Below are positions 1 to 64,000 of a stretch of 64,000 nt of DNA, one piece after another. Each line of letters begins with the position of its first letter. Position 1 is the first letter of the stretch. A program made the translations under genes and the position numbers. Location: the NCBI RefSeq assembly GCF_024521635.1, contig NW_026250412.1, positions 496,001-560,000 of the forward strand. Direction: 5' to 3'. This stretch comes from Tricharina praecox. Its lineage: Eukaryota. A model generated the notes under the pieces. That model worked only from the letters and a program-made list of their open reading frames with translations. It was not told where the DNA came from and ran no database searches.

Positions 1-503
1 CAACAGATGCGCAGCAGTGTACCGTGGCCGTTCCCGCGCAAAGTCGGAGATCAGGCACTTCACCGAGAAATCGTCTGGCGTGAGGATATAGATACATTCC
101 ATGGGCTGTGGCACGCGCTTCTCCTCGATCTTCCTCACCTCTGTTGATCCCGCCCGACATCCATCAGCACTCTTTGCCAACACTCGACGACAGTAGCGGC
201 GGCGTACGTACCCGACACTTTCTCGTCCAAAATATGGTGCTCCTCCATCACATTCGTCAACAGCCTGTAGCTCTTTTCGTCGGTGACGACACATCGCCAC
301 TATCCACACTCGTTAGTATGGCAAGGAGAATGTCGAGGGCAGGTTGGGTAGGTAATGCGGACCGTATTCGGGGGGTTTGTAGTCCGTATGGCCTCAATGA
401 CAGCTGAGGAAAGGCACCATTAGTTTGACAGATTCCCAGGGGAGGGTGGGGGATCTTCAAGGTATGTCGTACCGTTCTTCTGGATCTCTAATAGAGAGAC
501 CAT
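1..503 (-). CDS. SEC1: Sec1/Munc18 (SM) family exocytic protein Sec1, 5' part; gene runs off the window start
   Basis: Not in the ORF track. Hand-spliced exons 503-473, 403-363, 299-212 and 140-1 (GT..AG introns) give MVSLLEIQKNAVIEAIRTTNPPNTWRCVVTDEKSYRLLTNVMEEHHILDEKVSEVRKIEEKRVPQPMECIYILTPDDFSVKCLISDFARERPRYTAAHLL. This fits the Sec1 N-terminal pattern (W-x-x-x-V-x-D, IL..., IE..R.P, IY.L.P, L..DF...Y). Confidence 0.85.
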
Positions 504-1587
504 GGTTTCGGAATCTTGTGCTCTCTCTTGCCGACGAGGAAGGGGAGGAGAGCTTCTCTAGCGAACAAAGAGCTTGTGAGGGGGCGGTAAGAGTTCGTGG
601 ATCTGTCGTTGGGGAAAGCAGCTCCACTGAGGGGTTCCGAGGTTCTGGGCGAGAGGAAGGGTAGGAGGGGGTCGTAAAAGGATACGGGATGGGATTATCG
701 TTACAGGAGCAGGCAGACAAGGTGAGTAAGGAATAGGACACTAGTAGTGTAGAGTAGAGTGCTCCAGCCAATTAGAGTAGGTCACAAGCAGATCTCCGTT
801 GAGTTGACGCCAAGATTATTCTGAGAGCCGCTGGGATGAAACGGAGGAACCCAGTAATAGAGAGAGGAATGAGATATTCTATATATCATGTATGATATCA
901 ATATTTCATGATTGATTGATCAACCTAAAGCGATTCTAGAGTTCTCTGAAGCGTTCCAAACGTGGAGAACACGCGGAGAGGATAATGTTTCTATTTAGGT
1001 TCTGGCCATTGCATTGTTCTCACCTGATACTATGGATCAGCCGCTCGCTGGCATGGCCGCGGAAACGTATCGATTTCAGCCCGCGAATCCACGGCCATTT
1101 AAGTGAAACGGCGAATGACGTTTACAACCCATTCCGCATCTCCCCCATACGTGTTAGAGTCCACTCAAAAATACGAATTGGATCAATTGATATCAAACAG
1201 CGGAAGAGAGTACCGAGTCGGCGATACCCAGTGGCCAATGGCCATCTTGCCAGTGGGGACCGCTGAGAATGTCTTGGGCCGACGAGTTCCGATCATTTCA
1301 AGAGCACAGCAGTTTCAGATGCTATCCACACGTTTGTATCTAACAGTTCAAGCTAATTGACATAGCGAAACGGTAGAAGCCCAGCCCACTTCTCCATTAT
1401 TTTTTGTTGCTAAGAACAAAAAGAAAAGCCCTTCATCGCCCATCATCATTAACGCTACACTTAAAGGCCGTATTACATCCTAATGTAGTTCTCCACACCC
1501 ATTTTCCTATGAAACTCCCCAAATTCCGCTCGCTCACTCGCGATTCTATGCGAAGGGTTGATCCGCCGCGCAAAGGATTTTCATGCT

Positions 1588-3821
1588 TTAAGCAGTCAAG
1601 ACACGAAGCCTATGTTAATCTATCAGTTCATCTGGAAATCAAAAGCAGCGCGGACGCTTATATCCCTTCATACTGCCAGCCAGCCAAACAGGCGGGGCAC
1701 GGAAGAGTAGTCGTCTGAGGGATTTGAAACTTACGTGTTGGTGTGGCCCAAACCACCTCTCCAGCCCTGGACGGCAATGACAGTGCTGCCGCCCTCCAAG
1801 ATACCCAGACCCTTAGCTTTGTCCATGCCCCACTTCAACCGCTTGTCAACATCCTCCTGCCAGATAACATTGTTGAAATCGGGCTTCTGCTCGGGGTAGT
1901 GGAAGGGGTACACGCCACGCGACAAGTGCGAGTAGCGGGCAGCAGCGGCGTTGCGAGTGACCATAATGATCGGGCAGGTCGGGCTGTACTTGGAGATAAG
2001 ACGAGCAGTCATACCACTAGGTGCGCCAGATCATCAGCCATGGAACTCAGTATTTGGGGAGGACAAATGAACTCACGAAGTGGAGAGCACAATGATGGCA
2101 CCAGCTCTCTGCTCCATACTGGCACTAACAGCAGCGATGGCGCAAGTCTCGGGGGTGCCGGTAGGGCGGGAGACCAGCGAGCGGAGCTCGTTGAACAGAG
2201 GGGCGTAGGGAATGGCGGTCTCGGCCAACAAGCAGGTCTCGTGCATCATCGACACGGACTCGATGGGGTAGTTGCCCTTGGCGGTCTCTCCGGACAACAT
2301 GACACAATCCGCACCATCGAGAACGGCGTTTCCTACGTCAGAAACCTCGGCCCGAGTGGGACGGGGGTTGTAGGTCATCGACTCGAGCATCTGAGTGGCA
2401 CAGATGATGGGCTTTCCGGCCAAGTTGCACTTCGCGATCATCATCTTCTGCGCAATGAACACCTGCGCCGGGGGAATCTCGATACCGAGATCACCACGGG
2501 CAACCATAACACCGTCAGTCTGCTTGAGAATCTCGTCGAAGTTGTTAACACCCTGCTGGTTCTCGATCTTGGCGATGATCTGGATATCCTTTCCGTCCTC
2601 ACCGAGGACCTCACGGATGGCAGCAATGTCGGATCCCTTGCGGATGAACGAAGCGAAGACCATGTCGACCTTGTTCTTGACACCGAATCGGAGATCGGCC
2701 TTGTCCTTCTCGGACAGAGGAGGAAGGTCGACATCGGTCTTGGGAAGGTTAACACCCTTCTTGGAAGAGATCTTTCCGTTGTTCAAGCACTTGACCTTGA
2801 TGGTCTTCTCATCAACGACCTCCAAGACCTGGAAAGACAGAACACCATCGTCAACGTAGATGATGCGGCCAGCCTCGATGACCTTGGTGATGTTCTTGTA
2901 ATCGACGTACCTGCGGTCGTCAGCGCGGTACTACAGCGTAGAGGAGAACCAGCAGTATCAAGCTTACATGATCTTGTCGTCGCAAGTGGTGGCATATTGG
3001 TCGTCGGTGGAGATAATCATTTCCGTGCCAGCGGAAATGGGAAAATCTTCATCACCCTTGGTGTTTCCAGTACGGATCTCGGGTCCTTTCTGTGCAGCCG
3101 TCAGCATACGAGTTCGCCGAATAGCGAACCACGGAATTGGGTAGCACTCACAGTGTCCAGAGCAATGGCAACGGGACGTCCTTGGTACTCCTTCTCGGCC
3201 TGGTGAGTGTTGTCGATAACGCTTTGGTGGTACTAGACGATCGGAGCTCTCGTCAGCCACAACATCCAGGAGGTATGACGCAGGGTGGGAAGTAGCGGCA
3301 AGCTAGGCGTAAAGGGGAATATCGAGATGCATCCCCCACCATAAGCTCACTACTACCCCGCAGCCCTCAAAACCACGACAAAGCAGAGCAGAACATTGCA
3401 ATGAAGGAGGATCAAGTAAATACCTCGTAAGAACCGTGAGAAAAGTTCATACGGACGATGTTCAGTCCAGCTATTGCATAACATGATGAGCGAACCGGAT
3501 CCAAATCGTGCGCCAGCTACTACCAGGAGTCTGCGAGCTGATGGATACCTTGACGGAGCTTGTTAATCATCTCCACGGAGTTAGTCTTGGGACCTATTCA
3601 CGATGCGCTGTCAGCAAATGGATACACAAACACATATATCCAACGGTGCACGGAGAACGGCGCAGGTATGAGCCCGGAAGAAGGGAAAGCGGGGTGGGTG
3701 GTAGCATACCAATCGTGCAGATGATGGACGTCCGCCTGTAGTTGTTCTTAGGGCGGTTGTCGACATTGAGCCTGCTCAACCACTCGTAGTGGGTGCTAAC
3801 GTTCTCGTTGGCGTAGGACAT
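1588..3821 (-). CDS. PYK1: Pyruvate kinase (8 exons)
   Basis: Exons about 3821-3710, 3594-3549, 3470-3424, 3232-3152, 3090-2968, 2910-2077, 2016-1736 and 1609-1588. Motifs [73 protein letters not shown] and C-terminal GHTNTLRVLTA*. Confidence 0.98.
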
Positions 3822-5922
3822 GATGGCGGTGGTAGGAGGGATGTAGGAGGGCGAAGAGGATGTGTGAGGAGGGTGAAGAGAAGGAGAAGGAAGAGGAAGA
3901 GAGAGAAGTTGGGGATGGAGGGTGGCGGAGGAGGAGGAGGTGATGGTGGGAGAGATTGACTTTTTTTCTTTGGCGGGCGATATGAGGGGTTCCTTTTAGC
4001 TCCCAAGATGGTGCTATGGTCATGTTTGTTGTTTTGAGAAATATATGCGCTAGTTGTCATGGCGGCTTCATCTGTGTCTTCTCCCGCAGCAACGAGGGCT
4101 CGATAACTACGGCTGACGTCGTGTCCGGCCATCTGGCCTAGTTTCGTTTCCTCTCGCCTCATGGCCACACACAGCTTCTATCCAGTCCGTCGACAAATCG
4201 GCATGCTTACCCCCACCACGGTGAGGAGAGTATAAGACATTCTATTCCACCGTGTAGATCTCATGCCTCTATCTGCCGAGTCTTGCGGTGCGTATTTTGT
4301 AACAGATACCAAACGCCAGACCAGACCAGCGCGAAGAAATAAAACACCATCAAGGATATCTAATTCCTAAAAGCAGTGTGTAAGCCGCAGGCGGCGCCCT
4401 ATCCAACTAGTCCTGATGCATCATCGGCGAGCTCCATCAGCTAGACCGTGGGACATCTAAAAAATCCCCAAGAACGGCGAGAAAGAAAAAAAAAATCCAA
4501 GGTGCAGAAAATTTACGTACATTTTCCGAAAAAGAAGGAAAGGTGTGGGGACAACATCTTGTTGAGGAAAACCCAGTCTTCAGTTACACACGGGCTCACA
4601 GGACTGGCTGTTTGACAACGACCGTCTCATGGCCGACCTAATTAGCGACAGATAAGGAACCCCTCCCCGGCCGCCACGGCTCTCGCGCCACCCGCGGATG
4701 CAACTCCGAGTTTGAAACTTCAAGTTCATCCCCGCCTCGGCGAGCACCACCAATCCCCGACCCCCGACCCCGCCGTACGCGTGTCCGATGTCTCGGGCTT
4801 TCAAGATAGTTCCTGCATGATGGGGGTGATGAGTATGTAAAGTCATCGCGGCCAGCGGACCAGCATCCGGAAAAAAATCCTCGCAGAACGGGCAGCAAAT
4901 GGCCGGAGAGTGTGTAACCGCAGAGCACTGGACAGAAGGTTGACGACACTTGGCACGGCCGGTCACTCTACCTACGGAAGGCTCGAGCGGTGTTAGCCCA
5001 AAGGGTTGACCTCGGAACTCAAATACATCTATTCCCAGTAGTAATGGCTCCTCTAAGAGGGGGTGGAAAGGTCTTGAGATGCATGTGTGATGCCCAGTGA
5101 GGTCACAACACAATTTTTGCAATGATACGAGTGATCATACGTGACTGTCGGTCGTCGGCTTCAGCATCCGCTGTAGATCCTCAACTCTACACAGGCCGTT
5201 GACATGAACAAGTCCAAAAGTATAGCAAAACCACTGATTATCATGCAAGCCTCACCCACTACCGTGGTCCCTTCATACGGCCAGCCCTACATAGAGTAGG
5301 TCGGTGGAGTGTCTCGGTCCCCATCACTCCGAAGCCTAAGCCGACGTCAACTCAGCCCTACGATCTACCGCCAGGTAAGATACGCCAGGTACGGTCGATC
5401 CGCCTCAGGGTATCCGGACAACTAGGAAAGCTTATTTGTTTGTGGGGAAAGTTTCTGTTTGGCTGTTCATGGGGCCAGGCGAACGTTAACAGTTTCGGAA
5501 ATCGGGCATCGGGATCCTCGGGAACGTTCGGCTGACGATGGCCTGCTATCCGTCGAACCGGGAAAACTATACCACTCGCTTGCGGCCGCTAGATTGGCGA
5601 TTCTCGGATCTCTTGTGCCTGTTCGCCATACGTGATGACGGGAAAGCTGTTTTACATGTGTTTATCATATGCCCTAGTGGCCACTGGTGCTGATACTTGA
5701 TCCGCCTTTGCTGCAGATGACGGCCTGCCCAGTGAAGAATCAAGATGTGTGCATGCTCCAGATTCAAGTTACGACCCTCTTCGTGATTACCCAGCTATAA
5801 TATACACATCTCCTTCCAATCTCCAATGAGAAGCCGTCGGCCAGTCCAATTCGCTCCAAACCCCGTAAGTAAAAAAACATGTCAAGTACTTTAGCGGAAA
5901 AAATTCAGTCTATCACCTCCGT

Positions 5923-8824
5923 TCATTCCAGCTCTTTAACAACCGCATGCAATATTTCCTCCGAGTTCTTGAATCTTGCACGCGGATCCTTCGCAACCCT
6001 CTGCCACACCTCACCATGCCGTGGCTCGGTGATCGAGAGTTTAACCAGCACATCCGCGCGCTTCTCCTCACTGCCGTGTTGGGCCAAGAACTTCCAGTAC
6101 CACGCCCAGGTGTCGCCATAGTCCGGGTCCACGAGGATTGCCTTCTCAAACCAGTTCATAGCCTTGGGAAGCTTTCGTTCCGCCCAGAAGTTGCGGGCAA
6201 CGGCGACATAGAGGATGGGATCGTTGCCAACTTTCTCGATAGCTTCGACTAGTCGTGGGCGACGGTGGGTGCGCGCTTCAAGATACCATACACTCTCCGC
6301 CCATAGAAGTCCGCTGTGCGGGCACTCTTGCAGAGCCTTTGCCATGAGCGTCTTTGCTTGTGTGGGGTTGTTGCCGCGGCGCTCGATGCGGACGGATTCG
6401 CACCAGAGCTCGGGGCATTTGGGCACGGCGAGGCGAGCGCGGTCGAGGATGGAACGGGCGCGGACTAAAACACCGGCTTTTTCTTCGAGACGCGCAAGGA
6501 GGAGCCATAGTGGTGCCGACTTGGGACAGGTTTTGGTACCGGCGTTGTAGGCTTCTCGAGCAGGTGGGAGTTTGTTCTCGGATTCATATATTTGGCCTTT
6601 CATCATCCATAGCTTGTCAGCTTTGGGATAGAGTTGTAGACCCTCGTTGACAAGTTCGAGGGCGGCGTCGGTGTTGCCCTGTTGTCGTTCGAACGCCACG
6701 CTCTTGATCCATACTCTGTCGGTACCTGCTTCCCGTCGTGCCGTGGCGAGGAGTGTTCGTGCAGCCTCATGTTGTTGGTTCTCCGCCTCGAGTTTGACGG
6801 CGGCAAGCCAGATGTCTTCGTTGTTGGGGTTCTGGCTGAATGCCTTCCCGAGGACGACACGGGCGCCGTCGATTTCACCGGCTTGCCACTTCTCCTTAGC
6901 GAGCATCATCCACAGGATCTCGCTCTGTGGACACGCCTCGACTGCTTTTTCGAGAAGACTCCACAGCGCTTCCTTCGTACCGTGGTTCTTCTCCAATTCT
7001 GCGGCGGCGCGCCAGATGCTCTTTTTGGTGTAGAAGACTCGCAGAGCATAGGCGTAGATTGCTCGTGCAGTTTCGTATCTGCCGCGGGAGATGCTGGCTT
7101 CGGCGTCATCCATCCAGATCTTTTTACGGCCGTCGTCTTCTTCCAATTGCCAGCCAAGGGTTTCACGGATGATGGAATGACAGGTTTCCACCGCTCCCTC
7201 TTCTTCGCATTTCTCAGCTTCCTTAATCCAGTCCTCACGGGACAACATGGCTTCCACACGCGCGAGTGCTTGGACGGCACGTTTCATAACGTTGATCTTG
7301 TTCGCATTGCCTTGCTGCTCCTGGAGTCTTGCGGCGGCCAACCAAATCTCATGGCTTGTTGGGATGGCTTTGCGGGCTTTGTTGAGGACGGCCTGCGCAT
7401 TCTCAAATGTCTCCAAACGGGCCAATGCCAGCCACAACTCCACACTCAGAGGGATAAGTTCCACCGCACGAGCCAGCAGGATCTTAGCATCATTCGGATC
7501 TGCCTCCAGTTTGACTGCCTCCTTCCACAGCATTACCGACTGCGGAATGATATCCAGCGCCTTTCTGATGACCTTCTTTTTCGCTCTGGGATCAGTTTCC
7601 AGCTTCATAGCTTCCACCCACAATCGCACCGCCTTCGGGTTGTGTTTCACCGCATTTGCTGCAATGATTTTGGCGTTATGGACTTCATTCAATCGCATCG
7701 CTTCTAGCCACACATCCTCATTCTTGGGACAATGTTCGCAACCACGCTGCATGATCGTCCGCGCAGCCACCATCTTTCCCGCCACCTCCTCCAATCTCGC
7801 AGCGGCAATCCAGCCCGGTCCATGCTTGGGGTTGGTACGGATAACACTCTCCAACAGTTCGCGTACACGTTTGATGTCGCCGATCTGCTCAGCGCTCTGC
7901 GTAGTATTCCGTGACAAGCTGGTGAGATATCCCTTGGGGTCGATATTGGTCGAGCCTGATGCTGAATCGCTCGTGCTCGTCCCAGATATACTCCGATCCA
8001 GCCTCGCCTCGAGCACCTTCGTCTTCGCCTTTCCAATGTTGACGAAATTCGTCATCGTACCATCGACCTGATCTTGACTCGCCGAGGAAGGCGCTCCATC
8101 CTCTTGTACGGATGTCTCGAACTCCGATCCACTGACTGCACCGGCAAGCACCGAGTCTGGTGTAGGATAGAATTTCTGTCGCATGGCTTGCCTTGCGCGG
8201 CGATTCCGACCAGTCAAATCTCCAACCTCCGGTAGATTCGCCCACTCGTCGTCGCTGACGGTGGACAGCGCTCGCTTCAAGTCGGCAAACTGCTGCTGAA
8301 TCTTCGGGTTCATCGCTTCGTATTCCTCTCGCTCGGCCTTTTCTCTCAGCTCCCTAACGCGCCGCAAAAAATCTCGTCGGTAAACGTATTCCATCTAAAG
8401 TAAAGATCACACACAGACGGGATAAACAAAGTACCGTAGAAATGGTATAGTGGGGGAGGTAGTACCTTTGAGTTTTCCGCCGCTTCTCCATTTTCTCGTC
8501 GACCGTTTGGTATATCCTATCGGCCTCGTCGTCGTCTTCATCGTACGCGCCGCCGGCAAACAGCCCGACTTCATTCTCAGGATCTTGGAAGCGGGGGTCG
8601 TCGTCGTCGTCATCGTCCTTTTTCTTGTCGGCGCCGTAGGCAGTGGGAGGCGCGAGACCTTGAGCTTCCGCCCGCCGTGCGAGAGCTGCCTTGATTGCCT
8701 CTTCCGACGGTCCTTCCCGTGCAGGGCCGATATCGGATCGGGTGGTGAAGCCGGTGGCACCACGGCCCAATCCGGCGACGTAGTTTGCCGGCGCTTCTTG
8801 CTCGAGGAAGTTGCGTTTCGACAT
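5923..8824 (-). CDS. PRP6: Pre-mRNA splicing factor Prp6 (U4/U6.U5 tri-snRNP, HAT/TPR repeats; S. pombe Prp1)
   Basis: Exon 1 8824-8466 (MSKRNFLEQEAPANYVAGLGRGATGFTTRSDIGPAREG, the PRP1_N motif), intron 8465-8354, exon 2 8353-5923 with TNPKHGPGWIAAARLEE and many HAT repeats. Confidence 0.97.
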
Positions 8825-9058
8825 TGATGGGTGTTTCGGGGGTGTTGTTGGATCTTTCACGCGAAGAGCTGGAAACTGGTGACACGCGGAGATGGCGGGT
8901 TCAAGAGGGTTCTCAATGCCAGTCGCTTACCCTGTGTAATGGTGTAGCTTAAGCCTGGGCACTGACAGGGAACCGCATTAGCTTTGCTCCGAGTTTCACT
9001 TTTTTTTTTGAAGAAACACCTCGAAACGGCGATATTCGATTAGACAGCCCAAACAGCC

Positions 9059-12000
9059 ATGGTCAAGTCATATCTGTATGCCAAACCCTTTCCTCACCCT
9101 CCGAACTGCCCGTTAACAAAATTTTGTGAAATTACAGCCGGTGGGAACACCTAAAAACCTTCGGTGTTGTCGCCTCTGGCACCGCGAACGCCGTCTGGAC
9201 ACCCGAACCCTCTACCACGGCCGCCACAACGCGTACCACGGCCGCAGGTCGCGCAGTTGTCCCCGCAAACGAAGAAGTGCTCACCTGGGATATCAAGAAG
9301 GGCGAGCTTCTCTCCCGCTGGAACGACCCCAAGAACAAGTCGGAGGTGTCGGTGATCTCGCAGAGCAGGACGGACAGCGATATATTTGCGGTCGGTTACG
9401 TCGATGGGTCTATTCGCCTGTGGGATTCGAAGACGGGAACGGTTGTGATCTCGTTCAATGGGCACAAATCTGCGGTTTCGGCACTAGCGTGGGACGAGAG
9501 CGGCACCAGACTGGCGAGTGGTGGGCGCGATGCACATATCATTGTGTGGGACTTGATTGCGGAAGTGGGGTTATACCGTCTTCGTGGACATAAGGATCAG
9601 ATTACCGGACTACAATTCCTGCGGCATTCGGAGGACGATGGGGACCATAAGATGCGGGATGCGGCGGACGGCGGCGGCTGGATTCTCAGTACTGGAAAGG
9701 ACACTCTGATCAAGTTGTGGGATCTGTCTACGCAACATTGCGTGGAGACACATGTGGCACACCACGGAGAGTGCTGGACCATGGCGCTCATGCCGGACCA
9801 CCGGGGGTGTATCACTGCAGGCCAAGACGGAGAGATGAAGGTATGGTCAATCGACACGGAGAATCTCGAATCGCGCGCGAGTAGTGGCATGGATTGTCTG
9901 GTCGACCGGGGAACACTATATCGGCAGATCAGAGACCGAACAGCATCAATAAATTTCCATCCGGATGGAAACTTCTTTGCGGTGCATGGCATCGACAAGA
10001 ATGTGGAGGTCTGGCGGATACGAAATGCAGATGAGGTACAGAAAGCGATGAAGCGGAAACGGAAGCGCAAGGAGCAAAAGGGCGAGAAGTTGGAAGATGA
10101 GGGAATAATGGCGGCAAGCATAGGGGATATATTTGTCTCTTATGTGGTGGTACGGTCTGGTGGGAAAGTGAAGAGCGTAGATTGGGCGGTGAAGCCTCGG
10201 AGCAAGAGCTCTGATCTGGAACTGCTCATATCTTGCACTAACAACTCGTTGGAATTCTACACTATCCAGAAGCAAGGAGAAAAGAAAACCGCGGAGTTAC
10301 CTGAGTACAATAAGCTATATTCCGTTGAGCTCCCAGGACACAGAACAGATATCCGGTCGGTGTCATTGAGCACAGATGATCGAATGTTGGCATCCGCGTC
10401 AAATGGCTCTTTGAAGATATGGAACGTAAGGACGGGGATATGTATTAGGACATTCGAATGCGGTTACGCTCTATGCTGTTCCTTCCTGCCCGGTGACAAG
10501 ATTGTGAGCCCTTCCTTGAACCCTTCTTACGGTGTCTCGAGTTGCTAACCAGACGAAATAGGTCGTAGTGGGAACCAAGACCGGAGAAATTGAGATGTTT
10601 GATGTGGCATCGTCACAACTGATCGAGACCATCAATGCCCATGAGGGTGCAGTGTGGGCCTTGCAAGTCCACCCGGATGGAAAGAGCATGGTGACCAGCA
10701 GCGCCGACAAGTCTGCAAAATTCTGGGATTTCCAAGTTGTAGAGGAAGAGATCCCAGGAACAAAGGTCAGCGAGAATCACCTATATGGATACATCTAGAT
10801 TTGCTAACAGCTCTCCAGAGAACTACGCCACGGCTGAGACTCAAGCAGACCCGCGTCCTGAAAGTCACCGATGACGTTCTGAGTGTCTGCTACTCTCCCA
10901 ATGGAAAGCTCCTTGCCCTGGCGCTGCTCGACAACACCGTCAAAGTCTTCTTCACCGACACCCTAAAACATCTCCTCAACTTGTACGGACACAAGCTGCC
11001 CGTGCTGAACATGGACATCTCTCACGACTCGAAGCTGATCGCCACATGTTCCGCAGACAAGAACGTCAAAATCTGGGGTCTTGACTTCGGTGATTGCCAC
11101 AAAAGTTTCTTTGCTCACCAGGACTCAATCATGCAGGTCAAGTTCGAGAAGAACTCGCACAACTTTTTCTCCGCTAGTAAAGATAAGTTGATCAAGTACT
11201 GGGATGGTGATAAGTTTGAGCATATCATGAAGCTTGAAGGCCATTTCGGAGAGGTGCTTGCGCTTGCGGCTGGTAAGTCCAGTGATATCATTGTCAGTGC
11301 GAGTCACGACAAGAGTATCCGAGTATGGGAGCAAACCGACGAGCCTGTAAGTTGACTGCATAGCAAATGCTAGAATGCTCACTAACAGTGTCACCAGATA
11401 TTCCTCGAGGAAGAGCGGGAGAAAGAACTCGAAGAACTCTATGAGACCACTCTTACCACATCCCTTGAGGGCGAAGGTGAGGATGGTGAAGCAACCTCCG
11501 CCGGAAAGCAGACCTTGGAGACTCTCACGGCGGGAGAGAACATCATGGAAGCGCTTGAACTGGGTATCAACGATCTTGCTTTGATGAAGGAGTACTACGC
11601 CGCGAAGGAGTCAACACCAAACCTTGCCATGCCACCAAGAAATGCGCTGTACATCGCACTCGGCGGGATAAGTGCGGAGAGGCATGTGCTCGATGTTGTC
11701 AGGAAGATCAAGGCAGCAAGCTTGCAGGATGCTTTGCTAGTTTTGCCGTTCGATAAGGCTGTGGATATGCTCACTTTCCTTGACATCTTTGCTGAAAGAG
11801 TATAGGCTTCTTCGTAAAATGCATTCGCTTCATTACTGACGCGGTTTCTAGGAATGGAATATCCCTCTCGCCTGTCGCGTCCTCTTCTTCCTCCTCAAGA
11901 CACATCACAAACAGATCGTGGCGAGCAAGACGATGAGGAACATGCTGGATAGTATACGCGGTCATCTGCGGGCAGCGCTGAAACACCAAAAGGATGAAAT

Positions 12001-12139
12001 GGGCTTCAACCTTGCGGCAGTGCGATACATCAAGGGTGGTGTCGACGCGAAGAAATCCAAGAACTTTATAGACGAGGAGGAGTTCAAGGACATGGAGGAG
12101 CGCAACAAGAAGAAGCGTGGATTTGCAACTTTGGCATAA
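9059..12139 (+). CDS. DIP2: U3 snoRNP/SSU processome WD40 protein Dip2/Utp12 (WDR3)
   Basis: Starts MVKSYL|RWEH. Introns about 9076-9138, 10504-10561, 10766-10818, 11347-11397 and 11800-11851. Multiple WD repeats ([43 protein letters not shown]) and a C-terminal Utp12-like region ([27 protein letters not shown]). Confidence 0.95.
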
Positions 12140-12309
12140 GAAAGGAAGCGGACGGAACCATATTTCGGTGTAATATAGATGTAGTCCGGTGCGTTATTAC
12201 AAAAGTTCAAACATTTCCACCACTGTCATCATTGTCATTGTCGCAAGAACAGAACACCAGACGCCGATGCCACCACTATTAAATACACATCCCCTAACCA
12301 GGTATCCCT

Positions 12310-12698
12310 TCATGCCCGCACAAGATTGTAGAATAGCGTCCATGTCAACACGAAAGAGAAGAATGAATTCGTTCCGAACACCTCATGCGCCCAGATGTCG
12401 AATTGGCTTTGGAAGTAGCTTTTTGGCGCGCGGTCGGCGATGAGGAGGAGCATGAGTACTCCGACAAATAAGCTGCCCACGAGGTAGAAGATAAACCCCA
12501 CGAGCGACTCGAGGCCGAGGATACCCGCTGCGACACCGAGGACGGAGGATGTGAGGGAGCGAATGTCGGTTATCGTCTGGCGCCGAGTTAGCTAACTGGG
12601 AGCTGTCTCGGTCTCCGGTATGTTACCTTGGTGTTGTGCATGACATTTTCCACGACCAGCGGGGTGATTTGGAGCTCCCGTTCTTCAGTAAGCGACAT
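12310..12698 (-). CDS. EMC6: ER membrane protein complex subunit 6 (Rab5-interacting protein family)
   Basis: Exon 1 12698-12627 (MSLTEERELQITPLVVENVMHNTK), intron 12626-12577, exon 2 TITDIRSLTSSVLGVAAGILGLES...FFSFVLTWTLFYNLVRA*. AAGILGLES and FVLTWTLFY are EMC6 signatures. Confidence 0.9.
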
Positions 12699-12862
12699 TT
12701 TGAATGGTGTGGTTGAAGGGTTGAAGGATTGAAAGCGGCGGGTTGAAGGTGTTGCTGTGATGAGGTTGATGGTTTCGTGGAGTTGAATGGCTGCTGCAGG
12801 TTAACTCGGTGGAACAGAGGCAAGCGTGACGTTGTTTGACGTTGATTGGCTAGAGTACAAGA

Positions 12863-12870
12863 TCACGTGA
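12863..12870. promoter_or_regulatory. TCACGTGA E-box (Cbf1-type bHLH site) in the divergent EMC6/TAF1 promoter
   Basis: Perfect palindrome TCACGTGA in the 385-bp interval between two divergent start codons. Function is inferred. Confidence 0.4.
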
Positions 12871-13083
12871 GGACAATCACCAAAAACGCGCGCTAGCACT
12901 ACGCAATAGTCTTGGCACATTTTGTGGGCGGCAACTCGACGACAGCTTCAATATCTCCTCCGAAACTCTCCCAATTCAGCAACACGACACACACTACGAC
13001 ACACACAACCTCAATCGACACGACACACACTGCGACCACACAACCCCAATCGACCCCAATCCACACGAGACGAGCGCGCGACG

Positions 13084-16000
13084 ATGGCGAACAAGGAGCA
13101 AAATCCTCCCGCCGAGGACGAAATGGACGAAGATGATGCGCTCATTTCCTCATTTCTGAACAACCAGGGAATGGATGCGGCCGGTGGAACTTTTGATTTC
13201 GGCGACACTGTCGGAAAAGTCGACGACGCGGTTGACTACGAAGATATCTCCGACGACGATTTACCCCCCGAAGAAGACGCGTCTCCGAAACCCGCCGGCG
13301 ACGATGTCACTATGGATTTAGACGACGACCTACTAGGAGAGCTGGCGCAAGAGGGGGAAGAGGTGGGGGGAGAGGTGGATTTCTCAGAACTGTTTGGCGA
13401 TATGGAGGATCAGAATATGTTGAGCGATCCTGTGGTGCCGCGCGCAGACGACGAGTTGGGGGTTCTGGATGGCGATATGGACTTGGGTTTCAGAGCCTCG
13501 GATGAGGCCGCGCAGCCGCCTTCGGGTGCTGGTTCGGTGGACGATCTGTTTCACTATGGCATGCAGGACATGGCGATGCGACGCGTGACGGCGGTGCAAG
13601 ACCCTGTAGAGCTGGCGAAGCAGTACTATGCCGACTTCACTCCGCACTCGGTCCTGAGTTTTTCCACGCTGTTTAAGGCGAAGCCCGGAACGTTACAGAC
13701 TGGTCCCCAGAAGGTTCCCAAGGTCTGCGTGCCGACTAAGATCAACATCGAGATGGCATCCGACGAGGCCAATCTATTCAACAAGGCTACTAGTGCAACC
13801 CACAAGGGCACTGTGGCAAGCCGCAGCAGAGGCGTAGTGTTCATCGAACCCGCGGTTGAGGAAGTGAGCGATGAAGATGAGGAGATGGAGGATGTAGAGG
13901 ACATGAGGGATGAAATCTTTGATCGCGACCTGGAGATCGCCTGTGATGATTGGGATAGTAAACTTGAAGCGGCGATGTTGACGCCACCCCCATCGCCACC
14001 GAGGGAGCTTCAGGACTTGGACGATGTCATTGAGCTTGGACGTCCCGTCAAAGTATGTCTTCCTGACTTTTGCAATGATTCACTCAACTAATTATTCCTA
14101 GCGCCGACGACTAGAGCCTATGTATCTCGATGTGATCGATTCATGGATTGATGAGGAGGCTATCTTTGAGGGCGACCTTTCGATGATCTCTTCCAAGGTT
14201 GTACTCGATCTGAATGACCCTCATCTCCTGGTCGATATCCGACAACCCGATCAGATCCGACGGACAAGACGAATTGGTGGAGAGTTCAAACGACGTCTTA
14301 ATAAGGACATCACACACAAGTACAACATCAGCAACGATGAGGCGTACGACCTCTTGAAGGAGAACCACCAGAACCGGGTCAGGAGCACAATCGGCCAACT
14401 GAACATCGAGCACACCTTGCCTGCTTTGAGAATGCAATCACCCTACTACAAGACGAAGCTTTCCGTTAAGGAAGCTCGTGCTTTCCATCGACCCAATATG
14501 CACTTTACCACAGAGCACGAAATCCGTTTTGATAAGATCAAGAGTCGGAAGAGGAAGACGTGGAAGGGCAAGGAAATCCAGGAGATCTTTGCCAGTACAA
14601 AAGACATCTCGCTCTCGGATGGCTCGACGTTTGTTCTCCTCGAATACTCGGAAGAATACCCTACTGTCTTGTCCAACTTCGGTATGGGAAGTCGACTCAT
14701 AAATTACTACCGACGAAAGAGCCCAGAGGATGAGTCTCGGCCAAAGATTGAAGTCGGCGAGACGCATGTGCTCATGCCGCAGGATAGGTCGCCGTTCTGG
14801 AATTTCGGAACCGTCGATCCAGGCGAGACGGTACCTACATTGTACAATAAGATGGTGCGCGCACCGATCTTCAGACATGAACCGAAGAATACAGATTTCT
14901 TGGTTGTGAGAAGCAGTTACGACAACGCCAGCAGGTACTACATGAGAAACATCCCATATTTGTTTGTAGTTGGGCAGCTGTTTCCTGTTACCGAAGTCCC
15001 CGGACCGCACTCGCGAAAGGTCACAACGGCAGCTAAAAACAGGCTCAAGATGATTGCTTACCGGGTGGTGAAACGCAAGGAGCAGAAAGCCATCGCTGTG
15101 AAGGACATTTCAAAGCATTTCCCCGAGAATAACGATATGCAAAACCGCCAGAAGATGAAGGAATTCATGCACTATCAGAAACATAGTGGCTTGTGGGAGA
15201 TCAGGCCGGGTGAGGGAGTCATGGACGAGCGACACATCCGGAGCATGATTAAACCTGAGGATATATGCCTGCTCGAGGCCATGCAAGTCGGTGTTCGCAA
15301 CCTGGAAGATTCTGGATATTCGAAGACGGTGGAAGACACAGATGATGATGGCAAGGACATCATGAGTTTAGAGCAGCAACTTACTCCGTGGGTTTCGACG
15401 AAGAACTTCATCAACGCCACCCAGGGCAAAGCCATGCTGCAACTCCATGGCGAGGGTGACCCTAGTGGCCGCGGAGAAGCGTTTAGTTTCGTGAGGACAA
15501 GCATGAAGGGAGGCTTTAAGGATGTTGGGGAGAGTATCGATGAGAAGATGGACAAGCAGCGCTTGAAGGAGCTCGGCGGCCATAGTTACAACGTCGCACG
15601 ACAGCAGAAACAGTACGAAGAAGCCATCGATCGCATCTGGCGTGCACAGCACAAGTCTCTCGCCTCGAATGAGGAGCCCCTGGATATCGACATGGATGGC
15701 GAAAACGGCGGCGGTGACGAAGACGACGACTTATTCGAAGAGGGACGTACACCACGGTCAGAGAGCACCTGGATGCACCGCGATGACGAGACTACGAGTC
15801 AGTTCTCCCGCATGAGTGCAAAGACCCAGAGTCGGAAAGTCCTTCGCATCACCAGGAAGGTCATCAATAAGGATACAGGCGAGCCTGAAACCGCGGTGGA
15901 AGTCGTCCGAGATCCCAAGGTGATCCGACAGTACCTCCAACGGCGCCGGGAAATCGACGCCGAGAAGACACAAGTGGAGACGTTACTACCAACTGGTAAC

Positions 16001-16428
16001 CCCGAGGAAGATAGACTCGCTAGGAGGAGGTAACATTTACCTACCGTTTCTATCCTCTTTTTGTGTGTAATTTACTAACTCCACTTCCGTTTCAGACTAC
16101 AAATCGAACTCGCCCGTCTCCACCGCAACCGCGAGCGCCGCGAAGCCCGCGAGCGCCAATCCGGCAAGAGACCAGCCGCTGATGCCATGTCGCCAGACGC
16201 GCTGATGAGCCCCGGCTCGCCTATGGTGGCCACTCCTAATGTTGGCAAAGCAGCCACCACTAGGAAGTGCGCCACCTGTGGTCAAGCCGGGCACATCCGT
16301 GAGTCCACCCCCATTCCTCATTTCACCTCTGCAGACCACTGACCCCTGTGTGTGTAGGTACAAACAAGAAGCTGTGCCCGAAGCTGAATGGCCAGTGGAA
16401 AGAGCTCGGGATGAGCCCACCGGAATGA
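13084..16428 (+). CDS. TAF1: TFIID subunit 1 (Taf1) with DUF3591 core and C-terminal zinc knuckle
   Basis: Acidic N-terminus (AVDYEDISDDDLP), core motifs YNISNDEAYDLLK, EYSEEYPTVLSNFGMG, PGPHSRKVT and LHGEGDPSGRGEAFSF. Introns about 14054-14101, 16030-16095 and 16299-16357. The spliced zinc knuckle reads RKCATCGQAGHIRTNKKLCP; stop TGA at 16426-16428. Confidence 0.95.
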
Positions 16429-17012
16429 GCTCTCCATAACGGGGGGTTCTCAGTGACACTTTAATACTTTTTTTTTGTACTTTTACTTCAACTTTTTTCT
16501 TTTACTTTTTTCTTTTTTTCGTCTTTGCAATGATGGGTTAGGAGAACATGGCGTAATTGCTTGGGATCTGTTTTTGCTGGAATTCAGTGTTGGCTTAGTA
16601 TTGGAGTAGCGGACAGTTGTACGTAAGATGGGAGATATCATGGGTGTTGTTGAAGCCATGATTGTATTTTGGGATAGAGAGCGGGGGTGAAGAGACCATG
16701 GACAATCATACGAGATCACCCACCGAGTCGTGCCAGAGGGATGAATTCGTGGCCACAACATGGACTTGAGCCCAAACACTTGTAGATACAAAGTACTTGA
16801 CTTCAGCAGGCAATAGCAAAAGCACAAGGTATTTATTCAAAATCAAAAGTTCAGAGCCTACAACACGAGTCCGCAACCCGCCAGAAGTAGCTGTCAAAGA
16901 ACAAAATCAGACATGAAAATAACGTTAGAACTCAATAACCATCAACCCCCAGCCCAATCCTACGGCTCCACCCCCGAGAAACGCCCATTCCATCTCCACC
17001 CCTCTCTCCCAC

Positions 17013-17986
17013 CTAGAAATCACCAACCCACCCCAAAACTATCCCCACAACCGCTGTGGCGACAACCCAAACCCCACTCAGCCCCGCCGCACCTACCAAG
17101 TCACCGCCCTTAACTGTCGCCGCAACACCTGCAGTCGCGCCCGCAGATTGATACGCCGCAACCAGTGCCGTCCTCTTAATAATCTTCCTCGTCTTCGGGC
17201 TCAAATTCTCCATCCACATCTTGGCAACCCAGTTCAGCAGGCCCCCGGCATCCTCCTCAATCCCTTCTTCCTTAATTTGCTTGTTCTCCCCGCCACTGAA
17301 CACCTCCGTGACTGCCCACCCAACCGGCAGCATCATGACCGCACGCGTCAACATCAGCGCCTCGGTGACCAAGTGCACGCTCGCAACGCTCTCCAGCTCC
17401 CAGCCAGAAGTGAGGAGCCATGAGGTGAGGAACTTCTTGGAAGCAACTTGCAGGATCAATTGGTAGATCACGGAGGTGAGGAGTGCGGCCGTGATGCGTG
17501 CCGAGTCGGCCGCAGAGGACCGTGCGTTGTTGTCGGGGCGCAGGAAACGCATCGGGAGATACACGGAGAGGACGTCGATCAACGTGCTGACGGCGAGGGT
17601 CGGAACCAGCGGCGAGTGCGTGGGGTGGTAGGTGTGGAAGTAGTGGAGTCCGGGTGCGAGAGAGAGCATGCTCAGGGACGCGGCTTGAGTCGCTGTTCAA
17701 TTCGTCAGTCCACGGTTCTGCGTCGCGCGGGGGGAGAGGGGAAACTACCATCCCATCCGCCAATCCAATACCCAAGGATCTCCACGATGCGCCATGACAC
17801 CAGGCTCGAGTAATCGGCCAGCGTCTTGATGGGCCTATCCACGGCCGCGAGATCGCCGCTGATCCATGGCGACGCGAGATATCCGAGCAGCGTGGAGAGG
17901 CCCAAGTTCAGCACGACCGCCAGTACAGGCTTCAGCTTTGTAGGAATTTTGCGCGAGGCGCGTCGTAGGGGCGATGTGGATGACAT
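17013..17986 (-). CDS. Hypothetical multi-pass membrane protein (about 305 aa, 2 exons), function unknown
   Basis: Exon 1 17986-17749 (MSSTSPLRR...LAVVLNLGLSTLLGYLASPWISGDLAAVDR...WIGGWD) joins in frame via intron 17748-17693 (GTAGTT..CTGAC..CAG) to the 218-aa ORF. Several hydrophobic segments. Confidence 0.8.
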
Positions 17987-18289
17987 TGCGCAGTGGCCAG
18001 TGGTGAAATGTTGTGTGGATGTGTGTATGTGGGATGCAGGTGATGTGGAGGGATGGTGGAAGGTTGGGGGAGGATAGAGTAGGTAGCAGCCTGGTCGGGG
18101 TTGGCTATGGTGTGACGTAGCGAGAGTTGGTGACGGCTTGGAATTCACCGCACTTTAGTTACTTGGCCACGACATAGTGAAGGCTACCGAGAAACCGGTA
18201 CATTGTACTCAATTATGTACACGCAAAGAAAATTTCTAGATGGATCACACGCACTTCAACGATGAAGCCCCCCCCCCCCCCCCCAAAAA

Positions 18290-18326
<37 letters not shown>

Positions 18327-19442
18327 TACAGAGAATAATGACCAGATACGATCGAGTCCAGAATGATGGTTTCAAACAAAAAACAAACAAAGAGTTCTTC
18401 ACCCACCATGAAATGGAAGCGAGTCGAGCAATGGGAAACGCAAATACAGCATGAATGAATACTAGTATGTAGAATGAAGTCGTAGATACATGTTATGTAC
18501 CAATACATAAAACGCTGGCTCGCACTGACACACAGGACGTGTCAAGGACACGCGACCAATCCATGGGCGACAGATAAGCTTTCATTTTCCACTTTTACAT
18601 ATCCTTCAGCAATATTGATACCCGCCGTGCGATCTGCTCTGTGCCAATTGGTGCCGATCCTTCCTACCCAATTGGCTCGACAAGAATTTAAGTCAGTCAT
18701 AGTTTCCATAAAAGTCCCAGAACATCTCGAACTCCAATTCAGGTCTTGTCCATTCCTGCTAATTCCATTCGAATGCTTCCCCATACGTTGAATCAACTCT
18801 TATGAATACTTACAGCACACGATGCCCATGATATACTCGCTAGATCTGGAGATATTTGGGTATGTGGTTCATGGTTGGCAGTTACATTCACCCATTATCA
18901 CCATATGGATACCCTATTGTCCACTCAGACAATTATGTCCTGCCGCTGCTGTGTACGCAACCACATTCCCCCCAGGTCTGAAGTTGAACCGGAGATCTTG
19001 CAGTAAATAAACCACCCATTCATGATTTCATATCATAGACTATTCTGGGCAGATGCCAGCTTGTGAGTGCTACCTTGTGAAGGAGAGTTCGGCCCCACGA
19101 CATATGTAAACCCGCAAGCGCTAGAGAATAGACTCTCGCCTTAAGGTTCTACACCGAACGCAATGGGAAGATGGAAGTAGACAATTGCGTAATCGAGTCG
19201 TGAATGGAGCCAAAATTGATAGGTAGCGGACTACACTGGACTGCATGTTCACCCCGCAATTCAGTGGAAACTCTCGCCGTTGGTTGGTTGAATATCCCAG
19301 ACTCCATTGTTTACGCCAGTTCCCCAGTATGTAGGACAAATGCACTACACCGCATGACTTGTGTGATTCAGGTCGTCATTTTACCGTGACGTATTTTGGC
19401 CCCTTTCTACAAAAAAAACCCAGTGCGAAATTCGAAAACAGA

Positions 19443-20636
19443 TTACCATTCAACAGCGGCCTCAGCAGCGGGCTGCTCCTCCTGAACGTAGCCCTCGTTT
19501 CCGGTCTCGACCTTGTCTTCCTGGGCAGCCTCCTGGGAAGCCTGCTGGGCGGCAGCGGCAGCAGCAGCAGCCTTGGCACCCTGTAAAGACGGATTAGCTC
19601 TCTGTTGCCCATGATACCGAGATTGAGTGATTCATACGTAGTCCTGAGATGAGGGAGTGGTGATGGGCATCTCCTCCTTGGGCTCAATGACGGTGACGGT
19701 GTCGGGAAGCGACTTGTTGTTTCCGGCCTTGGAGTCAGGGTCGGTTCCACGCATGATCTTGACCTTGATACCGAGGACACCCTGGCGGAGGAGAACGTGA
19801 CGTGTGGCAGAGTCGATAAAGTCGCGGACGGGCTGACCGGAGTGGATCATGAAACCGTCCTACATAGATATCAGCATAGTTTCCTCCATATCTACGAGCA
19901 GGTAACGTACGGTGAACTTCATCGACTTGGCACGGGCAGCACGCAGCTTTCCGGACACAACAACCTCACAACCCTTGGCTCCCGACTCCATGATGAAACG
20001 GAGGACACCGTAGCACGCTCTTCGGACAGCAAGACCGTTGAGGAGCTTGTATCGCAGGGACTCGCACTGGGCGACAGCGCAAAGACCACGGTTCTGGACC
20101 TTGGCGGCGTACAGGGTGACCGAGTTCTCGGGGAACTTGAATCGCTTCTGGACGAGCGAGGTGAGCTCACGGATGCGGCGTCCCTGGTCACCGAGAACCT
20201 CCTGGGTGTGTGTGGCGGAGATAACTGGGAGCTACAGTTAGCGATCGACCTCTATGCAGCCTCGACGAGCATCGTTTGTCGATGCAATGCCCCTCGGTTG
20301 TGTGTATGACGTACTGATGGCGGTGACAGTGGGCGTAACGCGGACCTCAACACCGGAGTATCCCTCCTCAGCCAACTCACGAGTGAAGAACTCGTTCAAC
20401 TCGGCGTAGAAAACACCATCGGCAACAAACTTGCGACGCTTGGAGATGGTAGTGGATTGAGCAGCACTATACGGCGCAACTTCCGTCAGCCCAATTTGCG
20501 TCTGCCAAAACCTCCACTAATCCATATCCACCACCCCGCCCCAGCTTTCCACATTCGTTTCCATTCTCCCATTCCCACACAGCCGCGCTCTTTTGTGGCT
20601 GAACAAATTGCCGTCGAGAGGGGAAGCTTACGCCAT
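19443..20636 (-). CDS. RPS3: 40S ribosomal protein S3 (uS3), 5 exons
   Basis: ATG GC|intron, then [69 protein letters not shown] and [16 protein letters not shown]; stop TAA at 19445-19443. Confidence 0.98.
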
Positions 20637-20801
20637 GGTTGTAGATTTGCTGGGTATTCGAGACCGGGGTTGTCGAGTTGGCTGGTTGTGGAGGGCGGGC
20701 GGTGTATCGTCGTTCGTTCAGTCGTCGTAGTCTCGTTGCACTCAAGCTACATTTCGTGGGGTTCGAAATGTTCGTGTGTGAACAGCCGGACAGTGCGTTC
20801 A

Positions 20802-20855
20802 CTAGGGGTATAGCCCTAAGCGCTAAAAACGGGGTCACAACGAATAGCACGTGAC
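20802..20855. promoter_or_regulatory. Ribosomal-protein promoter module: Tbf1-type palindrome (CTAGGGGTATAGCCCTAA) plus Cbf1 site (CACGTGAC)
   Basis: Near-palindrome at 20802-20819 containing a perfect AGCCCTAA half-site, and GTCACGTG (minus strand) at 20848-20855, about 170-220 bp upstream of the RPS3 ATG. Confidence 0.65.
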
Positions 20856-21072
20856 AAGAGCCCCACTTTAGCCACAAGTTGGCGATGCAGTGTGCGACAT
20901 GTTGATCTTGAGCCCTTGGCCCTCTCATGTATACAGAGCACGCCGAAGTTCATCTGCCCATCACTCGCCTGTGATCCATAAACTTCAATGCCAGCGTGAC
21001 ACGTAGCGCCATTGTAACAGTTGCGGTACGACATTTCAAGAGGGGAGAAATGAAGCTGAAGTAAAATTTGCG

Positions 21073-21855
21073 ATGTTGCTCTGCGATCGTCTCGAGTACC
21101 TGGCTCACCAGTGCACCGCCTTCCCTCCACCGCTCTCTGAGCCAATGGAGGAAGATGACCGTTCCGTCCTTGGTTACCACGGATCTGTCACGTCGCCCAC
21201 CATTGCCAAAAACATCCACCTACTGTACGAAAAGCTTCAGATGATTTTCCGCGGCCGAAACGGAAACGGACGGGGCCGTCAACCCCGCACCAACCGAAGA
21301 AGCTGGCGAGATCCACCTCTCCCATCCCGACGCCTGAGTAATCTGAGCATAGGGAATTGGGGACCGACTCCGTAAAATCCGAACCATTAACATCTAACAT
21401 GTCCGCGGTGCCTACACCTCGCTACACTGAGACGGATGAGGGATGGAAGAAGGTTGAAAAGAAGCGGAAACGGAAAGCGGAGAAGAGAGGGGCGGGATTT
21501 GGAAGAGAGGGAAGCGTCCCATCGCGGGCTGATAAAGCTCGCAGCAGGGGCAGCATTCGCACAGGTAACCGTCTTCATTGGTGGGAACAAGGACTCCAGG
21601 CCGCAAAAGGCACGCAAATCCCACAAACCAGCAGAGCCGGGAAAACCTCCAATGGAGGTACAGATAGGAGGCGATAGAACCCTCAATCAGAAGGGCAGAA
21701 GGTTGGTGGGGAGAGCCAGCGTATCGGCCCGTAGGGGAGAGGGGAGAGAGGAGAGGTGGGAAGGAGCGGGCATGCAGACCCATATCAGTCTTTACCGTGG
21801 ATCTACTTTGCTGGGACAGGCCGGAGGGCAGGGAAAGCCACATCGGGCCGCTTGA
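21073..21855 (+). mobile_element. Possible decayed non-LTR retrotransposon ORF1 (gag-like) fragment
   Basis: Overlapping, frameshifted ORF pieces with a basic EGWKKVEKKRKRK segment, of the kind seen in fungal LINE ORF1 proteins. No reverse transcriptase, endonuclease or zinc knuckle is visible, so support is weak. Confidence 0.25.
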
Positions 21856-22944
21856 TGAAAGTCGGGTTGGACAGTGGCGTGGAAACGGGCGGGGGGGGGG
21901 GGGGGGGTGAACGGGTAGATATTGCCATGATCTAAGGGCCTGTTCTTCTCCCGGTATGTCATTCTGTTACCACACAAATTTGACACATCGTTTTTCACGC
22001 ATAATTTGACTTCATAAGCGTTCGGCTCGGCGCAGTATCTCATTAATATGTCAAGTTAGGCTGCCCAGTTCCGCAACCTCAGCGCCCCCTCCTCCTCTCG
22101 CCTCCTCTCCGCCTGTCTCTCTTCCCGCTCCCTGAACCCCCCCCACTCGATTATATTGCCGGCGAGTGAGTACGAGATTGTCAAGCGAGTGATGGTCTAT
22201 GATTAATAACCTTGCTCGTTGACAGGTCGTATGTACACACAAGGAAGTCCGAGTCGCAATAGTATGTACAAACCTAGTGAAAGTACTCGAGTGTTTCGCT
22301 GCAGTTACCTGTGTGAGTTTCCATGGAATCGGTCGAAATTCGGCCTCAAGCGGTAGTTAAAATTCACTCTGCTGGACGAAGATATGCATTCACGGAGTAG
22401 AGTGCTCTACACGCCCTACAGGGTGACTGCTGTAAAGAATGGTTATCCTCCAGTGATTCTGCTCTTGTGGATTTCAATCCGGAGCCCGGCGTAACTTCGC
22501 TCCGGGCCGGAAATCGCATTCTATGCATCAAGTGACCAACAAGAATTATAATGCACGCCATCTTAACATTTTTATTGGGATTGAATCGACTTGGTAGGTA
22601 AAGGGCTCTTCTGGGGCCATTCCACATCATCTTTGTAATTGAAGCCCTCCGAAACTGCCTGTCAGAGCTAGAGGTGGAGTGACCTGAAGGCTGGGTTACG
22701 TAACCATTTGCGGCTCCGCGATGATGCATGCGATAGCGGGGGGAGCTCTGGTCAACTATAAGCCAGCCATTCACAACAACCGGACACCTTGACACTATCG
22801 ACACACTTCGCCTGGTGTCATTACCACCCTCGGCATACGATCCTACGGCTCTGCATTCTCGGAAACCTCCTACCCTCTAACGCACGATCAGGTCGAAACC
22901 GTCTGGAGGGTTCGGCCTGCTCCAGAAGAGGCGGACAATTTGTC

Positions 22945-25402
22945 ATGGAGCATATTAAAGTCGCGAAAGTGAGTGCCGCACCAGCTCCGCCGGCTCGCTG
23001 CTGAACGATAGAAACTGACACGGCGGGCCCCCCGAAGGTAGACAACGTCGCTATCCTCCATCACGGATCCGAGCAGCGGGGAACCCTACACCTAACCGCC
23101 CATCATCTGATCTTCAGACGTGTCGCTTCCGAAGCCGAACAAGAAGAGCTATCGACATTGTCCACCCCCCAACCCCCAACCGAGATATGGATTGCCTATC
23201 CCATCATTGCGACGGCATTCAGGTATCCGTCGTGCGCGTCGGCTCCTGCCCATGTCAGACTACGGAACAGGGATTTCTCGTTCCTGCAGTTCCGCTTTGA
23301 CACAGATCGTGAATGTCGAGACGTGTTTGATTCGATCAAGGCTTTGACAGTAGTGAGAGGTGGTCTTGAGAAGCTCTACGCCTTCTACTACCAGCCGAAG
23401 TCAAGCGAGCGGAGGTGCAACGGCTGGTTGCTTTACAACCCTGTAAAAGAGTTTGAGCGCATGGGTGTCGGAACTGACAGGAGTAAGGGATGGAGAATCA
23501 CAAATCTCAACCACGATTACTCGGTGCGGTTTTTACCGATGCGTTGATATCGTGAGTATGCACGCTGATGGATGGGTGTAGTTTTCTCCCACATATCCTG
23601 CGACACTGGCTGTTCCAGCAACAATAAGTGATACGACGTTGACCCATGCCAAATCTTATCGTTCCCGAGCTCGAATCCCCGCTTTAACGTCTGTTTCCGA
23701 TCCATCTAGATCACCAACGTACTTGTCAACTGACTCAGCCTTGTGATACAGCTATTTGCATCCCCTCAATAACTGCACGATTACGCGGTGCGCGCAGCCT
23801 CTCACTGGAGTGCGCGGGAATCGTAGCATTCAGGATGAAAAGCTTGTGGCAGCGATATTTGCCTCTTCGCAACCACCAGGATCTTCTCAAACTCCCGCGT
23901 ATCTGCGGAACACGACACCGTCGCCGCTAGGGTCATCCTCGGATCTACCAGCGTTGGAGACGGCGGCGACGCCAACTTCAGATCCCGATTCCCCGGTTGG
24001 CCGGGTGTACGGTGCGCAACAGCGCAACCTCATTGTCGATGCCCGTCCAACGGTCAATGCATACGCCATGCAAGTAGTAGGCATGGGAAGTGAAGACATG
24101 GACAACTATCGACACTGCTCGTCGCCGCCATGCACAAAGATATACCTCGGAATCGATAACATCCACGTCATGCGTGACTCCCTGAACAAAGTGATAGAAG
24201 CGATCAAGGACTCGGATATCACCCCGCTTCCGCCAAACCGAGAGCTTCTGGCCAAGTCGGGATGGTTGAAACACATCGGCCTCATGATGGATGGCACGAG
24301 TGCGATTGTACGACAGGTCGCCGTGGAACACGCCCATGTTCTGGTGCACTGTTCGGACGGCTGGGACCGAACCAGTCAACTCTCGTCGCTTGCGCAGATC
24401 TGTCTGGATCCATACTTCAGGACCATCGACGGTTTCATCACCCTCGTAGAGAAGGACTGGGTGTCGTTCGGTCATCGCTTCCGGGAGCGTTCAGGCTATC
24501 TCGGCCATGAGAAGTGGTTCGTCGAGAAGAGTAGTTATGGACAACCGGCAGCCGCTCCAGAGGAGGGTATTATTGGTGAAGACGAGGACGAGTCAGCGCA
24601 GTCGGCTCCATCGGCGCCCGGCAGAGCAGCCGCGGCGTTTGGCGAAGCGATGTTCGGCCAGGCGAAGAACTTCTTCAGCACGGTTTCAAATGCCAACAAC
24701 GGACGCGCAACGTCTCCAGTTCCAGACATGGATTCGGACGATCTCTACGACCGGCGCACCAAGGTAGCTCGCGTAGTCGAAGCTCCGATGGTGACGAAAC
24801 CGAAAGAAGTGTCTCCAATGTTCCAGCAGTTCCTCGACGGCACGTACCAGCTGATGGCGCAGTACCCGACGCGCTTCGAGTACAACGAACGGTTCCTGCG
24901 TAGGCTGCTGTTCCACCTGTATTCGTGTCAGTACGGGACGTTCCTGCACAACAATGACAAAGAGCGGCTGGACTCGCGTGTCAAGGAGCGCACCCGCAGC
25001 GTGTGGGATTATTTCCTGGCAAGAAGGAAGATGTGGCTCAACGACCAGTACAACCCCGCGTTCGACGGCCAGGAGCACGAGCGCGAGGTCGAGGGCGGCC
25101 GTGTGCTCTTTCCCAGAACCGGCCCCGGCGCTATCAAGTGGTGGGCGCAGTGCTGGGGCCGCGAGGACCACGAGATGAACGGGGCCCCGCCGATCATTGC
25201 TGCTGGTGTTACGGTGGCAGACACAGCAACTCAATCCAGTAGTTCGTCCGCTGCTGCTGCTGCTGGGCCTGCACTTCCGGGAGGAGCAGGAGTCACGGCC
25301 ATGGTCGACAGCGTCAAGGGGTTGACGACGCTGGCCGTTGGCTCAAAGACCCCCCCGGCGCGCAAGGCGAGTGGCGAGGACTTGGGAGTCGAGATGATGT
25401 GA
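22945..25402 (+). CDS. YMR1: Myotubularin-family phosphoinositide 3-phosphatase (Ymr1-like), 4 exons
   Basis: Starts MEHIKVAK|VDNV...GTLHLTAHHLIF (PH-GRAM). Introns about 22969-23037, 23524-23581 and 23689-23751. Intact catalytic motif VHCSDGWDRT, plus EKDWVSFGHRF and YSCQYGTFL. Confidence 0.95.
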
Positions 25403-26345
25403 TGATATGTTGTTGGGATGGTTGGCTGGCTGGGAAGGCGTTGGTTGGGGGGGGGGGGGTGCGAAGAATTTCTCTTTTCAGGGTTGCTGGCTTGCTGGCT
25501 TGCATGTTATCATGAATGCTCTAGGTATGATTGATATTCAGGAGAAGTGGTTCGATACATATGCCCGCAGCAGCAGCAGCAGCGAGAGAGAGAGATCATC
25601 AAGGGAGAGAGCGAGGGAGCGAGTGTTCAGGAGATGGGATGGATGCATGCATGCATGAGGAGTTTCTAGTACTCTGTTTGGTTCGTTCGTCGAGTTCGTC
25701 GGGTTCGTCGGGTTGGGATACTATACTGCTTGCTGGCTGTTGTTTTTCTCTTTCGTTCGATTCGATCAATGCATTTGCAGCGGTTTTTTTCCCCTGGTCT
25801 GGTCTGGTCTGGTCATTGGTCCACTGCCATTTCCCATGGGATCCCATGGGCCATGGGAAGATGCGGTGGACTAGGTACTACAGGTATGATGCTTCGGTTT
25901 CATCGCGGCGATCACATTGGATGTATGGCTGTATGTAGGTCGGCTTTTTTTTGCGGGGCTGGGGGGGGGCAAACACATGTTTCAACTTTCGTCCCTACAA
26001 GGCCACCGCGGCAAGGCCAATGCAAGGCCAAGGGCGATACCCGGGTAGGTACCGTATGTACCGTTCATCCCGTTCATCCCGTTGTGGACCGTGGTAGTTA
26101 TGCGTGTGTACGTGTGTATGCGTGTGTGTATATATCCATCGAAAAGCGCAATCCCGCTGCGGATGCTCGAGCCTTGAGGTGGGAGCGAAGGTAGGGCACC
26201 GCCGAAACTCTATCCCAACGTCCGGCCCACCCACCTCGCCACAGGACTACAGGCCCACAGCACGGCATTTGCCCCCCTCCCTCCTCTCCCCTCGCACTCC
26301 CACGCCTCCCCTTCAATCAAACGCCCTCCGATGCGCGATGAATGC

Positions 26346-26488
26346 TGGGAGATGTGGGAGATGTGGGAGATGTGGGAGATGTGGGAGATGTGGGAGATGT
26401 GGGAGATGTGGGAGATGTGGGAGATGTGGGAGATGTGGGAGATGTGGGAGATGTGGGAGATGTGGGAGATGTGGGAGATGTGGGAGAT
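26346..26488 (+). repeat. Perfect 9-bp tandem repeat (TGGGAGATG), about 16 copies
   Basis: Read directly from the sequence. It produces the spurious WEM, GDV, RCG, PHL and SPT repeat ORFs. Confidence 0.97.
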
Positions 26489-29400
26489 AGGAGATGGAGG
26501 GGGAGATGCGCTTCATGTCTATGCAATGCACGAACGAACACGAGCGAACGATAACCGTCATCATCATCATCATCAAAGATGTATCCACACACATATCCAC
26601 ATCCACACATATCTACACTCCACGCTCCACACCTCCCTTTTCCATGCATCCCTCTGATTCGCATCTCATCCCATCCCACACTGCTCGCGGGTATTCAATC
26701 CGGCGACGCTCTACAATGACGCTCTACGACGACGACGACGCCCGACGCCGCTGTGGCCAAAGCCACAGCCACAGAAAAACCCAAACCCAAACCCAAGCCC
26801 TCGTCGGCCGAACCGCTCACGATCAACGATCTAGAGCAGAGTGCGCCGGTTGATCGGACTATCATACTCTACTCTATGTATCGGCGGCGCGGGCAGAAAT
26901 AGAAACGGACGCGACAACACGGCCGCGCTGATCATTCACCATTCACCACGCATACGGTTATGCAAGCCCACCCCCATGCCGATGCGCATGCTTACATCGC
27001 CACGCCGGGCCACGCAACGCAACGCAGCGCAACAACGGCGGCGGCGGTGGCGGCGGCGGGATTGCGGCGATCTATCTGCGCTGCTGCGCGGCCATTGATG
27101 CGATCGATTCTCGATCCTCCATGATGGCGAAAACAAACTGGTGTGTAAGAACAACAGTAGTACATATTGACAGTTCTCGTGGCCTGTGGCTTGTGTATGT
27201 GTGCGCGTGTAATGATTAATGGCCACCATGGACATGGACAGCCAATGGTATGTAGAGTACCTGGTGCTGGCCGGACCTGCAGCAAGTTGCAACCGGGAGG
27301 CGAACTGAACTGGACGCATGTACCGTGTGTAGGGTGCTCTTTCTGTGGTACGGATAAACACCCCAGCACAGCACAGCGAGGTCAGATGGGCTTTGGCTTT
27401 GGCTTTGTCTGTTGCTGCTGCTGCAGTTGCAGTAGTTACCGAACCCCCCCCCCCCCAATGGATGTGGATTTACCGTTTATACCTAGTATGGTGATGGTGG
27501 TTCTTCACGTCAAGTTCGAGTTCCAGTCAAGTCAAGTCCGAAAAAAAAGGCGAGTGTATGATATGTACCGGTGTTAAGCAAGCCTTGCGGCCCTGAGGAC
27601 TCGAGGGGGACAGCCCTACCATACTATATTTGCCACTGCGCCGGCGGGGGATATGGCGGATCCAGTCGGATCCGGGGCTGTCAAGGTTCCGTGCAAGAGT
27701 AGATGTGTAGAGGATGTAGATAAAGTGTGAATCTCCGAGCGAATATGTACCGCCTTCCGAGACATATCCGCATGTAATCTACTCTACCGTGTGCGTATGT
27801 GGGTAGGTAGGTGCTCTACAAACTTGTGTATGTAGAGTACTCGTGTATGTACGGTATGTACTCGTGTAGATATGTAATGTACCGTATGTACGTGTGCTGA
27901 TGAGCCTGTGCACTGGATGAATTGGGTGCAGAAATATGAGTGTAGGAAGGGGACAAGGCTCTGGGATGTTTCCCCCTCCCCCATCCCCGTTCGAACTTCG
28001 TATCCGTGCAGAGTGAGAGTGCGTATGTGTGTGTTCTATGGACGTTGCCGGAAATTTTGCTTCTTTCTTGCACATCCCAAGTACTCAGCTCCTGGTACTC
28101 TACATAGTACATAAAGTGCATATCATAGGTACTCGATAGTTCAACTTACGGTACCCTGGTTGGTTTCCTTCCTGCCTGACTTCCTTCCTGACCGACTGCC
28201 TAGCCTCCCCCGGGGTCCGGGGAGCACTTGCCGCATGGGGCGTCTCGTCGAGTCGAGTCTGTTCGAGTGCTCGCCGGTGATACGATTTTACAATTTCCGA
28301 GCGCGCTGCTGCTGCTGCAGGAAGCGGTCAAATCGAGGGAACGATGCAGGAAAAAAACAAATAAACAAGCCTTTTGCTGCTGGGCCCCTACGGTACTTGG
28401 GGGAGGAGGGTGCTGGTGCGGGATAAAAGAAAATAAATAAAATGGTAGGTAAAAAGGAATAAAAAGGAAAAGAAAAAGAAAACTCGGTCCGAATACCGAG
28501 CACCGCGTTACTATACTCTTCAAGGCATGCTCGTCCGAAGTTCGAACTGCCATCTCTCCCTGGGTTCGGCAATTGGTTATGTCGGGGCTTGGGCCTTGGT
28601 GGTCCATGACCATGACCTCGGTTGATATCTATGGCTTCTTCCGTTTGTCATCGGCTGTCGGCGCGCGCCTTCAACCTTGTACCACCGCCGCTAACTACAG
28701 TAGCGAAACCGGTGGGCTCCTCAGTCCTGGCCAGGGTTGGGGTTGGCCCAGAGGTGTTTGCGAGGATTTGATTGGTAAGTTCGTAGAGTGGTTAAGTACT
28801 GGCCTGGCGCTGGCGGGGGTTGGTCCGTCCGGGGGAGGGGAAGGTTTGCGGAGGCTTTGCGGAGGCTGGCTTGCTTGGTCCGACCGTCGGAGAGGGCTGA
28901 GAGCGATGGATCGATGGGGGGATGGGGTGGATGGATGGGGGATGGGGAGGGATGGGGAGGGATGGGGAGGGATGGGGTGGGATGGATGGATGGATGTCTG
29001 TGCGGAAAATGTTCGCGGGCTTTTTCAGCTTACCGTCGCCGGTCTTGTAGAGTAACTAGAAGTAGAGTACTCCCAGCCCTCCAAGACCTGGAGAAGGGGG
29101 AGGGGGAGGAGGCCCGAGATGAAGAAACCCGCACACAGCAGCTGACTGCTCGTAAATCGGAGGGTGGTAGTTATACATATGGAGTTCCTCAGGGAGTGAT
29201 GTACAATACACACTACCGTAGTACCGGTAGATGGAGTTAGTTAGTACACCCGCGTCGACCGACCATCGTGCCTCCACGGGACCCTTCACCGTCCTTCATC
29301 CTCCACCACCACCGCGACGCGTGCTTCTTCCCAACTGCAGAAGGGCTTCTTGCATACACACGGTAGGCTCATTGCGCGGACGGACAAGGATGTCATGATC

Positions 29401-30931
29401 CCTCGCACGTGGAGCGGCACCGTTATTAATTTGCTTTTGGCGTAGAGTTATCAACTCTAAAGCGTCCGTTTCGTTCTCTGGAGGGAAGGGACGATGCGCA
29501 TTGTGAATAGATGCCAATCCCATGAAGATGTGTATTGATGTACCTATGTACACCGGGAATAGCAGGGTGTCCGCAGCCGCAGCGCAAGCAAGACATCAGC
29601 CAGTCAGACCAACATCACCGATGCTGAGTACGTATACGAAGTGGTTACATAACTGTCTACGCAAGAGTACGTACAAAGTAAGTGCATTCTTGCATAGTCG
29701 TGACGGGAGGGCGTAATGAGACATCGCATGCCCCCCTTCCACAATCCTATTGTGTGCAATATACCCTACACGGTAGTGTCATTATTATTGCCCACAAGGG
29801 ATGTGCATGCTCATGTCCTGTAGTCTGGGGGCGGGCCTGCCTAAGCCTGCAAAGAGGATGGTTGGTGATTGTCCTCTAAAGCAAACTAAACCCGTGCGCT
29901 TGCTCGGGCTCGAGGCTTCTCTCGGTTTCGAAGTTGAGCGCTTTCTTCGACACTCGCCCCTCCCCTTCCGCCGTGCGTGTCGTCCCTTTCGCCGCACCGT
30001 CCGCCAGTCAGTCCGCCAGTCAGTCAGCGCCATCGCCAGTTGGTGTTTTCCTCGGCATTCTCGATCACACGTCCTCCCCCCCTCCCCACCCCCGAAAAAT
30101 CTCTCCGGCGAAGGACCGCTCGCACTCTCGGCCGTCCAGTGTACCACTATATACGACCGGTGGAAGTAGCCCAGCCTTTCCAGTAAACCCCGAACGATCC
30201 GTGCCGGCCAGACGCAACCTCCCCCCACTCCCCCGACTCCGACTCCGCCTTCCCAACCAACCAACCTGCCTTCCCCGGATCCCTCGGCCACCTTCTCGCT
30301 CGATCGCCTTGCCTCGCTCACAAGCCGTCCGCCAGCCAGCCATACCAACTCAAACGCCTGCCGCCCCCCTTGCGCGTCTACTGGCATCTCTCCACTGAAA
30401 GGAACGTACGACAGTCGCGTTTGAAATTCCAGGGCTCCCACCTTTCACACGCGTCGATCTGCAACCCGCTGTATCACCTTGAGTTACCCACACAGAGATC
30501 CCCCCCCCCCCACACACACACACATCTGCTCCTGTACTCAATCTGCTTCGCCGCCGCCGTCGCCGCCCACCTCCGCCGCCACCGCCGCCGCCAAAACACA
30601 CCGGACAGTCGGGCAGTCGGACAGTTGGAAACATCGCCCCCAGGCACTCCAGTAGATGGGTCCGAGTTCTGAGTACATACCGCCAATAACCGCTTCACCG
30701 CACACTCTACCTGCAATTCCCTAATCAACTAGTGGAGCTTGCTGGGTGGGTCCCTTCAACTAATCTACGCTTCTCAATCGCATATGTACGTGTATTATAG
30801 AGCTGCGAAGCAAGATTCCTCCATTTCACCCCCAAATCTCCGATCATATACCCACATACGCACATACAGCAGCAGCCGCAGCAGCAACAACACCAGCCGC
30901 AGCAGCATCGATACCGAACTCGTACATACAG

Positions 30932-31075
30932 TTTCCCCACGATCCCGGTTATATCGACTTCAGACCTCCCTTTTCCCGGCAAATCTATTTCAAGAAACCT
31001 GCCATCATTGCTCAGGATTATCAATTGACACCACCGAGCGGCGAATCCGTTCCTGATCGATTACGTCGCCAGTAG
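30932..31075 (+). other. Putative non-AUG upstream coding segment (uORF core) in the leader of the Zn2Cys6 gene
   Basis: Frame reads FPHDPGYIDFRPPFSRQIYFKKPAIIAQDYQLTPPSGESVPDRLRRQ* with no in-frame ATG after the previous stop. It is preceded by a candidate intron 30786-30931 (GTACGT..CAG). Confidence 0.5.
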
Positions 31076-32159
31076 CCAGGCCGGAGGCTGTGCTTTTTTC
31101 TTTCCCACTCCACGCGGAGAAATCTAGATCACCCAAGCTTAGTGACTTCCACTCACTCGAAACAGCTCGGACGTCAGGAACCAACCCGACGCATGAAGCG
31201 AGGGGCTTCCAGCAGAGGCCTTGAGTTTCGCCGTCAAGAACCACACCTCCCGGGACGTGTCGGTCTCCGAGTGCCTTCTTCGCATCCTTTCTGCGCCCCA
31301 GGTTGCGCTCGTTGATCGCTCTTTGAGGCAAGAGGGAAGTGGCCGGAATAGCAATCGTTGCGGAGTGTAATTGGTTTAGACGTTCACAACACCTCAACCT
31401 CCACACAGCCTCCATTACCACCACCACCACATCCACTACTACCACCACCACCATTGCCCAAAGCAACAGCAGCCACTAGCCAAGGCGGTGTCACACTTTT
31501 CCTCCAGCGAACAGCCTGATTTGTGAGTGTGAGTCTTTTCTCTCGGCTGTCACGGCGGCGTCTCTTTCTTATCTTTTCTATTTTTTCTCTATTTTTTTTT
31601 AATCTTTTATCTGCTCTATCCGGGATTTATCTCGCTGGGCGCCTCGCTTTTGCATTTGGGCCCTTCTGTGGAAGCTTCTGTTGCTTCGAAGCGAGATTCG
31701 CGGACAGGCGGGCGACCCAACAAGCGAGAATCAAAAAAAAACACAGAGGCGTGCGGGAGGATCTTCGTTCGGGGAAAATTTTATAATTAAACCAACTTGC
31801 CCGTGCCCTACGCGCAGAGAAAGGTCTGTCTCCTGTTGGGGAAACCAGAACTTCGCTTTCTGTTGGACCACTGGCCAACGAACTTCGTTCCTCTCTACGT
31901 CCTCTCTCTTCGCGGTCTCCGAAATAAGGGCTACTACATACCTCGACAAAAAGCAACGTCTCTCTGTACCGAGGAGAGCTTTGGGCCGTCTGAAACGCGG
32001 GGAGCTACTTTGCAGGGGTGGGTTGTGAAGTGGAAGCTTTGTCTGCGACGGAGGCAAAAGGAACGAACGACTACTGCTGTGGGGGGATCTTGTTGGTTGC
32101 AGCTCAGTCAGTTACTGGATCCTACCGTTATAAGTACCTGCATCGCTACAAGTATAAGG

Positions 32160-35100
32160 ATGCCTGCCACCCATTCAGCCCGTTCCAGTGCATCGGCCCC
32201 GATCACGGCCACCAGTCCTACAACCTCGACGACGACGCCTCGCACCACACGAAGCGGCCGGTCGATACAGCCGCCGCAGTCACAACAGCCTCAGTTTCGG
32301 TCTCACGTCGACTCCTCTCACGGCGAGGACTCGCCACGCCACCATTCCTCCTCCTCCTCTCCCTCCTCCGTCGCCCAGAGTCCAGTCAGTCCGGACTTTG
32401 TTAGGCGCGCCGTTGCCGAAGAGACAAGCCCGGCGTCGGAAAGCCTGTCACCCCAGCGGAGCTCAAGCACGAAACCAAATATTCCACTAGCAGCAGATGC
32501 GGCCAGTGGAGCAACCTATCCTACAGGCCGCATCTCACCAACCCGTGAAATGGCCCAGTCACAGCGACGGATGAGTGAACATGAAGTGGCCATGATGGCC
32601 GGCAACAGATCCATAGGCGCACCCACACCGACCTCTACCAGCTCATACGGTGGAATGAAGGACGAGGGCGGTTATGGGGTGAGGCGGGAGAGTGAGTTTG
32701 GCGGTACTGACGATGGGTATGGTGGTGGAGGTGGCATGATGGGTGGTGTTGGACTCGGAGAGTTCGGAATGCATGGCGGCCGTATCAGTCCGGGTTATGA
32801 CATGGATGGTGGAGACTATGACGGCCAGGATGCAATTGGCGATCTCGGCGAGCAGGATGGAGTCGACGACTCGGAGGCCGCGCGCGGTCTCTTCAAGATG
32901 AAGTCTGAGGGTGAGGGACAGGATCAAGAGCAATCCGGCACCTGGACCGAGACGAAGACAAAGGTAAGCTATGGCGGACCCGCCAATGGGGCTCTTGAGC
33001 CTGTGAAACCTTTGGTAGTGCAGTCTGGAACCGAAAGCTTTCCAAACAAGAGTGGTGAGCTGACTTTCGATAGGCTGGGAAAGAACGGAAACGGTTGCCG
33101 TTGGCGTGCATCATGTGTCGAAGAAAGAAGTGAGATGGTCCCAACCTCCATGTGAGGGTTACGGGTCGTTGCTTTACTTTACTGACCGTTCGAACAGAAT
33201 ACGATGTTCGGGAGAAAAGCCGGCCTGCAAACACTGCCTTCGATCACGGATACCCTGCGTTTACAAGCAGACCGCTCGAAAAACGGTGCCTCGGACGGAT
33301 TACATGACCATGCTGGATCGGCGACTAAAGAGGATGGAAGAACGATTGCTCAAGAGTGTACCGAAGGAAGAAATCAACGCCATCCTTGCCAACACCGGCC
33401 GTTCCGTGGTCAGGCCCGCAATAACAGCGGCGGGCAAGAAACGCACGGCTGAAATGGCATTCGAAGACGAAATCAGTTCTTGGAGCCGGACAGGGCCCAG
33501 AACGAAGCAACGTGCCATGGATGGAAGCGCACTCGGCGGACCACCATCATCAACAAAGGACGCATCCGTGGACACCGACGATGGTTCCCGCGCTTTGCCG
33601 TCGAAGGACATACAGGAACACCTTGCTGAGGTTTTCTTTGATTGTGTTTACGGCCAGCCCTACTTTCTACTACATAAACCATCGTTTATGCGGCGTCTGA
33701 GGTGGGGATTCTTCTTTTCCGGTCTCGTTTTGGGAGGGGGGCAGCACGAGTAGCCAGACTAATCGTGTCTTATTGTAGGGCTGGGACAGCACCTCCAATC
33801 TTGGTTCTGTCAATATGCGCCGTGTCCGCTCGATTCTCAAAACATCCAGCTGTACGGCATGAGCCGCCCTTCCTCGCCGGTGAAAACTTCGCTTCCGAAG
33901 CTCGTCGGCTACTGTTGAAGAATTTCGACACTCCCAACATAACGAACTTGATCGTCTGCATCATCCTGGGCCTGCACGAGTTTGGGACATGCCACGGCGG
34001 CAGAAGTTGGGCGCTGGGTGGAATGGCGACCAGAATGGCCCACGCTTTACAATTACACAAGGAGGCGGACCAGGATCCGATGGGAAAGGTGCATCCACTC
34101 ATGCGGCCGGACTACAACCACGACGGTGGCCACATGGGTGGTTACATGTCATTCACCGACAAAGAGATACGGAGACGGTGCATGTGGGCTTGCTTCGTGA
34201 TGGATCGCTTCAACTCATCCGGTACGGAGAGGCCGTGCATCATCAACGAAGGCGAGTTGGAGATACAGCTTCCGGTTCATGACAGGAACTTGCAACTCGA
34301 CGCAGCGGCCATCACCGAGCAGTTGGACGGAGGGGTCAAGGATACATCGGAACTTTCGGAGGAGGAGAAGATGGCAAAGGCCGCAGAGAGTATGGGTATC
34401 GGGGCGTATATGGTTCGCGTGGTGGCCATCTATGGTAGGGTCGTCAAGTATCTCAGCCGGGTTCGTTCACCCAATGTCACTCGAGGTATTTTAGTGGGGA
34501 AATTTTGCTGATTTTTGACACGGTATAGGGCGGAAAGGATAAGGATGCTTGTGACATATGGGACCAAGAATCCCAATTCTACGAGCTTAGCTCCGAAATC
34601 CAGCAGTTCATTGACGATCTCCCGGATACGTTTCAATACACACCAGCCAACATTCAGGCCCAGCATACGGAGAGGACGTTGGGCCAGTTCGTCTTCTTGC
34701 ATGTGGGATGTCAGCAGATCCGCCTTTTCCTCCATCGGTCAGCTTTGACCATGTCCGGGTCCGCGCCGAGCGATGCAACGTCAGTAATGCCGGCAGACTT
34801 TGGGGAAGCGGCCAGAGAGACCACCCTCGATGCAGCTACCAAGATTGCAGAGATCATACAAGACTCACAGGAACGAGGGGTGTTAGTTGTGGCTCCGTTC
34901 ACTGGATACTGCGCCTTCAATGCCAGTCTGGTGCATCTTGTCAGGATGTTTCACCGGCAGAAGAAGATCCAATTGGTGGCCAAGAAGCACATGGAGACGT
35001 GCCTCAAATTTTTGCTACAGCTAAAACAATATTGGGGTCTATTCCACTCCATCACGGACAACTTGAAGTCGATCTACAGGAGATTCTCGGAGAGCTCTGC

Positions 35101-36253
35101 GCAAGGATTGTTCGTGTCGGGGCACCAAGAGATTTCTCGCATGTTGCAGTATGGCGACTGGTTCTTGAAATATCCTCAAGGTTATTCGGCTGGGGACTTT
35201 GATGACGAAGCACGAGGATCTATGCACGGAGATACGCAGTCTCTCGCCGACGATGGTGCACTGAGTCACCGGCCAGATCTGCAAACGGCCGATGAATTCT
35301 TCACTCGATTGGGGCCACGTATCGACACACGACAATCGCAATCGCTACCGACCACGATAAAACACCCGCAAACCTTCATGCACGCTTCACCGCCGGATAA
35401 CCGTAGCTCGCCAGCCTCAGCTGGTCATGGTCAATCACCAATGAATCATCCAGTACCAGGTCCCTCCCCAATGCAGCAGTCGTCGGCACTCCACGCGGCC
35501 CCAGCGCCAACGAGTACCCCTTCTTCTTCTTTGAGTTCGAAACCGGGGGATCGACCCCGCAAAATAGATACGCACAAGGCGTCTCATGTGCGACGAGCAA
35601 GCATGTCCCAAGCATCGCCACCTCCATACGGAGCAGGCCCAACAGGTTTCGTGCAACGAAATACGACGTCTCAATTGGCATCGCCGTTATCAGCACGATT
35701 ACCCAGTATTCCAGCCTCGCCGCAACAATTCACCGGCTATTCAGCAGCGGCAATGACACCCCAGAATGCTGTATCATCCACGCCATCACCAAACTACAAT
35801 CACAATCACCCACAGCAGCAACCGGTAGTGTCTCAAGAGCAGCAGCAGCCAGTATCGCAAGCTCCATACCTCTCCTACGATTCGTATCCGGGCGGCTCAG
35901 ACTCCAGTTTGATCGCGGCGCTTAGTAGCGGCCTCTGGCAGGGATTCGACCAGCCGATAAACACGGCGGACGTGAGTGCGTTCCAGGAACAGCACCACCA
36001 CCACCACCAGACGAGCAGCAGCGCGTGGTTCATGCCGTTCAACTCGGTGCCGCCGGGCTTCGAAACGGGTCCTACAGGGCTGGATACGCTTGGGATGTTG
36101 GCGGCCAGCGGGGCCGCCGGAGGAGGTGTTACCGAGGCTGGAGCGGACAGGCCGGGGAGTGGAAGTACCTCCAGTGTTCCCCCTGGTGGGATACTGAGTA
36201 GCACGGCGGTGTATCATGCCGGTGCCAACGGGGGACATTTACAGCGGCAGCAA

Positions 36254-36287
<34 letters not shown>

Positions 36288-36319
36288 AACAGCAACAACA
36301 ACAGCAACAACCACGGTGA
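32160..36319 (+). CDS. Zn(II)2Cys6 transcription factor with fungal-specific TF (middle homology) domain; resembles the 'Prf'-type C6 factors
   Basis: Spliced zinc cluster AGKERKRLPLACIMCRRKKIRCSGEKPACKHCLRSRIPCVYK. Introns 32964-33073, 33130-33197, 33702-33778 and 34461-34528. Fungal_trans motifs FLLHKPSF and EIRRRCMWACFVMDRFNSSGTERP; C-terminal polyQ. The start at ATG 32160 is inferred. Confidence 0.92.
36242..36312 (+). repeat. CAG/CAA coding repeat giving a polyglutamine tract (about 21 Q) at the TF C-terminus
   Basis: Read directly; lies just before the TGA at 36317-36319. Confidence 0.9.
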
Positions 36320-38348
36320 CGTTGAGCGGGCCTACATACATACCTTCATTTCTTGTTTCCCCATATTTTCTACGGGAGTTTTTTATTTATCTATTCCTTT
36401 GCTTGTTACTCACCTGTTTGACGGCACAATCGTTCGTCAGTCATGATGGCAGTAGCAGGTGGTCACTGGTAGTAGTGGATGGGGGAGGGTCCGCAGCAGC
36501 GGCTAGTTAGCGGGCGTTCGAAGGGAAGTCCAGTCCGTAACTTATCTTGTACTATTTATGATAACTATAACCACCATGTGGTGGGGAACTATTTTTATTT
36601 TTATTTTCTCTTTCTTTATGTACTCCTGGGGGGGGGGGGGTGTTTCGTTTATCGTATCAAGGATTCATGGAGGGGGATTCGTTTCTATTTTCCTACATAC
36701 CGGTATGGGCCTACATATTGAATCGAGGAGGGATGGTGGGGGGATGGGTGGATGGGATGGGAATGAACCATTTTTTTTCTGAAGAAAGTTGAAACTTGCT
36801 CCGATGATCGATCTTGAGATACTAGATACTGGATACTGGATAGTGTAAACGGAACGGGCTGAATATCCGGGACATGGATGGAGATTATGGAGATTATGGA
36901 GATGATACAGAAGAGCCGGAGATGCAGAAGAGATGCGGATAGAGATGCAGGAGGAGGAGGAGGATGCAGGAGGAGAAGGATGAAGCAGGCGGTGTTCGGG
37001 AAACGGGAAAACGGGAAAACGCAGGATTCTGCATGTCAAATGACTTTCGCATCGTATCGCATGGCATCGGTACCCTCCATTCATCCTCATCCTCATCCCC
37101 ATCTCGACCACCATCCACCACTATTCCCGATTTCTTTTCATTTGTTTCCCTGTTTCCTGAGTCCTCTCCAGAGTCCATTGTTTCGCAGTACACCTTGGAA
37201 TGCTATGGAATGCCGTGCACACCTGCACCACACCGCACTGCTTTCGCGCTCGTGCTCGCCTGTGTACCCGCTTTCGGACGGGATGGGATGGGCGGGATGG
37301 GATGGGCGTGTGCTCTCTCGTTTCTCCAGCCTCCAGTCTCGAATCAAATCGGGATGGATGAGAAACACAAGGAACACAAGAAACACAGAAACCACGGAGC
37401 ACGCAGCGCAAACAAGGAGAACAGAGCAGACAAGGAGCACAAACAAGGAGCACGCCTCCCCCTCCCCCCCTTCTCTCCTCTCCATCCATACACCCGGCTG
37501 CCCACGGCCGCTCCGAGCTACTCCCACAGATCCATAGATAGTACAAGGACCATAGATAGTACAGGATAGTTACAGGGACCCGGGCGCTAAGCAGCATGAC
37601 CCGCATGAGCTTTTGATCACGTGAGTGGTGTGTGGTGGTACCCACCTAGGGTATTCTATATATCCGGCCAGTAATCTACTCTGGTTACTCTAGAGTGGTG
37701 GGAGGTGGTGGGAGGGGAGGTGGGAGGGAGGGGTGCTGGGAGGGGTGCTATGGTGTAGGGCGTGCTTGTGCCATCGGGAGGGACTGCGGAGGGGGGGTGT
37801 GGAACGTTGTGGTTATTGAGGAGTTTTTGCGGATGGGGGATCTCGTGTGGGGTGCGGATTGGTGGGGGGTAACGATTTACTTCACTATTCACTGTGCACG
37901 GGGGATTTTCTTTTTTTTGTTTCGTTTCGGGCTTGGACCCTCGGACTCTTGGAGTTTGCAGTTTGCGGTGTTTTTGTGGATACTCGGTCGGTCGGTGACT
38001 CGGTGGATGTACTCTACCTACCTATCGGAGATGTGTTTCGACGGGCGGTCGGGAGCGCGGGGTTTACCAGTCACTCACTGGGGGATAATTGGTGCCGCGC
38101 CGCGCGGATTCAGCCGCCCGACAGGCAGGCAGGCAGCGACGGTGGTGGCTGGCTGCTTAACTCCTGCTTACTGCGGGGGAAATTGAGGCTCGAGGCTCGA
38201 GGGCACAGACGCTCGCCCGCTCGCTTTGGTTGCGATGCGATGCGGATTATTGTTTAGAGTATGCGGATTATCTATGGTACGTGGGGCTGTGGGGCTGGTG
38301 AGGGCTGGTGAGCGCCGAGTGAGTGAATACCCAAGTTGACCTAATATG

Positions 38349-38379
<31 letters not shown>

Positions 38380-38824
38380 CAAGATCTTGATCTGGAGTGT
38401 GCAACCCACCCCCTCTCCCCCGCGCGCATCGCATCGCGCCGTTCGTTTTCGCAAGAAGTCGTCGAGGAGGGGGGAGTGGATTTTTTTACTTTTTTTTCTT
38501 CTTTTCATCGCTCAATCTTGTTTTTTTGTACGAGTGGGTGTGAGGTATGTATGCGAAGCACGCTCGTGAAGGATAATGCACGCGAACAGTGGCTCGCAAA
38601 GGCGAGGGAAGCAGGTGTCGGGAAGCAGGTGTCGGGAAGGAAGAAGGTGTCGGACAGGACAGCCGGACAGTCGGAGGAGGCTCTCAGTGGGAAAAGGTTG
38701 TGACCTCGAATTCGAGCTGTGAACTGTGAACTGTGAATCGAAGTGGAGTGCAGTCCATTGCAGTGCAGTGGAGTGGAGAGTGGAGTCACTGGAGTGGGAG
38801 GTGAGCCGGATACCCGTGGCGGTG

Positions 38825-38965
38825 ATGGATAATGGATAATGGATAATGGATAATGGATAATGGATAATGGATTGGATTACCTAGAGTAATTGAGCGGGGG
38901 TGCTCCAAGTTGCCGTTCTGCAGTGAGCAGTGAGCAGTGAGCAGTGAGCAGTGAGCAGTGAGCAG
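38825..38965 (+). repeat. Two 7-bp tandem arrays: (ATGGATA) about 6.5 copies and (GCAGTGA) about 6 copies
   Basis: Read directly at about 38825-38872 and 38920-38965. Confidence 0.9.
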
Positions 38966-41900
38966 CGAAAGAGTCGCGTCGAGGGCTCTGCCTATCCGCC
39001 TGTCTGTCTGTGTGCCCACCTGCGGGCGGTGCGGCGATGGTAGGTACCACGTGCGCCAGGGAGTGTGCCGGGCAGGCAGGCGGACGGGCGGGGTCAGGGT
39101 CGGGGTCTGTTTCTCGAGCGCCCCCTCGCACGCGCGGATATAGAGTATACCCACCTCGTTAACGACATACGCCAGGGCCAGGGCGCGGACCAGGTCTGGC
39201 CCTGCCCCGTTCACGTCGTGCGCGAAACATCATCATCGCACATGCCACCCCCGTCGCAGACTCGCAGCGCCGCCGGACATCGTCGGTCCGCTTCCGCTTC
39301 CGCTGTCTGTCTGTCTGCCTTTCCCATGGCCATGGGCACTTTTCGTTCCGCGCGCGCTCTAGACCCTCAGTTGCTCCCCCTGCCTGCCTGCCTACCTGCC
39401 TGCGGGCCTGCCGCATCGACTCGCCGCGCGCGCGCACGTACATAGAAAAGTATGTAGAGTACTTACGGGCGGGATTCGGGAGCTTGTCGTGCGACTTACA
39501 CATGTGCTGGATGGGACTTGGATACGACTCGGGTATGCAATGCAGTCGCCAGTGCAGTGTCATGGTCATGGCGATAGAGAATGTCAACTATGGGGGCAAG
39601 GGGTAACTAACCTCGATAATTATCTACATGTGATTGCGGCGGAGTGGAGAGTGGAGAGTGGAGAGTGGAGAAGGGCGAAGGGGGAAGGGCAGTTACGGCC
39701 TCCAAAGTGCGGGCGGCTCGCGTTCCGGCCGGCAGATCGCCGTGGTAAAGTGCAAGGGATTGGGGAGGGGGGAGGGGGGAGAGGGACGACGACGTCAGAC
39801 CGCCAGGGTGCGGCGACGTCAGGGCGCTTCTCTCTCTGGCTGGAAGCTGCACGGTGGACCCTCATGACGGAGGAGGCTTACACAGGGCCTAGACCAGCGG
39901 GAAGGAATCGGATCATCCGCCGGAACCCCCGATGGAAACTCAATTCCCCTTCGCGCTCGCTCGCTCGGAAGGGGGATGGGAGGGAGGGGTTCGGTCGTCA
40001 CGTCATCGTATCCCCGTATCTCCGGCCCCGACGACGACGAGGTCTCTTCTTTGCGCAACCAACCAACCAACCAAACCACAACGCGTTCAAGACAATCTCG
40101 TGTTTTTTCCCCTCCAGGGTTTCGACTCTCCAACGTACTCTACCGTAGTTACTCTAGAGTACCTAGTGCTGTCTCGTCTCGTTATCCGATTACCATTTTC
40201 CAATGAGTAGAAGGAACCACGAATGGGAATTCGAAGCTCGAAACTCCAACAACACAGCACAGCTCGGGAGTTATCGTTTTTTCACTCCCCCCCTCGTACC
40301 TGGCCCCAGTCCCCGCCGTCGGCAGTTGTGTGTATTGGTACGTACCTAGTGCTGTGCTTCTCAATCTCCGTCCCATCCAGCATGGCAGCATCCAGCATCC
40401 ATCCACGGTAACGTGGCGATCCGGATCCGCGTCGACTCGTTCGTTTCAGGAGGTGGAGGTGAAAGTTGGTTCGTTGGTGCCCAGTGCCCATCATAGTGGC
40501 GGCGGTGGTGGGATGATTTTTCCCCACCAATATTGCGGAGCTGTCTTCAGGTCCAGTTCAGGACTTGGAGAGGGGGGGCGGGGGCGGGGGCCTAAGGAGG
40601 GGGGGGGGCGGACCCACAAACTTTTGCCAATTTATGGAGAGTACCGGGGGGTGGGTGGGCTTGGTGGGAGATTGAGACTCGAGAGTCCAACTGAGAGATG
40701 CATCCAACAACTTACATACAAGCGATAAGCGACAACCGAGAAGAACGAGAAGACTCAAGAGCGAGTGCGCAATAGTTATCTAATGGAGAACGTTTTCCAA
40801 GTCAGTCCGCAAGGCATGTGTGCTCACTGGTATCCATAATCCATGTGCCGGTACCAGTAGTTTGTTCCAAGGCCCAGGGTGTCATAACCTTGGAAGGGAA
40901 ACGGCGAAAATGAAAGGATGATAGAAAAGTTGAGATTCTGTTCAATTTCGAAGAGCCATCTCATCTCATGGCTCTCCTCCGTTGCCTACATAGGCACAAC
41001 GTTCGGTGCCACCCGATCAGACTAGCCCCTCATCATATCTTATCTGATCCCCTGTCCATCGAACATATCGCTCCTCATGGTGGTGGCAGACACCACAAAG
41101 CCCAAGTGCCAAAGTGCTAGTAGTTGAAGAGCGGATACATATCGGTATCGGCATCGGCATCGATCCGCCGTGTCCGATTCCGAAGCCCGGTTTTGGTACG
41201 CCGCATAGATATCGATATCGACATCGGATCGCATCACTAGTCAATTACTAGTCTCATAGCTGTTTCCCCACCACCATCACCAAACAAAAAAGCAATTATC
41301 AACTTGATCTCCGGGACGGGTAACATCGCCATCGGCGGCCCCGGTCCTGGTCCTGGTCCTGGTTCTGCGAGCTCGTTTATCCATCATCCCCATGTATCTA
41401 TCTAGCGGTCTTTTGTTTGTTTTTTTGTTTTTTTGGCCCTTGCCACCTACCACCTGCCACCTGCCGTATGTATGTGCGGATACATGGAGTTCAGCTGGTG
41501 GAAAACGCCGGTCGTTTTTTTGAGGGAGGAGGGAGGAGGGAGGAGGGAGGAGGAGGAGGGAGGAGGGAGGAGGGAGGAGGAGGAGGGAGGATGGAGGGAT
41601 GGGGGTTATGTCACATTTTTTTTGTTTCGAACTTTCGAGCTTATGCATCTTAGGTGGTGGTGGTGGTGGGATGGGATGTGATGTGATGGTGCGCGGACAA
41701 AGATGATAGATCTGGAGTCTGGAGATGCGTATATTTGATGCGAGATTTATGAGGCTAAATTATGGGAAGTATGTACCATACTATACACGAGTCTCACTAT
41801 CCACCCACCAGCAGTGCAGGTCCATCCGTGGACCGTCAATATCAATTCCTCGGTGCAATTTTGGAATTTGCAAACGGCCGACTCCGAGCAACTTCTCTCC

Positions 41901-44900
41901 GTCGTCGTAACTGCCACCGAAGGATATTGAGAACGACCCCAGAGCCGACCAACTTCCAAGTGTCCCCGGATCGGGAGTGCGGTCTGCAATGCCGGCGAAG
42001 AATCAAGATGAGCTGTACCGCGTAGCCTGGCCGCTGGCCGCAGGTCTGGCCGATATCATACATATCATACATACCTCATACATATCATACGTACATGCAC
42101 AACGACACCGTTCAACGACGTGGCCGGTTCGATGCACAGTTACCTACGGTACTGCATTGATATCCACCTGCCAGGCTGCCACCAGTGCGTCGGAGACGTC
42201 ACACCATCACACGTGTGGCCACGGGTTCGTCGTGGGTCGTGACAACTGGCATGTATGTATGTATGTAGTACTACATATATCGGCACCAAGAAGACTGTAG
42301 TCTGTAGGTACAAGGTAGGTCTCCGGGCTCGTGCTTGCTGGGGTGGGATGGTGGGGGGGGGGGGGGGGGGGGGGTATTCCGGATATCTCTTCGGCAGCAG
42401 CGGCAGCGGCAGCAGCACTGTTGGCATTGCAGTAGATTCCCCTAAAAATCTCCTCGACCGGTAGGTATTTCATACGGCCGTATGGTAAGTAGTTACACTA
42501 CGAACCAGGCACGCTGCCTGGTTTCCACGGTACCGGTACCGTAGGACGATGGTGGGACGACGGTGTATTTTCCAGCTACGGACCTACGATATGTATTTCC
42601 CCACTGGTAGAGCTGAGGCTCGAATCCTCGAATCCCCAGGTTGGTCGGGCGGGGGTTTCGTCTGGTCTAGGTACTCGAGTAGTAGTACCGACGATTCCAC
42701 TGTCACTGACTCACTGTCATACGGTTGCCTGTAGTCTGGGTCTTGTAACAGAGGATCACCGTGGCCAGGGGCGGGTTGAAGACTCTGTCGTAGTTGGAGC
42801 TCCAGTCCGCTCCTGGTCCTCGTCAGTCCTCGGTCCTCGGGACTCGATGTCGAAATAAGGTTCGTCCCAACTCCCGTGCCTTGACGAAGTGCAAATTACA
42901 GTTGTTACTCGTGCCAAGCACGGGTTACTACATAGGGTGCTTACGGTACTTGTTCAGCGCGATCTGGATCCGCTGCCGTGGTTGAAGTTTGAACCGTGGT
43001 TAAACCGTGGCCTCTTCCTGCCTGTTTCCTGCTGCCTAGTTTTGTGTGAGCCACAATTTTGTTTGCGGGGGGTGAGCCACTGGAAGAGTGGCTTGTTTTT
43101 CCTTTGCCCAGGTAGCCAAGGCTATATACTTGGGCAAGTATGGTACATACGGATATTTCGGGAATCCGCCGGTTGAGTACCGAGTATCGAGTCACGAGTG
43201 TCCGTGAGCGATCGTTACCTACTCGAGTAGTCGGCGTGGTTCTGTGTGACTGGTACTGGCACTGGCACTGCACATTTGAAGCCTGTATGTAGATCGTAGG
43301 ATTGTATGTACATTATACATAGGATCGTATAATCTCATCCGCTCCAAAAAAATATCGTCATGTACAGACTTTAACCGTAATCTGGTACGTATACATCCCA
43401 TACCATCTCCTCCGCTCGGTCTTGCCTCCAGACCAACAACAATAATTCATTCAGCTTCATAAATCGTAACCATCCCCCTGTGCCCTCCTCCCTCCCAGCG
43501 GGACTTCTGCGTACGATAGCTGTACATACTAGCCAGCTGTCCCAGCATCAGCCTCAGCATAAACCCTCACCACTCACCGCATGCCCACTTCGTCCGGTCC
43601 GTATCTCAGATCTGGCGATTCCCTCCCTCGCACTCCCTCCCTTCGCACTCACACGGACACGAGCACTCGCATTCGTACCGACACGGGTATCTGCGGCTCC
43701 AGTTCCACGTCCCACGTCCTTCCTAGGCTTCTACCTAGAGTAGCCGGCAACCGGGAGGCAGAAACGCAAGCTCATATTATCACATATATCCACTAGTACA
43801 TAGTACTGTATCGATCTGTCAACTGCAAATGTGGAATTGAGTTCAATCTGCCCTGCTAGTATGTACCGTAGAGTAATCGCAGATAGATAGCCCCCCCTCC
43901 CACCCTTTAGTATTTGCTAGGTAGTAAATCATGCGGTTGCACCGAGGGACGGAGACGGGGGTAGGTAGGATACGGTGTGTAGATATCTGTAGGTGTAGAT
44001 ATCTGCAGGTGTGAGTGTGAGTGTGTGTGCACTATGTGTGTGCACTGTGTGTCTGTCTGTCTGCCTCTTTCGTGTCACAAACCTCATCTGCAGGAAAGTG
44101 TGTTCCCTCCCCCATCCCCCCAGTTCGTACCCCCTACAGCTCGTGATCAATCCCCCTGCTCTCCAGCCAGAGAGCTAGATAGAGAGCTAGAGATAAAGCA
44201 TCGCATCGCATCGTGTCGTGATCGCGATAACGCCTCAATCCCTCCCTGCCTCCCTCAATCCCTCCCTCAATCCCTCACATTTCTGGAGTATTTCTCCAAG
44301 CTTCCAGCAAGTGTGTCCTAACTACTCCTGCAGTTGGAGTTGCAGTTGGAGTTTTTGCGAATTACCATTCAGCCTGCGTGGGTTCTTGTGCTTGTGTTGC
44401 GCGCATTCTTTGGGGGATGGAGGGGGGGCTCTTTATGCCTCAATTGTAAGTGGTTGCAAGTGGTTGCAAGTGGTTGCAAGTGTGAGGTGTGTGAATCCTG
44501 GCTGTTCATTGGCTGCCGCTGCTGCTGGTTACTAGTAGTTTTTAGTTATTAGCTAGGCCGGGGGAGCTGAGATGTTTTGTCTCTCTCTGTTCTCTGTTCT
44601 CTATTCGGTTAGTTGCTTGTTAACTATTAGTTAGAATAGTAGGCCCCAGCTTGGCCCCAGCTTGGCGGGCGACTTGGAAAGAAAGAACTGGGGCCGAACT
44701 TGAACTCCCCAAGCTAGAGTAGAGGAGAGTAGAGTAAAGCTAGAGTAAAGCTCCCGATCATCACTTTTCGTTCATTTGTAGTTATATCCAACCCAGCTCA
44801 GAGCTCAGAAAGTGGCCCCAACTCAGCATTCGCACTCGCCCTCCGCGTGCTGCTCTATTATTAGCCAATTGTCTGTCTCTCGAGTCTCGCAGGCATCAAG

Positions 44901-47070
44901 GTACCGTATACCTGGTATGCATATGTATCAAATGCATCATATGTATCACACTCTACAGAGAATATAGCACGTCTTCCAGGAGGCTGGAGCGATCAACATC
45001 GCCGACGACGACAACTGATGGACAGACATATTGTTTGTTTCACCCACCGGCGGCACCGATTGTTGCTGCTGCTGCTGCTGCTGCTGCTGTCGTTTCTCCT
45101 GCTGCTCCAAGCGATATGTTTAGGATGTATGTACATACCAGGTACCAGGTATATAGAAATGTCTCGTATCGGTCAGCTATCGATTATCGTTATCGGTCAG
45201 CGAGACAGCGAGACAGCGCGAGAGTCCGGGTTACATCTTGTAGAGTACATGCCATTCGTTTTGTTTCGCAGAGCACAAGGAGCACGAGGAGGTTGGATAT
45301 TGCGTCCAAACTGGGAAGGCCCGGTGATTAGAAGAAAAAAATTAAAAAATAAGAGAGACATCGAATCCGCAGCAGTGGCATGGGGAGCCGTTGGACCCGA
45401 GCGGATTTTTGGGGTGCGATTGCGAATGTTCGGCCGGCTGGCCGGCAGGCCCGAGACGTGGACGTGATGGTTACGCACTGCCACGATATGGTGTCGGTGG
45501 AAACAATCTTCCCATTCGCACATCCCACCCACCACGGTCCCTATATCATCCTCTTCCTACGCTGATGGTATAGATTCGACGTCCACGGGCTACCGTATAG
45601 GCCATTAGCTATGGACCATAAGCTATGATACGAACTACAAAGATCTGCGCGATCCCGCCATCGACTGCAACCATCCCCCATCCATCCGGCTATCATATCC
45701 ACCCTACCGGCTGATCCTGGTCATCCTGGTCGCCACGCGACGGCTCGCTTAGGGATTTAGGTTCACTCGCTCGCTCGCTCTCGGCGATGGTCGGCGAGCG
45801 CGAGGGTCGTTGCGACGGGAAACGGAAAGGGAAGGGAAGTGAAGTGAAAGGGAAGTGAAGGGGAAAGTGCAAATGTCTCTGTGCGTAGGTATGGGGCTGG
45901 CATAGACATGTAGAGATTTGAGATGTGGTGAGGGATTGCGGAGCGAGGATTATATAGCAAAGTGGGAACTTCAATTGAAGCCTTCCACACCCCCGCCATC
46001 ATCGAACGCCCGACCTCGAGGATGTAGGTATGTCGGAACCACCCGGCCAACATGTATCACTCTCCCAGGTAAGTACACGGCCTCCGCCGATGAGTGATGA
46101 AGTTTCGTAACCAAGCCGTAGGCCGTGGCTTTCCATGCGATCACGTCAACAGCCAACTCTCAGTCGTCTCAGTCGTCTCAGTCGTCTGAGTCGTCTCAGT
46201 CGTCTGTCGTCGAGGCTAGAACTCAGGCCACCAGGCCACCAGGGGCAGAAGCACACGAAGGTTTGACCCAGGATGCGGGAGAAAGCTCACAACCAGCTAG
46301 GTATGCTAGGTATGCCATGTATGTACATATGTCCTTCTTGTGCGTTAATGTGTACCATACATACCATACATACCACACAAAGAGTAGGAAGCCCCGCTCC
46401 CGCGAGGAATCGCCCGATGGATGTTGGCGATCAGATCCCTCGACCCCGCATGAAGTGAAGTGCGCGAACGAAGTTCGTCGAATTCATTCCACCGAGTCGA
46501 GCTAGGTATGTAGGCAAGCAAGTGGCTAGTACCTAGTAATAGTTGGTTATGCCACAGAATAGTAAAAGCAAAACGATGAGTGCTTTGTTTGTTCGTCGGT
46601 CCCAAGCACTGCAGTGCGTTTCACGTTTCCTGTAGGTAGGTATCTAGGGTTCCAAGGAGCCTTCGACATCCAACATTCCCGGACCTGGCCACCGCCTCGT
46701 TGGGGCGTACATAAAGCAAGTATTTACCCAAGTATCTGTGCACTTATGTAATTCCCGGACAGTCCGGGGAAACGTGCTGGGGTGGGGAGGTTGGGTCCCG
46801 TCCTCCGGCACCTGCGCTGCTGCGGTGCGATGCGCGCTTGTGAGGGAGTGGGAGGGGGGGAAGGTTGGAAATTAGCGGACCAGGGCACAGCTCGCCTACA
46901 CATTCCCAGCGCCAACACGAACACACGAACTCGCATTGAAAAGCTGCGTGCATGAAAGTTGAAAGCTGTGAGTGATCGCATGCGCGTAGATCGACGGGCC
47001 GAGACAGTCCCAAAGTCGTCATGGCCGCAGTAGTTAGTTGGACGCCGAATGGGCGGCCCGAAAGTCAAGG

Positions 47071-47134
<64 letters not shown>

Positions 47135-47135
47135 G
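47071..47135 (+). repeat. (GACA)n tetranucleotide microsatellite, about 16 copies
   Basis: Read directly. Confidence 0.95.
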
Positions 47136-50100
47136 GTGAAAGCAAGGAATCGGTCGACTCGACTCGACATGGGCCCCCACAGCCCATCCGCTGTGGCCAT
47201 GGAATATGCCTGCGGAGAGAGAGAAGGACGTGTAGGTTGATGTAGGAGACTGGCATGCGTCTGTATGTAGGGTAGGGCATCATCGTGTGTCGATAGATAA
47301 TAGTGGTTGTGGTGATGGTGGTGGTGATGGTGGTGAATGTGGTGAATGTGGTGGGTGCTTGGCCTGTTCAGTGCACGTGCGTGGGCGGTGCGTCCCCAGT
47401 TGCGATATGCTGGTTTTTTAGGGCGTGCAATGCGATAGTTACAGCAGGCTGCATGCTGGTCGCTGTTGTTGGTTGTTGATATGTGACCCTCCATCCCGGT
47501 CCCAGCAGTGATGGTGGTGGTGGAGGCGGTGGTGGTGGTGGGAAATCTTGGGATGAATACGTGTGGCTTTGTGAGGCGCAGGCCCGCAGTTGCGTGGCCC
47601 TCAACAACGCCGCCGGTCGAGACGGAGGATCCCTGTACAGCTGAGAAATAGTAGGCTGCATGAGTAGTCAAGCAAGTACCTAGGCCGGGTGTAGCTGGCG
47701 CTGGCGACTCGGAAGCCTCACTGCTTGATTCCTTGGTATCCCGGCACCATCGCTCCACCAGCCAGGCTTTCGGATGGCCGTTGAGGTCTTGCTGGTCCGC
47801 CCTAGCTTCCCTGCATCGCTCGCTCGTCAGGCGGGGCACCCAAGCACGCAAGCCACACTTGTCGTATGGAGTGGAGTGGAGTGGAGTGGGTAGAGTAGAG
47901 TACAATAGAGTACAGTAGAGTACGGTAGAGTACGGTAGAGTCGCAGGTAACTGAGCAGTAGTCATTCACGTCGCACACACGAAGGAGGGAGTGTGCTATG
48001 CCAACATCGCTCTCGTCCTCATCATTCATGCACCGCCAACTCCGAATGTCTGTCCGTCAGTCTATCGGTCTGATGTGTATGAGCAAGCAGCCAGACACAC
48101 AGGCAGGCAGGCACGCAAGCAGGCAGGCAAGCAGTCGCAACGGAAATCGTTCCGCAATAGACGTGTCCAAGCTACGGCGCACATCTGTGGAGGTTGCGCC
48201 TGCGCTCCCAGATGGACTCATGGAGTAGAGCATGTAGGTGAGTAGAGTGAGTAGGTAGGTGAGGAGGTATGACTCCCTGCAAGTTCGATCGCAGAACTGT
48301 AGAGCAGAGTACTCTAGAGCACCAGCACCAGCACCGTATCTTCGCAGAACGCAGAACGCTGCACGTTCGCCTGCCAACTGCAACGTTTCCTTTGCTTTCG
48401 TGCCTTGCGCGTGCCGCAACGAAATGGGTGTTTTTCCCAACTACGTATGTGGATGCTGGACTTTCGCCACCCCATATCGAGCCTCTCGTGCATCTCCCTT
48501 CGGCGAACTGCAACCCTCCTCACTAAAGGAAAAGGAAAAGGAAAAGGAAAGGGATTTCGGTAGTTGCCACCGAGAGCTCTTATTCGCGCCCGCATTCGTT
48601 GCCAAACCGTGGATCCGATTCGACGCGCACCGAGTGTATCGAGTAAGTAGGTACATTGTGTACAGACACTCCTAACCCATGTTCCTGCGACACCTGAGGT
48701 TGGTTTGGTTTCGGCGGGTTTTATCGCTATCTATCCGTAATCGATAAAGACGAATGGAGTACGTACGGTAGCCGGCCGTGGCTAGAGCATGTAGAGCATG
48801 CGGTGTGCTCCCACTCCATGTAGATATCTGCTCTATGCATAGGTCAGTAGGCAGTTGGGTGGTTAGTGTAGGTAGAGTAGGTACGGTACATACCATACAT
48901 AGACCCAACATGTTACTCTGGGCTTGCTGGGTGCTGGGTAAACAAGCACGGCCCCGGACCTGTCTTAGGGGATTCGCGAGCTCGAACCGGAAAATAGCTA
49001 CCGAGCTAACCAGAGCATAGTAGGTACCATACAGTAGAGTACATATCGAGCTCCCGTACATGACCTGTAACGGATCTACCACAGTCAGAATTCAATTATA
49101 TCTTTTTCGTGGTATGGATCTATATTACGTGGAGCAGCAGGAGAAATCGAGTGTTGTATGATATGTGTGTTCGTGTGTTCGTGCACGCACCGTAAACAAC
49201 AACAACAACACCACCTCTCCGCCAGCCTCGTTGTCGTCCGAGATTTTAATTATCACCGCTTCAGTTGCCGCCCAACTGACGTGTCCGCGCGAAAATGTGC
49301 TATGTAGAGTACGTGATGACATAGCAACGTCACGTATTGTTTACTTCTTTCTCCATGAGTGTTCCAAAGCATCCAGAGCGTGGTGAGGCGGTAGTTATCC
49401 TCGACAACGACGACAGCGCGACCGAGCGCGCGCCGCAAGGGTAGTCGTGGTGTTGGTGATGATGATGATGGTGGTGGTAGTCGTGGTCGTGGTGATGATG
49501 ATGATGATAGTGTTGAGGATACCTACGCAGCGCAGCGAGGTATGCGGGTCAACTGAGGCGCAGCGCCGCAGCAGAGAACCGAGCTGGCTGGACCAAGGCT
49601 TCCATCCATTCCAGCGGGACTGTTGTTCTGCGCCAGCAGACGCCCGCCCGCCCCGCCCGCCCCGCCCCGTCAACCGTCGGAGGAAAGAAAGAAAGAAAGA
49701 GCGAAATAAAGAAAGCCAAAGAACGTGACCGCCCCGAAAGAAGCCTCGATTGCCGTTTCATCGGGATCCGAAACCCACCCCACGGCAGCAAAGGAGGGGT
49801 GTGACGCGCGGCGGAAGCATTGGTGAACGATGCGAAGGAAAGAAAAGAAAAGGGTTGATGTCGGGTGCGAGCGAGGGCGAGGGCGAGAGCGGGCAGCGGA
49901 GGGTTGGGTGGAATACCCACACACAGTAAGTGCATTGCCTGCAGGCTCTCTGCAGCGGCGTGCATGCTCGACTTAAACCAGATATATGGGATGTTCGGTT
50001 CTGCAGGAGATCGAGCGGGGCGGAGGGAAGGGAGCGAGGTGAGTAAGGTAAGTTCTGTGGACGTCGGCGTGGGTCGTGGGTCGTGGTCGAGGGTTTCGTC

Positions 50101-52917
50101 CTTGACTGCCCGCCGCTATGCTAGTGGGGGCCGACCGACCGATAGACCGACCGTCCGACCGCCCCGCCTGCCTGCCTGCCCTACCGTGGCTACTGGCCAG
50201 ACGAGACATCATGACTATTTTTTGAATATTCTGCACCTCGAGAGATGTAGGTCTGATACTCTAGGTACGGTATTTCACCCTCAGCTGCCTTACTACTAGT
50301 ATTGATGTACATCAACGCCGTGCGGACGGAGCGCCTGGACATCAAGTATCCGACTGCTATTTTGTAAGTACCTTTGCACTCGGCCAGTCCTTCTGCGGCC
50401 GGAAATTGAGCGGGACCGCTGCATCCGAGTATGCCCGCTGGTGCTGAGTGGCTCTCCGTAGCGATTTCGCTCGTGGTGGTGCCTTATGGGTAGAGCAGGT
50501 AATGCCGTCGCTCGTCGCTGCGACTCCAGCTCCCATGATTGCCGGTATGGCCCCGTACCGTACCGTCCCTACTCTAGAGTCAAATGCTCTGGTCTGGCCA
50601 TGTAAGCTAGTTGAAGTATGTAGCGCTTGTCACGCGACTTGCAGCCCGCAGTAACTGCCTGACTTGACGGACTGCCCACCTGCATTGCTGCCGACGGCGA
50701 TTGGATGTACATCCTTCCGCCCTTCCATACGGGAATCGGAACCGCACCGCACTGCACTGCACCGCAGGAACGAAGCAACCCAGCGGCGAGCTGACGTTGT
50801 GGTCTGCTGCACCGCAGCTGAGCAGCACAAAGTCAACGGCTCTAGGTACTCTACTATAATCGCCACAACACAGCAGCAACCCCCCCTCTCCAGAACCAAG
50901 TATGACGACGTCCGACGCACCGCGTGCACATCTCCTCGCTATCTGTCTGTTCACCACCTTGACGTCGACGTATCGTGAAATGCACGATGATGAAGTCGAA
51001 CGGTGTAGTAGTGGGGGAGGGGGAGGGAGATAGCACGCGGGGAGCAGCAAGCAGGAGACGTGCCGACCGGCGATACCTAGGTCTTGCCCGTCAAGCTACC
51101 CCTCTCTTGCTCTTCGCGCCCGCGCTCCCATCATGCCCTACCTGCGATTTCTCCTCCCGGACCCATCGGTGACTCGGTCACAAATCGGTGACTCGGCCTA
51201 TTCCATTTCCACACTAGTCGGCACTGGGGCAGGGGTTATCCGCAACCTCACTTCAGTTGTCATCCAATCACAACCCATTCCTTCCAAACAAGGGCTGATC
51301 GAAACACAAGACTTCAGCGAATCGATTGTTGGATTCGCCACGTGAATGTCTGCGTCCGAGCTGAGGGAAAGAGAAGAGGGGGGTGGGGACACTACCTAGG
51401 GTGCTAGGTCCTCCGTGAACCCATCTGGTGCGGAAAAATCATCCCAGAGCACCGCCTTTTCCTATGTATGCCCAAGGGTCAGGAACGACGGCGGGATGCT
51501 AGAGGTGGAGTATCGAAATTGATGGGCGGAAAGCCCTTTCCAGCCGCCCAGCCGCGCCCTCCGATCAGGCACGGAAAGACTCTGACCTACAGTAGCGATA
51601 CCCTCCTGTCACCGCAACTCGTATCTGGCTCACCATCCCCCCCCCCCAGCCCAGTAAGATTGGGGGCCTCAAGATTACATACCGCCGAGAGAGACTCTGC
51701 AGGTACGGGATAGTTGCAGTAGGAAGGGCATACATATCGGGCCCTCGATAGGTCGACGATGAGGCGGCGCGGTGGTGTCAACCAAATACCGCCTGCAGGG
51801 CGAGGGAGTGCATGAGGGGGAGGGGAAGAGGAGGAGGAGGGGAAGGAGGACTAGGAGGAGGAGTGGGTGCTAGAGATGGTGGTTGTGGTTGTGGTGGTGG
51901 TCATGGACTCATGGTGGTGGTCATGGTGGTCATGGTGGTGGTGGTGGTGGTTGTGGTGGGGATGGAATGTCTTTGCGCCACTGGGATGATGATTGATCGG
52001 TCCGTTGCCAGAGACCTGGGTTGCTTGGACTCACTGATATTGACTTTTAACCGTATTTGGATGCATCTGCATTCCATACCGATATCGACTGAACAAGCCC
52101 GAGCGGCGATGGATGGATGGATGGATGGATGGATGTGTGAAACGGGAGCTTGTGCTCACATCTCTGTCGCCGCTCCGAGTGTGTTTCACTTTCCTGGTTT
52201 CGGTAGCTCCACCTGCTCTGCTGCTGCTGTAGCGTTGCTGTGTTCTCCGGAGCCTAGCCTGGCCCCAGCCTGCAAATTGCTCGCTCGCTCGCTGCCTCTT
52301 CCTCCGCCTCGACGCCAAAAGAAAAATGAGGGGTACTCTCTTCTGCAAGAGCCGATGATTCGGGCGCAATCCGTCCCATACCCTGTGTGTTCGTGTGGTC
52401 GGGGGGAGGGGGGGTGTGAGGAGGAGGGGGGGGATCTAAGCTGCAGGGCATGGGTTCCCGAACGTCGACAGGCGAGAGCAACGATCGCTACCACCCACAC
52501 TCTGCCTTCCGGAATCCATGTCCTACATACCGGTGGCCCGTGTGGGACTTTATAAGAACCGCGACCTGTCCCTCACCGCCACTGCCCTCAACCCTTCCAT
52601 TCTCGGCTTATTTACACACTCTCTTCTGGATAACCTCAAGTCGATATATCAACACCACCGATCTCACCACCACCACTACCACCACCACCACCATCATCAC
52701 CATCGTCATCATCACCACCATCCCCGTTCCTTGCTCTTAACTCAAGTCCTTTCGTTTTCACCTACCTGCGGTCTTGACCGACTGTTACTGCGTTACTCGC
52801 CCCGCCGGGCATACTGAACTGGACTTCTTGGCACTTGACTGAAGACTCCCAACGACTCTTCGCCTTTCTCGAATTTGCCCCCCCCAACGTGCATGATCAT
52901 CGGCATCCCTCCGCTTT

Positions 52918-53940
52918 ATGTCGAGAATGCCCGCCCTACTACTCCCCAACACAGCGTCGCCTTTTGCGCCTCGGTCTTCGCCGACCATAGTTCTGAACAC
53001 CAAGGTCGATCCGTGGTTAACGGCTACGCTCAAGCGCATCAACCGGATCAAAAGATCACTGAACAGCGTTCCCCAGCACATGAAATGTCTCACCGAGACG
53101 CTTTCCCAGCAATCCGCAATCTGGAATCTCTGCACGTTGATGGTGCCCAAAGCCCCGGCATCGCAACTTGACAGGCACGACAACCCGTTGGTTGAGGCTT
53201 TCGCCCGGTTCGAGCTGCTGCACGTTCAGGCCTATGTGGTGCATATCGACTTGGTGCTGTCCCACGAGGTGGCATTCAAGCTGACGAAAGACACCATTGA
53301 CGATCTCTGCGAATACCACAAGGACATATACCTGGTCGATCAGACGGACACGACATGGCCGTGGACCGAGAAGGAAGCGCAGGTGAAGAAGCTGCACGAC
53401 GAGTTCCATCAGGCGGTCAACAAATATGTGTACCGGACGGATGCGATCGCCTTGGAAGGGCTGGAGGACGACGGAGCGGGAGAGTTGCTCTGTGGACGCA
53501 GCGAGGATGTGAAGGCGCAGGTTCTAGCGCTGTTCTACCCGCTCATGCCGCCACCGCCACGAGTTGTCGACGTTGTGCGGCCAGTTGCGCAGATGCTGCC
53601 AAGCAACCCCGGAAACTGGTGGAACCCTTCGCCGGTGCCTTCGAATGCGCCCCCTCCGCCTCCCGTTGAGTCCTGGAAGATTCTGCCGTCAAGTCCCATC
53701 GAGGACAACTCGCCTGTTTCCAGCTCTGGAGGATTCCCGACAATCTGGGGCCCGACCACTGGCTATGACATGCCCGTTACCTGCTCTCCGGGACCGCAGT
53801 ACACTCAAGCGCCTACAACCCTCTCCATGTCGATCCCGCAACTGCCGCTACCCAGTATGGTGGCTCAGCAGTGCAGCGTGGGAAGCGGATTTGGAGGGTT
53901 TGGCTGGGACCGCTACCAGGACTACGGTGCGACGATGTGA
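52918..53940 (+). CDS. Hypothetical protein (340 aa, single exon) with a globular-looking N-terminal region and a Pro/Ser-rich tail; function unknown
   Basis: Long ORF with clear codon bias (FAPRSSPTIVLNTKVDPWLTATLKRINRIKR...AYVVHIDLVLSHEVAFKLT). TATA-like TATAAG at 52551, pyrimidine-rich leader and U-rich 3' region. The ATG at 52927 (AGA ATG C) has a better context than the one at 52918. Confidence 0.88.
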   Translation: MSRMPALLLPNTASPFAPRSSPTIVLNTKVDPWLTATLKRINRIKRSLNSVPQHMKCLTETLSQQSAIWNLCTLMVPKAPASQLDRHDNPLVEAFARFELLHVQAYVVHIDLVLSHEVAFKLTKDTIDDLCEYHKDIYLVDQTDTTWPWTEKEAQVKKLHDEFHQAVNKYVYRTDAIALEGLEDDGAGELLCGRSEDVKAQVLALFYPLMPPPPRVVDVVRPVAQMLPSNPGNWWNPSPVPSNAPPPPPVESWKILPSSPIEDNSPVSSSGGFPTIWGPTTGYDMPVTCSPGPQYTQAPTTLSMSIPQLPLPSMVAQQCSVGSGFGGFGWDRYQDYGATM

Positions 53941-55570
53941 CTAGCTGGCGGTTCCCAGGAGCGAGGACGAGACGAGTGCGATCAGTATGGGCAGGGGAAT
54001 TTTGGCGGCCAAGACGACGGGCGATAAGCACGGAGCAACAAAGGGACGAAATTGACGATTTCCATGCGATGATTTCTCGACTATTAAATCACTACCATAC
54101 GCGGCGCGGATCACCTCAACAACGAAACTAATGGCCATGTATTGTTCTCGGCTGGTTTCTTCTCGGCTTCATATCTCTTTCCCTTTTCTTTATTCCCTTG
54201 TTTCCTTGTACGGTTAACGATTGTGAGAGGGGTTTCCACGGCGTTTCTTATGTCTTTAGCGTTCAAGTCTTCAAGCGTTGTTTTTTTTAGCGGTTGATTT
54301 TTGGCGATCGGTTTTTACTGCCTCTTTTGCGTTCTCATGGTTTGTTTTTCATTTCTCTCTACTCTTCGCAGGACGATTTTTTGGGATTTTATAAGACGGT
54401 CGCAGCAATGCACGGAAAAAACATCGGGGACAAGCACAATAACCGGAGAATTTGGGTTTTTGAGTTTTCTTCTTGCCTTTTACTTTAGTATTTCTTCTTT
54501 CTACCCCTTTTTCATCCTTTTTTTCATCTTTTTTCCTTTTCACTTCTTCTTCTTCTTCTCTTCATCTTTTTTTCCTTTCTCCTCTGTGTTTTACCTGTAT
54601 CTTTTTTTCTCTTTCTTCTTCCTTTCTTCTTCTCTGTGAATTTTTGATGGTATTTATCTTTTCTCCTTTTCTGGACCTTTTCCTTTGTTTTCAGGGCAGG
54701 GCGGTTGAAGGACGGGGTTTGATTTTGATTTTTGTGGTATAGCCTAGGGTGGATTTGGGGGAGGTGGGGGAGGAGCCAGCTAGCTGGAACAGTCCATAAC
54801 GTTCATTTTGTTTTGCTTTTTCTTCTTCATTTTTTTCTTCTTCTGGAAACCGGGCTCTAATTGTGTGTCTTTGTCTTTGGTTTTGCATTTACTTGTACCC
54901 CACTATCTTTTACGTCTGTTTATTTCTGGATTCTTGGATTTTATCGTTTTTTCTTTGCTTTTGGCTTGTATAAAACCACGCACTGCACTTCGATTGAATC
55001 GTATGTAACGAGCTACGACAAGGGGGCTTGGGTTTCGGGACGGTTGGATGGGATTTGGATTTGGATGGGACGGTTCTGGGAGGATGGGGTTTGGGAGGTT
55101 TGGGGTTGTTACGGGATAATTTACTTTTGGGGAAACTTGGGGAAACCACACTCGGGCTGGGGAGTTGCTTGCTTGGAGGCACAGCTCGGTCATTTGAAGG
55201 ATTTTCTTTTCTTGGGTTAGTTTTTTGGGGGCTTGGGAGGTGGATGGCTGGACATGGGTGGAGGGGAGTGAATGGATGGGAAGCGCGGACCGGTCTCTAC
55301 ATAGCATTGGATCGTGGATGAAATACAAAGCCACTTCTGTCACTGTCACTGAGTTCTTGGGTACTTCTTCTCCGCCGTTCGTTCGTGACTTTACTGTAGT
55401 CTGGTGGATTTCCCCGCGCCGCCGTTACAGGTTTGCGAGGATCGAGATATCAATTAGAACGTAGAACGTAACTAGAGTACTGGCTGGCATGTCAGGCCGT
55501 TGATTTGATCTTCATGTTGGGCCAACAGCTGCACTGCAGTACGGTAAATGCAACCAACGTACTGCTACTG

Positions 55571-55641
<71 letters not shown>
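55571..55641 (+). repeat. (CTA)n trinucleotide microsatellite, about 23 copies
   Basis: Read directly. Confidence 0.95.
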
Positions 55642-55642
<1 letters not shown>

Positions 55643-58600
55643 TAACGACTATACTCAACTGACAGGCAGACAGATAGATACTAACAGATAGATAGACACC
55701 GTAGATATCTAGCCCTGAACGCACGCACGCCGTTTTCCTGCATACTTACCTATGATTCTCGTTCTGCGCTGCAGCAGCTTGATCACATCCACCTACCCAC
55801 CCACCTACCCACTCACCCACTCACCCACACATCATTTTTTCCTTTCCATTCCCTTAGGTGTGGTGGTGGTGGTGTGGTGTGGAGTGGGGTAGGAACGGCC
55901 AGGTCTCGAATCTCGATTTTTACGAGAAGGCAGAAAACGGACTAGTTTTGATAGTTTTGATAGCGAAGTAGGCGGGCCAGTTGCAGGCACCGTAGTAGGC
56001 ACAGCAGCAGCAGCAGCAGCAGTTGACTCGTCGTATCCGGATTCCCTGCCAGTGCGACTCTGCGAGTGGCCTGGGATGGATGGGAAGGGAGGGGAAGGGA
56101 GGGGAAGGGAATGGAGTGCGGTGAACGGCCTGTGGGGGGACAAGAGGTTGATTCGGATCTGATATTGGAGGAGGATGGGGGAGGACGTTGATGATTGATT
56201 GATGGGCGGTACTGCTGCTTAAGGTGGTGGTGGCACGTGCTAACTGGCACCGGGCGGACCGGGGGTGCGCCGGTGCGCCGGTGCGGTGCGGTGTGGTGCT
56301 GTGTGGTGCTGTGAAACATCACTGTCCGTCACTCATTCCAATTGGTCGAGTCCCATGCCTCCTAGTTACCATGCTCTCCCATGTGAATGGGGCGTGCGGG
56401 GGGGAGGAGGGGAGGGGAGGGGAGGGGTAAAATGTCAGTACCACGATCTCCTCCTCCTCCGGCGACGACAATGAGGAAGCGCGGATCAGCTCCGCTCTGC
56501 GGACGGCGGGTCGGGGCGGGGCGAGGCGAAAAATTGATGGCTTTGGCGGCATTTGCTTTCCTTTCCCCTCACGGAAGGGTGGAGCTACTAGATACTAGCT
56601 AAGATGTAACTGCTGCCATGACCAAAGAGATAGATAGTGTACTCTCTGCGCTTCTGGTATGGATGTGGGTATGGGTGTGAGTGGTGGATGGTGGCAGCGA
56701 TTCCTGCCTCCCTCCCTCCCGCAAATCTATCTGTCTGTCCGTCTGTCTGTCCGTCTATCTGTATGGCCAGGACAGACCCTCCCTCCCTCCCTCCCTCCTC
56801 CACACGCTTGCATGAAACTCTGCACTGCAGCATGTCATGTCATGTCAGTCATTGCTGCCATTGCAGCCATCTCAACTGCAACTCTCGAACCCGGTTCCTG
56901 CGTGTGCGTTGCGTGCGTTGCGTGCTGGGTGGATAATGGAACTGCAACAGCATATCAGCATCTTCTTGCTGCGAGCTGCGAGCTCGAGCTATCAGCCAGT
57001 CAATCAATCAATCATCAATCAAGTCGGTTTTCTGTCTGTCTGTTTCGGAAGAAAGGAAAAAGAAAGGAGAGGAAAAATATAATGATAATAATGATAATGA
57101 TGCCGAGAACGAATTGCGAAATGCGAAAATATGATAAAATAATACTAATAATAATAGAAAACCCCATAGGAGAACTAATTTTGTAAAGAAAGAAATGAAT
57201 TGATCCGGCCTCCCCCCTCCCCCTCCCCTCCCCCATCCCGAACCCACACACACTCACACAGACACACACACACAAACCGCTTGGATGGGTTTACCTCACC
57301 CTTCGGTTATTTTTCGCATTACCTTCCTGCTCGAGTTCCCGAGGTCCTGTATGTAGTACCGTAGTACGATGTGGATGGTGGATGGTGGATGGTGGATGGT
57401 GGATGGTGGATTATGGATGTGGATGTGGATGGGGGAAGAAAGAGAAGAGAGGGAGTTGGGAGGGGTGCTGCAGGAAATCTGATGTGGCCAATGAGGGCCG
57501 AGCTTTGAAGAAACGCAACGCTATTCGATCTCGCAACTGCGCTGTGGGGCCGGGATATGTAGAGTTAGATACTACACCCAAGTATACTTGGTTTTCGATT
57601 ACCCCCTCCCATCAATCTCGCTTTCCCCTTTGAGTGAGATACCACCACCACTGCCACTGGGGGAAACTACCCAAGTTAACCGGGCGGAGATTTGGAGGAG
57701 AACTCGGATTCGGATTCTTGCACGCGGAATTTCTTGCTTTTACAGAGGAGATGGGGTTTGGTTTGGGATTTGGGGTTTGGGATTTGGGGACGATACTGCT
57801 GGCCTGCCTGCCAGCCACCTCCACTACTTCCACCTCCACCTCCACCTCCACCTCCACCACCGGCCCGGACGGAGGCGCCATCAGCCATCAGCCAGCCAGC
57901 CAGACGAATGATATCCACGGTACGCTCCGGTTCTAAGATAGCTTCCCATGGTCCTGGCCAGCCTCCGGGTCCGAGCTTGTGCAGCACAAACTCGAGTCTC
58001 GAGCGGCGGTGGGCCGGTGGCTGCTGTTGTGAGGACTCGGAATGCACCGACGGAGCTCAAGGGAAGATATGCGCTCTACTGCACATGTACATGTAGCTGA
58101 GTATGTATGATACTTGCAAGTTGCAACAGAGACTTCAGCAGACGAATGCCAACTGCAGACCGAGAGATACCTGGGTACATACATGGCCATGGCCATGACC
58201 ATCATGTCCGTCCCCTCCCCCCGCCCAACATGTAACTACATATCGCACATCGGATACGGTGTATGGCGGAGGTTTCAGCCAGCCAGACAGCCCAGACAGC
58301 CCAGACAGCCCAGACAGCCCAGACAGCCCAGCCCAAACAGCCTTACTTGAGTGCCCCGGCGCCCGATCCCCCTCCTATCCGGAATCCTGATCCTGCTCGT
58401 CGGGGGAGGGGGGAAGGGGGAGGGGAGGAGGAGGACGAACGGCGTTGGGAGTGCTGTCGACTCGCTGCAATGCAGTCGCCAGAAGTTGGAGTCTCTTGCG
58501 TGCGTGCGGACTGTGCTGCACGTACGTACAGACGTCGGCGATCCCATCCATCCAAGTTCCAACTGCTTCTCGTGATCATGGGGCTCGCACGCACGTTGGA

Positions 58601-59419
58601 ACTTGGACCGGCCGGCTACTGAGGACGGGCATCTGCCCGTCGTCCATCGTCTCCGCACCTCCTCGGACCTCGTCTCCTCCCCTCCCCTCCCCCACCCAGC
58701 TATTCCGGGGGGTGATGGATGGATGGATGCAGGCAAGCAGGCAGGACGAGACTACCTTTCTCCTCGGCCGTGAGCACGCAATCCTGTCAGGACTCAGGAC
58801 TCAAGACCGCCGGGCGAAACCCACCGCATGACTGGTGAGCACAACTTCCCCCCTCCCCCTCCCCCGTCCCCCCTCCCCACTGCCCAGAACAGCGCCTATG
58901 TACATTGTATCGTCGTACTGACTGTGTTGCTAGAGTTATTCTTGGATGAAACCACGGTTCGTAGAATCGTGGCAGGGAGACTGAGTCCCAGGCTCCCAGC
59001 GTCGCCGACCACTTCGTGAGAACTTGGAAGGCCTGCACTGACGGGCGAAAAGTAGGACACATCGCACATCACAAAGTTAACGAGATCAATACCGTGCTTG
59101 AGGACTGCGTTTCCACGCGTTCGCTGATCATTCTCGTTGTCTTCGACGAGCAGAGTTCTCAGGTGTCTGTGGCTACACTTTGGCTACACTTTGAAGTTTG
59201 GCTACATCTTCCACAAACATCGAGAGAGAAAACACCGTCCCATCCAAATTTCATTCCGTTACTCGCCGTAGTACGTACCGTACCTACTGTACACTCTCGA
59301 GTCTCTCCAGAGTCTCCAGAGCCCCGCTCCAGAGACGCCACAGAAACGAACGAACGAACGTACCCAACGCCACGGACCTGACCGGCCACCTCCCCCCCAT
59401 CACAGCGGCCTCTCAACCT

Positions 59420-59981
59420 TCAATTCCACCCAATAATTCCTTCCCCCAGCACGACGCCCTTCCTAACAACGGAGACGGACCTACCAATGATCCCGTCGCC
59501 GCCCACGCCCAGATCCAGACGTCTATCCAGCGGCAGCCCATCCGCCTTCTCCATCGCCACCTCCAGCGAAAACAATATCTCGCCGGCGGTCTGCACGCCG
59601 CCCGTGAGGTCGCCCAGGTTACTATCCCCTCGTTAGCTAGCTATCCAGCCGGCGGGCGGGCGGGCGGGCGGGCGGGCAGGGGTGAGGACTGACTGTATCC
59701 GGATCTCGCATTCGGGGACCGCGAACGTGTATGATACCTCCGTGGGCAGCGGGGGAGGCAGCGGGTTGTGGAAATGTAACTGGAAGCTGCTGAAGCCGTC
59801 GTCGATGTCGGCGTCGAGGGAGGTGGACTGGAGGTTTGCGACTACTCAGAGCAGGGCGAGCCTGCGGGTTAGTGTGTGTGTGCCCGACCCTCATCATGAG
59901 GGCCTCATGCGAAGGGGAAACTCCTGGGCCGTACGTACCTGCGCCGCCGAGAGAGGTCCGGTGGGAGAAGCCGTTGCACAT
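59420..59981 (-). CDS. Small 130-aa protein with a Cu/Zn-SOD / CCS domain-II-like signature, lacking metal ligands (3 exons)
   Basis: Exons 59981-59939, 59841-59694 and 59621-59420 (43+148+202 = 393 nt). Introns GTACGT..CTAAC..TAG and GTCAGT..GCTAAC..TAG. Protein: MCNGFSHRTSLGGAVANLQSTSLDADIDDGFSSFQLHFHNPLPPPLPTEVSYTFAVPECEIRIHNLGDLTGGVQTAGEILFSLEVAMEKADGLPLDRRLDLGVGGDGIIGRSVSVVRKGVVLGEGIIGWN*. Confidence 0.85.
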
Positions 59982-60242
59982 CTTTTCGGAGGGAGGGAGG
60001 GACCGAGGGACCGAGGGAGGTGAGGTGAGGTGCGATTAAGATGCTCCTGTGTTTGCGTTGCGAGTTGCCACCGTTCGTTCGGTTCGGAGCCGATGTCCTC
60101 GGTGTCGTCGATGTCGTCGTCGTCGAGAGTCGAGAGTCGAGAGTCGAGAATCGAGGCAGGAGTCGAGCGGAGCACTGAGCACTGATCACTGAGCACTGAG
60201 TATTGAGCATCAAGCTCCCCCTCCGTCCGGTGGTAGGTAGCC

Positions 60243-60249
60243 ATTTATA
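60243..60249 (-). promoter_or_regulatory. TATA box (TATAAAT) upstream of the SOD-like small gene
   Basis: Consensus TATAAAT on the minus strand about 265 bp upstream of the ATG at 59981. Confidence 0.5.
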
Positions 60250-63200
60250 CACACCCAGCTACCCACAGCTCGCCGCCACCACCACCACCAACGCGCTCAT
60301 TCATTCATTCATTCATTCGCAATGGCCGTGAGCACGTTTCCTGGTGGCGTCGGCACCTTCTAGGTATAGCTGTGTCACCGCTCGCATTGCGTTGCGTTGT
60401 GGTGAGCGAGTTCATTTCGTGCGTGCGTGCGCTGGTTTTTTCCCGCTTCCCGCTTCGGTGGCTCGGGGCCGGGCCGCTCGGTCGGTCGCAACGGCCGTGC
60501 GCTGGTTTTCGATCCGGCCGCACGGGCGCACGGGATGATTGCGACTCGGGAGCAACGGCGCATGGAACCCTAACCCCAACCCCGTGTGCGGATGGCCGAC
60601 GTGGACACTAGACGAGCCTGAAGCGAAGCGAAGCGGAGGAAGATCGTTGAATTGAAACGAAATACTCTCTCATCGTTGGGGTTGGGTTGGGCTGGGCTGG
60701 GTGTTTATAATGCAGGCTACGTACGCCGGTACGGTATACATCGAAGGCGCAGGATTTTCTTTCCTCTCCTTGCCTTTCGTGGGCTCTTCTGGAGGATTAT
60801 TGGGCATGGTCATGGTAGGTATGGTAGGGAACGTAGAAAAACACCGAGTGATCTGTTTGGACGATCATGGGCGGTTGTTGCCCGTTGGGCATCGTTAGTT
60901 ACTCCACCGCCTCCGCCGTCTCCACTGCTGGCCAACCATCGCTGAGGGCTCGGATACACCTGCCCCCGCTGGAGACGCGATGCGAGGATTGAGGGAAGAG
61001 TTTTTTTGGAGGTGGAGGATTAGTTTTACGTTCTTCACGAATCACCTGTGCTACGAGGTATGAAGGTAGGTACCGTGTGCGTGTGGGAGCGGGAGCCTGG
61101 TGGGCTGGCAAGGCTGGGCTGGCAAGGCTGGCAAGGCTACTACATACCTAGTACATACACGGCCGAACGACCCATGATGTACAAGGCTGTACGTCTCCCA
61201 GGAGCATCCATGAGAAGGGCAAGCTTCGCGTACAGCGCAGCAAGGGCCCAACTTCCAAGGGATGTATGCAGTGAGAAAAAAGCGGGCCATCGAGGTGCGG
61301 GGTGGGGGGGGGGGGGGGACTGGGACTTTGAACTGGGGAGACCAGACCAGACCGGCGTCTGGAGTCTGGACGATACGGTACTAGGTATGAGGGGGAGGGA
61401 GAAGTTTGCAGAAAAGCGGAAAAGCAACAAGTGCAGACCTGGTGCCGCAGGGCGCACCAGCGGGAGGTGGGCCGCGCAGCAGCAGCAGCAGCAGTGAAGT
61501 CTGTGTCAGGAGGAGGGCCTGCGTAAGTCTAAGTCTAAGCCGGTGGTTCTGGGTACCTACTATCTACTATGCGGCCGTCAGTCAGTGATACATAGGCGCC
61601 CGCACCGAAAGGTGGTGCAGGCAAACAAAGCCAAACACAGGAAGACGAGATAGGATGAACCCGGACCTGAAGCGTCAGGGCAAATGCCGGAGCAAGGAAT
61701 GAAAAGAGAAGAAGGTGTTGTGATCACCGCTCCCGTCCGTCTGTCTGTCCAGACAAGCAGTGTGCACCCACTGATATACCTTGCAGGTGGTTATCGATAT
61801 CCCCACCACCACCACAGGCACCATGGCCATTATCGTAGCCCCCCCCCTGAATGACAGAAACAGCGTTTCAGCGCCGCGCCAGACGTCTTGGAGGGCCGTC
61901 TTGGAGGGCCGTCTGTTCCGTTGGGTACATATGGAGCGGGGAAGGTGGGCAGACAGACAGGCAGGAAGGCAGGCTAGCAGGTGATGGTGGTGGTACGGTG
62001 AGAGGGGGAGGGCACCCACACACACACACAGGAGGAACAAGGACCTGATCGATCATCGGCCCCCAAAGGAAATCAAGACTCGTCCATACAAAGGAAAAGC
62101 AAGACTCCCCCCCCCCACCCCACACACACACACAGTGCTACACACCACCTGCCGACCATGGAGCCCAACTAGCGAGGATTCCCCCAGTCATGGCTCCGGC
62201 AAATGATACCTCGTCGTCGTCCAGTGCTCTTCACGTGTATGGAAGGGGGGCATGGTACTCCGCTCCAAGTTCCAACAGGAACCGTCCGGCGGGGCCAGGG
62301 CCAGGATGGTGCGCGGACGCTCCTACTGGCTCGCCGCCTACGCGTATCTCCTCAGCCCTCAGTCGACGGGGCCTGGCGGTCACCGCCTGGCCAGTCCTCC
62401 TCCTCAACCTCCTCCTCCTCCTCGCCGTGCAGCATGTGACGGGCAAGGTCTTCCGCAACTGGATGGACGGGGAACTGTAATCTAGATTAGCCCAGGTCAG
62501 GCAGCGCAGAAACTCCGGATTTCCCTGGACCCCGCCACCAGCGCGCGTCGTCTTCGTCGCCGGCCGCCGCCGCCGTCGTATGTTTTTCTTCTTCTTCTTC
62601 TTCCGTCTTTCCTTTTCCCCTCCTCTTAGGGGGCGGGGGGCGAACAGCAAGCGTTTCAGCTTTGGCAGGTTTTCTAGTTTTTTGTCCGCAAAAAGCGTAT
62701 TTTAATATGAGTGAGTAGTCCGGACTCCGGAGGGGAGGGGGGGAGGGCAAGCCTGCCTGCGGCCTGCCTGCTCATCGCAACATGTAGGTCAACTTGTCAA
62801 GCGCAGGCACTGTGCAGTGTGAGCGGGTGGGATGGATGGATGACGGATGATGGATGGATGGATGGGATGAGTGGATGGATGGATGGGATGGATGAGTGGA
62901 TGGACGGGATGGATGGATGAGTGGTTTGATGGATGGATGGCGGTGGCCGCGTCACAGACTCACATCACAGCTGCTTCACGAATCTTATACCAAGACCACT
63001 GGTTCCCTGCAAATGGGGAATTTAGGGGCAATGGGGAATGGCGTGATTGGGTCCTTTTTACGGTCAAAGAGGGCGGTCTAGCTTCGAAGGCGCGGAGGCG
63101 GTGATCGATTCGTAGGGCCCCGATGTAATCATCATCCATCGGGGGAGGGGAGGGGAGGGGGCTGGCAGTGGCTGTGGCTGTGACTGTGGTGTCCTGGACG

Positions 63201-64000
63201 CCCCCGAAAGCTTTTTATATATATCCTGTGCGGCGGCGCTCATCATCTTCTATATAAGCTGCAATAGAAAAGTGAGGCTGTGACGGGTATGCAGAGATAG
63301 GTACGTATGTACGTTCGTACGTGCATGATGGAGAGTAGAGTAGAGTACTATAGAGTGCAGTACAGCCAAACGGATGAGTTCTGGGGTTTTAGCTGCAGAT
63401 GTATGTCTGTATGTAATGCACGGTGCATGCCCTATAGAGCATGTAGAGTAGCAGACGGTACCTTTCGGCACCAGCGAACCAGTAACGATGAAGCACTAGC
63501 TGCACTGACGGTAAGGCCAATCCTCTAGCGCCCAATGGTCGGGAGAGAGTAATATGTAGTCAGCAACACACGGTGCCTACGCCTCCCGACAAAGCCATTG
63601 TGCTCCTCCAAGTCCGTCCGTCATTACGCAACGCAACGGGTTATTTTCCGGACGCTGCACGTGCGCCGCCGAATCATAGTTGTGCTTTGCTTTATCTACT
63701 GCATGAAACGTCCAGGACCCTAACCCCCTCTCCCATCTCCCCTCTCCCCTCTCCCCCGTCGTCATCAAAACATCAAAACCCACCAAAACTGAAAGAAAGA
63801 AAAAAGCCATCATCGAAATGAAGGTGCGTCTGTACTCGAGTCTCGAAAGGCCACGGGAAGAAGGAATATCCGGCCGTGGGCGTGGGGGTGATTGCGAACA
63901 TTTCAATTTTCCGCTTGTGAAAAATAACCGGGGGCGAGTGATTGATACGTATTCAATCCAATCCAATCCAGTCCCACGACATGACATGGCCAATTTCCCC

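Follow-up and report, generated by a model that had tools for sequence, protein, structure and literature searches.

A Putative Enzyme-Dead Cu/Zn-SOD Copy with a Cysteine Arm and Low-Copper Promoter Boxes in Tricharina praecox and Other Filamentous Ascomycetes

The window analyzed here, a 64,000-nucleotide stretch of Tricharina praecox DNA, contains a three-exon gene whose 130-residue product is, judging from sequence comparison, an enzyme-dead copy of Cu/Zn superoxide dismutase (Cu/Zn-SOD). The reading that we favor, to which we give not quite even credence as a whole statement, is that this pseudo-SOD is induced by Mac1 and targets Sod1 with an inhibitory outcome. Pseudo-SOD regulators are already known from viruses, and Mac1 and the Mn-SOD swap circuit are already known from fungi; what appears to be new is to find, within the Mac1/Mn-SOD circuit, a cellular pseudo-SOD that is conserved and bears a cysteine arm.

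Gene structure and family

Three exons on the minus strand (59981-59939, 59841-59694 and 59621-59420) join into 393 nt encoding 130 aa. An earlier note on this DNA had proposed this in-frame arrangement, which is borne out by NCBI, where the identical protein is deposited as XP_051340040.1 (hypothetical protein BZA05DRAFT_444459, Tricharina praecox). The TATA motif that the note had placed upstream is present as TATAAA on the minus strand (60244..60249, read from 60249 to 60244) and is a putative TATA box. The note had also described the gene as hidden. It is missing from the open reading frame (ORF) track, but since NCBI already annotates the identical protein, albeit without a name, the gene is concealed from a simple ORF track alone.

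Exon 1 (59939..59981), supported by contigs and conservation, comprises codons 1 (Met1) to 14 plus the first base of codon 15 and encodes an N-terminal arm with Cys2, Arg8 and Gly12-Gly13. Intron 1 (59842..59938; 97 nt, GTACGT..TAG) has a branch-like ACTAAC at 59873-59868, and its joint, 59841/59939, is found in runs X1 and X2. Exon 2 (59694..59841), for which contigs and the fold model are the evidence, covers residues 15-64, comprising barrel strands 1-4 up to the split His64 codon. That codon is interrupted by intron 2 (59622..59693; 72 nt, GTCAGT..GCTAAC..TAG), bridged in X1, X2 and X3. Exon 3 (59420..59621) encodes residues 64-130 and the stop, with the GDLT loop, the LDLGVGGDGIIGR loop and the terminal GIIGWN strand, which belong to the dimer face according to contigs, conservation and the complex model. 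All of these features lie on the minus strand.

Both junctions, which the earlier note had suggested checking for spliced reads, were found joined in public data. Contigs of two of four public runs (X1 and X2) skip intron 1 at its GT..AG ends, and contigs of three (X1, X2 and X3) bridge intron 2; X1 also holds a contig that retains intron 1 (depth 58, compared with 66 for the spliced form). X3 is a recorded metatranscriptome, and X1 and X2 are RNA by guess only, though the precise removal of both introns is as expected of RNA. The three-exon gene is real, and both of its introns are spliced. The position of intron 2 is common to 35 of 42 related loci, two of 44 loci without the anchor motif having been left out.

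Alternative splice models were enumerated. With the nearer CAG acceptor for intron 1 (59864-59862), the frame stops after 20 aa; this acceptor is skipped, and its use was not seen in the contigs. We also rejected a pseudogene or recoding of the TGA at intron 1's 3' end, as the contigs place this TGA within the intron. A protein search of the T. praecox genome matched this locus alone, and the gene is apparently single-copy; intact, separate Sod1 and Ccs1 genes are encoded in the same genome. The gene sits in a gene-poor stretch of the window, where the nearest conserved gene (52897-53940) had no Pfam match and the neighbors gave no clue.

The earlier note had named a lack of homologues as refuting its reading. 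A profile built from 8 initial full-length relatives matched 553 proteins among 8,000 candidates scored, a family spread over filamentous ascomycetes. With a 95-sequence profile (E up to 0.001), 420 clusters at 50% identity were matched, the best 150 of 420 being listed and at least one being a false positive; P0208 (4,417 aa) was discarded from the family as a repeat-rich false positive. Among the part of the matches that were named are Aspergillus, Xylaria, Stachybotrys, Ilyonectria, Ceratocystis and Vezdaea, plus one Lipomyces record. We take the members' classes to be Pezizomycetes, Orbiliomycetes, Dothideomycetes, Eurotiomycetes (Aspergillus) and Sordariomycetes (Xylaria, Stachybotrys, Ilyonectria and Ceratocystis). 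By these matches, the protein is part of an unnamed family across filamentous ascomycetes. When the exons and 95 members were scanned against Pfam, neither SOD (PF00080/Sod_Cu) nor any other consistent family emerged, and there was no HMA match; the label "oxoglutarate iron-dependent oxygenase" on two members found no support. No description of the family was found in the open-access literature.

Fold, active site and dimer face

The AlphaFold2 model of the protein is a beta barrel (pLDDT 82, pTM 0.76). By Foldseek and VIA, its best structural match (Z 12.8, rmsd 2.6 Å, 108 residues) lays model residues 10-130 on SOD1 residues 1-152. Every listed row of VIA and of the Foldseek check, the latter a suggestion of the earlier note, is a Cu/Zn-SOD or a CCS domain II, and an Atlas model gave TM 0.67-0.70 to SOD and CCS clusters. 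We aligned 126 members, a full-length set of our own choosing from about 250, and compared their profile with that of 95 fungal Sod1 sequences in hhalign (probability 90%, E 1.7e-6, 113 columns); the GD, IGR and GxIG parallels previously drawn with SOD1 hold in this alignment. The predicted structure is a Greek-key barrel of the Cu/Zn-SOD superfamily, consistent with the stand-alone, non-catalytic SOD barrel that had been proposed. No sequence search of the PDB yielded a significant match: two returned 0 matches, the first profile reached domain II of yeast Lys7 at E about 1, and an unrelated chain appeared at E 1.6. Profile comparisons against individual exons of Sod1 or Ccs1 did not reach significance, with T. 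praecox Ccs1 domain II, as a single sequence, at a probability of 2.6%.

In the profile alignment, the Zn loop (human His63, 71, 80 and Asp83) and the electrostatic loop are gaps. Sod1 Cys147 (human Cys146) aligns with Glu124, where there is no conserved Cys column, and the catalytic Arg (human Arg143) is missing. There are no equivalents of human His46, 63, 71, 80, 120 or Asp83, and the four-ligand Cu site is not intact. The only Sod1 ligand with a conserved counterpart is His49 (human His48), which corresponds to His64 (107/126; Glu in 10, Phe in 4), and positions 2 and 64 are the only ones at which His or Cys is the majority residue. With the Zn and electrostatic loops gapped, Cys147 replaced in the alignment by Glu124 and all ligands but His64 lost, the protein cannot, as aligned, be an active SOD. 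The hhalign gaps, the lack of an HMA match and the C-terminal ends together confirm the earlier statement that the Zn loop, electrostatic loop, disulfide cysteines and Atx1-like and CxC domains are missing; 112/126 members end one residue past GxxG[WYF], with no domain III carrying CxC. The description "metal-ligand-free" holds for most ligands and fails for the largely retained His64. Of the MCxxxxH that had been offered as a possible metal or redox site, the cysteine stands, and the reading as a metal motif was rejected as His7 is not conserved (its column is mostly Ser 42, Thr 38, Asn 5 and Ala 5, of 95).

The elements previously assigned to the dimer interface form a conserved face. G110, R111, G125 and G128 are present in 126/126 members, G67 in 125, D68 in 112, an aromatic residue (W/F/Y) at 129 in 123 and the terminal Asn in 116; just 73/126 retain the T/S of the GDxT/S tetrad. 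The protein begins 14 residues before strand 1, and the arm from Cys2 to Ala16 measures 12-18 residues (14 in 87/126). As the 126 members were author-chosen, Cys2 was counted without that choice: Met-Cys stands just upstream of strand 1 (within 24 residues) in 196/197 proteins that reach the first strand. This conservation supports a functional N-terminal Cys.

CCS differs from SOD1 in having Ala231 for Gly150 and Arg232 for Ile151, plus Arg104 (Sala et al. 2019, PMC6383938). At the family's corresponding positions, for which the mapping to the human proteins is inferred, Gly128 is found in 126/126, an aromatic residue at 129 in 123/126 and Arg at the place of Arg104 in 16/126. Read from these diagnostic positions, the dimer face is Sod1-type rather than CCS-type, and with its Gly, its aromatic residue and its rare Arg, the interface resembles a permanently immature Sod1.

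Modeled as a complex, the 130-aa protein (P0001) and T. praecox Sod1 (P0250) scored 0.91 in three runs, compared with 0.01 for the best of 3 controls, a result in keeping with the dimerization with Sod1 that had been considered possible. The runs share at least 92% of contacts, and partner pLDDT is at least 80. The score mark is reached by 71/105 solved eukaryote pairs versus 2/126 unrelated pairs, and by 51/78 solved microbial complexes versus 2/108 mismatches; a true partner's close relatives pass as well. Since SOD1 dimers and CCS-SOD1 complexes are already solved, 0.91 may mean likeness alone, and the score does not tell Sod1, Ccs1 and self apart as partners. We consider it probable that the protein binds Sod1 or Ccs1 through the dimer face.

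Beyond the canonical face, the modeled interface joins arm residues 4-6, 8 and 10 with Sod1 residues 59-63, 134, 137-138 and 141-144, residues that make up the disulfide loop and the channel that contains Arg144. Modeled interface residues have a mean top-residue frequency of 0.70 versus 0.40 elsewhere, a difference reached in 0/10,000 permutations (burial uncorrected). CCS domain III has been placed at human Thr58 and Arg143 (Sala et al., PMC6383938), and we infer from the model that the arm runs along the path taken by CCS domain III, coming from the opposite chain end. Neither Cys2 nor Sod1 Cys58 is among the contacts placed with confidence, and pLDDT is <50 for residues 1-3.

Low-copper promoter boxes and gene neighbors

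A Mac1-type box, ACGTGCTCA (60329..60337, minus strand), lies 353 nt upstream of the ATG and matches DHNTGCTCA, the Mac1 site of F. oxysporum by ChIP-seq (Palos-Fernandez et al. 2024, PMC11563359). Three TGCTCA hexamers occupy 60176..60209 on the same strand (60209-60204, 60195-60190 and 60181-60176; -228 to -200); they fall within a 7-nt tandem repeat and may partly be simple repeat. For comparison, 44 related loci were taken from metagenome contigs. The start codon was located in 36, and 21 distinct loci that had 300 nt or more upstream gave, with the window, 22 promoters. TGCTCA is present in 22/22, at 44 sites, compared with 8.6 promoters and 10.8 sites in shuffles, and the total was reached by 0/200 shuffles. 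Among de novo 6-mers it ranks first, and 2/17 downstream controls contain it. As a bare hexamer, TGCTCA is common, being found in about one-fifth of tiles (47/203 other locus tiles and 22/104 window tiles).

The extended form ACNTGCTCA, which fits the F. oxysporum Mac1 consensus, occurs in 19/22 promoters versus 3/203 other tiles of these loci and 0/104 window tiles, with the ACN extension read from the same promoter data and the promoters phylogenetically related, not independent. The 38.4-Mb genome holds 1,187 occurrences, or about a 2% chance per 600 nt. Within 1,500 nt before the Pfam match in T. praecox, ACNTGCTCA was found at 3/6 Ctr loci (four copies at one), at 0/6 HMA or ATE1 controls, and at neither Sod1 nor Ccs1. 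GCTGA, AP-1-like, GATAA and CCAAT motifs were not enriched in the promoters, and two copper-fist factors are encoded in the T. praecox genome. It is highly likely that Mac1 induces the gene.

A Mn/Fe-SOD gene stands 170-700 nt upstream in 19/44 loci, and in 12 of the 17 distinct loci whose upstream sequence spans 1.2 kb or more. Ten of these 12 are tandem (best hits Pleosporales) and two divergent, with Pfam confirmation in the 5 scanned; the ten Pleosporales-type tandem loci may be one inherited arrangement. The remaining five of the 17, which are Cladosporium-, Meristemomyces-, Aureobasidium- and Pyronemataceae-like, have no upstream Mn-SOD, and there is none beside the T. praecox gene, the genome's Mn/Fe-SOD matches lying on other contigs. 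In most tandem loci, the neighboring Mn-SOD has a signal-peptide-like leader and the pseudo-SOD does not. At one locus (L052), the order is HMA/P-type ATPase, Mn-SOD, pseudo-SOD gene, Ctr transporter and ferric-reductase-family gene, with TGCTCA in the shared promoters. No Sod1 or Ccs1 family was found among the 78 neighboring frames scanned. The earlier note had missed both the Mac1 boxes and the relatives' linkage to Mn-SOD and copper-uptake genes, which indicate when the protein acts.

A similar layout has been described in F. oxysporum, where the uncharacterized gene FOXG_18820 and the Mac1 target sod3 form a tandem that has a single Mac1 site in the stretch separating the two genes. In that study, FOXG_18820 is bound by Mac1 and rises, variably, in low copper while sod1 falls (PMC11563359). 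We predict that FOXG_18820 is the orthologue of the T. praecox pseudo-SOD gene. Copper sparing by exchange of Sod1 for Mn-SOD is established in C. albicans (PMC5198983), and Histoplasma Mac1 is described as also inducing a Fe/Mn-SOD together with ten genes whose function is unknown (PMC9040751). Counting against the simple picture, PaSod2 of Podospora is reported not to be directly controlled by GRISEA (PMC3495915).

Candidate mechanism, alternatives and known systems

In the favored scheme, low copper would cause Mac1 to turn on the pseudo-SOD along with copper-uptake genes and the copper-free Mn-SOD. The pseudo-SOD would pair with a Sod1 subunit via the ordinary SOD1 dimer face, and its 14-residue arm, with Cys2 near the tip, would cross the Sod1 disulfide loop and active-site entrance, the workplace of CCS domain III. 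Sod1 would be kept unloaded, blocked or destined for copper release; copper would be spared for other cuproproteins, and Mn-SOD would take over. The protein cannot load Sod1 as CCS does, since it lacks a CxC, an Atx1 domain and a Cu/Zn site of its own. A more specific proposal, which we hold to be unlikely, is an anti-chaperone: the Mac1-induced protein would dock on matured Sod1, and Cys2, with its thiol and free amine, would open the disulfide or extract copper, reversing the CCS reaction and recycling the Sod1 copper pool. If true, this would be protein-level fungal copper sparing, for which no described counterpart was found in the literature.

The same surface could be directed at Ccs1 instead. 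A protein that mimics immature, disulfide-free Sod1 would be captured by Ccs1 and never released, because it cannot form the release-triggering disulfide, and Cys2 may tie up the CxC or the copper of Ccs1. Such a decoy agrees with the Sod1-type face at the positions that tell CCS from SOD1, where G128 is invariant and 129 is not Arg, and with the loss of both disulfide cysteines, given that release of SOD1 from CCS is described as depending on disulfide formation (PMC6383938). The leporipoxviruses offer a precedent (PMC7605207), and the regulon evidence is equal to that for the favored scheme. We still judge the decoy improbable, considering that the Sod1 complex passed strongly in modeling, with the arm in use, and that the T/S of the GDxT/S tetrad, which is read by CCS, is so often lost. 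Inhibition of Sod1 and capture of Ccs1 share an outcome, less copper to Sod1, with the decoy acting one step upstream. The modeled interface, with the arm on the CCS domain III patch, would also suit a helper that stabilizes copper-free Sod1 until copper returns, or a mini-chaperone whose Cys2 aids the disulfide or passes copper. The GDL loop and missing Zn loop resemble fungal CCS domain II (yeast Lys7, E about 1), and L052 links the gene with copper-uptake and delivery genes. Against this reading, the protein has a single Cys and neither CxC nor Atx1 domain, and the genome has an intact Ccs1; moreover, fungi are described as lowering sod1 transcripts and raising Mn-SOD in low copper, which fits Sod1 shutdown rather than help. 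This assistance is, in our view, distinctly unlikely.

Neither Sod1 nor Ccs1 need be involved if the protein dimerizes with itself, as a homodimer alone explains the conserved dimer face. It could then be a low-copper carrier of Cu(I) or another metal, a thiol sensor built on a pair of N-terminal cysteines, or a protein that assists Mn-SOD or the Ctr/reductase system, roles compatible with the genetic link to Mn-SOD and uptake genes, the absence of Sod1 and Ccs1 from the 78 neighboring frames and the retention of His64 in 107/126. The modeled arm contacts, however, fall on Sod1-specific loops that the family lacks; of 126 members, 10 have Glu and 4 have Phe in place of His64, unlike an essential ligand; and most tandem Mn-SODs have a signal-peptide-like leader that the pseudo-SOD does not share. 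We regard this self-contained function as distinctly doubtful, too. The Met-Cys start also recalls the Cys/Arg N-degron, of which plant ERF-VII and animal RGS4 are examples, and would allow a sensor of oxygen or redox state that might deliver Sod1 to the proteasome. Position 2, right after the start Met, is fixed as Cys, and an ATE1 gene is present, but an exon-wise search of the T. praecox genome gave no match to a PCO/ADO cysteine dioxygenase, and no such route in Ascomycota was found in the literature; we consider this reading very improbable.

The fungal swap from Sod1 to Mn-SOD is described as transcriptional, and the pseudo-SOD, being conserved, cellular and under the same promoter motif, is a candidate for the missing step on existing Sod1 and its chaperone; other dead-SOD regulators found in the literature are viral only. 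Members occur in saprotrophs and plant pathogens as well as in Aspergillus, settings in which copper restriction by the host matters. If real, a naturally occurring protein that binds the SOD1 dimer face and carries a reactive cysteine arm would also be of interest to research on SOD1 maturation and misfolding.

Among known proteins, Sod1 (PF00080; PDB 3qqd, 1hl5 and 6zs1) shares with the pseudo-SOD the Greek-key barrel, the GD, IGR and GxIG elements, Gly at Gly150, a loop VI of Sod1-like length and His at His48. The pseudo-SOD differs in lacking the Zn and electrostatic loops, disulfide cysteines and catalytic Arg, in its extra N-terminal Cys arm, and in having low-copper boxes in its promoter, whereas none were found upstream of the T. 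praecox Sod1 match. With domain II of Ccs1/Lys7 (PDB 1ej8, 1jk9, 1do5 and 6fon), it has in common a non-catalytic barrel (human domain II, Z 11.7) and, in the case of fungal CCS, the missing Zn loop and a GDVSKGVESTG segment that resembles its own GDLTGGVQTAG (E about 1); its arm is modeled on the patch used by CCS domain III. Unlike CCS, it has no Atx1-like domain I or CxC domain III, and it carries Gly for Ala231, an aromatic residue for Arg232 and only rarely Arg104. The fungal Cu-only SODs of the SOD5 type have an intact Cu site and a secretion signal, whereas the pseudo-SOD is without Cu ligands, retains GD and shows no hydrophobic leader in the alignment. These Cu-only enzymes are described as having no GDXT (PMC6383938).

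The Mac1 switch, as known for SOD1/SOD3 of C. albicans and sod3 of F. oxysporum, shares its trigger, promoter motif and Mn-SOD partner with the system proposed here, and the sod3/FOXG_18820 layout recurs in 10 related loci. It differs in being described as transcriptional, with no protein named, in the accessible parts of the sources, as acting on Sod1 or Ccs1. The closest functional precedent is found in the leporipoxvirus pseudo-SODs of myxoma and Shope fibroma virus, which are likewise dead SOD1 homologues and are reviewed as lowering cellular SOD1 activity by sequestering CCS (PMC7605207). Those proteins are viral weapons against the host, whereas the fungal gene is cellular, present in several classes, tied to the fungus's own copper-starvation regulon and equipped with an N-terminal Cys arm; the likeness drawn is one of function.

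Intron choice and transcripts around the family gene

In intron 1 of the minus-strand pseudo-SOD gene (window 59873-59842), the CAG lying 3 bases past the CTAAC branch motif is bypassed and an AG farther off is used. A Pyronemataceae-like relative, the metagenome locus L017, carries an intron at the same codon (~5957-6023) with the same CTAAC-NNN-CAG arrangement, followed 8 nt later by a second CAG whose use preserves the frame. In sequencing run X1, whose RNA origin is a guess, intron 1 of the family gene is kept in some of the contig sequence, alongside the spliced form.

Two out-of-frame ATGs lie 5' of the gene's start codon (window 60244 and 60210, minus strand). Contigs from X1 and a second public run, X2, reach position 60500 or beyond, with reduced depth over this stretch, and are uninformative on transcript starts or strand. 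A long-leader transcript of the family gene with overlapping upstream ORFs could damp its translation.

At the 3' side, an X1 contig extends out of the family gene's 3' region and into a spliced transcript on the plus strand. Its loose end matches window 58805-58834, implying a 99-nt plus-strand intron at 58835-58933 (GTGAGC..CTGAC..CTAG). The transcript, probably a non-coding RNA, is convergent with the family gene and overlaps it.

Promoter motif and gene neighbourhood

Besides TGCTCA, a further motif, GAGTACC, is enriched in the family promoters of the related loci (L017-L060) and the window, occurring in 10 of 22 against 0.7 expected; it is either a block inherited from a common ancestor or a site for a co-regulator. 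A conserved frame of 347 codons that has no Pfam match (window 52897-53940, plus strand) sits next to the family gene in both L017 and L018 as well, so local synteny is kept within close relatives. Another related locus (L052:1-9873) holds a compact copper-starvation cluster with several TGCTCA sites, comprising HMA/P-type ATPase, Mn-SOD, pseudo-SOD, Ctr and ferric-reductase-family genes.

Neighbouring and genomic Mn-SODs

Mn-SODs beside the family gene begin with a hydrophobic leader that resembles a signal peptide, and after it comes an internal Met, in frame and immediately ahead of the SOD domain (leader-bearing starts: L028, L030, L036, L037, L040, L042, L046, L048, L055, L056 and L059). 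This sequence arrangement suggests that one gene yields both secreted and cytosolic forms. The long Mac1 box, an extended form of the low-copper motif, is missing from most of these genes' own promoters. The T. praecox genome has two near-identical Mn/Fe-SOD genes, L064 and L065, on separate contigs; one of the genes contains ACATGCTCA a short way 5' of its C-terminal domain match.

A member recorded from Lipomyces

The record of one family member, P0140, gives the yeast Lipomyces kononenkoae as its source, reflecting either ancient retention, transfer or contamination. At the position of His64, the family residue aligned with a Sod1 Cu ligand, P0140 has Glu, as do the Aspergillus members.
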